64,000 bases of DNA from Poseidonia sp. Its GTDB lineage: Archaea; Thermoplasmatota; Poseidoniia; Poseidoniales; Poseidoniaceae. The notes beneath the pieces were generated by a model. That model ran no database searches, was not told the origin of the DNA, and saw only the letters and a list, made by a program, of their open reading frames with translations. Where the stretch lies: NCBI GenBank assembly GCA_049412325.1, contig JBMSEL010000005.1:2244-66243 (forward strand), read 5' to 3'. The position numbers were made by a program, and so were the translations under genes. Of this stretch, positions 1-64,000 are shown piece by piece (within the stretch, counting starts at the first letter, position 1; every line of letters begins with the position of its first letter).

Positions 1-735
1 GTTTCGTTGCTCAACTCCCTTTCGGGAATTGCAGCCGCCTTTACCGGCTTCATCATCAGCAACCCGGTGCTGATCGTTGCAGGTTCCCTCGTGGGTGCAT
101 CAGGACTGATCTTGACCTTCATCATGTGCAAGGCCATGAACAGAACCTTGCCTGATGTGTTGTTCAAGTCCTTCGGTGGGACAACCAAGGAAACCGTCAC
201 ACGGACCAAGGTCGGCTCCGACCCGGATGAAGTGGCCATGATGATCGACGGGGCCCAGAAGGTCATCATCGTCCCAGGATACGGCATGGCCGTATCTCAG
301 TGTCAGCACCAAGTCAAGGAATTCGGTGACCTGCTCGAAGAGAAATTCGACACCGAGGTCAAGTACGCCATTCACCCTGTCGCCGGCCGTATGCCCGGAC
401 ACATGAACGTCTTGTTAGCAGAAGCGAATGTTCCTTACGAACAGCTCATCGAAATGGACGAAATCAACCCAGAATTCCCTGAGTGTGATGTCGCCGTGAT
501 CATTGGTGCCAACGACACCTGCAACCCTGCCGCCCGCACAGGTGAGGGCCCCCTCGCAGGCATGCCGATTATCGATGCCGACCAGGCACGAACCGTCGTC
601 ATCATCAAGCGTTCGCTCTCCGTTGGTTATGCAGGGGTTGACAACGACCTGTTCTACATGGACAAGACCATGATGCTCTTCGGCGATGGTAAAGCCATGA
701 TGACCGGTCTGAACAACGCCATCAAAGAGATTTGA
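1..735 (+). CDS. pntB: NAD(P) transhydrogenase subunit beta, C-terminal part (5' end outside window)
   Basis: The frame is open to the window edge; the track start at 7 is only an internal TTG. It has a TM segment followed by dIII NADP(H)-domain strings IIVPGYGMAVSQCQH, HPVAGRMPGHMNVLLAEANVPY and VIGANDTCNPAA. Confidence 0.9.
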   Translation, partial: VSLLNSLSGIAAAFTGFIISNPVLIVAGSLVGASGLILTFIMCKAMNRTLPDVLFKSFGGTTKETVTRTKVGSDPDEVAMMIDGAQKVIIVPGYGMAVSQCQHQVKEFGDLLEEKFDTEVKYAIHPVAGRMPGHMNVLLAEANVPYEQLIEMDEINPEFPECDVAVIIGANDTCNPAARTGEGPLAGMPIIDADQARTVVIIKRSLSVGYAGVDNDLFYMDKTMMLFGDGKAMMTGLNNAIKEI

Positions 736-807
736 ACAGGTTGCTGACTCCGCATCATGAAGCAACATTGAAAGAGCGGGGACCGGTGGAAAAAATTAGG
801 TGAGTCC

Positions 808-1767
808 ATGCGACGCAACTTCCGTAACATTTCGTTGATGGTTGTTCTCTCTTTGATGTTGGTCGCCCCTGTTTTGGGCAACCCAAACGGACCCCCATGG
901 GACGCTGGTGGAGGCAACCTCGTCATTGAAACAGGTTGTACGTGCCATGGTGGTGGGGCGCCATCGACCGAAGTGGTCGTTTCCGTGTCTGGAGTCCCCC
1001 GGGCTTACAATGTCAGTGAAACATACGAATTCGTCATCAAACTCCAACACGCCTCGAATGAAGGCGGCGGATTCCTCTTTTGGGACGGTGGCATTGGGAC
1101 ACTTACCGCAGGCGAAGGCAGCCAATCCGTTGCAGACGAGCCTGGCGCCCTTTCGCAGTCAGAACCAGGCAACGACTGGGTGGTTCAATGGACGGCACCA
1201 AGTGAGGATGCCGGCCCTGCAAATTTCCAACTGGTCGGCAACGCCGTCAACGGTGACGGGGCGCCCAATGAGGACGACAAATGGAACATCCTCACGTTCA
1301 CCGTGTCCGCACCTGGAGCGACCGAAATTGCCACCGATGAAGACGTGTCATTGCGAACCATCAGCGTTGGTGATTACGACTCCCTCTTTGTCGCAGAAGA
1401 AGACCCGGAGGCTGTGGAAGCCGAGCGACAAGAAGGTATTGCGCATGACTTCTTCACCAACGGTAATCTCTACTACTGGACGACGCTCTCCATGATCATC
1501 ATTGCCGCCGTCATTCAAGGTGAATTCTACGAACGAAAGTTTGGCGGGGGACCAACCCACTTGGACAAGAGCCTCGCCGTCCCACAGGGCCTGCGCCGCG
1601 GTGTGTTGGCAGCAGCTCTTGCCGTCTTGTTTGCCTACCTCGTCGACAGTGGACAGCCTTGGGGCTACGGCCTCGTGGCTGGCATGTTGACCCTATGGGC
1701 TATCTACGGCGTTTATCGGACCATCGTTCAAGCCCGAGCTCCAAAGCAGTACACCGACCTTGTTTGA
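808..1767 (+). CDS. exported Reeler/DOMON-like domain protein with twin-arginine signal and 3 C-terminal TM helices
   Basis: GGTGA Shine-Dalgarno-like sequence 5 nt upstream of the ATG. N-terminus MRRNFRN plus hydrophobic stretch ISLMVVLSLMLVAPVLG. The domain pattern C-x-C-H ... GGGFLFWDG ... WVVQWTAPS ... NFQLVGNAVNG resembles the reeler-type beta-sandwich by eye. Hydrophobic helices near the C-terminus. Confidence 0.6.
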   Translation: MRRNFRNISLMVVLSLMLVAPVLGNPNGPPWDAGGGNLVIETGCTCHGGGAPSTEVVVSVSGVPRAYNVSETYEFVIKLQHASNEGGGFLFWDGGIGTLTAGEGSQSVADEPGALSQSEPGNDWVVQWTAPSEDAGPANFQLVGNAVNGDGAPNEDDKWNILTFTVSAPGATEIATDEDVSLRTISVGDYDSLFVAEEDPEAVEAERQEGIAHDFFTNGNLYYWTTLSMIIIAAVIQGEFYERKFGGGPTHLDKSLAVPQGLRRGVLAAALAVLFAYLVDSGQPWGYGLVAGMLTLWAIYGVYRTIVQARAPKQYTDLV

Positions 1768-1777
1768 GTGAAGCATC

Positions 1778-3037
1778 ATGGCGGTCCTCCTCGATCAGGA
1801 CCAACAACAACCCGTCCAGGTTCATTTGAATGAATTGACCTGGAGAACGACGGTCGTGTTCGCCACCGTCTCGCTGCTCACGATAGCATGGTCAACCATG
1901 GTAGACGATGTTCTCGACCAAGTGCTTCGAAATCTCAACCCATGTCCTGGGGAGTGTTTGAATGTCTATGACCCGGCTCAATGGAGCGCCGTTCGATGGT
2001 TGACGTCCCTGTTGCTGGGCACGCTGTCCGCTTTACCACTGATTTCTTTTCACGTTCTTCAATTCTCAAAACCGGGATTGTTGCCGGGTGAATACAATGC
2101 CTTGCGACGTTGGATGCTGACCACGGCACTCGGGTTGATGCTGATTGCATTCATGTTGGTCAACCACTGGCTTCCTGCGCTCTATGATGCAGGATTCACC
2201 CAACACAACAACGCAGGTTTGGCCGCTCAATACAGCGCCGTTGACATGCTTCTGGTGGCGGCGTTCTGTATTTGGGCTACCATGGTCATGGCTGCGACAT
2301 GGACGGGCCTCGTCGTGATGGGGAGGCTTGGTGTTGTCAACCGGACGACAGCCGATGTGTGGCGGCTCCGTTTGTACGGCCTTGGTAGCCTCTTGCTTGC
2401 ATTATCGATCCCGGAGCATGCTCAACCACTCTTGCTCCCATTGCTCGCCACCTACTGGATCACATCAGAATTGATTGGACAACGGTGGTTGTTGGCCCAA
2501 CCCATGGCCCAGGGGTATGCGGTTGAACGATTGGACGAAGAAGGTCGGCGTCAGCGGATTGCACTGCTGGACTGTTCATGTGAAGGAGCCAATGTACACC
2601 ACGGGCACGCCCAGGTCGATGGTTGTTCAACCGTTTCGGTCACAGGAATCTGCACCTCTCCCACTGCCCGCACGACAGTGTTCGAGCACTTGATCCAGGC
2701 AAAGATCACCGATGCCGTCATCACTGGATGCGATGGACAGCCTTGTCCAAAGCAATTCAAAGAGAACATCCATCACCTCGGGGCACGCCTCCACGGCCTC
2801 AACCTCATGGCTCTTCAAAACCATCGCGTTTCAAACCCAAATCCAAACCTCGATGTGCTCATAGGATTCCATACGCTTCCATCCCTGTTTCCTTCCGAAG
2901 CCCGTCAACGAAACCTCAGCGAGATCATTGAAACAGAACACTACATCACGGCCGTGAAGATTGAAAATGATGACCTTCCTCAATGGCCAGCAATCTATCT
3001 TGAGGTGGACCAATTCGTGTATCCAAGCGTTCGGTAG
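1778..3037 (+). CDS. tatC: TatC-like Sec-independent translocase component with ~180-aa Cys/His-rich C-terminal extension
   Basis: Aligns by eye with E. coli TatC over about 230 aa: HLNELTWR (HLIELRKR), LPLISFHVLQFSKPGLLPGEYN ([22 protein letters not shown]), and 6 TM segments. Only 10 nt downstream of the previous gene. Confidence 0.7.
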   Translation: MAVLLDQDQQQPVQVHLNELTWRTTVVFATVSLLTIAWSTMVDDVLDQVLRNLNPCPGECLNVYDPAQWSAVRWLTSLLLGTLSALPLISFHVLQFSKPGLLPGEYNALRRWMLTTALGLMLIAFMLVNHWLPALYDAGFTQHNNAGLAAQYSAVDMLLVAAFCIWATMVMAATWTGLVVMGRLGVVNRTTADVWRLRLYGLGSLLLALSIPEHAQPLLLPLLATYWITSELIGQRWLLAQPMAQGYAVERLDEEGRRQRIALLDCSCEGANVHHGHAQVDGCSTVSVTGICTSPTARTTVFEHLIQAKITDAVITGCDGQPCPKQFKENIHHLGARLHGLNLMALQNHRVSNPNPNLDVLIGFHTLPSLFPSEARQRNLSEIIETEHYITAVKIENDDLPQWPAIYLEVDQFVYPSVR

Positions 3038-3100
3038 AAATCCGTCGACGGGCATGCATCGGCAACGAAGGTTCAAACACCCATCCGTTGACAACATCCC

Positions 3101-5218
3101 ATGAGGAGGGTCGCTGCTGCGCTCATGGCCTTTCTCTTCATTGCCATGTCCATCTGGTCGTTTTTGAATGAAGAAACCGTTGAAACTTGGCTCACGCAAC
3201 AGGTGGTCAATCAATCAAAAGAACCCACGAATCAACTTCCACTCCAAGACAACGAATCTTGGCTGGTGGTGGTGGTTGATTTTGAGCAAAACGTCGCTGG
3301 AAACGGTTGGGGTCCTGAAGAAGCAAGAACGATGCTTGACCAAGCCGTTGTTCCTTACATCCAGCAACTTTCCGGAGGTGTGACTAACCTTACCATCGAC
3401 GTCCACGAAACTGTGATTCGTGCCAGTGGGTCAATGGCAGATTATGGCCGAGACGAAGCAGGAAAAGATACGGCAGCGGACGGCCAATTCCTACCGAGTG
3501 CACTTGCCGAAGAGGCCGTGCTCGGCATCAAAGAGTCCGTTGACTGGAACCGTTATGACCTCAACGCCAACGGTGAGGTCGACCGATTCATGGTCCTCCA
3601 TACAACCAAAGGTCAAGAGGAAAACCCAGGTATTTCCAATCGTATTTGGAGCCATTACACGGAATTTGAGACACCGCTTGACCTTGATGGAGGCCTCACC
3701 ATCGGCCACTACACCATGGCCAGTCTTCAAACGGGAACCAGTGGAATTGGAACCATCATTCACGAAATGTTGCATCAGATGGGTGCCATTGACCTCTATC
3801 CAGTCCATGATGAGGTCAATGCTCAATCGTGGAAAGGTCCCGGGGACTGGGACATCATGGCCAGTGGAAACTGGAACGGTGGAGGTCGATGGCCGGCCAT
3901 GCCGACGGGCGCCAACATCGAACTGGTTCGACCTGAACGAGTGGATACACTGAACCTTGAATGGCCATCCACCGCGGCAAAGCCATGCATCGGTCCGACG
4001 GTTGACCTCGTTGGTGTTAGTGAGGGGGGTTCCATTCTGAAGATCCCTATCGCCCAACATGAAGCTGTTTTCATCGAGCACCGATCTGATTCAGGGTACG
4101 ATTCTCGCTTACCGGGCTACGGCGTGTTGGTGTCGTACCAAGACCTCAGTGTGGGCGACATTGAACGAAACGAAGTGAACACCAACCCCAATACCCCTTG
4201 GTTAAAGGTCATTGAAGCCGATGAAGGTGATGATTTGGTCCGTGGCTCAAACCAAGGTGAAGCCACCGACCTGTTCCTCAACAACACCTCCTTTGGTGCC
4301 GAAGGCGTAGAAATTCGGACGCATGATGGTTTCTTGGTGCCTTGGGTCGCCACCATCACCGGAGAAGACAACATCACCGTCTCGTTCGAAGCGCCCCACT
4401 GCAATCCAGAATTCCATATTGACATGAACGACCATGGCAGTACCATCCTGCCGGGCCAATCACTCACCATCGACATCACCGGCGATGTTGTAGATTGCTC
4501 CGCCAACCTCATGTCGTCCGATGGACGGAGCGTGAGCCTCGAATCCACCAGCAGCGGCCATGAGTTGGTCTACTCCACCACCGGGGTGGCCCCATCAACG
4601 GCAATCCTTCGTGGTACCATCACATGCGATGGCATGACCTTGGACCTCGAACATCCCGTTCAGGTGTTTGAGCGCATACCACGTCCTTCGCTGTTTGAGG
4701 CCAAGGTTCACCCGTCGCAACCAACGATCCTAAGCATCCCTCTCGACTCCATGGGTGAAGGTGAACAGCGATACAGTGTAGTGGTGGATGGGCCGTTGAG
4801 TCGGGTAGCAACTGGTGAGGCATTCATCACCCTGAAAGGACAGGACACCTACACGCTGATGGTTGAACCGAGTGGGCTCTTATCTGAGAACATGTTGATT
4901 TTCGGCTCGGTTCATCTTGTGACAGAAGAAGGCACAGAGTGGACAGTTGAGATCGAACTTCAGGCCACAACGCAACAAGATGAATGGTGGATGATATGGA
5001 CTGAACCCGGGAGAGTCATCGGATTGATGTTCCTGGTCTTGGCGTTCTCCTCACTCGCTGGGGCCATCGGATCGCGAGGAACGGATCGTCATGTGCCCGA
5101 GCATGTTGCGACAGACCAAACCGATCCCAGCGCCCATGCTCCACAAGGGGATGCATGGGGGCGGCCGTTGGATGAACAGGCATCAACCGGCACGCTTGAT
5201 GTTGAGGAACAATGGTGA
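3101..5218 (+). CDS. secreted/anchored M6 (immune inhibitor A-like) zinc metalloprotease
   Basis: N-terminal MRRVAAALMAFLFIAMSIW signal/anchor. IWSHYTEF and HEMLHQMGAIDLY (HExxHxxGxxDxY) match M6-type motifs. C-terminal TM segment VIGLMFLVLAFSSLAGAIG. Confidence 0.8.
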   Translation: MRRVAAALMAFLFIAMSIWSFLNEETVETWLTQQVVNQSKEPTNQLPLQDNESWLVVVVDFEQNVAGNGWGPEEARTMLDQAVVPYIQQLSGGVTNLTIDVHETVIRASGSMADYGRDEAGKDTAADGQFLPSALAEEAVLGIKESVDWNRYDLNANGEVDRFMVLHTTKGQEENPGISNRIWSHYTEFETPLDLDGGLTIGHYTMASLQTGTSGIGTIIHEMLHQMGAIDLYPVHDEVNAQSWKGPGDWDIMASGNWNGGGRWPAMPTGANIELVRPERVDTLNLEWPSTAAKPCIGPTVDLVGVSEGGSILKIPIAQHEAVFIEHRSDSGYDSRLPGYGVLVSYQDLSVGDIERNEVNTNPNTPWLKVIEADEGDDLVRGSNQGEATDLFLNNTSFGAEGVEIRTHDGFLVPWVATITGEDNITVSFEAPHCNPEFHIDMNDHGSTILPGQSLTIDITGDVVDCSANLMSSDGRSVSLESTSSGHELVYSTTGVAPSTAILRGTITCDGMTLDLEHPVQVFERIPRPSLFEAKVHPSQPTILSIPLDSMGEGEQRYSVVVDGPLSRVATGEAFITLKGQDTYTLMVEPSGLLSENMLIFGSVHLVTEEGTEWTVEIELQATTQQDEWWMIWTEPGRVIGLMFLVLAFSSLAGAIGSRGTDRHVPEHVATDQTDPSAHAPQGDAWGRPLDEQASTGTLDVEEQW

Positions 5219-6265
5219 TTCATCGCTTTGGTCAGCGCAGAGCCACCGCTTGTTGACTCCTTCAGCCAATCGAACGGCAAGGCAAACTTCCTCCCAATTT
5301 GCAGGTGCCTCTGGACGTGGCTGGATCAGCCATGGTGCATGAGCAAACTCAATGTCATCTTCGTAAGCTCGCCATCGGCACCCGTACTTGAATCCCGGAC
5401 GAAGTAAAAGGCCGGCCTCGACGAGAGCCACGTAAAGACCGTTGGAGGCTGATGAACCACTCAGAAGGTATTCTCGCTCTTCCGTTCTTAGGAATCGACC
5501 GGAAAAATGGGGCAATCCGAAGGCCGGCAACGGCCATTCATCACACGATGAAAGAAACACACCACCGTCCACCGGCGTACCCTCAAGGCACCACGTCGTC
5601 ACTTGTTCTCGTTGCTCAACATTGAGATTCCCAAGGTGCAGGTGATGACCGTTGGGCTGCATGAACGACAAATGGTAGACCGTGGTGTCAAATTCATCGT
5701 CGATGACAACCAATTCCGCAAGGTGGCCAAAGCCATGAACATCAGACACCCACTGACCGAGTTCATCCCAATCAAGCGGATCGTGTGTTCGCTGAATTCG
5801 AACTTGGGTGTTTCCAGGGTGAGTTGACCATGCCTCGTGTCGTTCCCAACGAATGGCCCAAGTTGCTTGAGGCAACTGTTCATACCTTCCAGCGAGATGT
5901 TGTGCAGGCACGACTCGCTCACCGCCGTTTCGAAGCACATCGAGGGCAATGGTTCGTCTGAGCAACGTGGTGTCTTGTTTGAGTGAGGCTTCAAACCAAC
6001 CATCGGTCTTCGGCAAGGGGAGATGACGGTACCAATGACAGAAGAGTACCTCCTCTGGCGTGAGTAACAACCCGCCTTCAACCCGCTGACCGAGTGCACT
6101 TTTCTGATGCAGACGGTGAGCGAGTGGTTCGCTCACGAACCATCCATCATCCCGTAGTATAGGTGGGTCAAGCGGGGTTGTTGGTGCCGCATTGGCGGAG
6201 CGGCCCTCGCCGATGGGTCGAGTGGTTCTTGCCCTCGGACGATATGTTCGTTCTCGCCCACCCAT
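5183..6265 (-). CDS. endA: tRNA-splicing (intron) endonuclease, long two-repeat form
   Basis: C-terminal catalytic domain strings GFKYGCRWRAYEDD and HAPWLIQP. Length is compatible with a duplicated-unit enzyme. The track start (6358) overlaps the divergent gene within a CCATGG; the internal ATG at 6265 (MGGRERT...) is proposed, and the start is uncertain. Confidence 0.8.
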   Translation of the reverse strand: MGGRERTYRPRARTTRPIGEGRSANAAPTTPLDPPILRDDGWFVSEPLAHRLHQKSALGQRVEGGLLLTPEEVLFCHWYRHLPLPKTDGWFEASLKQDTTLLRRTIALDVLRNGGERVVPAQHLAGRYEQLPQATWAIRWERHEAWSTHPGNTQVRIQRTHDPLDWDELGQWVSDVHGFGHLAELVVIDDEFDTTVYHLSFMQPNGHHLHLGNLNVEQREQVTTWCLEGTPVDGGVFLSSCDEWPLPAFGLPHFSGRFLRTEEREYLLSGSSASNGLYVALVEAGLLLRPGFKYGCRWRAYEDDIEFAHAPWLIQPRPEAPANWEEVCLAVRLAEGVNKRWLCADQSDESPLFLNIKRAG

Positions 6266-6356
6266 GTAATCTCCATCAGCGGGCTGTTTTTGATTCCGTC
6301 GCTTGAAACCGATTGTCCTATGTGCTATCGGCTCAACGCTTACCTGAGGCGCTCCC

Positions 6357-7310
6357 ATGGTTGTTGGCTATCTTGGGACATTGACGACAGAGGAGCGAAC
6401 CATGCTCCATTTGCTGAACCAGCAGCTTCCTGCGGGTGGTTGGGAAGCACCAGCATCATTGACGCAAGCAGGCATTTCAGCCGCCGTTCACGTCCAGCGA
6501 AAGCATATCCCACGGACCTTGAAGCGGATGGAGAAAAACGGGCTGCTTACCGTTGCCCAACGGCACATTCCAGGTGGAAAGCAACGAAAACGAGTCTATA
6601 CCCTGACCGAATTGGGCCGTGATATGGCCAACTCCCTCGCCCAACGCGTTCTTGACGAAGAGGTGAATGAAGGAAATACAACAAAAGTTCTAGCGGAGAT
6701 TTGGAACCGGAATGAACCACTTCTTGAATTGCTTTCGAGGGTTGATGAAGCCCGTAACCTCCAAGACGCCCCACTCGTATCTCCTGTTTCCAACCCCCAT
6801 GGCATGGCCTCGATGGATGCCCAGAATGGAGAAGCACTGGTCAGAAGAATGTATGCGAGAGCTTGGGAAGACGGCAAGATAACCCGAGACGAACAATCCC
6901 TTCTCAACGAGGTGGTGGAATTCCTTGGTATGCACCCGGAGCGTGTACGACGATTGTCCAACGAAGCAAGAAAGGCGCTGAAGATTCCACCTCCAGAGGA
7001 AGTGTACTTCGAGATGATATTGCAAGCGTTGGACGATGGGGAGATTCTCCAAGATGAAATTGACTTGTTGGATACGTTCAGAGTTCACTTCGGCATCGAC
7101 CAAGTCACCCACAACGCCCTGTTGAACCGTGCCCGCGAAACACCTGCTGTTTCAGAACACTACCAAACCTATGCTGCAGCTGTCAAAACCGCCATGCAGG
7201 ACAAGGTGATCACGGCCGACGAGCACGCCATCCTCAAAACGCTGCGAGGAACCCTTGAAATCACGGACCAAGAACACGAACGCATCATGAATGAGTTGAC
7301 GGATGAATAA
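6357..7310 (+). CDS. winged-helix transcriptional regulator fused to three TerB-like (tellurite-resistance/DjlA-N-like) repeats
   Basis: N-terminal wHTH-like LTQAGISAAVHVQRKHIPRTLKRMEKNGLLTV...RKRVYTLTELG. Three ~60-aa repeats are centred on GKITRDEQSLLNEV, GEILQDEIDLLDTF and KVITADEHAILKTL. Alternative start at ATG 6402. Confidence 0.7.
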   Translation: MVVGYLGTLTTEERTMLHLLNQQLPAGGWEAPASLTQAGISAAVHVQRKHIPRTLKRMEKNGLLTVAQRHIPGGKQRKRVYTLTELGRDMANSLAQRVLDEEVNEGNTTKVLAEIWNRNEPLLELLSRVDEARNLQDAPLVSPVSNPHGMASMDAQNGEALVRRMYARAWEDGKITRDEQSLLNEVVEFLGMHPERVRRLSNEARKALKIPPPEEVYFEMILQALDDGEILQDEIDLLDTFRVHFGIDQVTHNALLNRARETPAVSEHYQTYAAAVKTAMQDKVITADEHAILKTLRGTLEITDQEHERIMNELTDE

Positions 7311-7323
7311 CTGAGGTGACACC

Positions 7324-8385
7324 ATGGGAATGACCGACGAGGAAGCGAATTTGCACGATACATTGTCCACATTGAAACGCCACTTGCGTTCAGATGAATC
7401 TGGAAAAATTGTGCTCATTGGCGATGTGATGATGGATTGCTACATTCACGGCTATGCCAACAATCTCAACTCGAGGGCCCCGGTTCCGGTGTTGCGAGAA
7501 ACGTCAAGGGAGGAGGACGTGGGAGCGGCTGCACACGTCGCCCGTGGTTTGCGTTCCATGGGTTTGGACAGTTACCTGTTTGGCGTTGTCGGGGATGACA
7601 CGGCTGGCCTTAGCATCATTGAATCACTCGAGGCAGAAGGGGTGACAACCCATGGTATTGCCATTATTGAAGACCGAACCACCACCGTGAAAACTCGCAT
7701 GTTAGCCTCCCGTGAAAGTTTGATTCGTGATGAACAACTCTTGCTTCGGTGGGACATTGAAGAAGATGCACCGGTGCCAGAAGAGGCTTCAAACGCACTC
7801 TATGATCAGGCTATCGCGGACCTCGATGATGCATCAGCCCTCATTGCATCCGACTACGGCCAAGGGGTGATCACCGACCAGGGTGCTGAACGATTGTTTG
7901 CAGCCGCAAAGGCACGGAACATTCCCGTGATCGCCGATCCAAAACTCACCGGCCTTCACCGCACCGAGGGTGTCGATTGGATTCTTTTCCAATCACAGGG
8001 ACTTGAATTGATGCGGCGACGCGTTGGTGCTTCAACAGGGGCTGAAGCTGCTGAGAAATTGTTGGCCCAATATCATTGGAAGCATCTCGTGGTGCTTTCA
8101 GGTGAAGCGGGTGTGACGATATATTCTGCAGAGGAGGAGACCGTCCATGCACCGTGCGGTCTGGTTGACCTTCGCCAAATGATTGGATTGATCGATGCTG
8201 CGGCCGTAGCCATCGCTTTCTCGCTGTCCTGTGGACTGGATGTTCACTCCACGGCCCTGCTAGCGAACGCTGCATGCGAATGTATTCTTGCGGCAGAAAA
8301 AACCGACGCGTTTGTGTTGAGCAAAGACGAACTGATCCACCGAGTGGGTGAGCATGTCTGGAATTTACAAGTGTCCAAGCGATAG
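7324..8385 (+). CDS. PfkB-family sugar/nucleoside kinase (RfaE/HldE domain-I-like)
   Basis: KIVLIGDVMMDCYIHGY...RAPVPVL...GAAAHVARGL...GVVGDDTAG resembles the ribokinase-fold heptose-7-P kinase N-terminus. C-terminal IDAAAV... region. Confidence 0.7.
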   Translation: MGMTDEEANLHDTLSTLKRHLRSDESGKIVLIGDVMMDCYIHGYANNLNSRAPVPVLRETSREEDVGAAAHVARGLRSMGLDSYLFGVVGDDTAGLSIIESLEAEGVTTHGIAIIEDRTTTVKTRMLASRESLIRDEQLLLRWDIEEDAPVPEEASNALYDQAIADLDDASALIASDYGQGVITDQGAERLFAAAKARNIPVIADPKLTGLHRTEGVDWILFQSQGLELMRRRVGASTGAEAAEKLLAQYHWKHLVVLSGEAGVTIYSAEEETVHAPCGLVDLRQMIGLIDAAAVAIAFSLSCGLDVHSTALLANAACECILAAEKTDAFVLSKDELIHRVGEHVWNLQVSKR

Positions 8386-8394
8386 GGTGGATGC

Positions 8395-8889
8395 ATGAGT
8401 GCTTGGTTGTGGCCCACGACCGCCGACGTCGGCATGCGAGTCTTTGCCAAAAATTACGCCTCGTTGTTGGCTGAAGCAGCAGAAGGGATGCAATCGTATC
8501 TCCTGAGTGAAACAAGTGCTCGTAACTTGAACGCTTGCGTACGAAAGACTGGGGAGTGGCGGGTTCGCTCCGAACACCGTCCGGCGGATGAGGAGTTTCT
8601 CTTCCTCGCTTGGCTTGATGAACTCCTCTACAGAGCCGAAGTGCATGGGCAATGGTATGTGGATGGACAGGTTCACGTCTTACGAGAACCAGATGGATTG
8701 ACCGCTGTAGCCCAAGTCTCTTTCATTGACGCTGAGCAAGTTGAACGAGAAATCGAAATTAAAGCGGTCACCACCCATCAATTGGTGGTCGCTGAACTAC
8801 AATCAGGAGAGGTTGTGACAAGCCATTGGGATGACGTGCCGTCCTTCGAAGGTCCAGGCTGGTACGCCGATGTTGTCTTTGACATTTAA
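8395..8889 (+). CDS. archease (RtcB activator / RNA-modification chaperone)
   Basis: TTADVGMRVFA N-terminal strand (HTADxG-like) and C-terminal IKAVTTHQLVV ... ADVVFDI are typical archease signature positions. 164 aa. Confidence 0.85.
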   Translation: MSAWLWPTTADVGMRVFAKNYASLLAEAAEGMQSYLLSETSARNLNACVRKTGEWRVRSEHRPADEEFLFLAWLDELLYRAEVHGQWYVDGQVHVLREPDGLTAVAQVSFIDAEQVEREIEIKAVTTHQLVVAELQSGEVVTSHWDDVPSFEGPGWYADVVFDI

Positions 8890-9194
8890 GGTGGGAGAGC
8901 CAAGGGTGGACGTGCGCTTCGCAAGGCCAAATCCGCAGGCTTCCTCCATCCCGGATCCCCACAGCACCCATGGCCCCAGGTAGGGCTGCTCCGTTCCCGG
9001 CCTGACCTAGTCCCCCGGTTATTCACTCCCCGTTTCCTTCCGGATACGGTTCATGACACCCGAGTCATGTGGGGGCGAGACATCAACGTCCGCCTACGGG
9101 AACCCCACGGCCGCTTACGCCGCCCCAAGGCGTTCGGTCCACCATAACGACGATTTGTGATTCAGGGTACGCCGAGCTCCCCACCTATCCCACC
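8890..9194 (-). ncRNA. archaeal signal recognition particle RNA (7S/SRP RNA)
   Basis: The minus strand reads AGGUCAGGCCGGGAACGGAGCAGCC, which is the helix-8 motif with a GGAA tetraloop. The 5' GGUGGGA pairs with the 3' UCCCACC to close the molecule. About 305 nt and GC-rich, with a TATA-like box about 25 nt upstream. Only spurious ORFs cover it. Confidence 0.85.
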
Positions 9195-9213
9195 TACCGC
9201 CCGTCAGCCAGCC

Positions 9214-9222
9214 TATATCAAA
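9214..9222 (-). promoter_or_regulatory. TATA-like box upstream of SRP RNA
   Basis: The minus strand reads TTTGATATA about 20-28 nt upstream of the inferred SRP RNA 5' end. Confidence 0.5.
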
Positions 9223-9236
9223 GCAACGCAGGGTCG

Positions 9237-9632
9237 TTATTCCTCATTGCTTGATGCTTCTTCATACTTCGAGGGGCATGAAGTCTTGATGATGTTCGCA
9301 TCAAAGACATACGTTCCATCTTCGTAGCGCAGAATGCCTTCAGCGTAGACCGTGCGATTGTCATCAAGACCGTTAGAAACCATCGCATCGGTAAATCGAA
9401 CGGTCAAATATGAGGTCCCGCCCTCAAGTACGAAGGTCATCGTGCTGTTGTCGATGGTCCCATCACGAACTTCACCCCGGATGGCGACTTCTTGGTCAAC
9501 ATGATCGGCAGGAGAGGCCATCAATTCGTCCACCGTCTGTGTAGGGGCAGGCGATTGGAGCAGAACTGTCGCCAAGAGCCCGAGCGTCAGCACGGCGCCG
9601 ATGACAAGAATACGTGTGCGCCTTGCCCACAT
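9237..9632 (-). CDS. ccmE: cytochrome c maturation heme chaperone CcmE, CxxxY variant
   Basis: N-terminal anchor RILVIGAVLTLGLLATVLL. OB-fold core VAIRGEVRDGTI...TFVLEGG...RTVYAEGIL...FDANIIKTSCPSKY aligns with E. coli RLRVGGMV...LAKHDENY. Cys replaces the heme-binding His. Confidence 0.8.
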   Translation of the reverse strand: MWARRTRILVIGAVLTLGLLATVLLQSPAPTQTVDELMASPADHVDQEVAIRGEVRDGTIDNSTMTFVLEGGTSYLTVRFTDAMVSNGLDDNRTVYAEGILRYEDGTYVFDANIIKTSCPSKYEEASSNEE

Positions 9633-9668
9633 GCTTTTCCCACCCGTTGCACCCTTAACAATCCTCTT

Positions 9669-10790
9669 TCAGGCAATTCCAGTCCCAACGGCCTCTTCAA
9701 TGGATGAAAAGCCCGATGTTCTGAGATGTTTGGCAAGCCCATCAACAACGGCTTTGGTGAGCGCTGGGCCTTCAAAGACAAAGCCGGAATAGGCTTGAAC
9801 GAGGGTTGCTCCTGCTCGGATTTTTTCCCAGGCATCATCCGCACATGATACGCCACCAACACCGATGATTGGCCAATCAGGTCCGGTCGCATGGCGCACG
9901 GTGGCGATCATCGCTGTTGAACGCTCGCGAAGAGGTCGTCCGCTCAGCCCACCTGTTTCCTGGAAGACAGCGTTGTCCTTGCCATTGGAAGCAGACGGTC
10001 GGTCAACCGTGGTGTTTGAAACCACAATGCCGTTAGCCCCGTTGGCCTTGGCTGTCCTCGCAATATGAATGAGTTGTTCATCCGTCATGTCTGGGGCGAC
10101 CTTAACCAAGATGGGCTTCGGTGGTGAACCCTGCGTTTCAGAACATTGTCGATTGACCTTTGCGCAATGGGAGAGAATACGCACGAGCCCTTCATCGTCC
10201 TGTAACTCTCGGAGATTGGGGGTGTTGGGTGAGGATACATTCACCACAAACACATCGCCGAACGACCATAGCCGTTCAAGCGTGGTTCCGTAATCAAGAT
10301 GTGCCTCGGAGAGGGGCGTAACCTTTGACTTCCCAAGATTCACCCAGATAGGAATACCGGGTTGACCGTACCGGTCGATGTGGTGTTGAAGTGCGCGTTG
10401 GATTTTCTCGCTTCCATCGTTGTTAAAACCCATCCGATTGACCAGGGCTTGGGCATGAGGTGCACGGAACATCCTCGGCTTCGGATTACCTGATTGTTCA
10501 AGCATGGTCACACCACCGATTTCAACAAAGGAAAGCCCTGATGCTTCCCATCCTCGAAGGGCTTTAGCGTTCTTGTCCATGCCTGCAGCCAAACCAAACG
10601 GGTGGGTATATTGCGTACCGAAGAGCGTGACGGGCAACGATGTTTTCGGGCGGTAAAGCGCCCTCAGGAGAGCACGTGTCAGCGGATTGTTCGAAGCCAA
10701 ACGCAACAATACAAGCGACCGGCCGTGAGCCTTTTCCGAATCCTGAAAACGAAGGAGGGGGCGTCCAAACCACCGATAACCGACGCCCAT
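9669..10790 (-). CDS. pyrD: dihydroorotate dehydrogenase (quinone), class 2
   Basis: FGLAAGMDKNA, FVEIGGVT, NRMGFNNDG, VNVSSPNTPNLR, IGVGGV. MGVGYRWFGRPLLRFQDSEKAH aligns with the E. coli N-terminus MYYPFVRKALFQLDPERAH, so the start at 10790 is preferred over the track start 10982. Confidence 0.85.
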   Translation of the reverse strand: MGVGYRWFGRPLLRFQDSEKAHGRSLVLLRLASNNPLTRALLRALYRPKTSLPVTLFGTQYTHPFGLAAGMDKNAKALRGWEASGLSFVEIGGVTMLEQSGNPKPRMFRAPHAQALVNRMGFNNDGSEKIQRALQHHIDRYGQPGIPIWVNLGKSKVTPLSEAHLDYGTTLERLWSFGDVFVVNVSSPNTPNLRELQDDEGLVRILSHCAKVNRQCSETQGSPPKPILVKVAPDMTDEQLIHIARTAKANGANGIVVSNTTVDRPSASNGKDNAVFQETGGLSGRPLRERSTAMIATVRHATGPDWPIIGVGGVSCADDAWEKIRAGATLVQAYSGFVFEGPALTKAVVDGLAKHLRTSGFSSIEEAVGTGIA

Positions 10791-11268
10791 GGATGTCAAG
10801 CCTCTGAGGACATCCTTCAAGACTTGCCCCTCCTGCGAAGGAATGATGCGAATATCGGACCCGCGGTGGCCTGCCGTTCGAGAATTGGCAAGAGTCATGT
10901 TGCGCACCGAGGATGTGGAGGTCCAAGGTCCGGATTGGCTCAAGGCGTCCATTCTGGCCCTTGGCCTTCGATTGGCAGACATTCAGCCAGCTCGGACGAT
11001 GTTTCCCAGCTTCACCTCTGGTGAAAACCATGCCATCTCGTTGATTTCTCCTGCATCTGGTGGTGAAGTCGGACGATGCTCGCATCACGAACCTGCCCCC
11101 GAAACGGTTTGGCTCCCCATGGAACCACGGGAGGCGTGGGAAGCGATTTCGACGATCATCGAGGATTTGCTCACAGCCGGATATCCAGGGTGTTTGGGGT
11201 GCGGCGGACCGCACACCGAGGGTGATTGGGACGAAGATTCGAGCCGGCGAAGTATGATGGAAAACTGA
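10789..11268 (+). CDS. hypothetical small protein (CPSC ... CLGC), start uncertain
   Basis: A 480-nt open frame lies in the otherwise unexplained pyrD-topA gap, with plausible codon usage. Possible starts are 10789, 10897 and 10999. It is antisense-shadow related to the pyrD 5' extension. Confidence 0.35.
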   Translation: MDVKPLRTSFKTCPSCEGMMRISDPRWPAVRELARVMLRTEDVEVQGPDWLKASILALGLRLADIQPARTMFPSFTSGENHAISLISPASGGEVGRCSHHEPAPETVWLPMEPREAWEAISTIIEDLLTAGYPGCLGCGGPHTEGDWDEDSSRRSMMEN

Positions 11269-11278
11269 GAATCCATAC

Positions 11279-11299
11279 CATGAAATGATACATTTCATG
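11279..11299. promoter_or_regulatory. perfect 9-bp inverted repeat (CATGAAATG-ATA-CATTTCATG) between small ORF and topA
   Basis: Read directly from the sequence. It is AT-rich, 11 nt after the stop at 11268 and about 70 nt before the topA ATG. Confidence 0.35.
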
Positions 11300-11366
11300 C
11301 ATACGTGAGGCTGCCTTTGATTCACGAAGGAGGGTTCAAGTATGGTCGTCGGTGCGCTTTCTTCAT

Positions 11367-14111
11367 ATGTCCATCGTCATCATTGCTGAGAAACCCAGCG
11401 TTGCCGAGGACCTCGCCAACGTCCTTGGTGTTGGGAAAAAAACCGAAACTCACTGGCATAGCGATGACATCATCATCACGTGGGCCATCGGACACTTGCT
11501 AGAACTCAAGTACATGGATGACTATGACCCCGCCTTCAAAAATTGGCGAGGAACGGTTGACCGTCTGCCATACATTCCAGACACCTTTCAATACAAACCC
11601 AAAAGCGGACGGGGCAAAAAACAACTCTCCGCAATCCTGAAGCTTGTCAAGGATAAATCCGTCACCGAAATTGTGAATGCTTGCGACGCAGCAAGAGAAG
11701 GCGAACTTATCTTCCGAACCATCGTTCAACATTCGAAAGTCAAAACACCCACCTCTCGAATGTGGATGCAGTCCATGACCTACGACGCGATCCTGCATGC
11801 TTTCGAGAACCGTGAACCAGGAGAAGTGTACCAGGCGCTGAGTGATGCAGCCTATTCACGCTCTCAAGCCGACTGGATCATCGGCATGAACGGATCAAGG
11901 ATTGCCACACGCCTTCCGCAAAACCGCGACCGCTCTGCAAATTCGCTCGGAAGGGTTCAAACGGCCACCCTCGCCATGGTCGTTGATCATGAATTGGAGG
12001 TGTTGTCCCACGTTCCTGTACCGTATTGGCAACTCAACGCGACCTTCACCGCAGGGGACGCACAGTGGGTCGCTCGTTGGGAACGTACAGGTCACAAAGA
12101 TGACCCCGACCGGCCAGAATACAAAGCGCATCGCATCATGGATGAAAAGGAAAAGGAAGCCATCGAATCCATGTTGGCCTCCAAAGGAGAATTTACGGTT
12201 GAAGAACAAAGTCGCACGAAAAAGGAGCAATCTCCCCTGAATTTCGACCTTACGACCTTGCAGAAGCGGGCCAACAGTATGTGGTCGTGGTCCGCCAAGC
12301 GCACACTGGGTGTTGCACAAGACCTCTATGACAAATTCAAATTGACAACCTACCCGAGAACGGACTCGAAGCATTTACCTGAAGACATGCACGAAGCCGT
12401 TGCCAAAACATTGGATCAACTTGGAGGTCAACCCGATTATTCGGAGCATGTCAAGCGGCTACAATCCGATGGACTCACCAACGCAAAACGGAATTTCAAC
12501 AACGCAAAGGTTTCCGACCACTATGCGATTGTACCAACCGGTCAAACACCACCCAAAAATTTCGGTGGAGACCACGCAAAGCTCTACGACCTCATTGCCA
12601 GAAACTTCCTTGCTTCATGGCACCCTGTTGCCGAGTGGACGGTCACGAAGCGTACTGTCACCAAAGACGGTCATCAATTCCTCAAAGAAGTTGAGGCTTT
12701 GGCCACGGCAGGATGGCGGGCAGTTGTCCCCAAAAATGACAAGGTACCTGAAGGATGGGGCAACCTACCGAGTAATCCATGCGAAGCTGCATTGGATTCG
12801 CATGAGTTCTCAGAAGAGCTGAGCAAGCCCAAGAATCGGCTTAAGGAGGCCAGCCTGCTTCAGTTGATGGAACATGCTGGAAAGCAAATTGAGGACGATG
12901 AACTTGCTGATGCCATGAAGGAAAAAGGACTAGGGACACCTGCCACACGAGCAGACACCATCGAGAAACTCCTCAATCGCAAGTATATCCGCCGCTCAAG
13001 AAACGGCACCATCAGTGCTGCACCTCATGGCATACGAATGATCGATGTCTTGCGCAGAATACCCGTTGAATGGATCACTTCTGCTGAATTGACAGGCGAC
13101 ATGGAAGCCTCCCTGCTCTCCGTTCAGCGCGGCGAAACGCCGATGAAGGACTACATGGACAGGATCATTCAACAAACGAAGTCCATGGTCGACCGTATTC
13201 GAGACCACGATCGCAACACGCTCTACCTCAACGAGAGCAGCCTCGGTGCGTGCCCATCATGCAGCGGCAACGTCATGGAGAACACCTTGGCCTACCAGTG
13301 TGAACACAATGAAGGTCGAGACAAAGGATGTTCATTCGTGTTCTGGAAAGATACTTCAGGGCGTTGGTTTGACCGGACGACGGCGACCCGATTGATCGAA
13401 TCAGGAAACCTCGAAAACCTCCACGGATTCTTTTCCCAAGCAGGCGAAGGATACGAGGCATCGATCGAGCTCAAGAAAGACGGGAAGGTCATGAGCAAGG
13501 GTTCAGGTTCGGGAGAGGCCACCGAAGATGACGAAGTCCTCTGCCCTTGTCCTGTTTGCGACCATGGTTCCATTCGAATCACCAAAACCGCTTACCTTTG
13601 CGACAATCCCGATTGCACCTTTAGAGGCATGCAGAACATCATGTGCAAGCGATTGGTAACACCAGAGGAGGCAAAACCCATCTTCACCGAGGGCAAGTCA
13701 ACCCTGCTTGAGGATTTCACCTCTCGGCGAAACAAACCGTTCAATGCATTCCTCAAACTGGAGAAGAACAGAGTAACATACGACTTCCCACCGAGAGCCG
13801 CAGCCGCAGATGCCAAGCGATTCCCAGTTGTTCCAGGCGTCGTGGCCGTATGTCCGAAAACAAAAGCCAACATCATTGAAACCGAAACTCACTACACGGT
13901 GGAAGACAGTTCCACCGATTGCAAGATTCACATTGAACGTTGCATATCGAAGCGAGACCTCACCCGAGAAGAAGCGAAAACGCTCATTGAAACAGGTTCA
14001 GTCGGGCCGTTTGACGATTTTGTCTCAAAGAAAACAAGCAATCCCTTCAGTGCATCGTTGTATCTCAAAAAGAACCAGTCCGTGGGTTACAAGTTCGCAA
14101 AACGTTCGTGA
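11367..14111 (+). CDS. topA: type IA DNA topoisomerase (topoisomerase I/III-like) with C-terminal zinc ribbons and topoisomerase C-terminal repeats
   Basis: Toprim IIAEKPSVAEDLA, WAIGHLLEL, and active-site LTTYPRTDSKHLP. Zn ribbons CPSCSGN...CEHN and CPCPVCDHG...CDNPDC. Repeats RRNKPFNAFLKLEKN and KKTSNPFSASLYLKKN. The track start 11352 is a GTG 5 codons upstream. Confidence 0.9.
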   Translation: MSIVIIAEKPSVAEDLANVLGVGKKTETHWHSDDIIITWAIGHLLELKYMDDYDPAFKNWRGTVDRLPYIPDTFQYKPKSGRGKKQLSAILKLVKDKSVTEIVNACDAAREGELIFRTIVQHSKVKTPTSRMWMQSMTYDAILHAFENREPGEVYQALSDAAYSRSQADWIIGMNGSRIATRLPQNRDRSANSLGRVQTATLAMVVDHELEVLSHVPVPYWQLNATFTAGDAQWVARWERTGHKDDPDRPEYKAHRIMDEKEKEAIESMLASKGEFTVEEQSRTKKEQSPLNFDLTTLQKRANSMWSWSAKRTLGVAQDLYDKFKLTTYPRTDSKHLPEDMHEAVAKTLDQLGGQPDYSEHVKRLQSDGLTNAKRNFNNAKVSDHYAIVPTGQTPPKNFGGDHAKLYDLIARNFLASWHPVAEWTVTKRTVTKDGHQFLKEVEALATAGWRAVVPKNDKVPEGWGNLPSNPCEAALDSHEFSEELSKPKNRLKEASLLQLMEHAGKQIEDDELADAMKEKGLGTPATRADTIEKLLNRKYIRRSRNGTISAAPHGIRMIDVLRRIPVEWITSAELTGDMEASLLSVQRGETPMKDYMDRIIQQTKSMVDRIRDHDRNTLYLNESSLGACPSCSGNVMENTLAYQCEHNEGRDKGCSFVFWKDTSGRWFDRTTATRLIESGNLENLHGFFSQAGEGYEASIELKKDGKVMSKGSGSGEATEDDEVLCPCPVCDHGSIRITKTAYLCDNPDCTFRGMQNIMCKRLVTPEEAKPIFTEGKSTLLEDFTSRRNKPFNAFLKLEKNRVTYDFPPRAAAADAKRFPVVPGVVAVCPKTKANIIETETHYTVEDSSTDCKIHIERCISKRDLTREEAKTLIETGSVGPFDDFVSKKTSNPFSASLYLKKNQSVGYKFAKRS

Positions 14112-14127
14112 TAACGCCACGAACGAA

Positions 14128-14150
14128 GGAAGGTTGAAACAATACCTTCC
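14128..14150 (+). terminator. hairpin after topA stop (GGAAGGT-N9-ACCTTCC)
   Basis: A 7-bp inverted repeat read directly, 17 nt downstream of the TGA at 14109-14111. Function is not established. Confidence 0.25.
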
Positions 14151-14162
14151 CGAGGCAATTTC

Positions 14163-15377
14163 ATGGACAGTTGGGACTACGATGTCGTCATTGTGGGCGC
14201 AGGTCCCGTCGGTGGCAGGGCCGCCACGCTTCTGAGCCAAGACGGTTTGAGGGTCTTGATGCTTGAAGAACACGAGGAAGTAGGACGCCCGTTCCAGTGC
14301 GCAGGGCTCGTCACACCGAGCGCCATGGACATCGTTGAAGGATATCATACGGTGCTCGAAGAGGTTGACGGCGCTTTGATCCACGGCCCGAGTGGAACCC
14401 TCGTCCCGGTTGGAACCGAGGGAACATTACGCACCTATGTGGTCTGTAGAAAACGATTCGATCAATTCGTCGTCCAGCAAGGGATGGAAGCCGGCGCTGA
14501 ATTATGGTTGAACACCGTCCCTACATCAGCAGAACGCGAAGAAGGCGGTGTGCGCTTGTCCGTTCTTCGGGACGGTGAACAGGTTGACCTCACGACCAAA
14601 CTCCTCATCGGGGCTGATGGAGCCCACAGTTGGACACGTCGAACCTTCAAGATGGGGCGGCCAAAAGAACTCATGATCGGTTTCCAAACCGAAGTGGTTG
14701 GGTATGAGGGGCGAGAGCGCTGGCTTGAAATGTACAGTGGAAGCGCCATCGCTCCTGGGTTTTTCGCCTGGGTGATTCCGTCAGGCTTTGGAACCCATCG
14801 CATCGGATTATGGTCAACCGCCGACCGTTTGGGCGGGCGTAGTATTGAGTCATGCTACCAAGATTTGATGGACCACCCACGATGGAAAGAGCGCTTTGAA
14901 CATACGCAAGAAATTGCAAGATATTGTGGCCCCGTGCCATCCGGCATGGTCAAGCACACCGTCAAGGACCGAATCATGCTCCTAGGGGATGCTGCCGGTA
15001 TGGCAAAACCAACCACGGGTGGCGGCATTGGCCCAGGTTTCCATCAAATCCAATGCATCCACGAGGAACTGGCGTTGGCCGTAAAATCAAATCAACTCAC
15101 AGAAAAGGATCTCAAGTCCATCACGAAACAACCTTGGAGTTCAATGAAGAAGGAACAGGATCGAGCCCGAACCCTTCGTAACTTGTTGGTGAGCGATTGC
15201 ACCGATGAAGTCCTTGACAAGCATTTCATCAATTTCGCTCACCCGGACACGCTGAGTTTAATCAACGCCATTGGCGACATCGAAAAACCCGTACCTTTAG
15301 GCATGGCTCTCCTCAAGCAGGTTCCAGCCTTTCGGCCCCTCGCCCTCAAAGCTGGCGTTCGGCTGTTGTTGTCGTGA
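14163..15377 (+). CDS. geranylgeranyl reductase family FAD-dependent oxidoreductase (digeranylgeranylglycerophospholipid reductase-like)
   Basis: YDVVIVGAGPVGG dinucleotide fold, PFQCAGLV, GADGAHS, and LLGDAAGMAKPTTGGGI. Confidence 0.85.
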   Translation: MDSWDYDVVIVGAGPVGGRAATLLSQDGLRVLMLEEHEEVGRPFQCAGLVTPSAMDIVEGYHTVLEEVDGALIHGPSGTLVPVGTEGTLRTYVVCRKRFDQFVVQQGMEAGAELWLNTVPTSAEREEGGVRLSVLRDGEQVDLTTKLLIGADGAHSWTRRTFKMGRPKELMIGFQTEVVGYEGRERWLEMYSGSAIAPGFFAWVIPSGFGTHRIGLWSTADRLGGRSIESCYQDLMDHPRWKERFEHTQEIARYCGPVPSGMVKHTVKDRIMLLGDAAGMAKPTTGGGIGPGFHQIQCIHEELALAVKSNQLTEKDLKSITKQPWSSMKKEQDRARTLRNLLVSDCTDEVLDKHFINFAHPDTLSLINAIGDIEKPVPLGMALLKQVPAFRPLALKAGVRLLLS

Positions 15378-15386
15378 GGTGACATC

Positions 15387-16529
15387 ATGAAGCGGCTCAT
15401 AGAACAGCACCGCATTCGTTACCCGCCCTTCGAGGCGAATCGATGGTTGCCGACATCACTTCCCATCGCACAACAAGACATCGACCTTGGTGAATTCGAG
15501 ACCATTGGTTCGGCCACAAAATCGCTTCAACGTCTGCCTCCGGCTTTTCGCTTGGGTGATGAAGACGGTTGGTTGATGGAACGTCGCTATCTGATTGATG
15601 GTGAACCAATTTCCTGCGAGAGGGATGGGCCTCATCTGGAAGAGGGGCCCTTCGTCCGGTTGGTCAAACGCCAACGAAGGGGCTGGTACCTGATTCCCAA
15701 CCCCATCCACAACATTTTGCGTCAGTTCATCAATGGTGTTGTTATCGTCCTGTTAGCGAGTCTGTTTTACCTGTTTATTTCGCCGGCTTTGGAACTGTTG
15801 AATATTCCCGTATATGGACTGGATACGGTGAGATGGGGCTTGCTTGATTACCCAGCCTTGGCTGTGTTTGTTGTCCCGTTACTCTTTGCTCCGCTCTTCA
15901 TTCGGGTCATCGCCAACTTGACTGAACTTCGACGTCAAAACATGTTCCTCAAACGGAATCTCCAGACACCGCAAATCGAGTTTAGTCAACCGAGCAAGGC
16001 CGACGAAAACCTCGTCGTCAGCGTTGAATTTCCTGAATGGGATGAATCATGGAATCATGTTGACGCCATCCTTCGGGTTGGTGTCCTTCCACCAGGACGA
16101 GAATCCCTTCTCCGCACGCTCGAGCGCGACCCTCATCGCCAACCACCTCCGGGGCTGTCCACCGAACTCCCACACCACTGGGAAGTGGGACTTGATGACG
16201 GAACGGCGGGCGGTGAAGATGCCCCTATGGAACTCAAAGAAGTGAAAGGTGGCCTGTTCCTTCGGCCCATGCGCTTGATGGTGCAAGGTGAACCCCAGCG
16301 GTGGGTGAAAGGCCAACAACTCACACTTTCTCCACCCTCGCCCACATGGCCCGGTTCAGTGAACACAGAACTTTTGCGTGTGCATTGGGAATTCATTCTT
16401 CGGATCGATCGCCAACGCGGCGGTGCCTTGCTTTGGGTGCAACCACTGAAAGTCGCTCATTCGACAACCTTCAGTGAATTGGGAGAGTTACCCCTCCACG
16501 ACGGGCGAAGCGAACTTGATATGAGCTGA
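15387..16529 (+). CDS. hypothetical membrane protein (3 central TM helices)
   Basis: Long ORF 9 nt after the reductase gene. TM segments VVIVLLASLFYLFISPAL and ALAVFVVPLLFAPLFIRVIANL. No motif recognised. Confidence 0.6.
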   Translation: MKRLIEQHRIRYPPFEANRWLPTSLPIAQQDIDLGEFETIGSATKSLQRLPPAFRLGDEDGWLMERRYLIDGEPISCERDGPHLEEGPFVRLVKRQRRGWYLIPNPIHNILRQFINGVVIVLLASLFYLFISPALELLNIPVYGLDTVRWGLLDYPALAVFVVPLLFAPLFIRVIANLTELRRQNMFLKRNLQTPQIEFSQPSKADENLVVSVEFPEWDESWNHVDAILRVGVLPPGRESLLRTLERDPHRQPPPGLSTELPHHWEVGLDDGTAGGEDAPMELKEVKGGLFLRPMRLMVQGEPQRWVKGQQLTLSPPSPTWPGSVNTELLRVHWEFILRIDRQRGGALLWVQPLKVAHSTTFSELGELPLHDGRSELDMS

Positions 16530-16566
16530 ACAACACATTGAAAGACAGCCAAGCAAACCAGACGGC

Positions 16567-19500
16567 ATGGAAGCCCGTGGACTCTCTGCCATTTTTTTGG
16601 TCGTTGTCATGGCGCTCGCAGGGTGTTTGGGTGCGACGGAACCTGCACCCGTGGACGAAGAGCCCGACATCCAAACCTTCGAATTAAAACCAACATGGAT
16701 TGTGGCCCCGGAGGAAATTCGACTGGGTGAAGTCGCCTCCTTCACCCTTGGCGTCCAGCAGATTGGTCCAGGAGATTGGATGATCAACTACGATGTCTTG
16801 CAACCCAATTTTTCTCCGGTCAGTGATGTGGACTGGACAGAAAATGACATCGGATTTATTCTGGAGTTCACCCCAACGGTCGTGGGCGAACACATCGTTT
16901 CCATCTCCTTTGTGAATACCGGTGAACAGTTGATGGTTCCTCAACTCCAAGCGCTGGTTCTCCCGTTAATGGTGGTCGCTCCCGACGAGGAAGCACCAAT
17001 CCTTACCACGCCTGTACGCTTGGTTCTTGAGGAGCCAAATGTTGTTTGGTTCGAAGGCAGTGTTGACCATCGCTACCTCGATTCATGCACCGTGACCTAC
17101 ACCATCTCTGACGGCAACGATGGTTCGATTGCCCTCGATACGGAGGGGGCATGGAAGGTGCTCATCGACTTCACGGAAGCCACGGACTCCCACACCATCA
17201 CGACCCTTGCGAGTTGTGGCCAATTTTCCACTGCTACCGATACATCGACGACGCAAGTCCTGATTGAAGGAGCGGGTGATGATGAGGACGGAGACGGCAT
17301 CCAAGATGTCAATGACCGATGCCCTTCAGGCATCGGCGCAGATGAGGGCTGGCAATCAACACTCGCCACCGACGGCGACCAAGACGGGTGCAGGGACAAC
17401 GATGAGGACGAGGACGATGACAATGATGGCATCGTAGACACCTATGATTTGTGCCCTGGCTCCTATGGGTGGGTAAGCACACCGTCAGCGGACTACGACT
17501 ACGACGGTTGTCATGATGCCGATGAAGACGATGATGACGACAATGACGGAGTAGTGGACATCGATGACCTTTGCCCGGTAGGACGCAAAGGGTGGTACTC
17601 CAACCGCTACAGCGACTGGGACAACGATGGTTGCTCTGATTTGGACGAGGATGACAACGATGACAACGACGACCATGACGACATTCTCGATGCCTGTGCA
17701 AAAGGTGTGGCCGACTGGGTTTCCGACAACACCACGGATTGGGACGATGACGGATGCCAAGACGCAACAGAGGATGAGGACGATGACAACGACGGCGTGA
17801 ACGATGTCAACGCCACCGGTGATGCCCTTGACCTCTGTCCCCGAACGCCCCAAAACGCGACGGATGTCAACGAATTCGGATGTGCTGCCGTTGAGCGAGA
17901 CACCGACAATGACGGGGTGAACGACCTCCAAGACCAATGCGAAGGAACGCCATCCGGCCTCACGGTCAACGCTGTTGGGTGTGCAGATATCGATGGAGAC
18001 GGTGTCTTTGCAAACGTGGACAGGTGTCCAAATTCTCCGGATCGTTGGAGCGTTGATACCCTCGGTTGTGCCGTGGTTCAAAACCCGGTCAACTGGACAA
18101 CGTCCAGCAGCTTGGACGGCCCGATGCAGGTCGTCCCCCAATTTACCTTCCCAACGCTCAACGGCACATTCAATTTCAACAACCGTTGGACAGGTCACGA
18201 TGTCTACTTTTTCATGTTCAAGTACACAGACAGCAATGGAAACAACAACGGTGCAACATGGGGACAAAATCCGGGGAAGTTCATTCGAAACCTCCCCGCC
18301 AATACACACCTGTTCTACGGATCGTTTGACAACAATTACCACAATGATGTGGTCCAGCAACGAAACGCCGTCTTGGCAGGCTTGACGACTTCAGAAGAGG
18401 CGTACTGGGACGATCGCATCCACTACATTGACATTGATGCAAGCAACCTTGGAGGGGGCATTGGCGCCATGATCAGTTCGTTCAACAGCCCCTTCTTCAT
18501 GGGCATCGACCGCTTCCAATTGGCCCGAGAAACCGGTTCCCTCTACGCTTGGACGACCCAATCCAACGACCCATACCATTTGTCTTACGAACCCAACCAA
18601 TGGGTGGCTGAGTTCCCGACGAAAATCCGAGAATTGGACCCAGCCGTACACGCAGTTTCGGTCATGGATTTCCAGCGACACACGGGCGGATGGGGGGGAG
18701 GCTATTCCTCCTTCACGAACGCAACGTTTGACCTGCCCAACGACCTGACGTCATACGACACGCTCGAAGTGTATCACGAACATGCATGCTATGAGCGAAC
18801 CAACCGCTATCAGAAATCTGACGGCACCTACGGTGGTTGCCACGAGTGGGACTACCTCGCCTACATGTTTGTGTGCGACGAGGACAACGATTCCATCTGC
18901 GATACGGAGATGGTCCGATGGATCACAACCTACGGGCGAGAAGGAATGTGGTTGACCGACATCTCGCCGTACTTGTTCATGCTCAATGACGGAGAAGAGC
19001 GGCGCTTCAAGTACGCAGGAGCCAATCGAGGCGACTTGACGGTCACTTTTTTGTTCAGCAATTGGGGGAGCGGTAGCCGAGCCGTGGATGGCACCTATGC
19101 GTTTAGCGGTGGACAATTTGATGGCACCTACAACAACGAATCTCGGTACCAACGACAACTCAACTTTACGGTACCATCCTCAGCAACCAGTGTTGAAATC
19201 GTGGCCACCATCACCGGTCACGGATTCAACAAAGACACTGCAAATTGTGCTGAATTCTGTGACCACCAGCATTACTACACGATGGGTCAACACCAAACCT
19301 ACGAATGGCACCCCATCGTCTACAGCAGCGAAGGCTGTGAAAATGAAGTGAACAACGGCGTGGTGGCCAATCAGTTTGGCTCGTGGCCGTTTGGAAGAGC
19401 GGGTTGGTGTGCAGGCCAGGATGTGAAACAGTGGACGTTTGACATCACAGATTGGGTTGACAATTCCACGAACAATACCAACCATTTGGTGTACCGTGGC

Positions 19501-19602
19501 TATTACAACGGCCAAGAGTACGTGCCCTCAGACGGTATTGGAAACGGTGGACGGAACATTCGTGCCGTGGTGTGGATTGTGTTTTACGGACCTACGACGT
19601 GA
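16567..19602 (+). CDS. lipobox-anchored secreted protein: acidic thrombospondin-type-3-like Ca-binding repeats plus C-terminal PNGase F-like module
   Basis: Signal plus lipobox VMALAGCLG. DxDxDGxxDxxD repeats at aa 237-500. The C-terminal CHEWDYLAYMFV, TITGHGFNKDTANCAEFCDHQH and FGRAGWCAGQDV match the PNGase F strings CDEWDRYANVYV, SGWGHA..GCAEWCFRTH and DRAGWCPGMAV as I recall them. Confidence 0.85.
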   Translation: MEARGLSAIFLVVVMALAGCLGATEPAPVDEEPDIQTFELKPTWIVAPEEIRLGEVASFTLGVQQIGPGDWMINYDVLQPNFSPVSDVDWTENDIGFILEFTPTVVGEHIVSISFVNTGEQLMVPQLQALVLPLMVVAPDEEAPILTTPVRLVLEEPNVVWFEGSVDHRYLDSCTVTYTISDGNDGSIALDTEGAWKVLIDFTEATDSHTITTLASCGQFSTATDTSTTQVLIEGAGDDEDGDGIQDVNDRCPSGIGADEGWQSTLATDGDQDGCRDNDEDEDDDNDGIVDTYDLCPGSYGWVSTPSADYDYDGCHDADEDDDDDNDGVVDIDDLCPVGRKGWYSNRYSDWDNDGCSDLDEDDNDDNDDHDDILDACAKGVADWVSDNTTDWDDDGCQDATEDEDDDNDGVNDVNATGDALDLCPRTPQNATDVNEFGCAAVERDTDNDGVNDLQDQCEGTPSGLTVNAVGCADIDGDGVFANVDRCPNSPDRWSVDTLGCAVVQNPVNWTTSSSLDGPMQVVPQFTFPTLNGTFNFNNRWTGHDVYFFMFKYTDSNGNNNGATWGQNPGKFIRNLPANTHLFYGSFDNNYHNDVVQQRNAVLAGLTTSEEAYWDDRIHYIDIDASNLGGGIGAMISSFNSPFFMGIDRFQLARETGSLYAWTTQSNDPYHLSYEPNQWVAEFPTKIRELDPAVHAVSVMDFQRHTGGWGGGYSSFTNATFDLPNDLTSYDTLEVYHEHACYERTNRYQKSDGTYGGCHEWDYLAYMFVCDEDNDSICDTEMVRWITTYGREGMWLTDISPYLFMLNDGEERRFKYAGANRGDLTVTFLFSNWGSGSRAVDGTYAFSGGQFDGTYNNESRYQRQLNFTVPSSATSVEIVATITGHGFNKDTANCAEFCDHQHYYTMGQHQTYEWHPIVYSSEGCENEVNNGVVANQFGSWPFGRAGWCAGQDVKQWTFDITDWVDNSTNNTNHLVYRGYYNGQEYVPSDGIGNGGRNIRAVVWIVFYGPTT
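17350..17853 (+). repeat. four tandem ~41-aa (about 120-123 nt) acidic Cys-containing repeats inside the 16567-19602 CDS
   Basis: The repeat units start at W262, W302, W343 and W384. Each reads W-x-S...D-x-D-x-DGC-x-D-x-(D/E)ED(D/N)DDND...D-x-C. Nucleotide similarity is visible (gaggacgatgacaa(c/t)ga(c/t)gg). Confidence 0.8.
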
Positions 19603-20779
19603 AGGCTGGTGGCGGTGAAACCAACTCCTCGCGTGTTTTGACGACGATGGTGGTTTCGAGGAGGTCATAATCGCTGTTGCGTCGCACCGGTTCAAAGCCG
19701 GCCCGAACAATGGCAGATTGGAGTTCGACCTCAGAGGCGTCAAGTTTGCTGGTTCCTGAGGCTGAGACCACGTTTTCCTCCATCATCGTGGAGCCTGCAT
19801 CGTCGGCACCACCCAACAAAGCCATCTGCGCGATGGCGAGCCCCATGGTTGGCCACGATGCTTGGATATGCTCAACGTTATCAAGAAACAGACGCGAAAT
19901 GGCGACATGACGAAGGTATTCCGAGGAACCGGCTCCGAGGACGTGTTTGTTTTGGCCTCTGTTACGCCGACCAAATGAATTCACCTCCAGTTGAACCGGC
20001 CAAGCGATGAAGGAAGTGAAACCAATGTTATGCTGCTCCAACGAATCATCCTGAAGTGTGCGAATACGGCGCATGTGCTCCACACGGGCAGCGTTGTCTT
20101 CACCAAAGCCGATCACATTGGTGGCACTGGTGGTCAACCCAAGGGATTGGGCCTCACCCATGACACGAAGCCAATTCGCCGGTGCACCCTTTTTGGGAGA
20201 GACGTCCTTCCGGACATCATCGACCAGCATCTCGGCACCGCCTCCCGGTAATCCGTGCATGCCTGCCTCCTTGAGGACGGTGAGGACCTCGAGGGTGCTC
20301 ATGTCGCAAACTTCTGCCAGACCCTCGATTTCAATTGGACTGAAGCAGTCCAGATCAATCGTTGGATGATTCAGACGAAGATGGCAAAGCAGGTCCGTGT
20401 ACCAGGACATGGGTAAATCGGGATTGACGCCCCCCTGCATGAGAATTCTTGAACCCCCAATGGCCTCTAACTCAACGATTCGCTCAGAAATTTGCTGGTA
20501 GGTTTGTGTGTAGGTTTCATCATGTCCAGGAGGCCGATAGAACGAGCAAAATTGACAGTTGATGGTGCAGACATTCGTGTAGTTGATGTTCCGGTCCACA
20601 AGATAGGTTACCTGCCCGCTTGGGTGCATCACCAGCCTCCGCTGATGGGCGGCTGCCATTAACGAATGGAGCGGAGCGTCGTTGTACAAGGTTTCAGCCT
20701 CTTGAGGCGTTAGCCGGTACGAAGCTGCACTGGCGCGTGTCCATTGCGACTGCCGTTGGAGGATGTTTTGCCAATCCAA
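19592..20779 (-). CDS. radical SAM enzyme of the MqnC/MqnE/CofH family (probable futalosine-pathway menaquinone biosynthesis)
   Basis: DRNINYTNVCTINCQFCSFYR (CxxxCxxC), LPGGGAEMLVDDVR, FIAWPVQ, and GGADDAGSTMMEENVV. Confidence 0.8.
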   Translation of the reverse strand: MDWQNILQRQSQWTRASAASYRLTPQEAETLYNDAPLHSLMAAAHQRRLVMHPSGQVTYLVDRNINYTNVCTINCQFCSFYRPPGHDETYTQTYQQISERIVELEAIGGSRILMQGGVNPDLPMSWYTDLLCHLRLNHPTIDLDCFSPIEIEGLAEVCDMSTLEVLTVLKEAGMHGLPGGGAEMLVDDVRKDVSPKKGAPANWLRVMGEAQSLGLTTSATNVIGFGEDNAARVEHMRRIRTLQDDSLEQHNIGFTSFIAWPVQLEVNSFGRRNRGQNKHVLGAGSSEYLRHVAISRLFLDNVEHIQASWPTMGLAIAQMALLGGADDAGSTMMEENVVSASGTSKLDASEVELQSAIVRAGFEPVRRNSDYDLLETTIVVKTREELVSPPPAFTS

Positions 20780-20788
20780 GAGACCACC

Positions 20789-22162
20789 TCATTGGAGGTT
20801 TTGACCAACGATGCGCTCAATGTCTTCAATCGTCTTCGGGCAATCCTCGGTCAAGACCACTGGTCCATCGGCCGTAATCAGAACATCATCCTCAATGCGA
20901 ATGCCAATGTTGGCATATCGCTCAGGGCAATCGACATCAGGTCGCCATGCTCCAAAATAGAGGCCCGGCTCAACGGTCAAACACATTCCGGGTTCAAGCA
21001 CTCGAGGTGTACCACCTGGCTTGTAGACACCTGCATCATGAACATCCAAACCGATCCAATGACTGGTGTTGTGCATGTACCATTTTTTGAGGTCACCGTG
21101 CTCCATGTCAAGGGCTTCTTCCACTGACTGAGAGATCACCCCCAGGCGAATGAGACCCTCGGCCAACACCGCCCGAGCAGCATCGTGCGGTGCGGTGTAG
21201 AGATTGCCGACTTTGCAAGCCTCAATGGCGGCGATTTGTGCGTCCAGAACGACCTGGTAGATTTCGCGTTGGGGATCCGTGAACTGGCCCGAAATTGGCC
21301 ATGAACGGGTAATGTCGCTCGCATAGCCCCGGAATTCGGCGCCTGCATCGATCAAAATGACTTCATCATCGCCACAAACATCCTGGTTGGTGGTGTAATG
21401 GAGAATGGTAGCGTTTTCCCCGCAGCCAACGATGCTTGGGTAGGACCATCCTGAGGCTCCTGCATAAGAGAAGAAGCCCTCGATAACGGATTGAAGTTGA
21501 TATTCGGTGATGCCTGAGCGGCTGTGCCGCATGGCCAACTCGTGGGCGATGCTGGCCACTTTGCTGGCGAACACCATTTGTTCAATTTCAGAGGCAGACT
21601 TTCGCAGACGTAATTCGGCGAGGTGCCCTGAAGGGTCCTCAACAGCAACGGGACCGGTCCCAAAGTGTTGACGAGCTCGATCTCGACGCCTCACGGCCGA
21701 TTCTACAAGGCCGTCGAGACCCGGATGAACCCCCCCACGATGGAACACGCGTCGTGCATCGGTCAACCATTCAGTGAGCTTGCCTTCCAATTCCTCGTTG
21801 TTGTAGGCTTCATGAACCGCAAAATCCGAAATTGCACCCTCAACACCTGGCCGCCGTCCTTCCCAAATTTCCTTCAGGGTGTCTTTTGGCTGAACGAAAA
21901 GAGCAGAGACCCATCCCTTCCCTTCGTATCGCATAACAAAAACGCTCTCGGGCTCCGTCCATCCAGTGAGGTAAATGAGGTCGCTTGAGGTCCTGTAGGG
22001 ATATTCTACGTCGTTTGAGTGAACAGCGTGTGGAGGAGAAGCGAGGACAAAGACGTCATCATGGCGAAACTGATTCGTCAAACGAGCCTGACGCTCAACA
22101 AATTCCTCAACGCTCGTGGGTGCGGGTCGTTGAGGCAAGCGGGTCAATGCTTCAGCGAACAT
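20789..22162 (-). CDS. pepP: Xaa-Pro aminopeptidase (M24B)
   Basis: N-terminal creatinase-like domain, then ILIDAGAEFRGYASDITR, HNTSHWIGLDVHD, TVEPGLY and IRIEDD metal-ligand motifs. Confidence 0.9.
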   Translation of the reverse strand: MFAEALTRLPQRPAPTSVEEFVERQARLTNQFRHDDVFVLASPPHAVHSNDVEYPYRTSSDLIYLTGWTEPESVFVMRYEGKGWVSALFVQPKDTLKEIWEGRRPGVEGAISDFAVHEAYNNEELEGKLTEWLTDARRVFHRGGVHPGLDGLVESAVRRRDRARQHFGTGPVAVEDPSGHLAELRLRKSASEIEQMVFASKVASIAHELAMRHSRSGITEYQLQSVIEGFFSYAGASGWSYPSIVGCGENATILHYTTNQDVCGDDEVILIDAGAEFRGYASDITRSWPISGQFTDPQREIYQVVLDAQIAAIEACKVGNLYTAPHDAARAVLAEGLIRLGVISQSVEEALDMEHGDLKKWYMHNTSHWIGLDVHDAGVYKPGGTPRVLEPGMCLTVEPGLYFGAWRPDVDCPERYANIGIRIEDDVLITADGPVVLTEDCPKTIEDIERIVGQNLQ

Positions 22163-22165
22163 GAA

Positions 22166-23800
22166 TCATCCATTCGGTTCGTCTTCTTCAACCGTTGCAT
22201 CATCTTGTACCAGAGGAACAACATCACGATGGACGGGCTGCTTCCCCGGCGATGTCCATTTTGGTAATTCATCAACGACCACGGAACGCCGGCTCAAACC
22301 CAGACCAAGGCCAAGAATGAAAACGAGGATAAGCAATGCCACCCAACCAGTTGACGTCGAGGACTCAGCGGTCTGATCGGCAAGAATCTCCAATTCCAAA
22401 AACGTGGAATTTGTCGCACCATCGTCATCAAAAACAATCAATTCGACGGTATAGGTGCCGGGTCCCTCAAAGTGTTCTTGGTTCAAGGCTGTCAATCCAC
22501 GCCATGACCGGTCGTCGTTCACCACCCACAAATACTCGACCGGCTCGTCATCATAACTGAGATTTCCAGTGATGGACCAACCGTCGTTTTCTTGGACCAT
22601 CAGTCGACCATCGGTCGAGAAAATCATCCCCTCATTGCTGATGCGTGCGGTTGGTCGTTGGTTGATCACGGTGAAATTTTCTGTTGCCTCGGCCGTCAGC
22701 CCTGCAAGATCGCGAACCGACACCTCAACCACGTACACGCCTTGAGATGAAAGATTGAGCAAAAGGTGGTTTGGAGCGAGGTACTCGGCCGTTGTTGGGG
22801 CACGCCTCGATCCAAGTTCATCGACCAAGGTCCACGTGTAGGTGAAATCAGCACCCGTATAGCCATCCTCCGCATTGACGTAGACATTGATGGGCACGCG
22901 TTCAAAGGTGGTCTGCTCTGTGATGAGTTCCACGACAGGAGGTGTACCGTCGTAAACGACGAGCATCTGGTGTTGTCCCGTGGTGCGGAGGAGGCTGTCT
23001 GTAGCCGTGATCACCATCTTCCAAATACCCTCCTCAATCGTCATGTTTGAGGCATTCAGCGTGATCATCAGCTTTGAATTGACCAATTCATGCGGCAATG
23101 TTTGGGTGATCGGAGATTCTAAACACACACCATTCGGAGCCTCACAAAGTTCAGCCATGACCATCGAAATCGTGCCACTGTCAGGGGCGAGCACCAGGTC
23201 GATGAAATGGTCAATCTCGTCGGAAACAAGAAGTGGAGGTTGTTGGCCGAAGCCTCCGTCCAGTTCTGCATTGCTCTCAGCCACGGTGTTGACGGGTGAG
23301 AGATGCTGTCTCCATTCACCTACAAAGACAGGACGATGTAACATCTCACCCAGATAGAGCAGAATGTCATAATGACGATGAAGGCCATTTGCGTCTTCCA
23401 ATTCGATGCTCACGTAACACGTGCAGGCGAGTCCGGGGACTTCAACCGTGAGGTTCCATGCAAACAGGTGTTCTGATAACGGCATCACGGCGGTCAGGTA
23501 AGGTCCGGATACAACAGTCGTAGGTGTTGCTCCAGAGATGTTGACAACTGACCAACTGGCATTGCGGAGCGGAACGTTCGAACTCCCATTGAGGTGGATG
23601 GTGTCCAGCATGTGGGCGCCTTGTGATTGATAGAACTCAATGTCCACAGCAGCCGTTCCAGGGTTGTGGTCATGGGCATCAACTACCGGCATCGCCGATA
23701 CCAGCAAAAGCAGGGCGAACAGCACACATCCCGATGGATGGCGGCCGATGCTCAAGGTCAGCACATCACCCGATCTTATCAGTCCGAGAATGGATCGCAC
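22166..23800 (-). CDS. surface protein with PKD-like domains and C-terminal TM anchor
   Basis: Signal-like CVLFALLLLVSAMPVVDA. PKD-like blocks FTYTWTLVDE...GVYVVEVSVRDLAGL and YLWVVNDD...GTYTVELIVFDDDGA. Anchor WVALLILVFILGLGLGL. Confidence 0.75.
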   Translation of the reverse strand: MRSILGLIRSGDVLTLSIGRHPSGCVLFALLLLVSAMPVVDAHDHNPGTAAVDIEFYQSQGAHMLDTIHLNGSSNVPLRNASWSVVNISGATPTTVVSGPYLTAVMPLSEHLFAWNLTVEVPGLACTCYVSIELEDANGLHRHYDILLYLGEMLHRPVFVGEWRQHLSPVNTVAESNAELDGGFGQQPPLLVSDEIDHFIDLVLAPDSGTISMVMAELCEAPNGVCLESPITQTLPHELVNSKLMITLNASNMTIEEGIWKMVITATDSLLRTTGQHQMLVVYDGTPPVVELITEQTTFERVPINVYVNAEDGYTGADFTYTWTLVDELGSRRAPTTAEYLAPNHLLLNLSSQGVYVVEVSVRDLAGLTAEATENFTVINQRPTARISNEGMIFSTDGRLMVQENDGWSITGNLSYDDEPVEYLWVVNDDRSWRGLTALNQEHFEGPGTYTVELIVFDDDGATNSTFLELEILADQTAESSTSTGWVALLILVFILGLGLGLSRRSVVVDELPKWTSPGKQPVHRDVVPLVQDDATVEEDEPNG

Positions 23801-26800
23801 AATTCACCCTGACCTGGATAGGAGACAGGGTTTCGTGGGTTGGTGTCCCATTTGTACTCACAGAAGTTCACGTGTCCGTCACCATCCGTGTCCACCATTC
23901 TGTCAGCTCCATCGAAGGGGTCGAACTGGAAATGGTACTCCCATCCAGTCGCCATGCCATCATCGTCGTGGTCTTGATAGTAGACCTCCGGTCCATCGTT
24001 CCAGTCATCTCCATCTGTATCGTTGGTGATGGGGTTGGTGCCATTTTGCAACTCTTCAAAGTTGGTGTAATTTTCCAAGTTATCGTAGAAACGCTGGCCG
24101 TCAGGCGTATCGGGGTCGATGTTACATTCGGAATTGGTGGAATCGTTGTATCCGGGGCAATAACGCTTGATCAATCCCGACCGATTCAACCCGTCCATAT
24201 CTGGGTCTTCAAAGCCGTCATCGATTCCGTCCAAGTCGCTGTCGGCCATGGCAGGGTCCATGACACCACGTGCACCGTAGACACCAACGGTCTCGTTGTC
24301 TGCAAGGCCGTTTTCAAAGGCCAGTTGAGAATAGTAGACTTCCCAGCCGTCAGGGAGCGTGTCACCATCGGTGTCGTCGTCAACCGGATTTGTATCCCAG
24401 CGGTCAGGTGCTTCCATACTGTTGGCAAGGGTGTCGTTGTCAACATCGAAGGTGTCGTCCTTCAATGAACTCAGTGAGGGGTCAAGGGCCCATCGTCCGT
24501 TGCAACCATCACAAAGCGTGTTGGTCGGCATTTGGAACCCAGTGAGGTTCATTTCGCTGACCTGGAATTTTGGTTCAAGGGCGAATCCACCCAACCAGTT
24601 TTGCCAGACATAGCCGCCCGGTTGCATCGTACATGAATTGGTTTGCGTGGATTCACACCCAGGTCGCTCCCAAGTCGATGTCGCCACCCAAAGACTGTGG
24701 GAGTTGGTGTTGTCTTCGGCCGATTTTACTTGCATTTCCCAACCGTCAAGCATGTCATCGCCATCGGTATCGTTGAGAAGTGGATTGGTTGGATTCTGGA
24801 ACGGTCGAGGAACAAAAAGAACCTCTTGGCCGTCGATGAGACCGTCATCGTCCGAATCCGAATTGTTGGCATGCGTCAAAAAGTTGTCAGCACCCGCAAT
24901 GACTTCTTCACCGTCTTCGAGTCCGTCGTTGTCAGTATCAAACATGCACGGGCTGGTGGAATAAGTCTCACCTTCCCACATGAAATTGTCTCCTGCCTCT
25001 TCAAGGTCGGTCAGACCGTCAGAGTCCGTGTCAGGATTGGACGCATTGGAACCTCCAAGGTTGCATGTCGAAGAGAATTCCGCATAGTCAGACAGTCCGT
25101 CAGCATCCGTGTCGTACAGGCCCGGGTCTGAGGTGACCCAAGTGGGTTGGACACCACGATTGACGACGAGAATCTCCCAGCCCATGACTTCAATGCCGTC
25201 GATGAGTCCGTCGTTGTCCGTGTCGGCGTTAAGCGGGTTGGTGCTACGACCGTCCAGGATACCGTCTTGGTCTCGGTCGTTGGCTTTGTACTCCATGACG
25301 TTGGTGAATCGCTCCTCTTCTTCCACGAGGTTCATCCAAACGAAGAGGCGGGAGTCGATGCTCTGTCCAACGACCACGTTGAGTTCGTAAACGTAGCCGT
25401 CAACAGGAGCACGCATAGGGACGACTTGTTGGTTGCCACCCGCCAGGGTAATTCGAGCAGAAGCGACCTGCTGGTTCTCCGAAACTTGCTGTCCAAGCAC
25501 AACGTCAACGGTGTGAACTATGGCGGTGTTTTCAAGCTCGCCGTACATCACGTGCCCGTCCCCGTCGAGGTCGTAGCCGTCCATGTCAGGGTCTTGGTCT
25601 CGGTTCAAGGCCGAGCGAGGATGAAGACCGTTGGAGGCCTCCCACTGATCTGGCATTTCATCTTGGTCGGTGTCTTCCAACCACGGAGAAGTGAAGTTGC
25701 CTTCACCGAAGAGTTTGGCCACTTGGTATTCCTCAAGGTTGTTCATGCCGTCCTCGTCCCAGTCGCCGTACCCATCTGAGGCGTTGGCTGGATTCAACAC
25801 GTAAGCAGCACTGGGTGCCATGGTGGAATCGGAGTAGCAGTACTCAAAACCATCAGGCATACCATCCCCATCCGTGTCCCAGTCAGAGGGACCATTGAGC
25901 AATCCATCGCCGTCCATGTCCAATAAGAACCAGTTGCGTTCAACACCGTTGAACGGACCAATACGTGAGTCTGGCTGGAGTAACGGTTCATTGCAGGACT
26001 CACCCAAACCGGTGTAGAGAGCGATGGTGCCGTTGTTGGCCACCTCAACGATATCGTCGATCAAGTCCATGTCGGAGTCTCGTGCCGTAGGGTTCGTTCC
26101 GAAGGCCTCCTCCTCAAAGTTAGCGAGGCCGTCATCGTCCGAGTCGAGCACCATGTCGCAGGAGTGGCGGTCATTTGAGGCCAAATCGTCCCAGTCAGCC
26201 ATGCCGTTTTCGCCATTGAACCGACTTTCGAGTGCATCGACCATGGCCTGGTCCAGGAGCAAACAATCCCAGTTTCCGTCAAGCGGGTTGAAGAGAATGA
26301 CTTCTCCACCAGGCGTTTGAACGCTGGTGGTGTAGAGCGATTCCCATCGGTCGTTAAGACCGTCATTGTCCGTGTCTGAACGCTGGGGGTCCGTCCCAAG
26401 TTCCTGCTCGGCTTGGTTGGTCAAACCGTCCCTGTCAGGGTCACCGTTGGGGCCTTGACTTGGGTCAGGCCAGGATTCGGTTTCGTTTTCGACTTGAGCA
26501 TCGCTGGAGTCTTCGTTTTGGGTGGGGTCTACCTCGAGGTCCTCAGACTCACCGTTGTCAAGTGGATTCAACCCGTGTTGGACTTCCCAGCCATCACTCA
26601 TTCCGTCATTATCAGTGTCGGGGTCGTTGACGTCCGTTCCGTATTGTGTTTCTTCAAGTTTGTCTGAAAGTCCATCGCCGTCGGAATCAATGGCGGCTTC
26701 GACGGGGACGGTGTCGCCGCGAATGTCTTCCTCAACGGCGCTTTCAAATCCACCAATTTCTTCGCTGGTTTGGAAAAAGCCCGAAACACCCACGAAAAGT

Positions 26801-26871
26801 GAACCAAAAATGAGGGTTGAAACAATCGCCACGTACGCCATTTGGTTGTGATTTAGACTCATGGGTAACAC
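23779..26871 (-). CDS. giant acidic surface protein rich in thrombospondin type-3 (DxDxDGxxDxxE) calcium-binding repeats
   Basis: N-terminal anchor YVAIVSTLIFGSLFVGVSGFF. There are more than 15 copies of motifs such as DPDTDNDGMSDGWE, SDTDNDGLNDRWE, DTDNDGLIDGIE and DTDSDGLTDLEE. Confidence 0.85.
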   Translation of the reverse strand: MLPMSLNHNQMAYVAIVSTLIFGSLFVGVSGFFQTSEEIGGFESAVEEDIRGDTVPVEAAIDSDGDGLSDKLEETQYGTDVNDPDTDNDGMSDGWEVQHGLNPLDNGESEDLEVDPTQNEDSSDAQVENETESWPDPSQGPNGDPDRDGLTNQAEQELGTDPQRSDTDNDGLNDRWESLYTTSVQTPGGEVILFNPLDGNWDCLLLDQAMVDALESRFNGENGMADWDDLASNDRHSCDMVLDSDDDGLANFEEEAFGTNPTARDSDMDLIDDIVEVANNGTIALYTGLGESCNEPLLQPDSRIGPFNGVERNWFLLDMDGDGLLNGPSDWDTDGDGMPDGFEYCYSDSTMAPSAAYVLNPANASDGYGDWDEDGMNNLEEYQVAKLFGEGNFTSPWLEDTDQDEMPDQWEASNGLHPRSALNRDQDPDMDGYDLDGDGHVMYGELENTAIVHTVDVVLGQQVSENQQVASARITLAGGNQQVVPMRAPVDGYVYELNVVVGQSIDSRLFVWMNLVEEEERFTNVMEYKANDRDQDGILDGRSTNPLNADTDNDGLIDGIEVMGWEILVVNRGVQPTWVTSDPGLYDTDADGLSDYAEFSSTCNLGGSNASNPDTDSDGLTDLEEAGDNFMWEGETYSTSPCMFDTDNDGLEDGEEVIAGADNFLTHANNSDSDDDGLIDGQEVLFVPRPFQNPTNPLLNDTDGDDMLDGWEMQVKSAEDNTNSHSLWVATSTWERPGCESTQTNSCTMQPGGYVWQNWLGGFALEPKFQVSEMNLTGFQMPTNTLCDGCNGRWALDPSLSSLKDDTFDVDNDTLANSMEAPDRWDTNPVDDDTDGDTLPDGWEVYYSQLAFENGLADNETVGVYGARGVMDPAMADSDLDGIDDGFEDPDMDGLNRSGLIKRYCPGYNDSTNSECNIDPDTPDGQRFYDNLENYTNFEELQNGTNPITNDTDGDDWNDGPEVYYQDHDDDGMATGWEYHFQFDPFDGADRMVDTDGDGHVNFCEYKWDTNPRNPVSYPGQGELCDPFSD

Positions 26872-26972
26872 CCGGCACTGTTGTGCGACCCCTACGAGGC
26901 GTTGTTTCGGTTATGAACCTTGACCAAAGATGAGCAGGAAATTCAAACCCCGTGACTCGTTTCTGTTCATTT

Positions 26973-28007
26973 TCATTCGTAATTCATTCGCGGTTTCCGT
27001 ACCGTCAAATTGAGGCATCCATCGAGCAATGAGCACCTTACCTTGCCTCGATGACCGTGTGCTCTGCACCACATACCGACAACGGTGCCTGCCACCATGG
27101 CTGGGAGGTGCGAATGAACAACAAATTCAGTGCAATCATCCCCGGCGAGAATACTTTGGCGTACCTCGACAGATCCAAAACCACGGTCACTGAAGTGGAG
27201 AGACAGGTGGCCACGCCAATCATCGGCCGATTGGAGGTAAACCGGCCCATCGGTGTTGTTGTATGCCACATGGGACGCATGAGCCACCGATTTGAAGAGG
27301 TCACTTTCCTCTATTGAGGATTCAAATTCCCAATCCGACAAAGGTCCATTGACCATCGAAGGTCGCCCACGAAGACCGTCAATGAGCCGTTGAATGACAG
27401 AAACGGGGAGAAAAAACGACTTCGCTTGTCCTGCGAAAAGTGTTGTACCACGATGGTCAAGGTCAACACTTCGGAGGCTGGACGGATGGTTCTCTTCGCC
27501 GTTTGAGGCGAGCCACGCCAACGGTTGAACCGATGGTGGAGGCGTCATGGCTTGTTGATTCGGGCTCAATGTCAGGATGATCTGTTCGTTGGTTGGTTGC
27601 CTCCATTCAAGAGCCAGGCGCTTTTGAGCAAGATGTTCCTGGTGCGCCAGCATCCATCCTACCGTGAGCGCGTCATGTGCTGGCGAAGTGATTTGCCGAT
27701 GTTGGAAAAAACCCCAACCCATGCAAGCCGCCCGACCGTTGAGAAACGCCTCCGCACGACGGCGGCCAAACCATTTCCCAAACTGGGCTTGTTCCGTCTT
27801 GCTCAAATGGCATTCTTCCGCATCCGTTGCAGCGTAGATGAGTTTGCGGCCGAGGGGAGAAGAAAAACATGCATCAAATGCGTTCCAAAAATCAGTGAAT
27901 TCAACGGTTCCAATCAACACACACGCTGAGCCTCCTTCGTCAAAAAAGAATCCGTCGGCACGAAATTCAAATCCATCCAAGCAGGAGTTGGACGGCATAC
28001 GCAACAC
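26973..28007 (-). CDS. hypothetical cytoplasmic protein (possible V4R-like C-terminal fold)
   Basis: The 344-aa ORF starts 1 nt after the glyA stop. Cys-containing C-terminus GDDCTEFVVHS...GMWCRAHG...CSLLDGCLNLTV. The functional call is weak. Confidence 0.6.
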   Translation of the reverse strand: MLRMPSNSCLDGFEFRADGFFFDEGGSACVLIGTVEFTDFWNAFDACFSSPLGRKLIYAATDAEECHLSKTEQAQFGKWFGRRRAEAFLNGRAACMGWGFFQHRQITSPAHDALTVGWMLAHQEHLAQKRLALEWRQPTNEQIILTLSPNQQAMTPPPSVQPLAWLASNGEENHPSSLRSVDLDHRGTTLFAGQAKSFFLPVSVIQRLIDGLRGRPSMVNGPLSDWEFESSIEESDLFKSVAHASHVAYNNTDGPVYLQSADDWRGHLSLHFSDRGFGSVEVRQSILAGDDCTEFVVHSHLPAMVAGTVVGMWCRAHGHRGKVRCSLLDGCLNLTVRKPRMNYE

Positions 28008-28008
28008 C

Positions 28009-29322
28009 TTACTCAGGATAGCCAGGCCGGTTGTCTTCGTTGAAACAATACCGGACGATTTGGTGATTCATCTTCAAGGCGTGGACATCCTTTCTCACAT
28101 CACGGGGATTTTCACCTTCCATCAAGACTCGGGCATAAAATCGAGCGACTTCTTCCATGTCATCGGGCGTGAATCCAACCCGTGTCAGCTCTTGGACGCC
28201 GAGGCGGAGCCCCGATGGAGACAAGGCCTTGGTGTCGCCTGGAAGCATGTTCATGTTGGTGATGATACCTGCATCCTCGAGTTGTTTGGCTGCTTTTGCA
28301 CCTGCGCCGGAGTCCAGGTCGCCGTGTCGGGTCAAGACTTGATGGGAAGCGGTGTAGCCTCTGCTTTCCGCCAAGACGTCAAAGCCCTCGCTTGCCAACG
28401 CAGCAGCGAAGGCTTGGGCGTTGGTGACCGTATCCCTCGCATAGGCTTCACCGTATTCCATGAATTCCGCAAGCGCCATGACCTTTCCAGCGACGTGGTG
28501 TAGGTGGTAGGACGAGCACACTCCGGGGAACATGGCGGTGTTGAGGCGGCGTTGGAAGACGGGGTCTTCAGATGAGGAGAGCAAAAACCCTCCTTGGGGG
28601 CCCGGGAATGTTTTATGGCTGGACCCAGTCATCAAGTCGGCGCCTTCGCGGAGAGGATCTTGAAATTGACCACCAGCGATGAGACCGAGCACATGGGCAC
28701 CATCGTACATCACCGATGCGCCAACTTCCTTTGCTGCAGCCGCCATCTCTTCCAGTGGTGTCGGGAACAAAAATACGGATTGCCCAAACAACGCCACCTT
28801 TGGTTCGACTTCCCGGATGGTTTTGCAAGCAGCATCGACGTCGGGCTCCATCCGTTCCTCATCCCACGGATAGGTCGTGAGGTTGAGGTCACGAAGACCA
28901 ACAGCCCCCATTCGAGCGTGGGAGATGTGTCCACCATCAGCCGTTGAAACGGCCGTGATAGCGTCACCTGGCTTAGCCAAGGCCTTCAGTGCTCCAATGT
29001 TGGAAACGGTTCCTGAGACGCTCTGAATGTTGGCAAACGAGGCGCCAAAGACCTGTTGAGCGAGTTCGATTCCGAGCGCTTCAATGGTGTCAAAATCATC
29101 GCAGCCTTGGTAGTACCGTTTCCCGGGTAGCCCCTCTGCATATCGCCCGTGAAGGTCACTTGAAACGATGTCTCGAACGGCAGGTGAAACGATGTTTTCC
29201 GAAGCGATCATCCCTAACCCAAGACGATAAAGCTCCCCACTGGACTTCACGGCATCACGGACCGTTGATGCGAGTTCAAGGTGTTCGGGAGAGGCTGGCC
29301 ATCCACCTGCTGGTTGTGTCAT
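28009..29322 (-). CDS. glyA: serine hydroxymethyltransferase
   Basis: MIASENIVSPAVRD, YAEGLPGKRYYQGC, and the PLP-lysine motif GSSHKTFPGPQGG. Confidence 0.95.
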   Translation of the reverse strand: MTQPAGGWPASPEHLELASTVRDAVKSSGELYRLGLGMIASENIVSPAVRDIVSSDLHGRYAEGLPGKRYYQGCDDFDTIEALGIELAQQVFGASFANIQSVSGTVSNIGALKALAKPGDAITAVSTADGGHISHARMGAVGLRDLNLTTYPWDEERMEPDVDAACKTIREVEPKVALFGQSVFLFPTPLEEMAAAAKEVGASVMYDGAHVLGLIAGGQFQDPLREGADLMTGSSHKTFPGPQGGFLLSSSEDPVFQRRLNTAMFPGVCSSYHLHHVAGKVMALAEFMEYGEAYARDTVTNAQAFAAALASEGFDVLAESRGYTASHQVLTRHGDLDSGAGAKAAKQLEDAGIITNMNMLPGDTKALSPSGLRLGVQELTRVGFTPDDMEEVARFYARVLMEGENPRDVRKDVHALKMNHQIVRYCFNEDNRPGYPE

Positions 29323-29377
29323 GTCCCTGCAAAGCGGCGTTCAGTCTTTGAACTCTCGTCAACCGTGCTGTACGAAC

Positions 29378-32374
29378 TCAGGCACGTTCACTACGAATGG
29401 TGTTCCGTGGAATAAACCGCTTCTGTAGTGGCGTTTCTTTCCCTTGAGCAGCATCATTGAGCGCCTGTGGTTCTTTCTTTCGAGCATAGTTGGTTCGGCC
29501 TCGATAAGCGACGGGGCCAATGGTTCGTTCCAACACTGGCCCGCTCTCATTGTGCTCTTTGGGCCGCTTGAGCCACCAGGCCTTGCCCAAGGGCGAAACC
29601 CTCGGTGTTTTCCCTTTCTCAAGTGCAACGGCACGCTTGCGAAGGCGATGACGCACCTTTTTCTCCGGTTCCTTGGCCAGCCGTTCAACCATCCATGCTG
29701 GATAGCCGATGTCGAGCACGACGCCATTCACGGTGACCAAAATGCCGCCGAGAAGAAGGTGATTACCGATGGGGATGTTACTCGCATTAGGAATGGCTTT
29801 GAAACGCTTGAGGCGTCTGGCATACTTGATCATTCCACGTTGGTCTCGATGTCGAATTTGGTGTTCCTGTTGGCGCATCACACGCCGATATGTGAAATGG
29901 GCGAACAACAACCCTCCAAGGGCAGCGAGACCTTGGACATCACCCACTTCTTGGTATACGAATATACCCAACACAAAGTAAATTGGAATCAGGACGAGGT
30001 ATTGAAAGATACTCGACAAAATACTCGATGAATAACGGGGTGCAACGGCTCGCCGTGTCGCTTCATGGGCTGCAATCAGGACATTGGCGTTCATGGCCTC
30101 GTCCAACCCGCCTTTCTGCAAAACGGCAGCGTAGGCGTTGACGGGCGCAATATCCATCCACTTTTTTGTCTCCTTTGAATCATCAAGAATGAGTGAAACC
30201 TCGAGATGTTCGCGGCCCTTGGTGCCGTATCCAAAGATCACGGCAAGCGCCTGCACACGCGGGTCTTTGCTGTCGCTCTTGATGAGTTCATCCAACACAG
30301 ATTTTGCGTCGTGCCACTGCCCGGTGTCCAACAAACTCAGTGCGACAGCAATGCGAGGCCGAACACCGATGGGGTCGCCCCGAACCAACGACATCGCCAA
30401 CTCCAAGGCTTCGTCATATCGGCGTTGCGCACGGAGAAGAGCCACCATGGTGAGTTGCCCTGTTTGGGTCAATTTGTCATTGTGAAGGGCCATTTCAGAG
30501 GGTTGAGGCTTCCACGATTTCATCATTCGTTGGAGTTGTTGGATGTAGTCAATCGTTGAATTGTTTTCCCAATCCCACAGGTCATCTTCGGTGACAGCTC
30601 CACGCCACGGGTCAAGCCATTCACAAATGAATGACAAGATTTCAGGCTCATCATAACCCTCGGGCTGTTGTAAACCGTGAAGGGCCTCACGTGCGGCATC
30701 AAGTCGTCGTAGCGCCATGTAACCTGTGGCGATCAACATACGAGCTTCATCGTTGTCTCCACCCGATTGAGCCAGTAGTTTTCGGCTCTCTTCAATTGCT
30801 TGAGGCCAAAGACCACGGATCGCTTTCTCCCACATTGAAGCCCGAGACTGTTCTTGCCGAATCAGCGCTTGATCACCGGGGAATTCGTGCGATTGTATGC
30901 GAATCAGCATGTCCAAATCTTCATTGTACGCTGCATTCTCAACAAGATTTTGCAGTCGGTCGCCACCCTCAAGAAGAACGGCGCCTTCTCTCCGTTCATC
31001 GGGGTTGAGATCGAATCGAAGTTTGGTCAGATGGCCAAATTTGCTGATCGACAGCAACCAAGTCAGCAAAAAGATCAGTTGACCAACGGCGATGAACAAC
31101 CAAACCGTCAACAGCCGCATTTCTTCATCAAAATCATTGGCCTCCAGAGCCGTTGTGAACGGCATAAGGTCACCGAATTCTTTGTAGCAAACCAAGATCA
31201 ACAGCAGGACGGTGTAGCCTGAAAAGCCTGCGAAAGCGAAGGTCAATTGTCTGGCCTGAGCTGCTTTTTCTGCACGAATTTCACGTGGAGTGTCCAACAC
31301 GACACCAAACATTCCACCAAAGGATTGGCCCCCGAGAATTAAGTTTCGAGTCAATTCAAAAATAAAGGCAAGCCCGACGATGGCGATGTTCAGCGTGAGG
31401 TACAACGACAAGAACTGTGGAAGCGATTTGACAAACTCCCAATGGAACAACAATTCAGAAATCAAGTCAATACGAATATAGATCGAATAACCGATGATGC
31501 CCCCAAAGTTCAGCACTTCCTCGGCGTTTGGTGGATCATTGAGCATGACGTACAATACAGTGAGAATACCGTTCAGTGCCGTGATGGGCATCGTCAAGAG
31601 AAACAACACCAGGAGGAACGAAAAAATTCGTCCGATGAATCCGTTCTTATCCGGATCAATCGGGTTCTTCCTCCCTCGAGTGGTTCGCCATTTGTTGATG
31701 AGCAGCATGTTCCAAGAAGCCCCCATGATTCTCCCGTAGGCGAAAATCGTGGGCGCCATGAACGTCAACATGGCAAAGGCCAACCACGTCGGCGTCAGCC
31801 CACCTTCAACCTGAATTCCATACGCCAACACCAACGAGGTGACGATGACTAACATCGCCAGTGAAAAGACCCGTCGAATCAAATCAGTTCCAAGCGAGGA
31901 ACGAACATCTCGCTGGCGCGATGAGAGTTGGCTGTTGAACGATTCCCAAGGTGAAATAAAAACCGGAATCAAAATCAATCCAGCGATGATGTAGAGGTTG
32001 AATTGCGCAAAAACTTCGGCGTTGAAGAGCAATTCGGCGATGAGAATCAACACACCGGTGAGACCCATCATGTAGAGGAGGACACCGTAACCAACCCCCT
32101 TAGCAGCCAGCAAGCGTCGAGAATCACGGAGTGTACGAGTGATTCGATGAACTTCGTAAAGATCGTCATCAATCTCAAAAGCCACTTGCAAGTTCTTGAG
32201 TTGTTGAGGAATAAACCACCGGCGAACAAAGAAAGCGATCACCAAGGCGACCAACAGCGGACCCAAGGATTCCAATGATACCTCCGTGGATGTGGAGACG
32301 GTAGCAGCGGAGGCTGAGGGGACGAACATCAGGGCGAACACCAAAGCGGTGATGCTCTGATTCAATCGCCTCAT
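29378..32374 (-). CDS. large polytopic membrane protein with central helical-repeat (TPR-like) region and basic C-terminal tail, function unknown
   Basis: Start moved to ATG 32374 (MRRLNQSITALVFALMFVPSASA signal) because the track start 32560 overlaps the upstream aminotransferase gene. It has more than 10 TM segments and a soluble alpha-helical middle region. The tail is rich in R/K. Confidence 0.7.
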   Translation of the reverse strand: MRRLNQSITALVFALMFVPSASAATVSTSTEVSLESLGPLLVALVIAFFVRRWFIPQQLKNLQVAFEIDDDLYEVHRITRTLRDSRRLLAAKGVGYGVLLYMMGLTGVLILIAELLFNAEVFAQFNLYIIAGLILIPVFISPWESFNSQLSSRQRDVRSSLGTDLIRRVFSLAMLVIVTSLVLAYGIQVEGGLTPTWLAFAMLTFMAPTIFAYGRIMGASWNMLLINKWRTTRGRKNPIDPDKNGFIGRIFSFLLVLFLLTMPITALNGILTVLYVMLNDPPNAEEVLNFGGIIGYSIYIRIDLISELLFHWEFVKSLPQFLSLYLTLNIAIVGLAFIFELTRNLILGGQSFGGMFGVVLDTPREIRAEKAAQARQLTFAFAGFSGYTVLLLILVCYKEFGDLMPFTTALEANDFDEEMRLLTVWLFIAVGQLIFLLTWLLSISKFGHLTKLRFDLNPDERREGAVLLEGGDRLQNLVENAAYNEDLDMLIRIQSHEFPGDQALIRQEQSRASMWEKAIRGLWPQAIEESRKLLAQSGGDNDEARMLIATGYMALRRLDAAREALHGLQQPEGYDEPEILSFICEWLDPWRGAVTEDDLWDWENNSTIDYIQQLQRMMKSWKPQPSEMALHNDKLTQTGQLTMVALLRAQRRYDEALELAMSLVRGDPIGVRPRIAVALSLLDTGQWHDAKSVLDELIKSDSKDPRVQALAVIFGYGTKGREHLEVSLILDDSKETKKWMDIAPVNAYAAVLQKGGLDEAMNANVLIAAHEATRRAVAPRYSSSILSSIFQYLVLIPIYFVLGIFVYQEVGDVQGLAALGGLLFAHFTYRRVMRQQEHQIRHRDQRGMIKYARRLKRFKAIPNASNIPIGNHLLLGGILVTVNGVVLDIGYPAWMVERLAKEPEKKVRHRLRKRAVALEKGKTPRVSPLGKAWWLKRPKEHNESGPVLERTIGPVAYRGRTNYARKKEPQALNDAAQGKETPLQKRFIPRNTIRSERA

Positions 32375-32408
32375 GGCGTCGGCTTCGTTCGATGCTTCAT
32401 GAAAATTC

Positions 32409-33641
32409 CTACGACATGTGGGGATGACGATGCCTTTCCAAGAACCGTTCAATGCGGTCGAATGCTTCGTCAAGCACGGCAACATCAGCCAAATAGACCA
32501 AACGTACGTGTCCTTTTCCAAGTTGAGGAGAAAACCCACTTCCGTGCACCAATAACACATGCTCTTCGTGAAGAAGTTTCAGAACGAACTGCTTGTCGTC
32601 GGCAGCCCAATGGTCGTCCGTCAGACGAATGAACATGTAGAACGCACCACCCGGCCGCTCAACTTCAAGACCTTCGATGCCTTTGATGCGTTGAAGGCAA
32701 TGGTCCCGCTGATTCAGCACCCGTTGGGCATAGGCTCCCATCCATTGGCGGTCACCCTCCAGCCCTGCGAGGTAACCGAGTTGGGCGGGCGTTGACGCAC
32801 AAAGTCGAGAACGAAGTAGACGCTCGAGTCCATCACGGACCAATGTCAAACGGCCATTTGGATCGTGCAGGGCCATGTACCCAATGCGCCATCCTGGTGC
32901 GTAGTAAACCTTTGAGACACCGTTGAGTGAAATCACGGGAACATCTTGACTTCGGCTCGCCACAGAGACGTGATGGCCCGTGAAATCAAGCCCGTCGTAA
33001 ATTTCATCTGCGACCACGATGCAATTTGGAAAGTCTCGTGCGATCTCCAACAGGGCATCAACCTCTGCAGGTCCGCACACCGTGCCGCAGGGGTTGTTGG
33101 GGTTGATGAGCACCAAGAGACGGACATCGTCGTCCATTTTTGCACGAATATCAGAAAAGTCGGGTTTCCATTCATCGGTGCTGTGAAGTTGGTATTCCAC
33201 CGTTTCAGCACCATACATCTGAGGGTAGGCCATGTAAGGTGGGTAGTGAGGCCCAGGGGCGAGCACCTTGCTTCCGTCTTCAAGCACAGCGGCAAAAATC
33301 AACTGCAAGGCCTCGGTGACACCATGACAAACGTAGACGTCATCGGCCGTGGCCCGCCATCCCTTTCGTTGCTCATCCCGGGCAATGGCTTCGCGCAAAG
33401 CCGGAAGACCGTAAGATGGAGAATATCCGTTTCTGCCATCTTTGAGGGCACTGGCATAGGCCTCGACCATGTGTGGTGGTGTTGGGAGACCAGGATATGC
33501 GATCGGGTCTCCAATGTTGAGTTTGATGATCTCATGACCTTGTGCTTCCAGTTCAGCAGCAGGAACGACAACATCTCGAATGGCGTATTCAATGTTCGCC
33601 GCACGTGATGAAACTGGGATGGGGTCGGACATCTGCTCCAC
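32409..33641 (-). CDS. class I/II pyridoxal-phosphate aminotransferase (alanine/aspartate aminotransferase-like)
   Basis: IKLNIGDP, LINPNNPCG, and SLNGVSKVYYAPGWRIGY (PLP lysine). Confidence 0.85.
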   Translation of the reverse strand: MEQMSDPIPVSSRAANIEYAIRDVVVPAAELEAQGHEIIKLNIGDPIAYPGLPTPPHMVEAYASALKDGRNGYSPSYGLPALREAIARDEQRKGWRATADDVYVCHGVTEALQLIFAAVLEDGSKVLAPGPHYPPYMAYPQMYGAETVEYQLHSTDEWKPDFSDIRAKMDDDVRLLVLINPNNPCGTVCGPAEVDALLEIARDFPNCIVVADEIYDGLDFTGHHVSVASRSQDVPVISLNGVSKVYYAPGWRIGYMALHDPNGRLTLVRDGLERLLRSRLCASTPAQLGYLAGLEGDRQWMGAYAQRVLNQRDHCLQRIKGIEGLEVERPGGAFYMFIRLTDDHWAADDKQFVLKLLHEEHVLLVHGSGFSPQLGKGHVRLVYLADVAVLDEAFDRIERFLERHRHPHMS

Positions 33642-33644
33642 CCC

Positions 33645-34118
33645 TCAGTTCAGGTCATTTCGAGACACGCCGGCCATGGTCAGCACCTCGTCAAAGTGGG
33701 CTGCATCCACGGGTTGCACGGACAAACGCTGACCTCGCTGGAGGAGTGGCATTCCCTCGAGATTGGGATTTTCCTTCATCGCATGAAGCGAAACCATGGC
33801 CAGTTCCAGAACAGGTTCAATGTCAACCATGAACCATCTTGGATGATCTGGTGTTGATTTTTCGTCGTAGTAGTTGCCTTCAGCATCCCACGAGGTGAAA
33901 TCCGGGTAGCCTTCCCTTGCAATGCGAGCCACCCCGGCCACATGGGGAGGTTTGGTGTTGGAGTGATAAAACAGTACAAGATCGCCTTCTTTCATCGCAT
34001 CACGCATCATGTTTCGGGCCTGATAATTTCGGACGCCGTCCCAATGGGTTTTCCCATCGGCCACCAATTGTGCGTAAGGGTAGACATCCAACTCCGACTT
34101 CATCAGCCAGTGGTTCAT
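33645..34118 (-). CDS. EVE (PUA-like) domain protein
   Basis: MNHWLMKSELDVYPY...THWDGVRNYQARNMMRDAMKEGDLVLFYHSN is the typical EVE-domain N-terminus. 157 aa. Confidence 0.85.
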   Translation of the reverse strand: MNHWLMKSELDVYPYAQLVADGKTHWDGVRNYQARNMMRDAMKEGDLVLFYHSNTKPPHVAGVARIAREGYPDFTSWDAEGNYYDEKSTPDHPRWFMVDIEPVLELAMVSLHAMKENPNLEGMPLLQRGQRLSVQPVDAAHFDEVLTMAGVSRNDLN

Positions 34119-34156
34119 GGTTCATCGGACACCGAAGGGGTCTATGGACTCCTCGC

Positions 34157-37100
34157 TTACCAAGCATCAACGACATCGTCGACCAAGGCCGCTTCCATCA
34201 CATCATCACTTTGCACGTTGGTACGAATGAGACCAAGCTTCTTCGCCATGTTGTTTCCTCCGCTTACAGCGCCAATGCCCATCTTTTCAAGCGTGACGAA
34301 AATGGCGGGAAGCAACACCAGCGCACTGGCGGCTGCCACCCACAAGAGAATGAGAATAACGGTGATGAACGGCGTGATTTCAGGAATCGGGATATCGTAG
34401 GCGGTGTACATCCCTAATGAGGTCACAACGGCTGCTTCGAACAGCGACATCCCCGTACCGACAGCGGCTGTTCGAATCGCCTGAATGCCGCCACCAAGTT
34501 CACGAATACGGTTCGCAATGTGAATGGAAAAGTCGACGCCAACTCCCACCAAAATGGAGCCGATCATGACGGTCACCAACGAAAGCGGCACGTCCATTTG
34601 CCACATAACGAGCCATTGCAAGGCCACCGTTGCTATCACCGGCGAGGTGGTCCAGATGGAATACCGGATGTCCCGGAACACAACCGCCAGTGTGATGAGC
34701 GTCAAGATGATGGCAAATCCAAGGGAGGTCCACTGAGAACCAACAATGAGTTCGTTGACCTCGATGGCCGTTGCAGCCACACCGGTCAAATCCTCGGCGG
34801 TCTCTCCGTACCTTCCTTGGAACGTTGCAGCCATTTCGTTGACGGAATCAACGCTCTTTGCCGTGTCAGCCACAGGGATGAACGGCATGTCAACGTAAAT
34901 CAGGGACCGGCTGAAATCCTCGCTGACAAAGATTTCACGGGTTTCTTTGGTGAGCGAGGCATAGAACACATCCAGCAGGAAAATTTGGCTTTGTTGAGAA
35001 GCAGGCAAGCCAAACGCATCTGGGTCATTCAACAAGTCCCAAAACGAGGCGTCAAGGGATTGACTTTGATTCAACAGGACATCGGCTGTGGTTTTGACAT
35101 CCTCGCACTGCTGGTTGCCAGCGCACGGCACCAATTGCAAGAGTTCGTTGACATCTTGACCGGTGACCGTCACCTGAACACCGGAGGATTTCATCAAGAA
35201 GACCACAGACACAGCTGTCGTGTTTTCAACGGTGTTGAGTTTTGCCTCCAGGTTGTCAATTTTCTGTAAGATTTCAACCGGGTCGTCGTTTGACTGATCG
35301 GCGTCGTTGAAATCACCGCTTACATTAGCGTTCACGAGGATCATTCCAACTTGACCTGCTTCAAACTCCGAGCTGTATTGTTTCATTTTCACAACCGGAG
35401 ATTCTGTCTCTGGAGCCATCCCAAGAAGGTCAATGTTCTCCTCGACGTTTGCTTGACCGATGGTGGCAGAAAGGAGAATCATCAGCACGAAAAAACCGAG
35501 GACGCCTTTGTTTCGCTTGACTGGGATGTCAACCAGTACATCAAAGGCCTTGAGCGGCGGGTGTTTTGGTTTCTTCAAATCCAAAATCAAGGTGAGGTTC
35601 GGCACCATGAACATCGTGAGGATGTAAACGATCACAATGCCCGCTGAGAGAGCGATGCCGACGGTTTGAATGGGGGCCATGGGCGTGAAAACCAGGGAGA
35701 TGAAACCGATGACGGTGGTCACTGCAGAGAGGAAGACAGCCCGCCCAGTTGATGTTAGCGAAGCCCGCATTTTCTCGTCCTTGCTACCTTCCTCCTCTGC
35801 ATATCGATTGGTGATGTGAAGGCCATAGGAAACACCGAGCGCGAGCAAGATGGGCCCAACGATGATCACCGTCATCGTCACCTCATAGTTTGTCGCTCCG
35901 ATGAGACCCAGGGTCCAGAACACAGCACACAGTGTAGGAAGACCTGCAATCACCACCACCTTGAACCCTTGAAGCGGGCGCATACCGGTGATACCGGCTT
36001 GGAGAAGATCGGAGTGGAAGATGAACAAACCAATGGCAACCAACACTACAGCATTCGGGAAAATGTCCCAAAACAGTTTGAAGGAAAATTCGGTGACGGC
36101 GTTGGTGATGGGGACAGGGCCGGTCAACACCATGGAGAGGCCCAAGTCATCCCACGTGCACATGCCTTCAGACTCATCTGGCTCGCCATTGTCCTCAAAT
36201 TCACACGCTCGCTCAAGTTTTGAGATGGTGTCGAGAATTTCCTGGGTATCAGCGATGATTTCCTTGGCTGGTCGGTCTTCAGTGACGGCGATGGCCATGA
36301 TGGCGCGGTCCAGTACACCGTCAGGGCCGCCGTCTTCCCCGCCCTCAATGTCTCTTGCCAATTTGTTCATCCCGGCAGAAGGTTGGCCCTCGTCCGTGTA
36401 CATCTCTCCGATGACCAGATCGATGGTGGTTTGACTTGGAATTTCATAGGAGCCACCAAATTGTTCGTCGGTCAGGGCGAAGGCTTCGTTGAGTTCATTG
36501 GCGAACTCCCGCGACGGACAGTTGTCCTCAGGATTGCTTGAACAACCGAGCTCACCAACCTCGGTGACGATGGCTTCACGGATGCGAGGAGCGCTTGAAT
36601 TCACTTCTTTGAGCACCGTTGAGAGGGAGAGGATGTAAATCACGTCATCCGAGTCATCTGAGAGTTGAGGGTTCAGCAATCGCTCAACGTAACTGATCTC
36701 TTGCAAAATTCGTTGATTGGTGATGTTGTTCCCCTTGGTGGATTCAATGTAGACGACCATGACATTGGTAGACCAGTCTTCCTCAACTTTACCAATGAGT
36801 TCAGCCACTTGACTTCCGTCAGGCAAGTACACCTCAAGGTCGCCGTTCACGTTGAGCGCTGGATTGTTCAAATCATCATCAAAACGGGTGTTGTCCAGGA
36901 AGCCGGACTGTGAAACAAAGTAGGCCGTCAACAACAAGAACACCAACACGGTTGGAATTGGGAATCTCGTAATGGCGCCGGTCGCCCCGGTTTTTTGCCA
37001 CTCCCGTTTGAAACGCTTTGGCGCCTCAAGGACGGCGTCAATGGTCCGCTTTGAGTCAATGGTCTTCATCTGTCCAACCAATTGTTCCCGGACAGCACGG

Positions 37101-37198
37101 CTTTTCCCAGCAATGGCTTCAAGCCGTTGATTACCGGTGGACACGGACTTCTCAGGAGCATCAGAGGAGGGTTTCGTTGCCTCGTTTTCTGAGCCCAC
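34157..37198 (-). CDS. RND-superfamily (MMPL-type) exporter
   Basis: Two 6-TM bundles, each preceded by a large extracytoplasmic domain. Bundle signatures LALGVSYGLHITNRYAEE and VGVGVDFSIHIANRIRE. Confidence 0.8.
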   Translation of the reverse strand: MGSENEATKPSSDAPEKSVSTGNQRLEAIAGKSRAVREQLVGQMKTIDSKRTIDAVLEAPKRFKREWQKTGATGAITRFPIPTVLVFLLLTAYFVSQSGFLDNTRFDDDLNNPALNVNGDLEVYLPDGSQVAELIGKVEEDWSTNVMVVYIESTKGNNITNQRILQEISYVERLLNPQLSDDSDDVIYILSLSTVLKEVNSSAPRIREAIVTEVGELGCSSNPEDNCPSREFANELNEAFALTDEQFGGSYEIPSQTTIDLVIGEMYTDEGQPSAGMNKLARDIEGGEDGGPDGVLDRAIMAIAVTEDRPAKEIIADTQEILDTISKLERACEFEDNGEPDESEGMCTWDDLGLSMVLTGPVPITNAVTEFSFKLFWDIFPNAVVLVAIGLFIFHSDLLQAGITGMRPLQGFKVVVIAGLPTLCAVFWTLGLIGATNYEVTMTVIIVGPILLALGVSYGLHITNRYAEEEGSKDEKMRASLTSTGRAVFLSAVTTVIGFISLVFTPMAPIQTVGIALSAGIVIVYILTMFMVPNLTLILDLKKPKHPPLKAFDVLVDIPVKRNKGVLGFFVLMILLSATIGQANVEENIDLLGMAPETESPVVKMKQYSSEFEAGQVGMILVNANVSGDFNDADQSNDDPVEILQKIDNLEAKLNTVENTTAVSVVFLMKSSGVQVTVTGQDVNELLQLVPCAGNQQCEDVKTTADVLLNQSQSLDASFWDLLNDPDAFGLPASQQSQIFLLDVFYASLTKETREIFVSEDFSRSLIYVDMPFIPVADTAKSVDSVNEMAATFQGRYGETAEDLTGVAATAIEVNELIVGSQWTSLGFAIILTLITLAVVFRDIRYSIWTTSPVIATVALQWLVMWQMDVPLSLVTVMIGSILVGVGVDFSIHIANRIRELGGGIQAIRTAAVGTGMSLFEAAVVTSLGMYTAYDIPIPEITPFITVILILLWVAAASALVLLPAIFVTLEKMGIGAVSGGNNMAKKLGLIRTNVQSDDVMEAALVDDVVDAW

Positions 37199-37351
37199 GC
37201 CACCACCTCAACACTTGCGAGGCAGGAGTCCTTCAAAGCCTTACCTTCCTTGCGAGCCAAAACCAAAACGATTCCAATCAACGCCGACGGGTTGAAATGA
37301 TGTCCCACATCCGCAGAGTTGGACCCACCTCATTGACCGAGGCGGGGCCAG

Positions 37352-39853
37352 GTGAGGCACATGCCAGCCCCGAAACTTCCAGAAAAGCGATGGTCCATTG
37401 ACCTTGAGAAATCCATCCAAGAAGCCCACTATGCCGATGAGGAGGCTTACAGCGGGCGATACGCCTTCAACCCAGACAGCGGGAAAGAATTGTTCGTCAT
37501 CGACACTCCCCCTCCCTACCCCTCCGGCACTTGGCACATCGGTGCTGTGGCCCAATACTCGATGATCGACGTCCTCGCTCGGAGTCAGCGTCTCTTGGGC
37601 AAAGAAGTCTACTTCCCTTGGGGCGTTGACCGGAACGGCATCAACATCGAATTCACCGTCGAGAAGAACACCAAACGCAAAATGAAATCTTACGACCGAG
37701 AGGAATTCCTCAAACTTTGTGAAACCACCATTGAATCGTTCACACAAGCGATGCGGAGCACAGCCAAGCGTGTGGGCCTCTCGTGTGATTATTCGCGGGA
37801 ATACTTGACGGATGCTCCAGACTATCGAAGCGTGACCCAGTCAATTTTCGTTGACCTGTTCAAAAAAGGTGACATCGTAGAGGACCTTCGGCCCAACATC
37901 TACGACCCCGTGGAGGGCACCACCATTGCGGATGCTGAGGTTGAACGTCTTCCTCGAAAAACCAAGCTGGTTGACGTCAGATGGACCTGCGAGGACGGAA
38001 CGGAACTCGTCATCTCCACCACTCGTCCTGAGTTGATTTGTGCTTGTGGCGTTGTGGTCGTTCATCCCGATGACGAACGTTACCACCACCTCGTCGGCCA
38101 GCAAATCAGCCTCCCGCTGGAAACCCATGGGCGCACCATCAGCGTCGAAATTCAACAACATCCGTCGGTCAAATCTGACTTCGGAACCGGTGTCCTGATG
38201 GTGTGTTCCTTCGGCGACCAAAACGACGTGGCGGTGTTCAGAGAACTTGGCCTCACGCCCTTCCAAGCCATCGACCTTGACGGTGCCATGACCGAGGTGG
38301 CAGGTCCTTTACAAGGACTGTCCGTGCTCGACGCCCGTGCCAAAGCCATAGAACTCCTCGAACAATCCGGACGCCTTGTTCAAGCCGTGGAACGAGACCA
38401 AGACATTCCCGTTTCTGAACGAGGAAAAAATCCGGTCGAAATCATCTTGCTGAAGGAATGGTACGTGCGCCAGACCCACATCCAAGACCGAATGCGAGAG
38501 CACATTGAATCCATCCGTTTCCATCCCGTGAGAAACCGGCAATTTTTACTTGATTGGATGGACAACATCAGCATTGATTGGCCCATCAGTAGGCGCCGAT
38601 GGTACCATACAGAAATTCCAATTTGGTACAGCGAAGATGCGACCAGAGTGATCGTACCCCCTGCGGGGACGTACGTTCAACCATGGAAGGACAGCCCCCC
38701 CGTTGGGAGCCGAGTACTCGACCGAGAGAGCCGGGAGGACCTTGGAGCATTTGAGGACATCAAAGAAACGCTCGGCGCAATCGTCGGCGAGGAAAAGGTG
38801 TTTGACACATGGATGGATTCATCGAACTCCAACCTCTTCGTCAGCGGTTTTCTCAACCACCCTGAAGTGTTTCAAAAGGCCTTCCCGACGGCCCTGCGGC
38901 CACAAGGCAAAGAAATTGTGAGAACATGGTTGTATTACACCCTCCTCAAATCCACGCTGGTGCTGGATCAACCCGGTTTCCAGCATGTATGGATCGATGG
39001 ACTCGGCATGGACCCTTGGGGCAGAAAGATGAGCAAGTCTTTGGGCAACGGCATTGATGCTGATTCTGTGCTCGAGTGTGGCGCAGGTGGTCGAACCGGT
39101 TCATGGCAAGTCAAGGGACCAGATGGTTCGGTTAAACTTCGTGCGAACAAGATTGGCAGCGAATGTTTCCGACTTTGGAAGGCATGCGACGCCCAAGTCG
39201 GGGATGATTTTCACATCAATCCCGAGGACATCGAAAAGAAGTATTTTGGCGTGCTCACCAAGTTGTTCAACGTGGCTCGTTTCGCTTCGCAATTTGATGT
39301 ACCAGAGGATTTGAACACGCCTCCTGAAGAACTCGAACCAGAAGACACCTGGATTTTGGCGGAGTTCCAACAGACGATGAGCCAAGTGCAACAAGCATGG
39401 GAGAACCTCGACATTTACACAGCAACCCAAGCGCTCAAAACATTCGGCACAGGGTTGCTGCCAAGTCATTACCTTGAGATGGTGAAATCTCGACTCTACG
39501 ATGAGGACAAGGCGGCTGCGTGGACACTGCACCGAATGGTTCGTGATTTCATGTCCGCCTTTAGCCCTGTATGCCCCTTCTTTACGCATCACATCAGCAG
39601 CACCGTCTACGGCTCGTCAGCCGTGGACGTCGATGTCTTCCCCGAACCACCGCTAGCGGCCGTTGGTTTTGGAACGGAAGAGGGAACACGACTCTGTGGG
39701 CTTTCAACCAGCCTTCAAGACTTCAACGGGAAAACATGGGCTGTGAAGAAAGAACAAGGCATCTCACTGAACCAACCCATTTCAGGCATTCAGGTCCCGG
39801 AAGAACTGGGTGAATTCGCAGCTACGCTCACACGAATGCATCAACTCTCGTGA
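37352..39853 (+). CDS. valS: valine--tRNA ligase (class Ia aaRS)
   Basis: IDTPPPYPSGTWHIG (HIGH region) and KMSKSLGN. At 833 aa with DTWMDSS, it fits the archaeal ValRS type better than Ile/LeuRS. Confidence 0.8.
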   Translation: MRHMPAPKLPEKRWSIDLEKSIQEAHYADEEAYSGRYAFNPDSGKELFVIDTPPPYPSGTWHIGAVAQYSMIDVLARSQRLLGKEVYFPWGVDRNGINIEFTVEKNTKRKMKSYDREEFLKLCETTIESFTQAMRSTAKRVGLSCDYSREYLTDAPDYRSVTQSIFVDLFKKGDIVEDLRPNIYDPVEGTTIADAEVERLPRKTKLVDVRWTCEDGTELVISTTRPELICACGVVVVHPDDERYHHLVGQQISLPLETHGRTISVEIQQHPSVKSDFGTGVLMVCSFGDQNDVAVFRELGLTPFQAIDLDGAMTEVAGPLQGLSVLDARAKAIELLEQSGRLVQAVERDQDIPVSERGKNPVEIILLKEWYVRQTHIQDRMREHIESIRFHPVRNRQFLLDWMDNISIDWPISRRRWYHTEIPIWYSEDATRVIVPPAGTYVQPWKDSPPVGSRVLDRESREDLGAFEDIKETLGAIVGEEKVFDTWMDSSNSNLFVSGFLNHPEVFQKAFPTALRPQGKEIVRTWLYYTLLKSTLVLDQPGFQHVWIDGLGMDPWGRKMSKSLGNGIDADSVLECGAGGRTGSWQVKGPDGSVKLRANKIGSECFRLWKACDAQVGDDFHINPEDIEKKYFGVLTKLFNVARFASQFDVPEDLNTPPEELEPEDTWILAEFQQTMSQVQQAWENLDIYTATQALKTFGTGLLPSHYLEMVKSRLYDEDKAAAWTLHRMVRDFMSAFSPVCPFFTHHISSTVYGSSAVDVDVFPEPPLAAVGFGTEEGTRLCGLSTSLQDFNGKTWAVKKEQGISLNQPISGIQVPEELGEFAATLTRMHQLS

Positions 39854-39854
39854 G

Positions 39855-40985
39855 TTATTCTTCTCCGAAGAGTGTGGTTTGGCGGGATGGTGGCATCTCC
39901 AATTGACCCAATCGAAAGCCGATCAACCGGACCCGACTTTCAGGTCGGATGTTGGTCGCAAAGAGTTGCTTCGCCAAGCGTTTGAACACAGCCTCATCGT
40001 CCATGGCAACAGGGATACTCCGCCCGCTCGTGTGCGTCTCAAAGCCAGTGTAGCGAATTTTCACCTCACCCAAGCGGCCGGAAACGCCGAGATTGCGAGC
40101 TCGTTCCATCACCAAATCCACGAGCGTATCCAACCTCGCAAGCACATCCTCGTGGTCGTCAAGATCCTGCTCAAACGTGTGCTCCTTCCCGATGGATTTC
40201 CTGCTGCGAAGCGGACTGACCACCGCACTGCTTTCACCTTCGACCACTCGCATGAACCAGGTCGCGAACCGGTCTCCTGCCAAACGTGCCAGGGAGAGTT
40301 CACCTAACGCATACAATTCATCTGCCGTGGTGTAGCCCCACTCTGCCAGTTGCGTTGCACGCTTGGGCCCGATACCGGGGACGTCCCTGAGGGAACGGCC
40401 CTCAAAAAACGATGAAACTTCATCGGGCATCACGCGATGAATCCCGTTGGGTTTGTTCACTTCACTCGACATTTTCGCGACAATGCGTGTCGGCCCGATG
40501 CCAAAGGAAGCGGTTAGGTTCACCCGTTTTTTGATCTCCCGCTGCAGTTGATTCGCCAGGGCCAAGGCTGCATCCCAATCTCCACCAACGGTTTCTGTCA
40601 CGTCCATGTAGGCTTCATCGATGCTGGCTTTTTCAAACAGGACCGCAGGTTCTCGCAGACATGCCATGACTTTTCGACTCGCTCGACTGTACAGACCCCG
40701 CGTACCACGGATGTAGATGGCTGGTCCGAACGGGGCAGCAGGGCAACGTCGCCACGCTTCTGAGACGGGCATGGCGGACCGTATGCCAAATGTCCGTGCT
40801 GCGTAATTGCATGTGGAAACAATACCCCGTCCACGACCTTGCTTTGGGTCCGAACCAATGATGAGGGGGACCTCGCTGTCGAAGCCATGGTGGAGCGTTT
40901 CCACCGCCGCAAAGAACGCATCGAGGTCACAATGAATCAACACGCGAGGCCCCTCTGCCTCAACGGCCATCGACTCCTCAACCAC
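39855..40985 (-). CDS. dinB: Y-family DNA polymerase IV (DinB/Dpo4-like)
   Basis: VLIHCDLDAFFAAVE, STCNYAARTFGIRSAMP, SIDEAYMDVT, and LRDVPGIGPK. Confidence 0.9.
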   Translation of the reverse strand: MVEESMAVEAEGPRVLIHCDLDAFFAAVETLHHGFDSEVPLIIGSDPKQGRGRGIVSTCNYAARTFGIRSAMPVSEAWRRCPAAPFGPAIYIRGTRGLYSRASRKVMACLREPAVLFEKASIDEAYMDVTETVGGDWDAALALANQLQREIKKRVNLTASFGIGPTRIVAKMSSEVNKPNGIHRVMPDEVSSFFEGRSLRDVPGIGPKRATQLAEWGYTTADELYALGELSLARLAGDRFATWFMRVVEGESSAVVSPLRSRKSIGKEHTFEQDLDDHEDVLARLDTLVDLVMERARNLGVSGRLGEVKIRYTGFETHTSGRSIPVAMDDEAVFKRLAKQLFATNIRPESRVRLIGFRLGQLEMPPSRQTTLFGEE

Positions 40986-41044
40986 GATGATACAAACACG
41001 CCAGCGGTGTTTGAACTTGATGTGTGTTCAGTTCAAGTTGAGGG

Positions 41045-41872
41045 GTGTTCACAAGCATAGATGACCTCCGAGAGCGACCTTCGATGATTGACATGAAGCG
41101 AGATCTTGGCACCACTGTGGGAAGGAACATCGGACTTGTGCGGCGCACACAGGGCATTGACCCATCCCAAATTCAACCGCAAGCGGGTCAACTGTACCAC
41201 CTCAGCGGACCGGGGCGTTCGGGCAAGAGCATGCGTTGTATTGCCGAGCATTGGGTTGCCCACGCATTGGCTCAAGGACAAACTGTCCACTGGGTGGACG
41301 GTGCTTGCAGAATCGACCCTGCACGGTTCATTCCACTTCTCGAAGCGATGGGGGCCAAGGTTGAACCGTGCCTGTCACGGCTCTATCTCAGTCGAGGATT
41401 CACGCTGCATCAACTCGACCGGCAACTGGAACGGCTACCCGATGAATTGGCCATCACACGTTCACCAATGGTGGTGGTGGACGGGTTGTTGGCCATGCAC
41501 GGCGACGACGCCATCTCTTCGCTGGAATCACGCACCCTTCTTCGACGGCACGTGAAGATCCTGCAAAATCTCGCCCACCAACATCACGCAGCCGTCGTCG
41601 CCATCACCGGGCTCGACCACGGCCCATCTGAAAGTGCACGCCATGTGAAGCATGTGAGGCGCCATTCGCAAAATCACCTTGAAGGCGCATGGCGGGGTCG
41701 ACGGCGGCAACGGTTGCTGCATGTCGTTCATCGACGAAGTGGCCTCCAAGGTGCTTGGCAGCCCTTCCATCGAGACCCACAGACTGCTTTTTTACTCCCG
41801 AAACGACGACTCAATCGTCAAGAGGTGGCTTCATCGGTTGGGGTTCTTGCGTTGCATCATACTGAGTCGTGA
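41045..41872 (+). CDS. RecA-superfamily ATPase, RadB-like, with Arg/His-rich C-terminal tail
   Basis: GTG start 59 nt from the dinB ATG. Walker A LSGPGRSGKS, then VHWVDGACRIDPARF and the Walker B-like strand MVVVDGLLAMHG. Its 3' end overlaps the polB 3' end by 62 nt. Confidence 0.65.
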   Translation: MFTSIDDLRERPSMIDMKRDLGTTVGRNIGLVRRTQGIDPSQIQPQAGQLYHLSGPGRSGKSMRCIAEHWVAHALAQGQTVHWVDGACRIDPARFIPLLEAMGAKVEPCLSRLYLSRGFTLHQLDRQLERLPDELAITRSPMVVVDGLLAMHGDDAISSLESRTLLRRHVKILQNLAHQHHAAVVAITGLDHGPSESARHVKHVRRHSQNHLEGAWRGRRRQRLLHVVHRRSGLQGAWQPFHRDPQTAFLLPKRRLNRQEVASSVGVLALHHTES

Positions 41873-44324
41873 ACGCAAATAACGTGGGTTGTCGACCGTC
41901 GTTTCGCAGTTGGTCCGTGGTCCAACCAAATGGAGCGAGGAGCGCCCAAATGGCACGTTCTGCCAATTCAGCGTAGTGTTCGACACACGCATGAACACCG
42001 TCCGGCAACGAATCCAATTCTTCTGCAAGAACCACGCGGTCGAGCAAGGCATGTGAATCACGGTTCATGACCACGTAGCGAACTTTTCCTCCAGCAGGGA
42101 CCTCGTACCCGCGTTCGTTGGCTCGCATGAGGGCGGCGTAGGTCACGTTCTTGACGCGATAGTCACTCAGTGAGCGGCTGGTTCGGCGGGTGATCACCAG
42201 TTCACTCAGCGGAATTTCGCCCTGTTCCAACCGCTGGAGTTCACACCTGTAGTGATTCAAGACAGTGCGCTGCGTTTCAAACGAGGGAAGCCCCTCCTTG
42301 CGTTGACCTGCTGCGAGGTATTCCAATCCAACGCGCTGCAACCGTTGAATCCAGATTGGCGTCGAATGTTGTCGCATCTCAATCCCGCGGACTTTGAACG
42401 AATCGCCATCATACGCCCAGTACTTTGTCAATGAACCGGACCCGTGGACCCGGCTAGGAAGAAACGCAATGAACTCGTAGTGCGCCTCGAACTCGAGAGG
42501 AATACCGACCTGTTCAGAGATGCGGGAAGCAAACGCCTCGGCGTCCACCCGTTGCTGGTGCTTCGTTCGCCCTTGCGTATCCGAAAGCCAAACGCAGTCG
42601 ACGATGGCATGGAGGACATCCCATCCGTCCTTTTGGGCCTCTTCAATGGTGGTCAATAAGAGGTCTCGAGACCACGCACAAATCGCTTCATGCGCTTCAA
42701 TCCGACCAAACCGGGCGTTTCGATAACCGGTATAACCAAAACACGTGACCAGCAGCCACTTGAGTGCGTTTTGTCGCAGGTCAAAGGCGTCGCCTTTCTG
42801 TTGACGTTGATGCTTCAATTCACATCGTCGCTCGATGATGGGTGCCACGACACGCCCGAGAAAACCGTGCGTTCTCCCACACGTGTGCATGTTGAGCCCC
42901 GGTACGGCAAGGGCTTTCTCGTGAGCGAGTGGGAAAAGACCATGTCCGAAACGAGCGTGAACCGACCGTTGCCGAAATTCGTTGGCGGCTTGTTCTGGAT
43001 GGAGCGGCACAATGCCTCGCATGGATGCCGAAGTCGGTGGTTGACAGCACGAACAATTCAGGGTCTCAGGCGAGATGTTCCGTGTGGCGATGATGCTCGG
43101 AAACAGGCTCGCAAAATCAAGTTCAATCACCGATGCATGGACGCCAGGGCGACTGTCAAGGTACAGGCCTCCTCGGTCGGCTTGTAAGAGATCCAGTGCC
43201 GATTTCGTGTCTTCGGGACGATTTTTCTTCCAAGGTACGAGCACACCGTCGTCCATGGCCACGCGCATTTGAATGGCACTGATCACCGAGCCCGGAGAAA
43301 GTCGGGAGATGATTTGAGCCGATTGACGCGAGTGCTGAGCGAGCTCGAAAAGACCGGAAAGACCTCCTTCGCTCACGATGAAACTGTTCTTGAGATCGAT
43401 GTGGAGGCGGCCGTTGAGAAAAAAGGCTCCGTGGCGATGCCGAGTTTGGCCGTAGGAGTGGACCGTGCGTTGGTTGGTCGTTTGCTGAAGCGATTCCGAT
43501 GTTCGCCCCAACACCATCGGCTGACCGTGAAGCATCCCTTGCTCAACCAACCATGGAAACCAGCGCTGATCACCCCCCTCCGTGAGAAGAATGTCCGGAT
43601 CCATCGCATCATACGCTGCCTGAACAGCGACCAACATGGACGCCATGGAACCATGTTCAGAACGTCTGATGGTCAATGAACGAAGTGGCTGTCGCGGTGA
43701 AATACCGGGCTCGTGAACTGTTTCCAAACGAAACCACTCCACGGTGTCATGGAGGGTCGGTAGCCCTTGGCCAGAGGTGCGTTTCACGGCCATTTTGACA
43801 ACGTGAAACGGAGGGTAGACCTCACTTTTTGAGTGGTTTGAGCACATTGACAAACGCGTTGACTCATCAGCGGACCACCGTACTCGACCAAAGGGTATGC
43901 ATTCGTGGTCGTTGAGGAATCGCTGGGCTAAGTGCGCGTCGACAGAATAGAGTTTGAAACGGTGAAAATCCCCCCGTGCTTCAATGTGTTCAGCCAGTCC
44001 ACGAACATGCTGGAACGACTGGAGACCGACTTCAAGAACATCGCTTTGGCCATCGGCTTCCAAATCCAAACGCGCTCGCGTCATGTGAGGTTGGTTGAGG
44101 GTGAAACGCTGCTGAATTTCAGGCTGTTCGAGCCAGTGCTCCAACCGGTTGAGGTCGGTATGCGATGCGTGAACATGGATCACCGGTTGCCATGGAACTG
44201 CACACGCATGGGCGAGACCGTCGTCGTCAATCACCCAGGCTGTCATACCGGTGTTGTCCTTGTTCGCATGAACGTCAAGAAGCCATCCTTCAATCATCGC
44301 CATGCCGTTCCTCAAGGACTTCAA
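41811..44324 (-). CDS. polB: family B DNA polymerase with degenerate 3'-5' exonuclease motifs and altered motif C (PolB2-like)
   Basis: Motif A LDFASLFPSIIATRNISPETL, motif B region RQNALKWLLVTCFGYTGY, and motif C position LHAIVDCVW. Exo I/II positions read VVKMAV and GGDQRWFPWL. Likely start at ATG 44303 or 44297 (MAMIEGW). Confidence 0.85.
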   Translation of the reverse strand: MKSLRNGMAMIEGWLLDVHANKDNTGMTAWVIDDDGLAHACAVPWQPVIHVHASHTDLNRLEHWLEQPEIQQRFTLNQPHMTRARLDLEADGQSDVLEVGLQSFQHVRGLAEHIEARGDFHRFKLYSVDAHLAQRFLNDHECIPFGRVRWSADESTRLSMCSNHSKSEVYPPFHVVKMAVKRTSGQGLPTLHDTVEWFRLETVHEPGISPRQPLRSLTIRRSEHGSMASMLVAVQAAYDAMDPDILLTEGGDQRWFPWLVEQGMLHGQPMVLGRTSESLQQTTNQRTVHSYGQTRHRHGAFFLNGRLHIDLKNSFIVSEGGLSGLFELAQHSRQSAQIISRLSPGSVISAIQMRVAMDDGVLVPWKKNRPEDTKSALDLLQADRGGLYLDSRPGVHASVIELDFASLFPSIIATRNISPETLNCSCCQPPTSASMRGIVPLHPEQAANEFRQRSVHARFGHGLFPLAHEKALAVPGLNMHTCGRTHGFLGRVVAPIIERRCELKHQRQQKGDAFDLRQNALKWLLVTCFGYTGYRNARFGRIEAHEAICAWSRDLLLTTIEEAQKDGWDVLHAIVDCVWLSDTQGRTKHQQRVDAEAFASRISEQVGIPLEFEAHYEFIAFLPSRVHGSGSLTKYWAYDGDSFKVRGIEMRQHSTPIWIQRLQRVGLEYLAAGQRKEGLPSFETQRTVLNHYRCELQRLEQGEIPLSELVITRRTSRSLSDYRVKNVTYAALMRANERGYEVPAGGKVRYVVMNRDSHALLDRVVLAEELDSLPDGVHACVEHYAELAERAIWALLAPFGWTTDQLRNDGRQPTLFAFTTQYDATQEPQPMKPPLDD

Positions 44325-44532
44325 GCCGGGCAGAAAGCCGCGTCAGTTCGGACATCAATCCGACCAGCATGCTGAGCACGGCTGGCTGCCATGTGTTCAA
44401 CGTCGGAAGAAGACCTCCAGCGGTCCTTCGCTCGCGCACTTCGTTAAGCAAGGCATCAAACGCCTCGCGATCACTCGGATTCAAGGCGCGACGGTACGGG
44501 GCCAAGTTCTGCAGTTCACTCTCAACACGCAT
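44290..44532 (-). CDS. small conserved-looking hypothetical protein translationally coupled to polB
   Basis: MRVESELQNLAPYRRALNPSDREAFDALLNEVRERR... Its stop (gat gat tga) overlaps the polB atg att gaa. The track ORF extends to 44637, but that would overlap the serA-like 3' end. Confidence 0.5.
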   Translation of the reverse strand: MRVESELQNLAPYRRALNPSDREAFDALLNEVRERRTAGGLLPTLNTWQPAVLSMLVGLMSELTRLSARLEVLEERHGDD

Positions 44533-44623
44533 TCGCCATGACGGTACACTTCGACCCATACCAGCGTGTGGGCCAAGAAGCAAGGGATGCTTATCCGAGA
44601 CCCAGTTGTTGAAAGTGAAAGTG

Positions 44624-45607
44624 CTAGAGGTGATCACGGTTCACGACAAAGTCACATGCCACACCGTTGAGAACATCCATGACGTTGGCGGCAATGTCCA
44701 TTCCAACACGCCCTTGGGCTTCAACGGTGGACGCCCCAATGTGCGGTGTACCGTGAAAGTGTTCCATCTGAAGCAACGGATGGTCGGGGTCCACCGGTTC
44801 TTGTTCAAACACATCGAGAGCAGCGGAAGTGAGAACACCGGACTGAAGCGCCTCCAAAACGGCGTGCTCATCGACGATGCCACCGCGAGCGCAATTGACG
44901 ATGTGGCTTCCACACCGAGCACCGTCCTTACCGATGTGCGGCATCGATGCCAAGCGCTCAGCGTTGACCAAATGGTGCGTCTCGTCCGTTAAATTGCAGT
45001 GGATGGACACGTGGGTGCAGTTCGAGAACAGTGCGTCCACCGTTTTGTGCAGACGCGTGCCTTGTGCTTTAGCAATCTTCGGAGGGAGGTACGGGTCGTA
45101 GGCATGAACCTCCATGCCGATGGCTTGAGCGATGCGGCCGACCGATTGAGCGATCCTCCCAAACCCGATGAGGCCGAGGGCTTTGCCGGAAAGTTCTGAG
45201 CCTGTCATCGCTTTCTTTTCCCACCGTCCTTCTCGCAGAGAGCGGTCTGCCCGGGGAAGATGGCGAATGGACGCAAGAAGATGTCCAAGGGTCAGTTCAA
45301 CCACGGATTGAGTGCTGGCGCGAGGAGCGTTGACGACACGAATGCCTCGTGTTCCGGCCGCCGCCAGGTCAATGTTGTCGACGCCGACACCGGCACGACC
45401 GATCACCTTGAGGCGGTCACCGGAGGCTTCGATCACTTCGGCAGGAAGTTTGGTTGCACTTCGGATGATGATGGCGTCAAAGTCCGCCAGTGCCCCAGCG
45501 AGAAGATCGGAGGCGGTGATGTGTTCGACCACGACCTCGTGACCGGCTTTCTTGAGGCGTTGAACGGCCTTTTCATCCATCCCATCGGTCACGGCAATTC
45601 TGGCCAT
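44624..45607 (-). CDS. serA: D-isomer-specific 2-hydroxyacid dehydrogenase (short D-3-phosphoglycerate dehydrogenase-like, no ACT domain)
   Basis: Start set at ATG 45607 (MARIAVTDGMDEKAV). GLIGFGRIAQSVG NAD fold, NCARGGIVDE, and HIGAST. The upstream 137 codons of the track ORF are antisense to a real + strand gene. Confidence 0.8.
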   Translation of the reverse strand: MARIAVTDGMDEKAVQRLKKAGHEVVVEHITASDLLAGALADFDAIIIRSATKLPAEVIEASGDRLKVIGRAGVGVDNIDLAAAGTRGIRVVNAPRASTQSVVELTLGHLLASIRHLPRADRSLREGRWEKKAMTGSELSGKALGLIGFGRIAQSVGRIAQAIGMEVHAYDPYLPPKIAKAQGTRLHKTVDALFSNCTHVSIHCNLTDETHHLVNAERLASMPHIGKDGARCGSHIVNCARGGIVDEHAVLEALQSGVLTSAALDVFEQEPVDPDHPLLQMEHFHGTPHIGASTVEAQGRVGMDIAANVMDVLNGVACDFVVNRDHL

Positions 45608-45708
45608 GGTCGGTGGGTCTCCCGAGGGTGTTAGAACATTGGGTTTGTGGCGGAAATGAACCGCTGTTTTCAACAACCCCTGATGAGTGGCGTGGATGAG
45701 GAAGGTCA

Positions 45709-46863
45709 ATGGAATCTGGTCTGCAAGAGTTGCTTTGGGGGGCAGGTATCCTCGCCCTCCCGTTACTTCTTGCCTTGCCGATGAGGCTTGCTTGGCAATT
45801 TTGGGTCGGGGTTGGCCATGAGGTGTCCGAGTACAGAACGATCGTTCGACAAATTGTCGATTCAGGGCATCAAGTGGCTTCCTTTTCGCAAACCTTGGAT
45901 GACATCGCTCGCAACCTCCGCATCCCTCCAGCCAAGCAGCGGCTGATCGAGGCTGAATTGCTTCACCCGCTGACGCTGTCACACTTTTTGCTCCTGCCTG
46001 CGCTCTTGATTCTGCCACTTTCAGCCATCATGGCCTTGCCCCTGATTCTCCTAGGATTTCCCTTCATGCTCTTCATGGAATACCTCTTGATTCGACGCCG
46101 CCTGTTGATTTTGGCGCTCAAGACCATCGAACGCCTCTTGCACTGGCAAGTCATTCACATCCCGAAACCGCATCGTGGAAACAAAGAACAGCGTCGTTCA
46201 CTGACGGAGTTCTCTCAGCACATTGAACATTTCAACTACGTCCCACAGGCTGCGTTCTTGGGGTTATTTGCTTGGCTCATTGTGCACTGGGTCTTGGACC
46301 TGGATTCTTGGACCATTGAACTCATCGTGTCCTCTTTTCTTTACATGGTCCTGCTGTCCATTCTCTCGGTGCTGAACACTGCGTTTGAGGCTGACCTCGT
46401 CTTTGTGGACCCTGCAAAAGGACGGCTCGTCCCGGTGAATCAATGGCTTGAGGGGGTGCTCAATCCTGTTGTGGGCATCGGATTGCTGTTCCTGTTGGGT
46501 CGAAACCTGCTTGAGGAATCTCGAGATGTTGATGGAAACCCTATCCTCTTTGCCACGGTCGTCCTCACGCTTCTGTACGGTGCGGCCATCGTCGGCCTCT
46601 CCTACCGATGGGGTTATTCTTCATGGAGAGGAGAGCGAGTCCGCCAGGACTTCGAAGTCCAAGTCATCGACTACCTCAACCCACTTTCCTACGACCTCAC
46701 CCGAACCAAGGGGCGCATCGATTTCAACGTTCGAATGGGCATGGATGAGCGGCTCACCGACTTTGATACGGCTGCACCGCAGCAGTTGAGTTTCGAGGAA
46801 TTACAGAATTTGCCAAGCATCCCGCTCGACACCAAGGCTCCGGACAATCCATTGAAGAAGTGA
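45709..46863 (+). CDS. hypothetical polytopic membrane protein
   Basis: 384-aa ORF with about 7 hydrophobic helices (for example LLLPALLILPLSAIMALPLILLGFPFMLF). No motif recognised. Confidence 0.6.
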   Translation: MESGLQELLWGAGILALPLLLALPMRLAWQFWVGVGHEVSEYRTIVRQIVDSGHQVASFSQTLDDIARNLRIPPAKQRLIEAELLHPLTLSHFLLLPALLILPLSAIMALPLILLGFPFMLFMEYLLIRRRLLILALKTIERLLHWQVIHIPKPHRGNKEQRRSLTEFSQHIEHFNYVPQAAFLGLFAWLIVHWVLDLDSWTIELIVSSFLYMVLLSILSVLNTAFEADLVFVDPAKGRLVPVNQWLEGVLNPVVGIGLLFLLGRNLLEESRDVDGNPILFATVVLTLLYGAAIVGLSYRWGYSSWRGERVRQDFEVQVIDYLNPLSYDLTRTKGRIDFNVRMGMDERLTDFDTAAPQQLSFEELQNLPSIPLDTKAPDNPLKK

Positions 46864-46865
46864 TC

Positions 46866-47576
46866 TCAGTCAAGCCAAGGGATGCGTTCGGGCAACTCAC
46901 CAAACAGGTTGGCGGGAATCGCTGTCTTGATCTTTGATACGCTTCCGAGTTTGGCCGCTGTTTCATCTTGCCAGGCCTTGAATTCATCATAGGAGGTCAT
47001 CGATAAAACCGGGTTGTGTTTCCGGTTCCAGTCCAGCGACATCATCTCGGTACCGGGGGGGTCATGCCCCGAGCACACCACCGTAGAGCCTTCGAATCGC
47101 GAGAGAACCTGAAGGGCGTCCCAGTGCACGTGAATCCGACCACTTGGCAAATCATCTCGACCGACACCACCTGCGCCATTGAACAGGAAATCACCTGTCA
47201 TCATGTAGCCGGGAACATGGACGATCATCGAATCGTTGGTGTGACCGGGGGCAGCGTGGAATTGAATGGGAATGGAACCGAGCATGATTTTCTCTTCGTC
47301 GTCAACGTGCATGGTCACGCCGAGGCTCGCCGTCTCGGTTGACATGACGTACGCACAGTCGTACATCGCTTGCAAGCTGAAACACGCTGTGATGTGGTCG
47401 GCATGCGTGTGGGTCGCAATGACATAGACCAACGTAAGGCCATCATTCTTGAGGAGGTCAACATACTGTTGCATGAAATCGTACACCGGGTCCACCAAGG
47501 CCGCTTCCTTCGTGGCCTCATCCACGATCAAATACGTCATCGCCCAACCTCCCTCATTCAACTGTTCGAAGCGCAT
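46866..47576 (-). CDS. MBL-fold metallo-hydrolase
   Basis: Start set at ATG 47576 (MRFEQLNEGGW). VIATHTHADHITA (HxHxDH), APGHTNDS, and CSGHD. Confidence 0.8.
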   Translation of the reverse strand: MRFEQLNEGGWAMTYLIVDEATKEAALVDPVYDFMQQYVDLLKNDGLTLVYVIATHTHADHITACFSLQAMYDCAYVMSTETASLGVTMHVDDEEKIMLGSIPIQFHAAPGHTNDSMIVHVPGYMMTGDFLFNGAGGVGRDDLPSGRIHVHWDALQVLSRFEGSTVVCSGHDPPGTEMMSLDWNRKHNPVLSMTSYDEFKAWQDETAAKLGSVSKIKTAIPANLFGELPERIPWLD

Positions 47577-47655
47577 GGTTGAGCCGAGAGATAGGAGTGA
47601 TTTGAAGGTTGATGTCAGGGCATTCATCATATACCGTCGTCGTGGTTGTTTGGCC

Positions 47656-48861
47656 ATGACAGCCCTCATAGAATACGGACTTCTCCTCGTAGGCCTTGCC
47701 ATCGGTGCTTCGGTTGGGTGGCTCCTCGCGAAGCAATCGTTTTCTGGCCAACTGATCCGTGCTGAAGAACGCCTCCGGGCCAACGAAGCCAGTGCAGTTG
47801 GAAACGAACAACGAATTCGGGCCGAGGTTGAAAACATCGCCATCAAAATCGGTGAGGAAAACTCAGCCCGCTTCCTTGAGATGGCGCAAGCCAAACTTGT
47901 CAATCAGCAACAAGATGCTACGCATGAGTTGGAACTTCGCAAATTGGAGGTCGCCAACCTTGTCAAACCCATTCAAGAAGAGATGGCCAAACTCACCGTG
48001 ATGAACGCAGAAATGGAAAAAGAACGTGCGGGAGCGTACGAAGGTATCAAGCGGCACCTCAAGGAATTAGGAGAAAAAACAGAATCGCTTTCCACCCGCA
48101 CGACGGCGCTTTCGACTGCGTTGACCACCTCGAGCCAAGCACGAGGGAATTGGGGCGAAGTGAAACTCCGGCGTTTGTTCGAGATGGCTGGGATGAGTGA
48201 AAACATCGATTTTGATGAACAAGCCACCCTCGCTGACGGCAGTCGGCCAGACTTCGTGGTTCGCTTGCCGGACAGCGGTGTCATCCCGATTGATTCCAAA
48301 GCAACCGGAGCCCATTTTCTGCAAGCGGCTGAGCTTGAGCCCGGAGACGAGCAGACCATGTTGCTCAAGAAACATGCCAAAGCCATGCGAGGGAGAATTG
48401 CGGAACTCAGCAAGAAGGCCTATCAAGAAACCATTGAAGGCGAATTCGATCATGTCGTGATGTTCGTCCCAAGCGAAGCCATGGCGGCTGCAGCCTTTTC
48501 TATGGATGCCGAATTGATGGATTATGCCATGAGCAAGTCTGTTCTCATTGCCACACCTGTCACGATGCTTGGTTTGTTGAGAACCGTGGCGCTGTACTGG
48601 CAACAGCATGCGCTGGCTGAAGGTGCGAACGAAATCTACGAAGTCTCACGAGAACTCTACAAGCGAGTGAATACGACGATGGACCACTTTGTGAAGGTTG
48701 GTGGGCACCTTAGCAAAGCAGCCAAGGCTTACGACGCTACGATGAATTCATACGGACGACGCGTCTTACCTCAGGCTCGGCGATTGGAAGAACTCAAGGT
48801 GTCTGAAACGTTGCAATCAACACTCCCCGAACCAACGGAAATCGAGTATCCCAAAGAATGA
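47656..48861 (+). CDS. rmuC: DNA recombination protein RmuC
   Basis: Start set at ATG 47656 (MTALIEYGLLLVGLAIG anchor). Coiled coil, then RGNWGEVKLRRLFEMAGM, RPDFVVRLPDSGVIPIDSK, and MFVPSEA. Confidence 0.85.
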   Translation: MTALIEYGLLLVGLAIGASVGWLLAKQSFSGQLIRAEERLRANEASAVGNEQRIRAEVENIAIKIGEENSARFLEMAQAKLVNQQQDATHELELRKLEVANLVKPIQEEMAKLTVMNAEMEKERAGAYEGIKRHLKELGEKTESLSTRTTALSTALTTSSQARGNWGEVKLRRLFEMAGMSENIDFDEQATLADGSRPDFVVRLPDSGVIPIDSKATGAHFLQAAELEPGDEQTMLLKKHAKAMRGRIAELSKKAYQETIEGEFDHVVMFVPSEAMAAAAFSMDAELMDYAMSKSVLIATPVTMLGLLRTVALYWQQHALAEGANEIYEVSRELYKRVNTTMDHFVKVGGHLSKAAKAYDATMNSYGRRVLPQARRLEELKVSETLQSTLPEPTEIEYPKE

Positions 48862-48907
48862 GCGAGGACGAGCGAGGGTTCTTGACCGACGGAGAAGTGG
48901 ACGTTTC

Positions 48908-49627
48908 ATGCACCCCTCCGAGGTCATCTACTTGGAGCATGACGGCAAGGTGCTGCTGGTTGATGAATCTGGAAATGGACCACGACAACCCGTGAAAGGT
49001 CGGGCGACTGGGGGCACCGAACTTCGGTTCCCGACCCGTAAGGAAGTCGAGGCGTTGGGCATTGAATTCACGGAAAAAAACCATCTCTGCCTCCGATACA
49101 ATGAGGATGAATTCCATGTCAAGAAAGCGTACCCGCTGATGGACTGGCCGAAGGATTGGGCATGGAAAGATGCGTGCGTCTCTGACAACGCTGTCCATCC
49201 CGTGGCCCGTGATGCCATCTATCGGTCCATTCATCGGCTTGTATCGAAAGTGATGGTGTGCAACCAAACCGGTGATGTGCTCATGGCCAAGGTTGAGCGT
49301 GGTCATTTCAGGGGATTCTGGACGCTCCCTGGAGGATACATGGACCACGACGAACATCCAGCCGTCGGGTGTGTTCGCGAAACACTCGAGGAACTCGGAC
49401 TCAACATCGTCCTTGATGATATGGAACCCGTTGTCACGCAGAACATCTTCAACGACGAAGGCATCTCCTTCGTTTCGTTCACCTATCGCTCAACATGGAA
49501 CGGGAAGTTGAACGAACTCACACTGCAAACTGAAGAAATCTCTGAAGCCGCATGGTTTTCACCAACGGAAGCCTTCAACCAAGCGGTTTCGTACTTCGAT
49601 CGAGAGGCCCTTCGAAGCCTGTTATGA
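48908..49627 (+). CDS. NUDIX hydrolase with extra N-terminal domain
   Basis: Nudix box GGYMDHDEHPAVGCVRETLEELGL in the C-terminal half. Confidence 0.8.
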   Translation: MHPSEVIYLEHDGKVLLVDESGNGPRQPVKGRATGGTELRFPTRKEVEALGIEFTEKNHLCLRYNEDEFHVKKAYPLMDWPKDWAWKDACVSDNAVHPVARDAIYRSIHRLVSKVMVCNQTGDVLMAKVERGHFRGFWTLPGGYMDHDEHPAVGCVRETLEELGLNIVLDDMEPVVTQNIFNDEGISFVSFTYRSTWNGKLNELTLQTEEISEAAWFSPTEAFNQAVSYFDREALRSLL

Positions 49628-52477
49628 TCAAACACCCAACGCTGAACGAGCCGCATCCAGCGCATCGTCCAAGCCATCGGCATGGGAGCCGCCACCTTGG
49701 GCGAAGGTTGGGCGGCCCCCGCCCCCGCCCTTGATGTGCGGCGAAATGGAACGTAAGAGATCAACGGCGTTGTACCGCTCGCTGGCCACGGTGTTTTCTG
49801 TAGCGGCGATCATCAGTTTACCGCCCCCATCCCTCGAACCGAGGACCGCTAACGTGGGAATGGAGGCATCAAGCGTCAATTCCTTCAGCATCGTGGTCAT
49901 GGATTTGAGATCGCCATCAATCTCCATCACAACAACACGGACACCATCGACCTCAGTCGATGCATCGCCGCCACCCGATGTTCGAAGACGTACAATTTCA
50001 GATTCAAGTTGCTCAATCAATTTTCGTTGTTCCTTCCACTCTTTGAAGAAGCGAGCTGCAGCCTTGGGCAAATCGTCTCCATGAACACCAAACACCTCAC
50101 TTGAGGCACGAACGAGTGCATCCTGAGAACGGGCGTAATTGAGGGCTGCTTCGCCGGCAACGATGTGAAGACGTTCAACACCATCCTGAACGGCGGAAGA
50201 ACGAACGATTCTGATGGAACCAATTTGTCCAGGTTCGTCGTGGTGTGTCCCCCCACAAGCCTGAATGTCATGGTCAGCGATCTTCAAAATTCGAATGGAA
50301 TCCCCCTTTGGCGCACCCCCTTGGTAGAGGTCAAAACCGTGGATGAGGTCAGCGTCTTTTCGATTGAGTTGGGTTTTCTCCGTGGTACGAACTTCCGCCA
50401 ACACCGCATTGGCCATGTCTTCCATCGCATCCAATTCCGCACGATTCAGGCGGTGGAAATGCGTGATGTCGAGTCGCCCACTCTCAACAGAGAGGTGGGA
50501 GCCTGCTTGGAAAATATGCGGACCCAACAGGCGACGAGCGGCTCCACCAACGATGTGCACGGCCGTATGATGGTCCATGAGCTGTTTCCTTCGCTTCCAG
50601 TCAAGATGACCCTGGACCGATGAACCAACATCAACGGGTTGGTTGGTGAAGTGGACGATGACATCTCCAACTTTTTGTGTATCGAGCACATTGGTGGTGA
50701 TGCCGTCACGGGTCAAGATGCCGTGGTCGCCTTCCTGACCACCACCTTCTGGGTAAAACAGCGTGGAGTCAAGAACAACAGCGTGAGTTGAACCGTCAGG
50801 ACCCTGGCCCTCGGAAGGGAGACAGGCAAGGACACGTGCGTCAAACGACGGCTGGTAAACAGCGTCGTAATACAGGCTGACCGTGGCTGGAAGCGATGCA
50901 ACATCAAGTGAACTGGTGGCCGTAGATTCTGCACTTGCGGCTTCCTTGGCGAGACGAGCATGGCGCTCCGCCATCTCTGCGGAGAACCCCGTTCGCAATG
51001 CGACCTTCTTCCAGCCAGCATTACGGGCGAGCGTGATGGCCATGTCTGGCGCAAGACCGTGGGAATCGTTCATGGTGAAAAGGTGGTCGTCGGGAATAAA
51101 TTCACTGTCTTTCGACACGGATTTCAGCTGGGTTTGGATCACGTTGGTCCCCTTTCGCAGCATTTCTGCATACCGTTCTTCCTCCAGCGCCAAGATGGTG
51201 AGCAAGCCTTCTTCCGTCTGTTTGTTGAGATGGCCACCCAAATTGATGTCAAGGTGGTGGCGCGCCAAATCGGGAAGAGAAACCGCGATACCAAGTTCGT
51301 CGCGCATGCGAAGGACCCGTCGTGCCAGCATGCGTGCGAGGTACCCTGCTTTCGCATTCGACGGAACGAGGCCATCACCGAGCATATTGCACAAGGCGTG
51401 AAGATGGTCGGGAATCGCATAGATATTGGCCAATGGTTCTGTAACAGAGGAGAATTGTTCAGCGGTCAAATCAACGCCACGCTCCTTGAGTTTGGTGAGG
51501 AACAAATTGACAAGTTGTTCACCATCAACACCGGCTTCGATGTTCATGATCCCGTTTAAGCGAGACATCTCACTCAGCAGGCCGTTCAAGTCAAGCGATG
51601 GCCAACGGCTCGTGACCTGGTCAAAGCCAGAGAGTTCCTTGAGCCATTCAACGGTTTCTGGATAGATGGCTTCGTAAATGGTCGGTGTCCCGGCAGCCGC
51701 CCAGCAAAAGCGTTCAAGACCGTAGCCTGTGTCAATGATTTGCAGCGGCATCGTACGGTAGGTATCGCCTTTGAGTTCCACATCACCATCTGGATGCTCC
51801 TCCATGTCCATGAAAACAAGTGTGGCCAGTTCGAGACCACCCACAATGACCTCAACAGCAGCGCCTGCATTGCCACCTCCGCACCAAGGGTTCTCAACAT
51901 ACGTAACTTCGTTCGCATCAATGCCGAAGGTCTCGGTCAACATGCGATGGCAGTGGTCAACACATGCTTCCATCCAGTAGATTTCCAACCCTTCATCGGG
52001 GCGATTAAACACGTGATGCGCCATCATTTCAAAGGTGGTAAGATGACGACCTGACCGACCCACGGCATCGACGTCAGTCAACCGAATGCAAGGTTGAGAA
52101 ACGGTCAAGGGATTCGCGGGTGGGTCAACGGCACCTGAGGTCACATGTGGTTGAAAATCGGCGATGGAAGCGATGGTCAGATGAATGTCATCCCGCCATC
52201 GTGCGAGCACCGGATAGGGGTCGATACGGGTGTGCTCAACCGACTCAAAAAAGCCGAGAAACGCTTCTCTCATGGCATCTTTGAGGGCCTTTCCCCGTTG
52301 ATCAAAGCCAGCGATCAGTGGAGCACCGATGAAGGTGTATTCGTCCTCTGACGTATCGCCACAGGTGTCTCGTCCTTCATCGGTGGTCCAAAACCAAAGA
52401 GATGTGACACGACATTGCTTGCGAACATAGCCGTTCTTGTGAAACACGGCGAGGTCAATGGGTGGCAAGGACATCAA
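49628..52477 (-). CDS. alaS: alanine--tRNA ligase (archaeal type)
   Basis: Class II core FEMMAHH. Editing domain HHTAVHIVGGA and ACGGTHH. C-terminal DHHA1-like tail GGGGGRPTFAQGG. Confidence 0.95.
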   Translation of the reverse strand: MMSLPPIDLAVFHKNGYVRKQCRVTSLWFWTTDEGRDTCGDTSEDEYTFIGAPLIAGFDQRGKALKDAMREAFLGFFESVEHTRIDPYPVLARWRDDIHLTIASIADFQPHVTSGAVDPPANPLTVSQPCIRLTDVDAVGRSGRHLTTFEMMAHHVFNRPDEGLEIYWMEACVDHCHRMLTETFGIDANEVTYVENPWCGGGNAGAAVEVIVGGLELATLVFMDMEEHPDGDVELKGDTYRTMPLQIIDTGYGLERFCWAAAGTPTIYEAIYPETVEWLKELSGFDQVTSRWPSLDLNGLLSEMSRLNGIMNIEAGVDGEQLVNLFLTKLKERGVDLTAEQFSSVTEPLANIYAIPDHLHALCNMLGDGLVPSNAKAGYLARMLARRVLRMRDELGIAVSLPDLARHHLDINLGGHLNKQTEEGLLTILALEEERYAEMLRKGTNVIQTQLKSVSKDSEFIPDDHLFTMNDSHGLAPDMAITLARNAGWKKVALRTGFSAEMAERHARLAKEAASAESTATSSLDVASLPATVSLYYDAVYQPSFDARVLACLPSEGQGPDGSTHAVVLDSTLFYPEGGGQEGDHGILTRDGITTNVLDTQKVGDVIVHFTNQPVDVGSSVQGHLDWKRRKQLMDHHTAVHIVGGAARRLLGPHIFQAGSHLSVESGRLDITHFHRLNRAELDAMEDMANAVLAEVRTTEKTQLNRKDADLIHGFDLYQGGAPKGDSIRILKIADHDIQACGGTHHDEPGQIGSIRIVRSSAVQDGVERLHIVAGEAALNYARSQDALVRASSEVFGVHGDDLPKAAARFFKEWKEQRKLIEQLESEIVRLRTSGGGDASTEVDGVRVVVMEIDGDLKSMTTMLKELTLDASIPTLAVLGSRDGGGKLMIAATENTVASERYNAVDLLRSISPHIKGGGGGRPTFAQGGGSHADGLDDALDAARSALGV

Positions 52478-52549
52478 ATCAACTCCACGAGGTGAACAGT
52501 CCGTCCAAGCGAAGGCCCCCCTTCAAGGCTGTGTTCCCGGAGACCATGA

Positions 52550-54070
52550 ATGGTGAGCAAAAAGTCTCAAATCAAATGCCCGAGAGCCCGTATCATGGAA
52601 CCTACATGGCGCCAGCACCTCGTAGACGAGGGTGATGGTACCATGCGCATCAAAGCTCACGGGATGATGAAGACGGATGCCAGATTGGTAACCGATGCCG
52701 CTCACATGAAACGTCATGCTGACGACCGTGGGCCCGAGCAACTCGTCAACACAGCAGCGCTCCCCGGAATTGTTGGAGAGGCGTGGGCTATGGCCGACTG
52801 GCATTATGGCTATGGGTTTCCCATTGGGGGCGTTGTTGCCACCGACACCGAAGCAGGGGAACTCGGCGGAGCGGTGTCACCTGGTGGTGTCGGCTTTGAC
52901 ATCAATTGTGGCGTTCGATTTCTTGCCCTCGAAGCAACAGCCCAAGACATTCCAAACCTCAAGAAACTTGCAGGACGATTGGCGGGAAGGATCCCCGCTG
53001 GGGGCTCCGGTAAGGGCGGCGTTGATCTCAGCCAACAAGACCTCAACAACCTGCTACAACGAGGTGCGCATGCTGCCGTGGATTTGGGTTACGGACTCCA
53101 TGAGGACTTGAACCATCTTGAGTCGCAGGGCCTTCTCGAAACGGAGGAAGCCAATCTTTCCCAGCGCGCAAGAGAGCGAGGTCTGCGATCATTGGGCACG
53201 CTTGGCAGCGGCAACCACTTCCTTGAATTGCAGACCGTTGGGAAGGTGGTTGATGAAAAGACCGCAAAGGCGTGGGGCCTCTTTGAAGACCAAGTTGTCG
53301 CTATGATTCATTCTGGTAGCCGAGGCCTTGGGCACCAAGTCTGTACGGACCATGTCCGGCAACTCGAAGCAACCTACAAACTCCAACAAGGTGTTTGGCA
53401 TAACGAAACATGGGGCTACGAACTCCCCGACAGGCAATTGGCAGCTGCCCCCATCCACTCGCCAGAGGGACAAGCCTACCTCGATTCGATGAACGCTGCA
53501 GCAAACTTTGCGTTTGCCAACCGGGCTGTCCTCGCTGAGCGGTTGCGAACGGTCCTTCGATTGGAGATGGGTGTTGACGGTGAAGCAAGAACGTTGTACG
53601 ATGTCGCCCACAACATAGCAAAAATGGAAACACACGTCATCCACGGACGTTCCTGCTCGTGCTGCGTCCATCGCAAGGGTGCCACTCGTGCGTTTGGTGG
53701 AGATCATGCCGATATTGGTGCTCAATTCAGTCTGACGGGCCAACCGGTGATTGTTCCAGGCGACATGGGTAACGGTTCCTGGATCATGGCTGGTGCTCCA
53801 GTGGGCAGCAATGCGGCCTTTGGTTCATCGTGCCACGGAGCAGGGAGGGCCCTCTCAAGAAGTCAAGCAAAAAAGACACAGGATGGAAAAGCGCTGAAGC
53901 GAATGCTTGAGGAACGAGGTGTTCGTGTCCACGCCTCAACACCGAACGTGCTCTCTGAAGAAGCGCCGGATGCCTACAAAGATGTCGACGAGGTCATCGC
54001 TTTGACCGCCAAGGCCGATTTGGCCCGACCCGTGGCCAGAATGAATCCCCTCGCCGTCATCAAAGGCTGA
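52550..54070 (+). CDS. rtcB: RNA-splicing ligase RtcB
   Basis: AMADWHYGYGFPIGGV, GVGFDINCGVR, GSGNHFLELQ, IHSGSRGLGHQ, and SSCHGAGR. Alternative start at ATG 52595. Confidence 0.95.
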   Translation: MVSKKSQIKCPRARIMEPTWRQHLVDEGDGTMRIKAHGMMKTDARLVTDAAHMKRHADDRGPEQLVNTAALPGIVGEAWAMADWHYGYGFPIGGVVATDTEAGELGGAVSPGGVGFDINCGVRFLALEATAQDIPNLKKLAGRLAGRIPAGGSGKGGVDLSQQDLNNLLQRGAHAAVDLGYGLHEDLNHLESQGLLETEEANLSQRARERGLRSLGTLGSGNHFLELQTVGKVVDEKTAKAWGLFEDQVVAMIHSGSRGLGHQVCTDHVRQLEATYKLQQGVWHNETWGYELPDRQLAAAPIHSPEGQAYLDSMNAAANFAFANRAVLAERLRTVLRLEMGVDGEARTLYDVAHNIAKMETHVIHGRSCSCCVHRKGATRAFGGDHADIGAQFSLTGQPVIVPGDMGNGSWIMAGAPVGSNAAFGSSCHGAGRALSRSQAKKTQDGKALKRMLEERGVRVHASTPNVLSEEAPDAYKDVDEVIALTAKADLARPVARMNPLAVIKG

Positions 54071-54259
54071 TCACATGCAGACTTGCATCATACCCTGCCC
54101 TGGCAGGGTAGGCGCTGCACCGCTGTGAACACCGTCTGGCTCTTCCACGATGACGCTCAACAATGTGTTGACCAATTCTTTCAGTTCATCGACCTGGTGT
54201 TGGAGTTCCTTCACCCGTCGTTGCATGTCCTCTGCTTCTTGCTTTCGCTCCATGTGCAT
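54071..54259 (-). CDS. small coiled-coil hypothetical protein
   Basis: 62-aa ORF (ERKQEAEDMQRRVKELQHQVDELKELVNTLL) with its own TATAAAG box 47 nt upstream. It is short, so confidence is modest. Confidence 0.35.
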   Translation of the reverse strand: MHMERKQEAEDMQRRVKELQHQVDELKELVNTLLSVIVEEPDGVHSGAAPTLPGQGMMQVCM

Positions 54260-54305
54260 CCCATCTGAGAAGTTGCCTTCTCAACATGAAATCAGGAAAA
54301 TCACC

Positions 54306-54312
54306 CTTTATA
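54306..54312 (-). promoter_or_regulatory. TATA box (TATAAAG) upstream of small ORF 54071-54259
   Basis: Read on the minus strand. It lies between the tRNA-Thr oligo-T tract and the ORF. Confidence 0.4.
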
Positions 54313-54322
54313 GATTGAGGTT

Positions 54323-54336
54323 GAAAAACGGAAAAG
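54323..54336 (-). terminator. oligo-T tract (CTTTTCCGTTTTTC) downstream of tRNA-Thr
   Basis: Archaeal terminators are typically T-runs. This tract lies 36 nt after the tRNA 3' end. Confidence 0.4.
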
Positions 54337-54371
54337 TTGCACGTTCAATGAGGTGCTGTCGGTTGGGAGGA

Positions 54372-54446
54372 TGGAGCCACCGGCGAGATTTGAACTCGCG
54401 ACCTCCTCATTACCAATGAGGTGCTATACCCCTAAGCCACGGTGGC
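54372..54446 (-). tRNA. tRNA-Thr (anticodon GGU), CCA encoded
   Basis: Hand-folded cloverleaf. Acceptor GCCACCG/CGGTGGC, anticodon arm CCTCA-TTGGTAA-TGAGG, T arm GCGAG-TTCAAAT-CTCGC, discriminator T plus CCA. 75 nt. Confidence 0.9.
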
Positions 54447-54471
54447 AGTGGTCCGCCCACCGGCCAAATGG

Positions 54472-54478
54472 ATATAAT
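54472..54478 (-). promoter_or_regulatory. TATA box (ATTATAT) 25 nt upstream of tRNA-Thr
   Basis: The minus strand reads GCGATTATATCC followed by 25 nt and then the tRNA 5' G. Confidence 0.55.
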
Positions 54479-54496
54479 CGCTTCGTGGAACGGGAA

Positions 54497-56032
54497 TCAC
54501 GGAAGTGCCCTAAACACCTTCCAACTCCCTGCATTTGTGCCCCCACTCAGCGTGAAAGGTACTGGTTGTTCCTCCACCATGACCCATCCCTCGCCGGGTG
54601 TGTATGATGCACCAGGGGCGACGAGCATCAAGCCAGCGCATTGAGGGTGTGAATCCAAGAAGTCATCCACGAGATTTGCACTTCGCCAATAACCGTCAAT
54701 CGCCTCGTCGCCTGTGAGGTCAACGTTCGATTTGATGACGTACAGGTGATGCATTGCGAGGGTTTCAGGAGCAACCATCACGAAACAGTCTTCCTCCTCT
54801 TCCATGGAATCAGCCAGCCACGCACCTGCGTCATCCGACCACAATTGCTGTCCGAAAAAGGAAACAAACAGCGACAAAGGTAACAACACCAGCACACCCC
54901 AATTCACTCGAACGCTCTCTTGGCGAGTGCCAACATGAACTTCTTGGCTCACCGGCCACGACAAGAGAAACACCAACGGAAGCAAGACAACGGTGGCATA
55001 CCTTCCATTGTTTCCGAGCACCAGCATGGTTTCGATCAGCGACCGACCCCAAAGCCCAGATTCAAGAGTCCATAGCGCACCGATGTAGGCGACGACACCA
55101 GCCAACAACGCCGCAACGTACGAGGCCAGCATGGTTGGACCAGGGCCGCGAAGGGCCGCCAGCGATGACCATCGAGTCGAAACCAACGGCCAGAGAACAA
55201 AACCAACCAAGAGAAACAGAACAGTGGAGTGAATCAGCGCCAGCAGTGTTGCGGCGGCGAAGACCACGGGCTGTTGTGCAATGATACCAAACGTGCCCGC
55301 TTTTGAGGTCAAACCCATGACCATCACGCCAATGAGGACGGCCATGCCACTCGCTGCCGCCATGATCCAAGGGTGTCGTAACCAATCACCGAAGGAACCC
55401 GTCGACCGCTCTTCCAACAGAACCCATCCAACACCCAAAGCGACGGTGATCAGAAAAGCACCGATACCCATCACCGGACTGAAGCCTTTCCATCCCAACA
55501 AAAGCAACACCGAAGTGGCCATCAGAATGACATGCAAAAGGCGTTGAGAGCGTTGCCCCCCATCGTTGAACCAGAAGCCCAATGCACCAAGACCTCCCAG
55601 CAATGCTAACATTCCCTCATCGTAGCCACGTGCAGAGACAAAAAGGAACACTGGACTCAACAGAATCAGGGTTGGTCGAATGGGGTCAAAACGATGAGAA
55701 CGGGAGCCCCAACCTGGCGAAACACCAGCCAGGCCTGCCACAGCGAACACACCGACGAAGGCCGTTATTTTGGCTGCGTATTCAGATTCAAACCAAGGTG
55801 CGATGTACCCGTCATACGCATGCTCATGGCTGGGTGATTGGTCAGAGCTGTTGCTGATTCGAAGTTTGCCCCACGCCAAATCTTGCCCATCATGCTGATC
55901 GTCCATCGCAGCATTGAGGCGAACATGAGCATCAAGACCGAGGTCGCTGTTGGTCATGGCCAGGACGTGAAGGAGAATCCCAACCGCCATGAGCGCATAC
56001 CAGCGCCGCCGCGTGCCATGGTCGTCGTCCAC
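54497..56032 (-). CDS. polytopic membrane protein, possibly GT-C-type glycosyltransferase (function uncertain)
   Basis: About 12 TM helices followed by a ~110-aa soluble C-terminal domain. GTG start at 56032, with an alternative ATG 14 codons downstream. The architecture resembles ArnT/PMT-like enzymes, but no catalytic motif was verified. Confidence 0.6.
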   Translation of the reverse strand: MDDDHGTRRRWYALMAVGILLHVLAMTNSDLGLDAHVRLNAAMDDQHDGQDLAWGKLRISNSSDQSPSHEHAYDGYIAPWFESEYAAKITAFVGVFAVAGLAGVSPGWGSRSHRFDPIRPTLILLSPVFLFVSARGYDEGMLALLGGLGALGFWFNDGGQRSQRLLHVILMATSVLLLLGWKGFSPVMGIGAFLITVALGVGWVLLEERSTGSFGDWLRHPWIMAAASGMAVLIGVMVMGLTSKAGTFGIIAQQPVVFAAATLLALIHSTVLFLLVGFVLWPLVSTRWSSLAALRGPGPTMLASYVAALLAGVVAYIGALWTLESGLWGRSLIETMLVLGNNGRYATVVLLPLVFLLSWPVSQEVHVGTRQESVRVNWGVLVLLPLSLFVSFFGQQLWSDDAGAWLADSMEEEEDCFVMVAPETLAMHHLYVIKSNVDLTGDEAIDGYWRSANLVDDFLDSHPQCAGLMLVAPGASYTPGEGWVMVEEQPVPFTLSGGTNAGSWKVFRALP

Positions 56033-56082
56033 GTCGGTGGCTGTGTTGACTCAATCATGGACGTTGTGGTCGTGAGAAGGAG

Positions 56083-56169
56083 TGGCGCCGAGAGAGAGAT
56101 TTGAACTCCCGAGGGAACGGGCCCACGCGATTTCCAGTCGCGCGCACTACCAGGCTATGCGATCTCGGC
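56083..56169 (-). tRNA. tRNA-Ser (anticodon GGA), long variable arm, CCA encoded
   Basis: Hand-folded. Acceptor GCCGAGA/TCTCGGC, D arm GCAT/GTGC, anticodon arm CGCGA-CTGGAAA-TCGCG, 15-nt variable arm, T arm GGGAG-TTCAAAT-CTCTC, G plus CCA. 87 nt. Confidence 0.9.
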
Positions 56170-56276
56170 TCTGCCCCCTGCGACCCCCCTTTCTCGTTTA
56201 ACCATCACCCTCTGAAACGAAGCCTGCCTGTATGCGAGGCGAAAGGACTCAAAGGGGCGGCCTCTAGCCTTGTACC

Positions 56277-57410
56277 ATGGCCGAGGGGGCGGGTGCTGAG
56301 GGAGTCGCCGAAGTCCCAGTGACCACCCTTCCGTTTCGCATGGCAGACATGACGCTCCAAGCACCGATTCCAGATCATCTTCCGATGGCAGATGCGATCA
56401 ACACGATGAGAAAAGAATGGGTATTTCACTGGAAATTACTCAGGGAAGAATGGACCAAAAACCACTACATCACCGTCGCTTTTGGATGCATGGCTCTTCT
56501 GTTGGGTTCCATATCAACCGACCTCTGGAATGGAGGAGATGCAATGATAGCAGGTGTTGACGGCATCCTTGCCATCGACGGTTTTCAATTCTTCCAAATG
56601 CTGATTTCGTTGATCTGTTGGGGATGGTTCGCATATCAAGCGTGGATGTTGTTTCCGATTATGCGAATTCACGCCATATCATTGCTGGTGATGTGGAACG
56701 GTATGATGTGGGCGCAAATTTTCTTCTATCGCACCAACCCAAGATTCCCGCTCGGGCTCGATTTGGCCAACATGATGGAGGGCACCCTGATCTTGCTCGT
56801 TGTGTTTTTCTTCCTGTTTTTCTTCTGGAAGGCCGTGGTTGAAACTCGCGATCTGCACGTCGAAGTCAACCATCTACACGAGGATGTTCGTGTCATGGAA
56901 GAAGCGCTTTCGGAACATTCTCTTCGAGGTTGGACCGCCATGCTGGGCATCTGGGTATTCCTCATCATCTTCTCGTCATGGGCCGGTCTTCGACATGTGG
57001 CAACCTACGGCGACAACAGCATCGGCTTTCTGGTCCTCCATCTCATCACTGGGCTTCCAGCCATTCCTCTCTTCATTTTTGTCCTTTGGTATCCCCAACG
57101 GATGTTAGGCAATCAAGCCAGTGTCCGCACGCGAGCCGCCGTTGATGCAACGCTCGAAATGTTAGGGGATACTGAAGTGCGCCCGAAGATCGGTGCGGCG
57201 TGTCCTGAATGCGATGCACCATCTCAACTTTCGTTGAACAACACGGGCGAGTTAACACACCCGTGTCATTCGCCGGGGTGTGGTGCAAGCGTGGTGGTGG
57301 GGAGCTCTTGCGCCGCCTGTGCGACGCCCATGCCGAGTCGAATCGCATGTTCCTCTTGCGGTGTGAATGCACCCGCTCTGGATTACATGCCAGACCAGGA
57401 AGCGTGGTAA
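56277..57410 (+). CDS. membrane protein (about 7 TM) with C-terminal double zinc-ribbon
   Basis: TM-rich core. C-terminus CPECDAPSQ...HPCHSPGCG and CAACATPMPSRIACSSCG. Its stop is 1 nt before the next ATG. Confidence 0.6.
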   Translation: MAEGAGAEGVAEVPVTTLPFRMADMTLQAPIPDHLPMADAINTMRKEWVFHWKLLREEWTKNHYITVAFGCMALLLGSISTDLWNGGDAMIAGVDGILAIDGFQFFQMLISLICWGWFAYQAWMLFPIMRIHAISLLVMWNGMMWAQIFFYRTNPRFPLGLDLANMMEGTLILLVVFFFLFFFWKAVVETRDLHVEVNHLHEDVRVMEEALSEHSLRGWTAMLGIWVFLIIFSSWAGLRHVATYGDNSIGFLVLHLITGLPAIPLFIFVLWYPQRMLGNQASVRTRAAVDATLEMLGDTEVRPKIGAACPECDAPSQLSLNNTGELTHPCHSPGCGASVVVGSSCAACATPMPSRIACSSCGVNAPALDYMPDQEAW

Positions 57411-57411
57411 A

Positions 57412-58626
57412 ATGTTCAGCCAATACCGTGATGATTTTCCGACACTCAATGTCGAACAGCCACCTGCCTACCTCGACAACGCCTGCGTGACATTGAAGCC
57501 ACAATCCGTGATTGATACCATCCATCGATATTACACCGAAACACCTGGTTGTGGTGGGAGGTCTGTTCATCGATATGGTACGGCTGTGTCCAAATCTGTG
57601 GCTGATGCCAGGAACAAGTTGGGGCGTTTTCTCAACGCTGCATCACCCAATGAAATCGTGTTCACACGAAATGCAACCCATTCCATCAACCAAATCGCTC
57701 ACGGGCTTTCTTGGCAGAAGGGTGATATTGTCTTAACAACGGACAGAGAACACAATTCAAACCTCGTTCCTTGGTTGCAACTGGAGCAGGAGCAAGGTAT
57801 TGACCACCGTGTTGTGGCCAGTCACCCTGACAACACCTTCGATTTGGAAGCTTTTGAGGCCGCATGTGCCGAAGCGGGAAAGAACCTCAAAATGGTCGCC
57901 ATGAGCCACGTCGGGAATTTAGACGGGATTGAAATTCCTATTGCAGAGATCACCAAAATCACCCACGACCACGGGGCACTCATAGCGGTTGACGGTGCTC
58001 AATCAACGCCTCATATGAATGTCGATGTGCAATCGCTGGACATCGATTTCCTGTCCTTTTCCATCCACAAAATGTGTGGCCCATCGGGCATGGGAGGCTT
58101 GTGGGGCCGATACGAACTTCTCGAGAACTTACGGACGATTCAATCCGGTGGACAAACCGTTCAATCCTCGACGTACACGGAAGCGACCTGGGCAGCACCA
58201 CCTGCGAGATTTGAAGGTGGGCTTGGGAATTTCTCAGGCATGATGGCCACGGGGGCCGCTATTGATTACTTGTCACAACTTGATATGAATGCTGTCCACG
58301 AGCATGAAGTCGCCTTGAATCGTATCATGACCCAAGGTGTCAAAGATTTGCCAGGCCTCTCCATCATCGGACCAGAGGATGCATCAAAGCGTGGCGGCAT
58401 ATGCTCCATTCTCATGGATAACCTACCGGCTCACGATGTCGCCTTGTTGCTGGATGAGGCTGCAGGCGTGATGGTACGGAGCGGTCAGCACTGTGTTCAT
58501 TCGTGGTTCGCAGATCGTGGCCATCCGCAAGGCTCACTGAGAGCATCGGCGTACCTCTACAACAACGAGGAAGACGTTCGAAGGTTCGTTGATACACTGA
58601 ATGAAATAGTTCACACCCTTGGTTGA
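57412..58626 (+). CDS. sufS: class V aminotransferase / cysteine desulfurase (SufS/CsdA-like)
   Basis: Start set at ATG 57412 (MFSQYRDDFPTL...YLDNA). PLP lysine FSIHKMCGPSGMGGLWG, and the RSGQHCVHS active-site Cys loop. Confidence 0.85.
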   Translation: MFSQYRDDFPTLNVEQPPAYLDNACVTLKPQSVIDTIHRYYTETPGCGGRSVHRYGTAVSKSVADARNKLGRFLNAASPNEIVFTRNATHSINQIAHGLSWQKGDIVLTTDREHNSNLVPWLQLEQEQGIDHRVVASHPDNTFDLEAFEAACAEAGKNLKMVAMSHVGNLDGIEIPIAEITKITHDHGALIAVDGAQSTPHMNVDVQSLDIDFLSFSIHKMCGPSGMGGLWGRYELLENLRTIQSGGQTVQSSTYTEATWAAPPARFEGGLGNFSGMMATGAAIDYLSQLDMNAVHEHEVALNRIMTQGVKDLPGLSIIGPEDASKRGGICSILMDNLPAHDVALLLDEAAGVMVRSGQHCVHSWFADRGHPQGSLRASAYLYNNEEDVRRFVDTLNEIVHTLG

Positions 58627-58733
58627 TTCGCATGGAACCGCATGACGCGCTCGACGATGCCATCGAGGAGCGAGTGCAATTTTGGTCCACGCCCCCACCC
58701 TATCAGGCTGAAATAAATCATGAGGGGTCCGAC

Positions 58734-59807
58734 ATGCGGGCCATCAAACTCGTGGTCAGCCTGACCCTTGGCATCACCCTCGTGCTCGCAGCAGGCTACC
58801 TCGGGGCGGTGGTCATGAGCGACGGCGCCATCTTGCTACGGCCGAGCGAGGTTGCTCTCCAACGCCATGCCACTTACCACCAACTGATTCAACCGGCACC
58901 TGAGTCCATGACAGGCAACGGCGTGGTGGCTTGTATCGTCGATTCAGGGATTGCGATGGATCATTCCGATTTTGAAGGTGTCAACCTCGTGGGATGGAAG
59001 GATTTCATCAACGGAAACAGCGACCCCTACGACGACCACGGGCACGGCACGTCCATGGCCGGCCTGTTGGTCGCGAATGGCTGGCTCAAGGGTGTTGCAA
59101 AACAAGTGGACCTGTTGGTTGCGAAAGCCCTCGGATCCGATGGAAGTGGCAGTGACACCATCGTCGCCGACGCTGTCGATTGGTGTGTTGAAAACGGAGC
59201 GCATGTGATTTCCCTCTCCTTGGGTGGGGCGCCGAATATTCTCCCGTTCTCCATTGGGTCGGGCCGAACATCCGGAGATGCTGCCAGCGATGCTATCGAT
59301 GCTGGTGTGTATGTCGTGGCCGCTGCAGGAAATGATGGAGAAGATGATGACGGTGATGTTGCACATCCCTCAAGCGAAGCAGGCGTCATTTCCGTAGGCG
59401 GCGTGACCATCAAGGGCACCCATTGGTCCGGTTCTTCAAAGGGCGATAACAATGGCCGCCTCCTCCCGCCTCCCATCCTGATGCCGAGGGGGGACCCGAA
59501 CAAAAAGCCCGAAATCGTGGCACCTGCAGAAGGCGTTCCCGTTCTCACAAAGGACGGTGGATGGGGCATTGCTGATGGCACGAGCGCAGCCACAGTCTAT
59601 GTCACGGGCGCCCTGTGCCTCCTCCTTGAACAGAAGCCAGACTTGAAGGCAGACGCATCAACGAACGGTGCCGATACCGTCGATACGGTGAAGCGTTGGC
59701 TCATGGAGAGTGCTGTGCCAGAAGAAGGGCAAACCTCCCACGACGATTACTATGGCTACGGGTTGCTCAATGTTAACGGGCTGATCGAACTCGCCACTCA
59801 GGCGTGA
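58734..59807 (+). CDS. subtilisin-like serine protease (S8), membrane-anchored/secreted
   Basis: Start proposed at ATG 58734 (MRAIKLVVSLTLGITLVLAAG); the track start is 58623. Catalytic triad contexts VDSGIAMDH, HGHGTSMAG and ADGTSAATVYVTG. Confidence 0.85.
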   Translation: MRAIKLVVSLTLGITLVLAAGYLGAVVMSDGAILLRPSEVALQRHATYHQLIQPAPESMTGNGVVACIVDSGIAMDHSDFEGVNLVGWKDFINGNSDPYDDHGHGTSMAGLLVANGWLKGVAKQVDLLVAKALGSDGSGSDTIVADAVDWCVENGAHVISLSLGGAPNILPFSIGSGRTSGDAASDAIDAGVYVVAAAGNDGEDDDGDVAHPSSEAGVISVGGVTIKGTHWSGSSKGDNNGRLLPPPILMPRGDPNKKPEIVAPAEGVPVLTKDGGWGIADGTSAATVYVTGALCLLLEQKPDLKADASTNGADTVDTVKRWLMESAVPEEGQTSHDDYYGYGLLNVNGLIELATQA

Positions 59808-60556
59808 GGAAGCCAAGCCACGAGCGTCCCGCCGAAGAGCGGCATGAATGCAAGGTGATGGGTCGATTGTGTTTCACCGATGAGCTCAATCCAGCGATTG
59901 AAGCCATCCACCATCGCCATCCCATCAACATCGTCTTCTGCAACCTCACCCACTGGCATGTCCGGCTCAACGGTGAAGAGGACGCCGTTATCATTGAGCA
60001 AGGAGAGGTAGGTCGCTACAAGACTCGCTCGAACGGGTGATGGCCCGTCGACCACAATCACATCGTACCCCGATTCAAACGGTGTTTGCGATAATTCTGC
60101 ACCGGTCGCCGAGGCCAAGGCCCATGCCTGGTGTTCAGCAGCGAGTTGTTCTGGCTCACCCACCACGACCGAAGCCCAAGGCAAAGCCTCGTAGCGTTGG
60201 AGAAGCCGCTGAAGGATGACGGCAAATTTGCCACCTTGTTCCACCAAGGTCAAGGCAGTCGGGACGCGCTCGTTTCGTTCGAACTCATCCAACAACCAAG
60301 CCGTGCGGTGTCCGATGCTGGCGCCAACCTCCAAGACCCGAGCAGGAGCGAGACGACCAACGGCATCCCGTAATCGACGAAGAACGGAGATGGACCAGGT
60401 GGAGAGACCCATGTGTTGGAGTTGTTCGTGGATGTTGGCGGCAATCAGCGGTTCGGCTTGGGGCTGATTCCCATCTTTGGAGAGGAGATAAGCGAGAACA
60501 TCACCCCGCTCGAGACCTTCCATCTCATCCGCCATGGGACCTCGTTCTCCACCCAC
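59798..60556 (-). CDS. class I SAM-dependent O-methyltransferase (family 3-like)
   Basis: SAM-binding VLEVGASIGHRTAWLL and acidic loop VIVVDG. 252 aa. Confidence 0.7.
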   Translation of the reverse strand: MGGERGPMADEMEGLERGDVLAYLLSKDGNQPQAEPLIAANIHEQLQHMGLSTWSISVLRRLRDAVGRLAPARVLEVGASIGHRTAWLLDEFERNERVPTALTLVEQGGKFAVILQRLLQRYEALPWASVVVGEPEQLAAEHQAWALASATGAELSQTPFESGYDVIVVDGPSPVRASLVATYLSLLNDNGVLFTVEPDMPVGEVAEDDVDGMAMVDGFNRWIELIGETQSTHHLAFMPLFGGTLVAWLPHA

Positions 60557-60632
60557 AACATCAAGCCTTGCACGGGAACCAAGTCGGAGGGTTCAAACGA
60601 AGTGGGTTCAGCGCAAACAACGAGGGAAGCCC

Positions 60633-61403
60633 ATGGATGAGGATGACGAGTGGGAAGAAGAGGAGATCCTCGACAATGCCACACACTGTTCCTCGTGTGA
60701 AGAGATGACGGCTCACGAGATTCTTCACGAGAAAAAAGTCGGCGACGGCGCGGATTTCAAGGTGAAATGCACCGAATGTGAACACGTGCACACCATCGTT
60801 TTTCGGCCGCCTCCCCCGACCAACATCCCGTTCATCCTCACAGATGGACCGCAATCCAACCGCGTGGTGTTGGTGGTGGATGCCGATGAGGAATTCGTGA
60901 TCGGTGATGTATTTGAGGAGGAGGAAATGCTTTGGCGCATCCACCAAATTGAACTCCGTTCTGGACAGCACACCTCGGCGGAAACAGCCGCCAACATCGC
61001 TCGCATCACCGCCCTCCGAACCGATATGGTGCGGGTGAAATTAACCCTGACACGAGGCGAAGACTCGACAGCAGATGTTTTGGTCGTTCCTCAAGAGACG
61101 ACCTTCACCGGCTCCCACCTGATGGAACACAACGGAGAAACATGGCGAATCCGTGCCATTCACACCGGCTCCGGTCGAACGATGCGAGGTACCGTCAAAG
61201 CCCCCGACATCAAGCGAATGTATCTGCATGAACCACCCAAAGGTGAACACTTTGCTCCTCGTACACCGCGTGAACGCCGGCAGGCCTGGAAAGAAGGGCG
61301 CTTGGGCTTCAATCCCAATCCCGAACGACCGAAAGAGCACGTCAAGAAAGGCGTGAATCCTAATGCCAACCGAGGTCGTTCGAACAAGAAGAAACGTAAC
61401 TGA
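60633..61403 (+). CDS. zinc-ribbon protein with acidic N-terminus and basic tail (haloarchaeal HVO_0476-type zinc finger-like)
   Basis: Start set at ATG 60633 (MDEDDEWEEEE). CSSCEE...x21...CTECEH ribbon, and a C-terminal RGRSNKKKRN tail. Confidence 0.65.
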   Translation: MDEDDEWEEEEILDNATHCSSCEEMTAHEILHEKKVGDGADFKVKCTECEHVHTIVFRPPPPTNIPFILTDGPQSNRVVLVVDADEEFVIGDVFEEEEMLWRIHQIELRSGQHTSAETAANIARITALRTDMVRVKLTLTRGEDSTADVLVVPQETTFTGSHLMEHNGETWRIRAIHTGSGRTMRGTVKAPDIKRMYLHEPPKGEHFAPRTPRERRQAWKEGRLGFNPNPERPKEHVKKGVNPNANRGRSNKKKRN

Positions 61404-62381
61404 TCACGGTCGGTTCGTCCAAGGAAGCAAGAAAGCCTTGGCCACTTGGGTACCGATCGTTGGATTCTCTTTGAGCCTGCGGATGCTGTATTCGTACCAC
61501 TTTTCTCCGTAAGGGATGTACACACGCGTTCGGTGGCCATCACTCAACAAACGACGACGAAGCGGCCCACGGACGCCGAGGAGCATTTGGAATTCATATC
61601 CCGGCCCCTTGTGATGGCGAGCCGGACCAGCATTGCCTCGTGGGTCTTCAATGCCAGGTCCCATGCCGTGAGAGGAAAGCGCTGAGAGAGCGTGGTCAAT
61701 CACGGGCTGGTCATGGCTTGCAATTCCAACGTACGCACCTGCGTCCAACATACGGTCAATGGCGGCATTGGTCGCGTCAACAATGTCCTTGTAACCTGTG
61801 AACGAGATGTCATCGGGCTCGAGGTAAATGCCCTTGCAGATTCTGTAATCTGCGTCCGGACCGAGCGTGGTCTCCAAAGCATCAATGTCGCTCAGCGTAC
61901 GAAACAATCGTCCTTGTAAAACAGTCCCAACATTGGTGAGCCCTTCTTTGTGCAAGGCAACAACCACATCGATGGTATCGGTGGTGACCCGATGGTCTTC
62001 CATATCCAGTCGAACAAACATATCCTCTTCTGCAGCCATTTGGACGAGGCGTCGAATGTTGGCCATGCCTTGGTCAGGGTCAATGAGCAAACCGAAGGCC
62101 GTCGGTTTGATGCTCAAGTTAGCATCGAGTTGATGGGTTTTGATGGACTCCATCACCCTGATGTATTCTTCAAGGAAAAATTGTGCCTCGTCCATAGAGG
62201 AAATTTCCTCGCCGAGGACGTCGATGGTGAAACAGGCACCTTCGTGGCTCAGTCGCTTCATAACCGCCACTGCATCGTCGAGGCTGGCGCCTGCTACATA
62301 GCGACGGCTGACCCAGCGGACGAACCACTTTGGCATCCGGACAGTGGTTGCAACCACCATCTTGGAGAACCAGCCCACCAT
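61404..62381 (-). CDS. proline dehydrogenase
   Basis: FVRLDMEDH, GTVLQGRL, YEFQMLLGV, and VYIPYGEKWYEYSIRRLKENP. Confidence 0.85.
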   Translation of the reverse strand: MVGWFSKMVVATTVRMPKWFVRWVSRRYVAGASLDDAVAVMKRLSHEGACFTIDVLGEEISSMDEAQFFLEEYIRVMESIKTHQLDANLSIKPTAFGLLIDPDQGMANIRRLVQMAAEEDMFVRLDMEDHRVTTDTIDVVVALHKEGLTNVGTVLQGRLFRTLSDIDALETTLGPDADYRICKGIYLEPDDISFTGYKDIVDATNAAIDRMLDAGAYVGIASHDQPVIDHALSALSSHGMGPGIEDPRGNAGPARHHKGPGYEFQMLLGVRGPLRRRLLSDGHRTRVYIPYGEKWYEYSIRRLKENPTIGTQVAKAFLLPWTNRP

Positions 62382-62426
62382 GTTAAGCGGACAACGGAGG
62401 CGCTCTTTGACCCTTTGTGCTGAGCG

Positions 62427-63380
62427 CTATGCTTGACCGATACGTTGTTTGATTTGGTGCGATGTGAGAAGCGGTATCCCTTCGGATTCAAGGTACGCTC
62501 GTATGGCTTGCCGTTGCCATCCTTTGAACGCTTTTTTGTCCATGGAGCACACGATATCGCCTCCGGGAAACGAGGTGCGTGTCGCCTCAAGACCTGCGCT
62601 GATCGATTGCTGCCATGTGCCTCGAACTTCTCCATTTTCTGCCAGCTCGAACGGAAGAGCATAGGTCGCCAACATGTGGCCGAGCCAGACACCTTCAAGT
62701 GCAGCCAATTGATTCGCCCGAGGTGCATAATGACCACCACCGAGGGTTACAAGCACAAGTTGGCCCTGGTGTTTGGCGGGAAGCCATGCATCGTCTTCTG
62801 GACCCAAAAGGCCAGTTTGCATGATGGTGGCCAGTAAGTTTGCAGCCCCCTCATGCCCCCATGTTGCTTCGGTTGAACCGACCTCAATGAACATGCACGG
62901 TACGCCAACGGTGGGTCCATGGTGCGTCACTTCAAGGGAGAGGTCAAACCCTTCAACGCTCGGGTCAGACGGGGCCATCTCCAGTAGACGTTTCCACCAC
63001 GAAGCCAAACGGGTGGAAGGCGGCGGTGCCTGGCCACCATGGCCCCCATAAGGACCCAGTTCACCTGTCGGAAGATGAGGAACGCCGATGGGATGGAGGG
63101 TGAGTGAGGCTTGTCCACTCGCCGCTACATGGCGTGATGGGAAGATGATTTCTCGAACCCTCTCCCCAGTTTCATCTTCCCAGCGTTTATCGAGATGGTC
63201 CTCAAACAACAGGCCGTCAGGAAGATACACCATGCGGATGTCCTGGCAGGCATAGGTAGGGTGATGTTCGAAAGCCTTGATTTCAGTCCATGCATCCATT
63301 TGACGGAGAGCGTCTGCCTGATTGGTACTGGCGATGTCTTGTTGATTCACAGCCACGAGAATCACCGAGGCTGCGACCAT
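62427..63380 (-). CDS. dtdA: D-aminoacyl-tRNA deacylase, archaeal DTD2 type
   Basis: IIFPSRHVAASG, LSLEVTHHGPT, and MFIEVGSTEATW are characteristic DtdA/GEK1-type strings. Confidence 0.8.
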   Translation of the reverse strand: MVAASVILVAVNQQDIASTNQADALRQMDAWTEIKAFEHHPTYACQDIRMVYLPDGLLFEDHLDKRWEDETGERVREIIFPSRHVAASGQASLTLHPIGVPHLPTGELGPYGGHGGQAPPPSTRLASWWKRLLEMAPSDPSVEGFDLSLEVTHHGPTVGVPCMFIEVGSTEATWGHEGAANLLATIMQTGLLGPEDDAWLPAKHQGQLVLVTLGGGHYAPRANQLAALEGVWLGHMLATYALPFELAENGEVRGTWQQSISAGLEATRTSFPGGDIVCSMDKKAFKGWQRQAIRAYLESEGIPLLTSHQIKQRIGQA

Positions 63381-63455
63381 GACCGACGCTCAAAACCGAC
63401 CTATTTTGAGGTGACTCAGACGAGGATTGACATAGCAGTGTCTCGTGTTTTGGTC

Positions 63456-64000
63456 ATGGACGAGGGATTGCCACCCAGCATCCCTTTTTTGCCAGACAAC
63501 ATCATTCACCATCCAGAAGGTGCGTTGGTCACCGGGATGGACGGCGAGTTTCTCTGGCTCAACAACGAAATGCACCCTTTGGGCCCGGTTTCAATCCCGC
63601 ATCCCATGAGGGTTCGCCAAGGCACCATCATCGACGGACATCTCATTGCAACTTGGCTCGACCGTGAGTTGATGGTCGCTTGCATGGGAGCCATCCCCGT
63701 AGGTTCAGCAGAAGATGGAAAACCGCGTTCAGAACTTCGAACCTCGATTGGCACTCAGACCATCCATTATCCAGCAGGAAACACGTGGGCACATGCACTG
63801 GATGCTGAGCCGATGGCGCTGGCTACCGATGGTGAAACAGTTGTGTTTGACCTTTATCGGCGAGGCTTGTACGGCATTGGACTGAACGCTGACGAGCACT
63901 GGCGCATGCCGCCACCAACGTGGAACTATCCAAAGCGTCGACCTCGAAATGAAGAGACGGTTGGGCTCAACGTGCTTGGAGACGAGTGCTGGGTCACATC
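63456..64000 (+). CDS. hypothetical protein, 3' end outside window (not in supplied track)
   Basis: Translated by hand. ATG at 63456 (MDEGLPPSIPFLPDNIIHHPEG...) stays open to the window end, about 181 codons. Alternative GTG starts at 63411 and 63438. Confidence 0.5.
   Translation, partial: MDEGLPPSIPFLPDNIIHHPEGALVTGMDGEFLWLNNEMHPLGPVSIPHPMRVRQGTIIDGHLIATWLDRELMVACMGAIPVGSAEDGKPRSELRTSIGTQTIHYPAGNTWAHALDAEPMALATDGETVVFDLYRRGLYGIGLNADEHWRMPPPTWNYPKRRPRNEETVGLNVLGDECWVT

Follow-up and report, generated by a model that had tools for sequence, protein, structure and literature searches.

A Y-family polymerase gene (dinB), a RecA-fold ATPase gene, a family-B polymerase gene and a small ORF lie side by side in a 64-kb stretch of Poseidoniales (marine Group II) DNA, hereafter the window, and raise the question of whether the four genes form one lesion-bypass unit that is new to this lineage. 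The first-pass annotation reported four ORFs, a divergent spacer of 59 bp, an overlap of 62 nt and a start/stop coupling, all of which are present as claimed. Our analysis indicated that the locus is very probably a PolB2 translesion mutasome made up of an exonuclease-dead PolB2, its partner PPB2 and iRadA, a RadA paralogue, with dinB lying outside the cassette. The idea of a mutasome-like four-gene unit held for three of the genes (ATPase, exonuclease-dead PolB and coupled small ORF) and was not supported for dinB.

The trio is an ordinary member of an already published system, and the earlier statement that such a unit is "not described as such for this lineage" has to be withdrawn. The PolB2 operon (PolB2, an inactivated RadA and arCOG07300) was described by Makarova et al. 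in 2014 (PMC4104785). The "PolB2 mutasome" was presented by Timinskas, Timinskas & Venclovas in 2025, who modelled Poseidoniales members as heteropentamers; AF-Multimer models of the Poseidoniales orthologues had ranking scores of 0.83-0.87, and the same neighbourhood appears in their data (PMC11791011). So far as we found, two features are unreported: the convergent iRadA and PPB2-PolB2 units that overlap at their 3' ends, and a promoter element common to both. The loci compared below are MAG and metagenome contigs that are phylogenetically non-independent, so that the counts exceed the number of independent events. Coordinates of the features are listed in Table 1.

Table 1. Features of the PolB2 locus and of the adjacent dinB gene (positions refer to the window).
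Feature	Position	Strand	Details
dinB, Y-family Pol IV-type polymerase	39855..40985	-	376 aa; Pfam IMS + IMS_C
dinB TATA-like promoter	41006-41018	-	AAGTTCAAACACC
iRadA promoter region	41027..41048	+	TTCAGTTCAAG then GGGGTGT
iRadA, RadA/Rad51-core paralogue without N-terminal domain	41084..41872	+	262 aa
iRadA P-loop GPGRSGKS	41207-41230	+	residues 55-62 of the 275-aa longest ORF
iRadA Ala87, catalytic-Glu position	41303-41305	+	
Tail-to-tail overlap of iRadA and PolB2 coding ends	41811..41872	.	41872-41811+1 = 62 nt
PolB2 catalytic subunit	41811..44324	-	longest ORF 837 aa; PF00136 match
PolB2 PIP-like QPTLFAF	41871-41891	-	ORF residues 812-818; assigned by pattern alone
PolB2 motif C IVD	42597-42605	-	ORF residues 574-576
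PolB2 motif A Asp403	43116-43118	-	
PolB2 candidate iRadA-binding region + ADRGG	43167-43244	-	ORF residues 361-386; VLVPWKKNRPEDTKSALDLLQADRGG, assigned from the sequence motif alone
PolB2 Exo II remnant	43548-43601	-	ORF residues 242-259
PPB2 (arCOG07300, "partner of PolB2")	44290..44559	-	89 aa from internal ATG 44559
PPB2 N-terminal arm MGRSVPSWR	44533-44559	-	
PPB2-PolB2 promoter region	44587..44622	-	ACTTTCACTTTCA 44610-44622, GGGTCT 44598-44603, AAGCAT 44587-44592

Identity of the three-gene core

The family-B polymerase was assigned to the PolB2/Dpo2 group, as had been proposed, on the basis of its IxD motif C, its retained motif A Asp and its identity to published PolB2s. Residues 11-409 showed 58% identity with a published Poseidonia PolB2 and 28-48% identity with five others (MGII, Halorubrum, Methanomassiliicoccus, Archaeoglobus and Acidianus). 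When the segment LHAIVDCVW was aligned to YSDTDG of Thermococcus PolB, the first Asp of motif C was found to be replaced by Ile (DTD to IVD); IVD or VVD was present in 72 of 76 relatives. Motif A is kept as LDFASLFPS. The xxDRGG motif was likewise found in 72/76 relatives. The start of PolB2 is most likely ATG 44303 or 44297.

The reported loss of the proofreading motifs was borne out. A Pfam profile search of PolB2 gave no match to exonuclease domain PF03104. Exo II, normally NxxxFD, reads GGDQRW, with Gly and Trp at the positions equivalent to N210 and D215, and no Asp or Glu occurs in HVVKMAVKRTSG, the segment equivalent to Exo I; Exo III was not alignable. Together with the Asp-to-Ile change in motif C, this loss would suit a catalytically inactive PolB2 in a complex that acts in regulation or replication initiation rather than in translesion synthesis, and regulatory and origin-related roles were raised in 2014 (PMC4104785). 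However, Dpo2 of S. islandicus, which carries the same IxD change, is an active damage-induced extender required for targeted mutagenesis (PMC8721586), and every Poseidoniales copy retains the Asp of motif A, the second Asp of motif C and the fingers/palm segment. We therefore regard an inactive polymerase as very unlikely and translesion synthesis as the preferred function.

The small ORF is PPB2. Its longest form spans 44290-44637 (minus strand); however, the protein starts at MGRSVPSWR, and MGR[ST]VPxWR was found in 70 of 70 relatives. The coupling to PolB was confirmed, and the length was corrected to 89 aa, which is neither 115 aa nor the ~80 aa given before. PPB2 showed 56% identity with published Poseidonia PPB2 MBL6742770, its profile matched 7/7 published PPB2s, and Pfam PF26485.1 was detected in all 52 homologues. 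R3 and R9 of the N-terminal arm are invariant in alignment A2. The AF2 model has three helices (7-25, 28-47 and 57-88), with the N-terminal arm free.

The longest ORF of the ATPase gene extends from 41045 to 41872 (plus strand; 275 aa) with a GTG start at 41045. The start is most likely ATG 41084, as in most database homologues. The protein had been called "RadB-like", and some evidence fits an ordinary RadB, or an active RadA-like mediator, that lies beside a polymerase gene by chance, much as Pyrococcus radB is found near polD: its top solved-structure sequence match is T. kodakarensis RadB (27.6 bits), it has weak TIGR02237 and PF08423 matches, it lacks the N-terminal domain as RadB does, and the window copy has an intact Walker A motif and Walker B strand (MVVVDG, D146). 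However, with 28.5 bits it stays far below the cutoff of the RadB equivalog TIGR02237 (172.4). Matches to published iRadA proteins were far stronger: identity with MBL6742772 was 53%, and the profile matched Methanomassiliicoccus and Halorubrum iRadA with 65 and 45 bits. The catalytic Glu is replaced by Ala (DTE to DGA; DGAC) in 79/79 relatives, and the Lys/Ser of Walker A is replaced in 34 of 77, the motif being canonical in the other 43. Moreover, iRadA is followed by the convergent PolB2-PPB2 pair in all 76 informative Poseidoniales loci, a recurrence that argues against a chance arrangement. The RadB designation was consequently dropped, and a RadB or an active mediator at this site is highly improbable.

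In the AF2 model of iRadA, core pLDDT was >90 and the best Foldseek matches were RAD51/RadA (E about 2e-11). The Gln sensor is absent from iRadA. Since Walker A and B are intact while the catalytic Glu and the Gln sensor are gone, the ATP site has decayed only in part. As judged from these residues, the window iRadA may bind nucleotide and should not hydrolyse it.

Gene arrangement and the position of dinB

The 62-nt overlap is confined to the poorly conserved tails of iRadA and PolB2 and starts directly after the PIP-like motif of PolB2. Of 88 loci, 81 had an overlap of more than 0 nt, most often of 62 or 60 nt. At the other end of PolB2, the start codon overlaps the stop of PPB2 within ATGGCGATGATTGA. 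The spacer of 59 bp between dinB and the ATPase gene (41045-40985-1) applies to the longest ORFs; with iRadA starting at ATG 41084, it is really about 98-113 bp.

DinB scored 262 bits against the NCBIfam Pol IV model (cutoff 256) and its catalytic triad is intact, the motifs HCDLDAFF and SIDEAY both being present. The first-pass annotation proposed it as the fourth member of the unit. A single selected and co-regulated module of dinB, iRadA, PolB2 and PPB2, in which DinB inserts and the PolB2 complex extends, would account for several observations. The adjacency of dinB and the cassette is kept over deep divergence (identity 64-94% for dinB and 43-89% for PolB2), and dinB points the same way as PPB2-PolB2 and is separated by a short spacer from the divergent iRadA. 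An RQxTLF-type C-terminal motif occurs in both DinB and PolB2. In Table S1 of the 2025 study, IMS is a neighbour in 46 of 95 operons of group 3b, along with 2-Hacid_dh_C (45), tRNA-synt_1 (42) and Lactamase_B (32) (PMC11791011). However, the adjacency lies inside a syntenic block of roughly 15 kb (MMPL, valS, serA-like, MBL and rmuC) and is therefore no separate evidence for a module. At the serA|dinB junction, the three cassette genes are present or absent together, with the cassette in 29 loci and missing from 37 of the 66 dinB loci, and no dinB was found within 9 kb in 31/79 cassette loci.

The dinB promoter also sets the gene apart. It is of the generic TTCAAACACC type of the genome and is unchanged in cassette-free loci, and the cassette motif was found upstream of dinB in 0/47 cases at up to two mismatches. 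What looks like an inverted repeat in the spacer is a pair of generic TATA-like boxes placed back to back. A four-gene module is thus unlikely. These findings indicate that dinB is a long-standing syntenic neighbour that encodes an independent polymerase under a housekeeping-type promoter of its own and is not a demonstrable part of the cassette. A functional partnership of a DinB inserter and a PolB2 extender is plausible by analogy with Sulfolobus, in which sequential action of Dpo4 and then Dpo2, with Dpo2 as the extender, has been demonstrated (PMC8721586); because the block of roughly 15 kb is syntenic, genomics provides no independent support for it.

Promoter elements

The tandem motif upstream of PPB2 ends 50 nt before the PPB2 ATG and occurs once in the 64-kb window. 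With at most one mismatch, TTTCACTTTCA was found upstream of PPB2 in 48 of 70 loci (33/45 in group A and 15/25 in group B) and in none of 593 control upstream regions. The iRadA promoter of the window is degenerate and one base shorter than the PPB2 element, and this form is conserved in group A; within the window alone, the similarity of the two promoters is not significant. Upstream of group-B iRadA, canonical TTTCACTTTCA was present in 12 of 26 loci at up to one mismatch and in 23 at up to two, and it also precedes iRadA in further lineages (L100-L108 and L151). The shared element is thus TTTCACTTTCA…GGGTC, of which the window's own clade carries a degenerate form upstream of iRadA. Its presence on both units in most lineages suggests that iRadA and PPB2-PolB2 are under coordinated control. 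Alternatively, the motif may be an unusual TATA/BRE and not the site of a regulator.

In Sulfolobales, damage-responsive promoters contain an ANTTTC hexamer 23-55 nt upstream of the ATG, a site that Orc1-2 binds and that induction requires. In the PPB2 promoter, ACTTTCACTTTC comprises two tandem ANTTTC hexamers 51-62 nt upstream of the ATG, a resemblance that is limited to a short motif. No orc1/cdc6 gene was found in the 64-kb window or in the group-3b neighbourhoods. A putative damage regulator, e.g., an Orc1/Cdc6 paralogue, might read the element, each of the two convergent units being driven by tandem ANTTTC-like TTTCACTTTCA plus GGGTC; we consider this possible but doubtful. If true, a DNA-damage regulon would be common to Thermoproteota and uncultured marine Group II archaea, and the element would serve as a sequence handle for other members of the regulon. 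In that case, the P-loop in this clade of iRadA, half decayed and yet often intact, might be the sign of a regulatory subunit that binds nucleotide without hydrolysing it.

Proposed mechanism and comparison with known systems

The mechanism that we infer for this organism derives from work on Sulfolobus and from in-silico models. In Poseidoniales, the unit is divided into two convergent transcription units, iRadA and, on the opposite strand, PPB2-PolB2, with PPB2 and PolB2 predicted to be translationally coupled. Judging from the homologous published models and from Sulfolobus Dpo2, PolB2 would contact iRadA by means of a loop resembling the oligomerisation motif of RadA. PPB2 would form a trimer, of which one N-terminal MGR(S/T) arm would lie between PolB2 and iRadA, beside the DNA. 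The resulting PolB2:iRadA:PPB2(3) complex would carry synthesis past lesions by extending primer ends that are distorted or mismatched, and DinB may act as inserter ahead of PolB2. The complex would probably be brought to PCNA via Qx(S/T)L(L/F)xF near the PolB2 C-terminus.

The locus agrees with the published PolB2 mutasome in its IxD motif C, D(K/R)GG, dead exonuclease and MGR(S/T) arm, in a RadA core that lacks the N-terminal domain and the catalytic Glu, and in the order PPB2-PolB2-iRadA. Published group 3b likewise includes Poseidoniales orthologues with IMS, tRNA-synt_1, 2-Hacid_dh_C and Lactamase_B as neighbours. However, the genes are mostly co-oriented in the published mutasome, whereas iRadA here lies on the opposite strand with a tail-to-tail overlap. 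Published iRadA lacks ATP-site residues, whereas the window copy keeps canonical Walker A and B. The clamp motif is on PolB2 here and not on iRadA, and the orc1/cdc6 neighbour of the known PolB2 operon is absent. We found no description in PMC11791011 of a promoter element shared by both units. Archaeal RadB resembles iRadA as a short RadA core without the N-terminal domain and as the top solved-structure sequence match, and differs in that iRadA falls far under the equivalog cutoff, has lost the Glu and occurs in a PolB2-PPB2 rather than a polD context.

Among bacterial systems, the E. coli Pol V mutasome (UmuD'2C-RecA-ATP) similarly places a translesion polymerase on a RecA/Rad51-family protomer via an oligomerisation-like motif, and its small subunit, an oligomer, likewise inserts an N-terminal arm. 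However, the catalytic subunit there is of the Y family and here of the B family; UmuD' is derived from an S24 peptidase, whereas PPB2 is helical; and the partner there is the cell's recombinase, whereas here it is a dedicated dead RecA-family paralogue. Pol V (UmuDC-RecA) itself was considered for this locus and rejected: no S24/UmuD protein was found, and the score against UmuC NF002955 was 45 bits (cutoff 431).

ImuA-ImuB-DnaE2 (ImuC) likewise encodes a RecA-fold accessory protein together with an error-prone polymerase of the replicative type, is linked to damage tolerance and has a Y-family gene nearby. However, its polymerase is of family C rather than B, PPB2 is not homologous to any Imu protein, and its Y-family component, ImuB, is an adaptor that is catalytically dead, whereas the DinB described here keeps its catalytic residues and lies outside the cassette. 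An ImuA-ImuB-DnaE2 cassette was accordingly rejected, given a family-B polymerase and a Y-family protein that passes the Pol IV equivalog cutoff with its triad intact. Eukaryotic Pol zeta (Rev3-Rev7(2)-Pol31-Pol32) is likewise a multisubunit, exonuclease-dead B-family "extender" that acts after a Y-family inserter, although the accessory subunits of the two systems are unrelated.

Gene organization and identity of the PolB2 cassette

The "PolB2 mutasome" of Timinskas, Timinskas & Venclovas 2025 (PMC11791011) is made up of PolB2, the small helical protein PPB2, once labelled arCOG07300, and iRadA, a RadA paralogue that has been inactivated; Makarova et al. 2014 (PMC4104785) had earlier identified the three genes as a conserved operon. 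Direct comparison with published PolB2, iRadA and PPB2 sequences settled the three-gene membership of the window unit. On sequence grounds, it is the known PolB2 mutasome, which the literature already lists for Poseidoniales with the same neighbours: the Poseidoniales entries MBL6742770-72 and EHR76800-02 are listed as operon group "3b (PPB2-PolB2-iRadA)" in the supplement of PMC11791011.

The first-pass annotation had proposed one module of four ORFs: dinB (a Y-family polymerase gene), a RadB-like ATPase, a family-B polymerase and a small ORF. All four ORFs were confirmed in the window sequence. The 59-bp dinB-ATPase spacer and the 62-nt convergent overlap both follow from the ORF coordinates, and the polymerase start codon does overlap the small-ORF stop, inside ...CATGGCGATGATTGA. 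PPB2 starts at an internal ATG (MGRSVPSWR...), giving a product of 89 aa. The iRadA start most likely lies at an internal ATG that gives 262 aa, matching most database homologues, and PolB2 most likely starts at one of two ATGs, in agreement with the published Poseidonia PolB2 N-terminus MTIEGWLLDV. Computed from conserved motifs, iRadA and PolB2 overlap tail-to-tail in 81/88 loci, 62 and 60 nt being the commonest lengths; the overlap is a clade feature and covers the variable C-terminal tails only. In two lineages extra DNA between PolB2 and iRadA replaces the usual 3' overlap (~2.3 kb in L108, 2849-5200; ~0.2-0.3 kb in L102, 4812-5128).

Features of the window discussed in the text (window coordinates)
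Feature	Position	Strand	Remark
Generic promoter-like box	3065-3078		example
Archaeal SRP RNA	8889-9195	-	132 bits
Generic promoter-like box	11330-11340		example
Topoisomerase I gene	11352-14111	+
Generic promoter-like box	14125-14135		example
Generic promoter-like box	37290-37300		example
dinB	39855-40985	-	ORF as first described
DinB C-terminus SRQTTLFGEE	39855-39885
RecA-fold ORF (iRadA)	41045-41872	+	longest form; probable start ATG 41084
Family-B polymerase ORF (PolB2)	41811-44324	-	837 aa; probable start ATG 44303 or 44297
PolB2 RQPTLFAF	41871-41891
Small ORF (PPB2)	44290-44637	-	longest form; start ATG 44559
PPB2 promoter element ACTTTCACTTTCA	44610-44622
serA-like ORF	44624-46018	-	phosphoglycerate dehydrogenase-type
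Membrane-protein ORF	45709-46863	+	384 aa
MBL-fold protein	46866-47903	-
RmuC	47449-48861	+	DNA recombination protein family
NUDIX hydrolase	48908-49627	+

The ATPase was 53% identical to published iRadA MBL6742772 (E 2e-86), and its family profile matched the iRadAs of Methanomassiliicoccus (65 bits) and Halorubrum (45 bits). Its AF2 model (core pLDDT >90) resembled RAD51/RadA ATPase cores (E about 2e-11), had no N-terminal domain and was disordered at both termini. In a profile alignment to RadB/RadA, the invariant VHWVDGACRIDP lay opposite xxYVDTEGGFxPER, placing Ala at the catalytic Glu position in 79/79 relatives. This substitution, together with a RadB equivalog score of 28 bits, where the cutoff is 172, ruled out RadB, and the label "RadB-like" was dropped. 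The Walker A motif GPGRSGKS is genuine in the window protein; it is canonical in only 43/77 relatives, several clades carrying K->R/A/S/G substitutions. We conclude that the ATPase is iRadA, with an ATP site that appears partly, not fully, decayed.

The N-terminal 400 residues of PolB2 shared 58% identity with Poseidonia PolB2 and 28-48% with five more PolB2s from the literature (MGII, Halorubrum, Methanomassiliicoccus, Archaeoglobus and Acidianus); no replicative PolB aligned to them in the single-sequence search. Motif A is kept (LDFASLFPS), motif C reads IVD instead of DTD, and the D(K/R) motif is ADRGG, with VLVPWKKNRPEDTKSALDLLQ just before it. Exo I and III could not be placed by single-sequence alignment, and the N-terminal profile extended to Exo I and II but not to Exo III. 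At Exo II, Asn is replaced by Gly and Asp by Trp; acidic residues are missing from the Exo I-equivalent stretch, and no exonuclease Pfam domain was detected. These findings uphold the proposed loss of proofreading motifs.

PPB2 was 56% identical to published PPB2 MBL6742770, and its family profile matched 7/7 published PPB2s compared. The AF2 model has three helices and a free N-terminal arm, MGR[ST]VPxWR, which is invariant among relatives. Pfam and NCBIfam scans gave no match, the scanned Pfam version predating PF26485; the family is already curated under that accession, and PF26485.1 is precomputed on 52/52 PPB2 database homologues (P0067-P0118).

Two peptides of similar form are plausible clamp-binding sites. 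PolB2 RQPTLFAF precedes the variable tail, with a conserved form Qx(S/T)L(L/F)xF or KxTLFDF, and DinB ends in SRQTTLFGEE, kept as SRQTTLF(E/G)EE across relatives. The PolB2 motif fits published mutasomes, in which the clamp motif is found on either PolB2 or iRadA (PMC11791011). The DinB QxxLF form resembles bacterial beta-clamp motifs, and the best NCBIfam model for the protein is PRK02406 Pol IV.

Conservation of the cassette and its relation to dinB

A search with the iRadA alignment, covering a single genome for each GTDB species, found 79 loci. Almost all belong to Poseidoniales-type MAGs; two of the records bear the title of a bacterial bin, in one case Verrucomicrobiales. Convergent PolB2 and then PPB2 followed iRadA in 76/76 loci with enough flank. 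The 48 group A loci (iRadA identity 41-88%) were syntenic over the whole block, in the order MMPL-valS-dinB-iRadA-PolB2-PPB2-serA-like-membrane protein-MBL-rmuC. The 31 group B loci (iRadA identity 37-43%) held the three-gene core in other, variable contexts, and no dinB, valS or serA-like gene lay within 9 kb of it. Beside PPB2 in one group B locus (L050, 12513-14843, minus strand) is a gene whose product joins a DNA_photolyase N-terminal domain (27.8 bits; the cutoff is 26.6) to an amine-oxidase/FAD domain; a similar N-terminus occurs in another (L069, 12460-14271, minus strand), with carotenoid-type genes further along. By annotation, the PPB2 neighbourhood in these two loci is light- and damage-related, unlike that of the window.

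Scanning metagenomes with DinB identified 66 Poseidoniales-type loci whose flanks could be used, all among L080-L159 (e.g. L090 2066-2168, L111 2439-2540). The cassette lay between the serA-like gene and dinB in 29 of them; in the other 37 the serA-like gene directly abutted dinB (gap 46-1491 bp). dinB and its TTCAAACACC promoter were the same with and without the cassette. Thus, the three genes are present or absent together, as a unit, at one fixed position, and dinB stays. Both scans agree with Table S1 of PMC11791011, in which the neighbours of group 3b include IMS, the Pfam domain of dinB (46/95), 2-Hacid_dh_C (45), tRNA-synt_1 (42) and Lactamase_B (32); the IMS association is not discussed in the main text of that paper. 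The proposed co-occurrence in relatives therefore held for the ATPase, PolB and small ORF and broke down for dinB, which is a syntenic neighbour of the cassette and not a member. Likewise, the "mutasome-like" reading survives as a three-gene mutasome, by homology to published members, with dinB outside it.

At the empty sites in L091-L098, a remnant of a PPB2-type promoter still follows the serA-like stop immediately, suggesting repeated cassette loss. In three of them (L091 385-701, L094 4727-5043, L096 4451-4743) the ~316-bp gap holds the remnant CACTTTCACTT...GGGTC...AAAGAT and an ORF running in frame into dinB; dinB at these sites is possibly now behind a PPB2-type promoter.

The window is a segment of archaeal chromosome whose genes have close homologues in Poseidonia, Poseidoniales and Thermoplasmatota MAGs (marine Group II). 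It carries two tRNAs, and the SRP RNA and topoisomerase I gene mark an ordinary, non-mobile context. Mobile-element origin of the cassette was rejected because no integrase or other mobile-element gene was found within the window, the genes around it have housekeeping functions (TatC, tRNA-intron endonuclease, DHODH, topoisomerase I, SHMT, MMPL transporter, ValRS, AlaRS, RtcB), and GC is only slightly raised (0.55-0.57 across the locus vs about 0.53 elsewhere). No orc1/cdc6 gene was found within the 64 kb. Genes for MBL, RmuC and NUDIX proteins are found no more than 5 kb from the cassette, the first two syntenic in group A; in their long forms the MBL and RmuC ORFs run into each other, which means that one or both starts are set wrongly. 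The serA-like ORF is over-extended, with the PGDH model beginning at residue 140 and the first ~310 nt overlapping the membrane-protein ORF.

Promoter elements of the locus

Many start codons of the window are preceded, at about 25-35 nt, by a box, RGGTTCAAA or GGTTGAAA, which looks like a generic TATA-like promoter of this genome serving leaderless or short-leader mRNAs. The dinB-iRadA spacer contains a conserved inverted repeat, TTGAACT / AGTTCAA. A shared operator was considered and rejected: each arm matches the generic box, so the repeat is evidently two back-to-back promoters. The dinB box, AAGTTCAAACACC, is conserved in cassette-free genomes too.

The PPB2 promoter is unlike the generic one. 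It consists of ACTTTCACTTTCA directly after the serA-like stop, a motif unique within the 64-kb window, followed by GGGTCT and AAGCAT. A triple TTCA-N2 repeat proved too loose and too insensitive as a descriptor and was replaced by TTTCACTTTCA, scored as the best match within 150 nt upstream. With at most one mismatch, it preceded PPB2 in 33/45 group A and 15/25 group B loci, and iRadA in 12/26 group B and 0/48 group A loci; with at most two, the counts were 21/25 for group B PPB2, and 23/26 and 11/48 for iRadA in groups B and A. At the same two thresholds, dinB gave 0/47 and 0/47, and other genes of the same loci 0/593 and 11/593. In several metagenome loci (L100-L108, L135, L151), iRadA and PPB2 each have the TTTCACTTTCA element and a following GGGTC upstream, positioned around -58 to -67; in front of iRadA in the window clade, the element has diverged to TTCAGTTCAAG...GGGGTGT. 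When only the two promoters of the window, those of iRadA and PPB2, were aligned, their similarity did not reach significance (score 15; shuffled mean 17.3), so the case for a shared motif depends on other lineages.

Within the ACTTTCACTTTCA element the hexamer ANTTTC occurs twice in tandem. In Sulfolobales, ANTTTC at -23 to -55 is the damage-response element that Orc1-2 binds (PMC6061795); the likeness to the PPB2 promoter is a short-motif resemblance only.

Proposed function and comparison with known mutasomes

The published architecture is a PolB2:iRadA:PPB2(3) heteropentamer with the PPB2 arm inserted near DNA, and the modelled PolB2-iRadA contact resembles RadA oligomerisation; Poseidoniales models had ranking scores of 0.83-0.87 (PMC11791011). 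Dpo2 shows damage-inducible expression and extender activity after the Y-family Dpo4 (PMC8721586). The Poseidoniales complex may likewise be an extender TLS polymerase, recruited via the PIP-like motif of PolB2, in which iRadA may bind nucleotide without hydrolysing it. DinB may be the upstream inserter, separately controlled. Gene layout and upstream sequences show PPB2-PolB2 translational coupling, convergent overlapping transcription units and a shared promoter element.

Marine Group II archaea are abundant, uncultured inhabitants of the sunlit ocean, and they carry an archaeal damage-induced mutasome beside a conventional DinB, a pairing that bears on UV tolerance and mutation generation in surface-ocean archaea. 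Cassette polymorphism at a fixed slot provides a clean comparative handle, as lineages with and without the mutasome are otherwise syntenic. The shared promoter element is a concrete, testable lead to damage-responsive regulation in this lineage.

The suggestion that the module was undescribed for this lineage does not stand, since the system is published for Poseidoniales and Table S1 has the same neighbours (PMC11791011). Beyond the known system, the overall value of the locus is modest: the convergent overlapping layout, shared promoter element, half-decayed P-loop and presence/absence polymorphism of the cassette may be unreported, and are incremental. The PolB2 mutasome itself is a rediscovery of the published system and adds one more Poseidoniales example.

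Follow-up and report, generated by a model that had tools for sequence, protein, structure and literature searches.

We propose that polB2, a minus-strand gene (41811..44303; coordinates refer to the 64,000-nucleotide stretch of DNA that was analyzed, hereafter the window), very likely codes for the catalytic component of a 'mutasome' of the archaeal PolB2 type, in an archaeon of the Poseidoniales (marine group II). A sequence-only reading of the window had reported a family-B polymerase here, and the open frame is real: an 837-codon ORF was confirmed at exactly 41811..44324 (minus strand), its upstream limit being the TTG at 44324, with a match to Pfam DNA_pol_B (E = 9.7e-21) and 880 homologs of its product in the database. 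Translation probably begins at the ATG at 44303 (MAMIEGW...), which gives 830 aa, because relatives are 828-830 aa long; this gene model draws on the ORF search, Pfam, NCBIfam, and homolog lengths. Motif residue numbers below follow the 837-codon ORF, and every motif coordinate was confirmed by re-translation.

The product belongs with PolB2. Two NCBIfam models, NF004418 (420 bits) and NF004416 (364 bits), stood far above the other PolB models listed, those for archaeal pol I-type enzymes, bacterial Pol II, and the pol2 superfamily, none of which reached 80 bits. In BLASTP, one catalogued PolB2 was matched at E = 1e-44 across the entire N-terminal half, exonuclease region included. Judged by these comparisons, the protein is nearer to PolB2 of the catalog than to either PolB1 or PolB3. 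Relatives of 30-35% identity are located in canonical iRadA-PPB2-PolB2 operons of Methanomassiliicoccales, Thermoplasmata, Bathyarchaeia, Hadarchaeota, Halobacteriota, and one bacterium; the Sulfolobales PolB2 were too distant to be among the retrieved relatives, and are much shorter, with motif C at residues 401-403 versus 574-576. The AlphaFold2 model (pLDDT 84, pTM 0.82) predicts a full-length family-B polymerase fold, which Foldseek matched to the 9N, KOD, and Tgo PolB structures, DNA-bound archaeal PolB among them, at TM 0.68-0.75. PolB2 is a named and studied family whose defining signature is the motif pattern seen here, a point that the sequence-only reading did not recognize. Poseidoniales PolB2 operons were already listed by Timinskas et al. 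2025, PPB2/PolB2 pairs from Poseidoniales are among the AlphaFold models already published (PMC11791011), and polB2 is an ordinary member of this described archaeal family.

The polymerase motifs were located by HMMER alignment to the Tgo, 9N, and KOD PolB structures, by hhalign to Pfu PolB (sequence identical to 3a2f_A), and by comparison with 238 relatives. Motif A, LDFASLFPSII (43089..43121, minus strand), lies opposite LDFRALYPSII of the reference PolB, and its catalytic Asp403 is kept in all 238 relatives. Motif B, KWLLVTCFGYTGY (42723..42761, minus strand), aligns with KLLANSFYGYYGY; Lys522 is replaced only once, by Arg (237/238), and G530 never (238/238). Motifs A and B are intact; the first reading by eye had motif A intact and the Lys and Gly of motif B retained. 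Motif C, VLHAIVDCVW (42588..42617, minus strand), is of the PolB2-type HxxxD form with His572, Ile574, and Asp576: in both HMMER and hhalign alignments LHAIVDCVW stands opposite LYIDTDGLY, so that the first Asp of YxDTD is replaced by Ile, the Thr by Val, and the second Asp alone is retained, again in agreement with the initial reading. This is the rule among the relatives, which share the pattern H-[AG]-[ILV]-[VT]-D-[CS], with H572 in 235/238, D576 in 238/238, and the first Asp in 0/238; HAIVDC/IVD is also given as motif C of catalogued PolB2 (PMC11791011).

The exonuclease half has lost its catalytic residues. The Exo I-equivalent strand FHVVKMAVKR (aa 173-182; 43779..43808, minus strand), placed by global hhalign to Pfu PolB, belongs to a part that aligns weakly. 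That alignment pairs Pfu D141/E143 with Ala179/Lys181, and the register proposed initially pairs them with Lys177/Ala179; the stretch FHVVKMAVKRTSG holds no Asp or Glu in either, so the loss of Exo I stands while its register is uncertain by two residues, and these columns are variable among the 238 relatives. The Exo II-equivalent segment LLTEGGDQRWFPWL (aa 246-259; 43548..43589, minus strand) was placed by both HMMER and hhalign, with TEGGDQRWFPWL opposite TYNGDSFDFPYL and the catalytic D215 of Pfu replaced by Trp255; the conserved GD of this region contributes a non-catalytic Asp, and the catalytic column is occupied by L, H, W, I, or V across the family (238 relatives). The Pfu YSMED segment (Exo III, YxxxD) falls in a ~55-60 aa deletion within GRLHIDLKNSFIVSEGGLSGLFEL (aa 305-328; 43341..43412, minus strand) in the hhalign alignment, and the same short region is found in a catalogued bacterial PolB2. 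A Pfam scan of the kind suggested with the initial reading matched DNA_pol_B in the polB2 ORF and gave no match to DNA_pol_B_exo1. As read from these alignments, the exonuclease active site of the polB2 product is gone, as had been claimed: no Asp or Glu was placed at the Exo I-III positions and no shifted DTD was found. All four elements of the replicative PolB3/PolB1 signature (DxE, NxxxFD, YxxxD, and YxDTD) are absent or altered.

Conservation in the 238 relatives argues for a working polymerase active site: neither the Asp of motif A nor the second Asp of motif C ever varies, and the Lys of motif B does so once. The loss of the first DTD Asp together with every exonuclease carboxylate could also be taken to mean a dead pseudo-polymerase with only a scaffold or regulator role, which was the original 2008-2014 view of PolB2; inactivation of the family was predicted by Makarova et al. 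2014 (PMC4104785), and the partner RadA paralog, described below, is likewise degenerate. We consider this improbable, given that the metal-ligating Asp residues and the motif B Lys are retained as above and that H572 and D383 are conserved too, a pattern unexpected for a dead enzyme. PolB2 is defined by the HxxxD motif C, and Sulfolobus Dpo2, which has IID and has lost the Exo motifs, shows robust nucleotide incorporation with no detectable 3'-5' exonuclease when purified, is as active as the replicase Dpo1 despite the same substitutions, and extends from mismatches and lesions (PMC8764526). Conservation and the Dpo2 data thus both support the earlier suggestion of a proofreading-deficient enzyme that may be catalytically competent.

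Three further features of the protein bear on its partners and its lineage. Upstream of motif A, the flexible beta-alpha loop with the D(K/R) motif, NRPEDTKSALDLLQADRGG (aa 368-386; 43167..43223, minus strand), contains ADRGG, in which D383 is present in 238/238 relatives and R/K at 384 in 233/238; AlphaFold2 gives pLDDT <50 for model residues 361-380, and in published PolB2 models the beta-alpha loop/D(K/R) region is where iRadA and PPB2 make contact (PMC11791011). A four-Cys cluster, CxCC...C (C424, C426, C427, and C482; 42879..43055, minus strand), is complete in 227/238 relatives and without counterpart in Pfu PolB by hhalign; its loop, 46-55 aa long in Poseidoniales and 14 aa (median) in other PolB2, carries a Poseidoniales-specific insertion of ~40 aa. 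Near the C-terminus, hhalign sets RQPTLFAF (QxxLxxF; aa 811-818; 41871..41894, minus strand) opposite the Pfu PIP box RQVGLTSW, making it a candidate PCNA-binding motif; its Leu and Phe are widely conserved, and the tail that bears it is disordered in the AlphaFold2 model.

Beside polB2 lie the two known partner genes, which the sequence-only reading had likewise missed. PPB2 (arCOG07300/DUF8156; 89 aa; 44290..44559, minus strand) is just upstream of polB2 and overlaps its start by 14 nt. Its product begins MGRSVPSWR, with MGRSVP invariant and R9 at least 90% conserved among 26 homologs. PF26485 is present in homologs; the published N-terminal motif is MGRT with R3/R9 (PMC11791011). The model is all-helical (helices 7-25, 28-47, and 57-88) with a free N-terminal arm, and Foldseek returned no sigma-factor-like match for it. 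The PPB2 hallmarks of a PolB2 mutasome (~90 aa, helical, an MGRT-type arm, and Arg3/Arg9) are all present.

The other partner, iRadA (262 aa; 41084..41872, plus strand), is a RadA/Rad51-core paralog convergent with polB2, overlapping its 3' end by 62 nt. It has weak matches to Pfam Rad51 and NCBIfam RadB, and its profile aligns to Rad51/RadB structures over the core only, without the N-terminal domain. GPGRSGKS lies opposite Walker A and VVVD opposite Walker B, and DGAC replaces DTEG, changing the catalytic Glu to Ala; this column is never acidic in the homologs and is Ala in 60/64, and the Walker A Lys is retained in 34/64. The alignments identify iRadA as an inactivated RadA paralog with a P-loop that is decaying in the family, and the copy here may still bind ATP because it retains the canonical GxxxxGKS. 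Wherever an iRadA homolog was found in a Poseidoniales locus, it is convergent with polB2, usually with a 3' overlap. With iRadA on the opposite strand, PPB2, polB2, and iRadA do not make up the single co-oriented operon of the PolB2 mutasome in this lineage; the published catalog nevertheless places Poseidoniales in group '3b (PPB2-PolB2-iRadA)' (PMC11791011).

Linkage of PPB2 and iRadA to PolB2 was tight in every lineage examined, which also weighs against polB2 being the cell's replicative PolB3-type polymerase with proofreading lost in this lineage. The nearest solved structures are the replicative Thermococcales PolB enzymes and the PIP-like C-terminus is located as the PIP box is in Pfu, but the weak scores of the non-PolB2 models, the HxxxD and D(K/R) signatures, and the position of relatives in canonical PolB2 operons make this reading very improbable.

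On its other side, iRadA is divergent from a gene for a DinB/Pol IV Y-family polymerase (39855..40985, minus strand; Pfam IMS and IMS_C), which scored 261.8 bits against the NCBIfam NF002677 cut-off of 256. The adjacency of DinB and the synteny of the wider neighborhood are both kept in Poseidoniales relatives whose PolB2 is as little as 51% identical. Although divergent family-B polymerases are frequent on archaeal mobile elements (PMC4104785), an origin of polB2 in an element integrated into the chromosome, be it a casposon, virus, or plasmid, is scarcely credible in view of this synteny, the flat G+C and skew over the region, the housekeeping neighbors (PGDH, aminoacyl-tRNA synthetases, and MMPL), and the lack of any Pfam match to cas1, integrase, or capsid families in the ORFs scanned, all polB2 neighbors included.

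As a PolB2 mutasome, the Poseidoniales set resembles the Sulfolobus/Saccharolobus islandicus system in the HxxxD motif C, where Ile takes the place of the first Asp (IVD here, IID in Dpo2), the lost Exo motifs, the invariant D(K/R) loop, the gene order PPB2-PolB2-iRadA, the MGR[TS] N-terminal arm of PPB2, and an iRadA lacking both the N-terminal domain and the catalytic Glu. It differs from Sulfolobus Dpo2, the smallest known PolB2, in its length of ~830 aa with a complete though inactive exonuclease-domain fold and in the ~40 aa insertion in the four-Cys loop; iRadA here is convergent and overlaps polB2, Thr stands at the position equivalent to the Phe of the FxxA-like motif, and the host is a mesophilic marine archaeon. 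In the Thermoplasmata, Methanomassiliicoccales, and Bathyarchaeia operons and the bacterial PolB2 (group G2), the proteins are orthologs of all three found here; PolB2 shows 30-35% identity along the full length and shares motifs A/B/C and the four-Cys cluster. Canonical operons, however, run iRadA-PPB2-PolB2 on one strand, whereas in Poseidoniales iRadA is downstream on the opposite strand, usually with DinB attached. Thermococcales PolB (Pfu, Tgo, KOD, and 9N) share the fold, motifs A and B, and the C-terminal PIP position, but their Exo I-III motifs are active, their motif C is YxDTD, and they lack both the D(K/R) loop and partner proteins.

Two other systems are comparable, one in its way of working and one in its architecture. 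Eukaryotic Pol zeta (Rev3) is a family-B polymerase without proofreading that extends mismatched or lesion termini after a Y-family inserter, which is how the Poseidoniales enzyme would be expected to work; the likeness is one of working, not of family membership, and Pol zeta has the subunits Rev7 and Pol31/Pol32, a canonical DTD motif C, and no RadA-like or PPB2 partner. The E. coli Pol V mutasome (UmuD'2C-RecA-ATP) similarly binds the clamp and combines a translesion polymerase with a small oligomeric accessory protein and a single RecA-family protomer (PMC11791011), but its catalytic subunit is Y-family, its RecA is the active cellular recombinase, and it is regulated by LexA.

A tandem ANTTTC-like element, ACTTTCACTTTC (44611..44622, minus strand), lies 52-63 nt upstream of the PPB2 ATG and is a candidate damage-response promoter element. 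It has a single exact copy in the window, where it is also the sole promoter-proximal occurrence of A[CT]TTTCA. The element is conserved in 24/33 Poseidoniales loci, between -66 and -56, and is present in 13/19 canonical PolB2 operons; the element compared is 6 nt long, and the loci are mutually related. A positionally conserved, sense-strand A[CT]TTTC thus precedes the canonical PolB2 operons of other Thermoplasmatota, Halobacteriota, and Bathyarchaeia as well as the Poseidoniales module. In Sulfolobales, ANTTTC is the hexanucleotide of damage-response promoters bound by the Orc1-2 regulator (PMC6061795). Since the upstream hexanucleotide matches it, we raise the tentative possibility that an Orc1/Cdc6-type DNA-damage regulon reaches far beyond Crenarchaeota, in Poseidoniales controlling an island of DinB (inserter) and PolB2 (extender) plus a separately transcribed iRadA.

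By analogy with Sulfolobus Dpo2, the Poseidoniales PolB2 would polymerize without proofreading; its main task would be to extend primer ends that are mismatched or paired with a lesion, once a different polymerase, plausibly the adjacent DinB, has inserted a base across from the lesion. The PolB2-PPB2-iRadA complex and the MGRT arm are already catalogued (PMC11791011); from the published AlphaFold models and Dpo2, we infer that the working form here would be a PolB2/PPB2-trimer/iRadA complex, a heteropentamer (PolB2 : 3 PPB2 : iRadA), which may be recruited to PCNA through the C-terminal QxxLxxF tail. Expression of the enzyme would probably be induced by DNA damage, perhaps via the tandem ACTTTC element that precedes PPB2.

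The appropriate annotation of the gene is PolB2, a polymerase of the translesion type, rather than an inactive or replicative PolB, and the unnamed flanking ORFs deserve the names PPB2 and iRadA. The convergent iRadA, the ~40 aa insertion, the PIP-like tail, and the ANTTTC-like element are lineage features that offer cheap leads for work on the PolB2 mutasome, and none of them alters the picture of the family. Marine group II archaea inhabit sunlit surface water, and the conserved cluster of DinB, PolB2, PPB2, and iRadA is probably their main machinery for damage tolerance and mutagenesis.

We confirmed the open reading frame at 41811..44324 on the minus strand, whose product (residues numbered here over its 837 codons) matched Pfam DNA_pol_B at residues 356-763 (E = 9.7e-21) and gave no DNA_pol_B_exo1 match in the Pfam scan, a pattern that agrees with the sequence-only reading of a family-B polymerase with lost exonuclease motifs. 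A large protein database held 880 homologues, the closest of which (96-48% identity, 800-830 aa) came from Poseidoniales and Thermoplasmatota metagenome bins, and when 1.84 billion cluster representatives were searched exhaustively, 546 clusters matched at E of 1e-30 or better. Because relatives begin at the position of Met8, the gene probably starts at the ATG at 44303 (MAMIEGW...) rather than at the TTG at 44324. The mechanical starts of polB2 (TTG 44324) and of the two partner genes described below, PPB2 (GTG 44637) and iRadA (GTG 41045), are all likely overlong (44304..44324 and 44560..44637 on the minus strand for the first two), and homologue lengths and conserved N-termini place the probable starts at the ATGs at 44303, 44559 and 41084. 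The NCBIfam models NF004418 and NF004416 scored 420 and 364 bits. The rest of the PolB models listed, those for archaeal pol I-type and bacterial Pol II enzymes and for the pol2 superfamily, stayed below 80 bits.

We compared motifs by aligning the family profile to the Pyrococcus furiosus polymerase (Pfu PolB; the sequence used is identical to PDB 3a2f_A across all 775 residues) with hhalign, and by HMMER against the Tgo, 9N and KOD structures. Motif A (LDFASLFPSII, paired with Pfu LDFRALYPSII) is intact, as had been read from the sequence, and motif B KWLLVTCFGYTGY pairs with Pfu KLLANSFYGYYGY. In motif C, LHAIVDCVW pairs with Pfu LYIDTDGLY, replacing the first Asp with Ile and Thr with Val; the earlier alignment of HAIVDC with YIDTDG, which kept the second Asp alone, was correct. 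The exonuclease residues fared as that reading had claimed at two of the three motifs: at Exo II, TEGGDQRWFPWL stands opposite Pfu TYNGDSFDFPYL, with catalytic D215 replaced by Trp and a remaining GD that supplies a non-catalytic Asp, and the Pfu YSMED segment of Exo III has no counterpart because of a deletion of ~55-60 residues within GRLHIDLKNSFIVSEGGLSGLFEL. For Exo I, the predicted loss of the carboxylates stood and the register is uncertain by two residues: global hhalign set Pfu D141/E143 on Ala179/Lys181, and the earlier reading set them on Lys177/Ala179, in a weakly aligned N-terminal part of low confidence, and single-sequence and profile HMMER searches against the PDB left the first ~215 residues unaligned and were therefore silent on Exo I. 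The loss is independent of register because the whole strand FHVVKMAVKRTSG lacks an acidic residue.

At the level of sequence, these motifs and their conservation match the published definition of archaeal PolB2, a family already known and biochemically characterized, of which the altered motif C and missing exonuclease residues are the defining signature. Dpo2, the PolB2 of Sulfolobus/Saccharolobus islandicus, carries 401-IID-403 in motif C, and HAIVDC/'IVD' appears for catalogued PolB2 in the supplement of the same study (PMC11791011). That supplement also prints 399 N-terminal residues of a catalogued PolB2; in a direct comparison with the window protein, this fragment aligned across the whole N-terminal and exonuclease half, shortened Exo III included, with short gaps only (E = 1e-44).

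Conservation was counted in an alignment of 238 full-length PolB2 relatives with identities down to about 28%. Motif A Asp403, the second motif C Asp (Asp576) and Asp383 of ADRGG were invariant, and motif B Lys522 (237/238), motif C His572 (235/238) and Arg/Lys384 (233/238) nearly so; the first-Asp column of motif C always held an I/L/V-type residue and never Asp. The polymerase core is strongly constrained, the exonuclease site has been lost, and the two partner genes accompany polB2. A catalytically dead scaffold protein is contradicted both by this almost complete conservation of catalytic residues and by the biochemistry of Dpo2. The same two lines of evidence, with the missing exonuclease site, uphold the earlier prediction of a proofreading-deficient enzyme that may still be competent. 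An AlphaFold2 model of PolB2 built from 77 homologues (pLDDT 84, pTM 0.82) superposed over its full length on DNA-bound 9N, KOD and Tgo PolB (TM 0.68-0.75), and the model therefore indicates that the exonuclease-domain fold is retained, though its active site is lost. Low-confidence segments of the model lie at residues 279-290 in the exonuclease-domain region, at 361-380 in the loop preceding the D(K/R) motif, at 525-532 directly after motif B, and in the C-terminal tail.

Several features vary within the family. A cysteine cluster, CxCC...C (C424, C426, C427 and C482; 42879..43055, minus strand, aa 424-482), was present in 227 of the 238 sequences and could be a metal site. Its loop spans 46-55 aa in Poseidoniales versus a median of 14 aa elsewhere among these relatives, and encloses in Poseidoniales an insertion of ~40 aa (aa 428-481) carrying a conserved FGHGLFPL segment. 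In the FxxA-like segment before D(K/R), Phe is replaced by Thr in Poseidoniales. The steric-gate Tyr of motif A (SLYPS) is Phe in the window protein (SLFPS; aa 408, 43104..43106, minus strand), a position held by Phe in 130 and by Tyr in 108 of the 238 sequences.

Directly upstream, an 89-aa ORF (44290..44559, minus strand) shares 14 nt with the start of polB2 and matches PPB2 (arCOG07300). Its N-terminus reads MGRSVPSWR, in which MGRSVP is invariant and Arg9 at least 90% conserved across 26 homologues; in published PolB2 complex models an 'MGRT' arm with Arg3 and Arg9 makes the key contact (PMC11791011). All PPB2 homologues bear PF26485/DUF8156 in precomputed annotations, a local Pfam scan of the window PPB2 gave no match, and its structural model shows helices and a free arm at the N-terminus. 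The gene downstream of polB2 (41084..41872, plus strand) is read in the opposite direction and encodes a protein of 262 aa, whose profile aligns with the Rad51/RadB ATPase core only. It has GPGRSGKS at Walker A and VVVD at Walker B, with the catalytic Glu of DTEG replaced by Ala (DGAC); the segments of note are aa 42-49 and 72-75. Because this Glu is replaced (of 64 homologues, 60 have Ala there and none an acidic residue) and only 34 of the 64 retain the Walker A Lys, we named the protein iRadA, an inactivated RadA paralogue by its sequence, and rejected an intact ATPase as a trait of the lineage. With its GxxxxGKS P-loop and Walker B Asp in place and the Glu missing, the window copy may bind nucleotide without hydrolysis. 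Being convergent, polB2 and iRadA share 62 nt at their 3' ends (41811..41872); overlaps of 49-62 nt occurred in four of five inspected Poseidoniales arrangements (loci L001, L004, L006 and L007), with a 50-nt gap in the fifth (L008). Most Poseidoniales iRadA homologues carry near the C-terminus a conserved hydrophobic [GV]-x-L-x-L-x-H motif (VGVLALHH in the window; 41811..41880, plus strand) that is no canonical PIP box.

We surveyed related loci in one genome per species, searching the flanks with HMMs. Wherever a partner was found at a Poseidoniales locus, PPB2 preceded polB2 and iRadA followed it, encoded on the other strand. The order PGDH, PPB2, PolB2, convergent iRadA, DinB, class-I aminoacyl-tRNA synthetase and MMPL is kept in Poseidoniales down to 51% PolB2 identity, and a more distant lineage (loci L004 and L005) retains PPB2, PolB2 and convergent iRadA without DinB. 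Outside Poseidoniales, in contrast, iRadA is upstream and co-oriented, in a canonical iRadA-PPB2-PolB2 operon found in relatives of 30-35% identity from Methanomassiliicoccales, Thermoplasmata, Bathyarchaeia, Hadarchaeota, Halobacteriota and one Chitinophagales bacterium. Poseidoniales entries are already catalogued under operon group '3b (PPB2-PolB2-iRadA)' (PMC11791011). Identification as a replicative PolB3 is contradicted by the adjoining partner genes as well as by the NCBIfam scores and signature motifs, and a mobile-element polymerase is contradicted by flat base composition and conserved housekeeping synteny. Near the cluster are RmuC (47449..48861), NUDIX (48908..49627) and EVE-domain (33645..34118) genes, and three tRNA-splicing genes are scattered through the window (tRNA intron endonuclease, archease and RtcB ligase; 5183..6358, 8395..8889 and 52550..54070).

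Upstream of PPB2, 52-63 nt from its ATG, is the tandem ACTTTCACTTTC (44611..44622, minus strand), the sole exact copy and the sole promoter-proximal A[CT]TTTCA in the window. With up to two mismatches allowed, this 12-mer gave 7 hits where 5.5 were expected, showing no enrichment in the window. No regulon can be defined from the window alone. Across loci, sense-strand A[CT]TTTC occurred at -66 to -56 in 24 of 33 dereplicated regions upstream of PPB2 in Poseidoniales, against a mean of 3.5 and a maximum of 9 after shuffling. The motif also occurred in 12 of 31 Poseidoniales iRadA upstream regions and, for canonical operons of other orders, in 13 of 19 upstream regions (after shuffling, 1.4 on average and 7 at most; antisense none). 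It corresponds to the damage-response element of Sulfolobales, 5'-ANTTTC-3', which is bound by Orc1-2 and controls dpo2 in that order (PMC6061795). As the motif is short and the loci are related to one another, we treat this candidate damage-response element as a lead and no more; the Pfam-scanned ORFs of the 64-kb window included no Orc1/Cdc6 gene. In the DinB-iRadA spacer, GGTGTTTGAACTTGATG (41003..41022) is conserved at many Poseidoniales loci. An inverted repeat close by, CAAACAC-N7-GTGTTTG, is unconserved in relatives and was rejected as a candidate operator for that reason.

The C-terminal RQPTLFAF of PolB2 (41871..41894, minus strand) aligned with RQVGLTSW, the PIP box of Pfu PolB, and both its Leu and its Phe show wide conservation, making recruitment to PCNA through the protein's own tail plausible. 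The DinB/Pol IV gene (39855..40985, minus strand), which scored above its NCBIfam cut-off and is divergent from iRadA, ends in a similar RQTTLFGEE (39855..39890, minus strand), and the two polymerases may share a putative clamp-binding motif, RQxTLF. Sulfolobus Dpo2 incorporates nucleotides robustly without exonuclease activity, inserts poorly opposite lesions, extends mismatched and lesion-paired termini efficiently, and is needed for damage-induced mutagenesis. By analogy, the window PolB2 would combine robust incorporation with a lack of exonuclease activity, would be weak at lesion insertion and efficient at extending mismatched or lesion-paired ends, and might be required for damage-induced mutagenesis. 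The adjoining DinB fits a two-polymerase model of inserter and extender, and the DinB and PolB2 module looks like a possible island of this kind.
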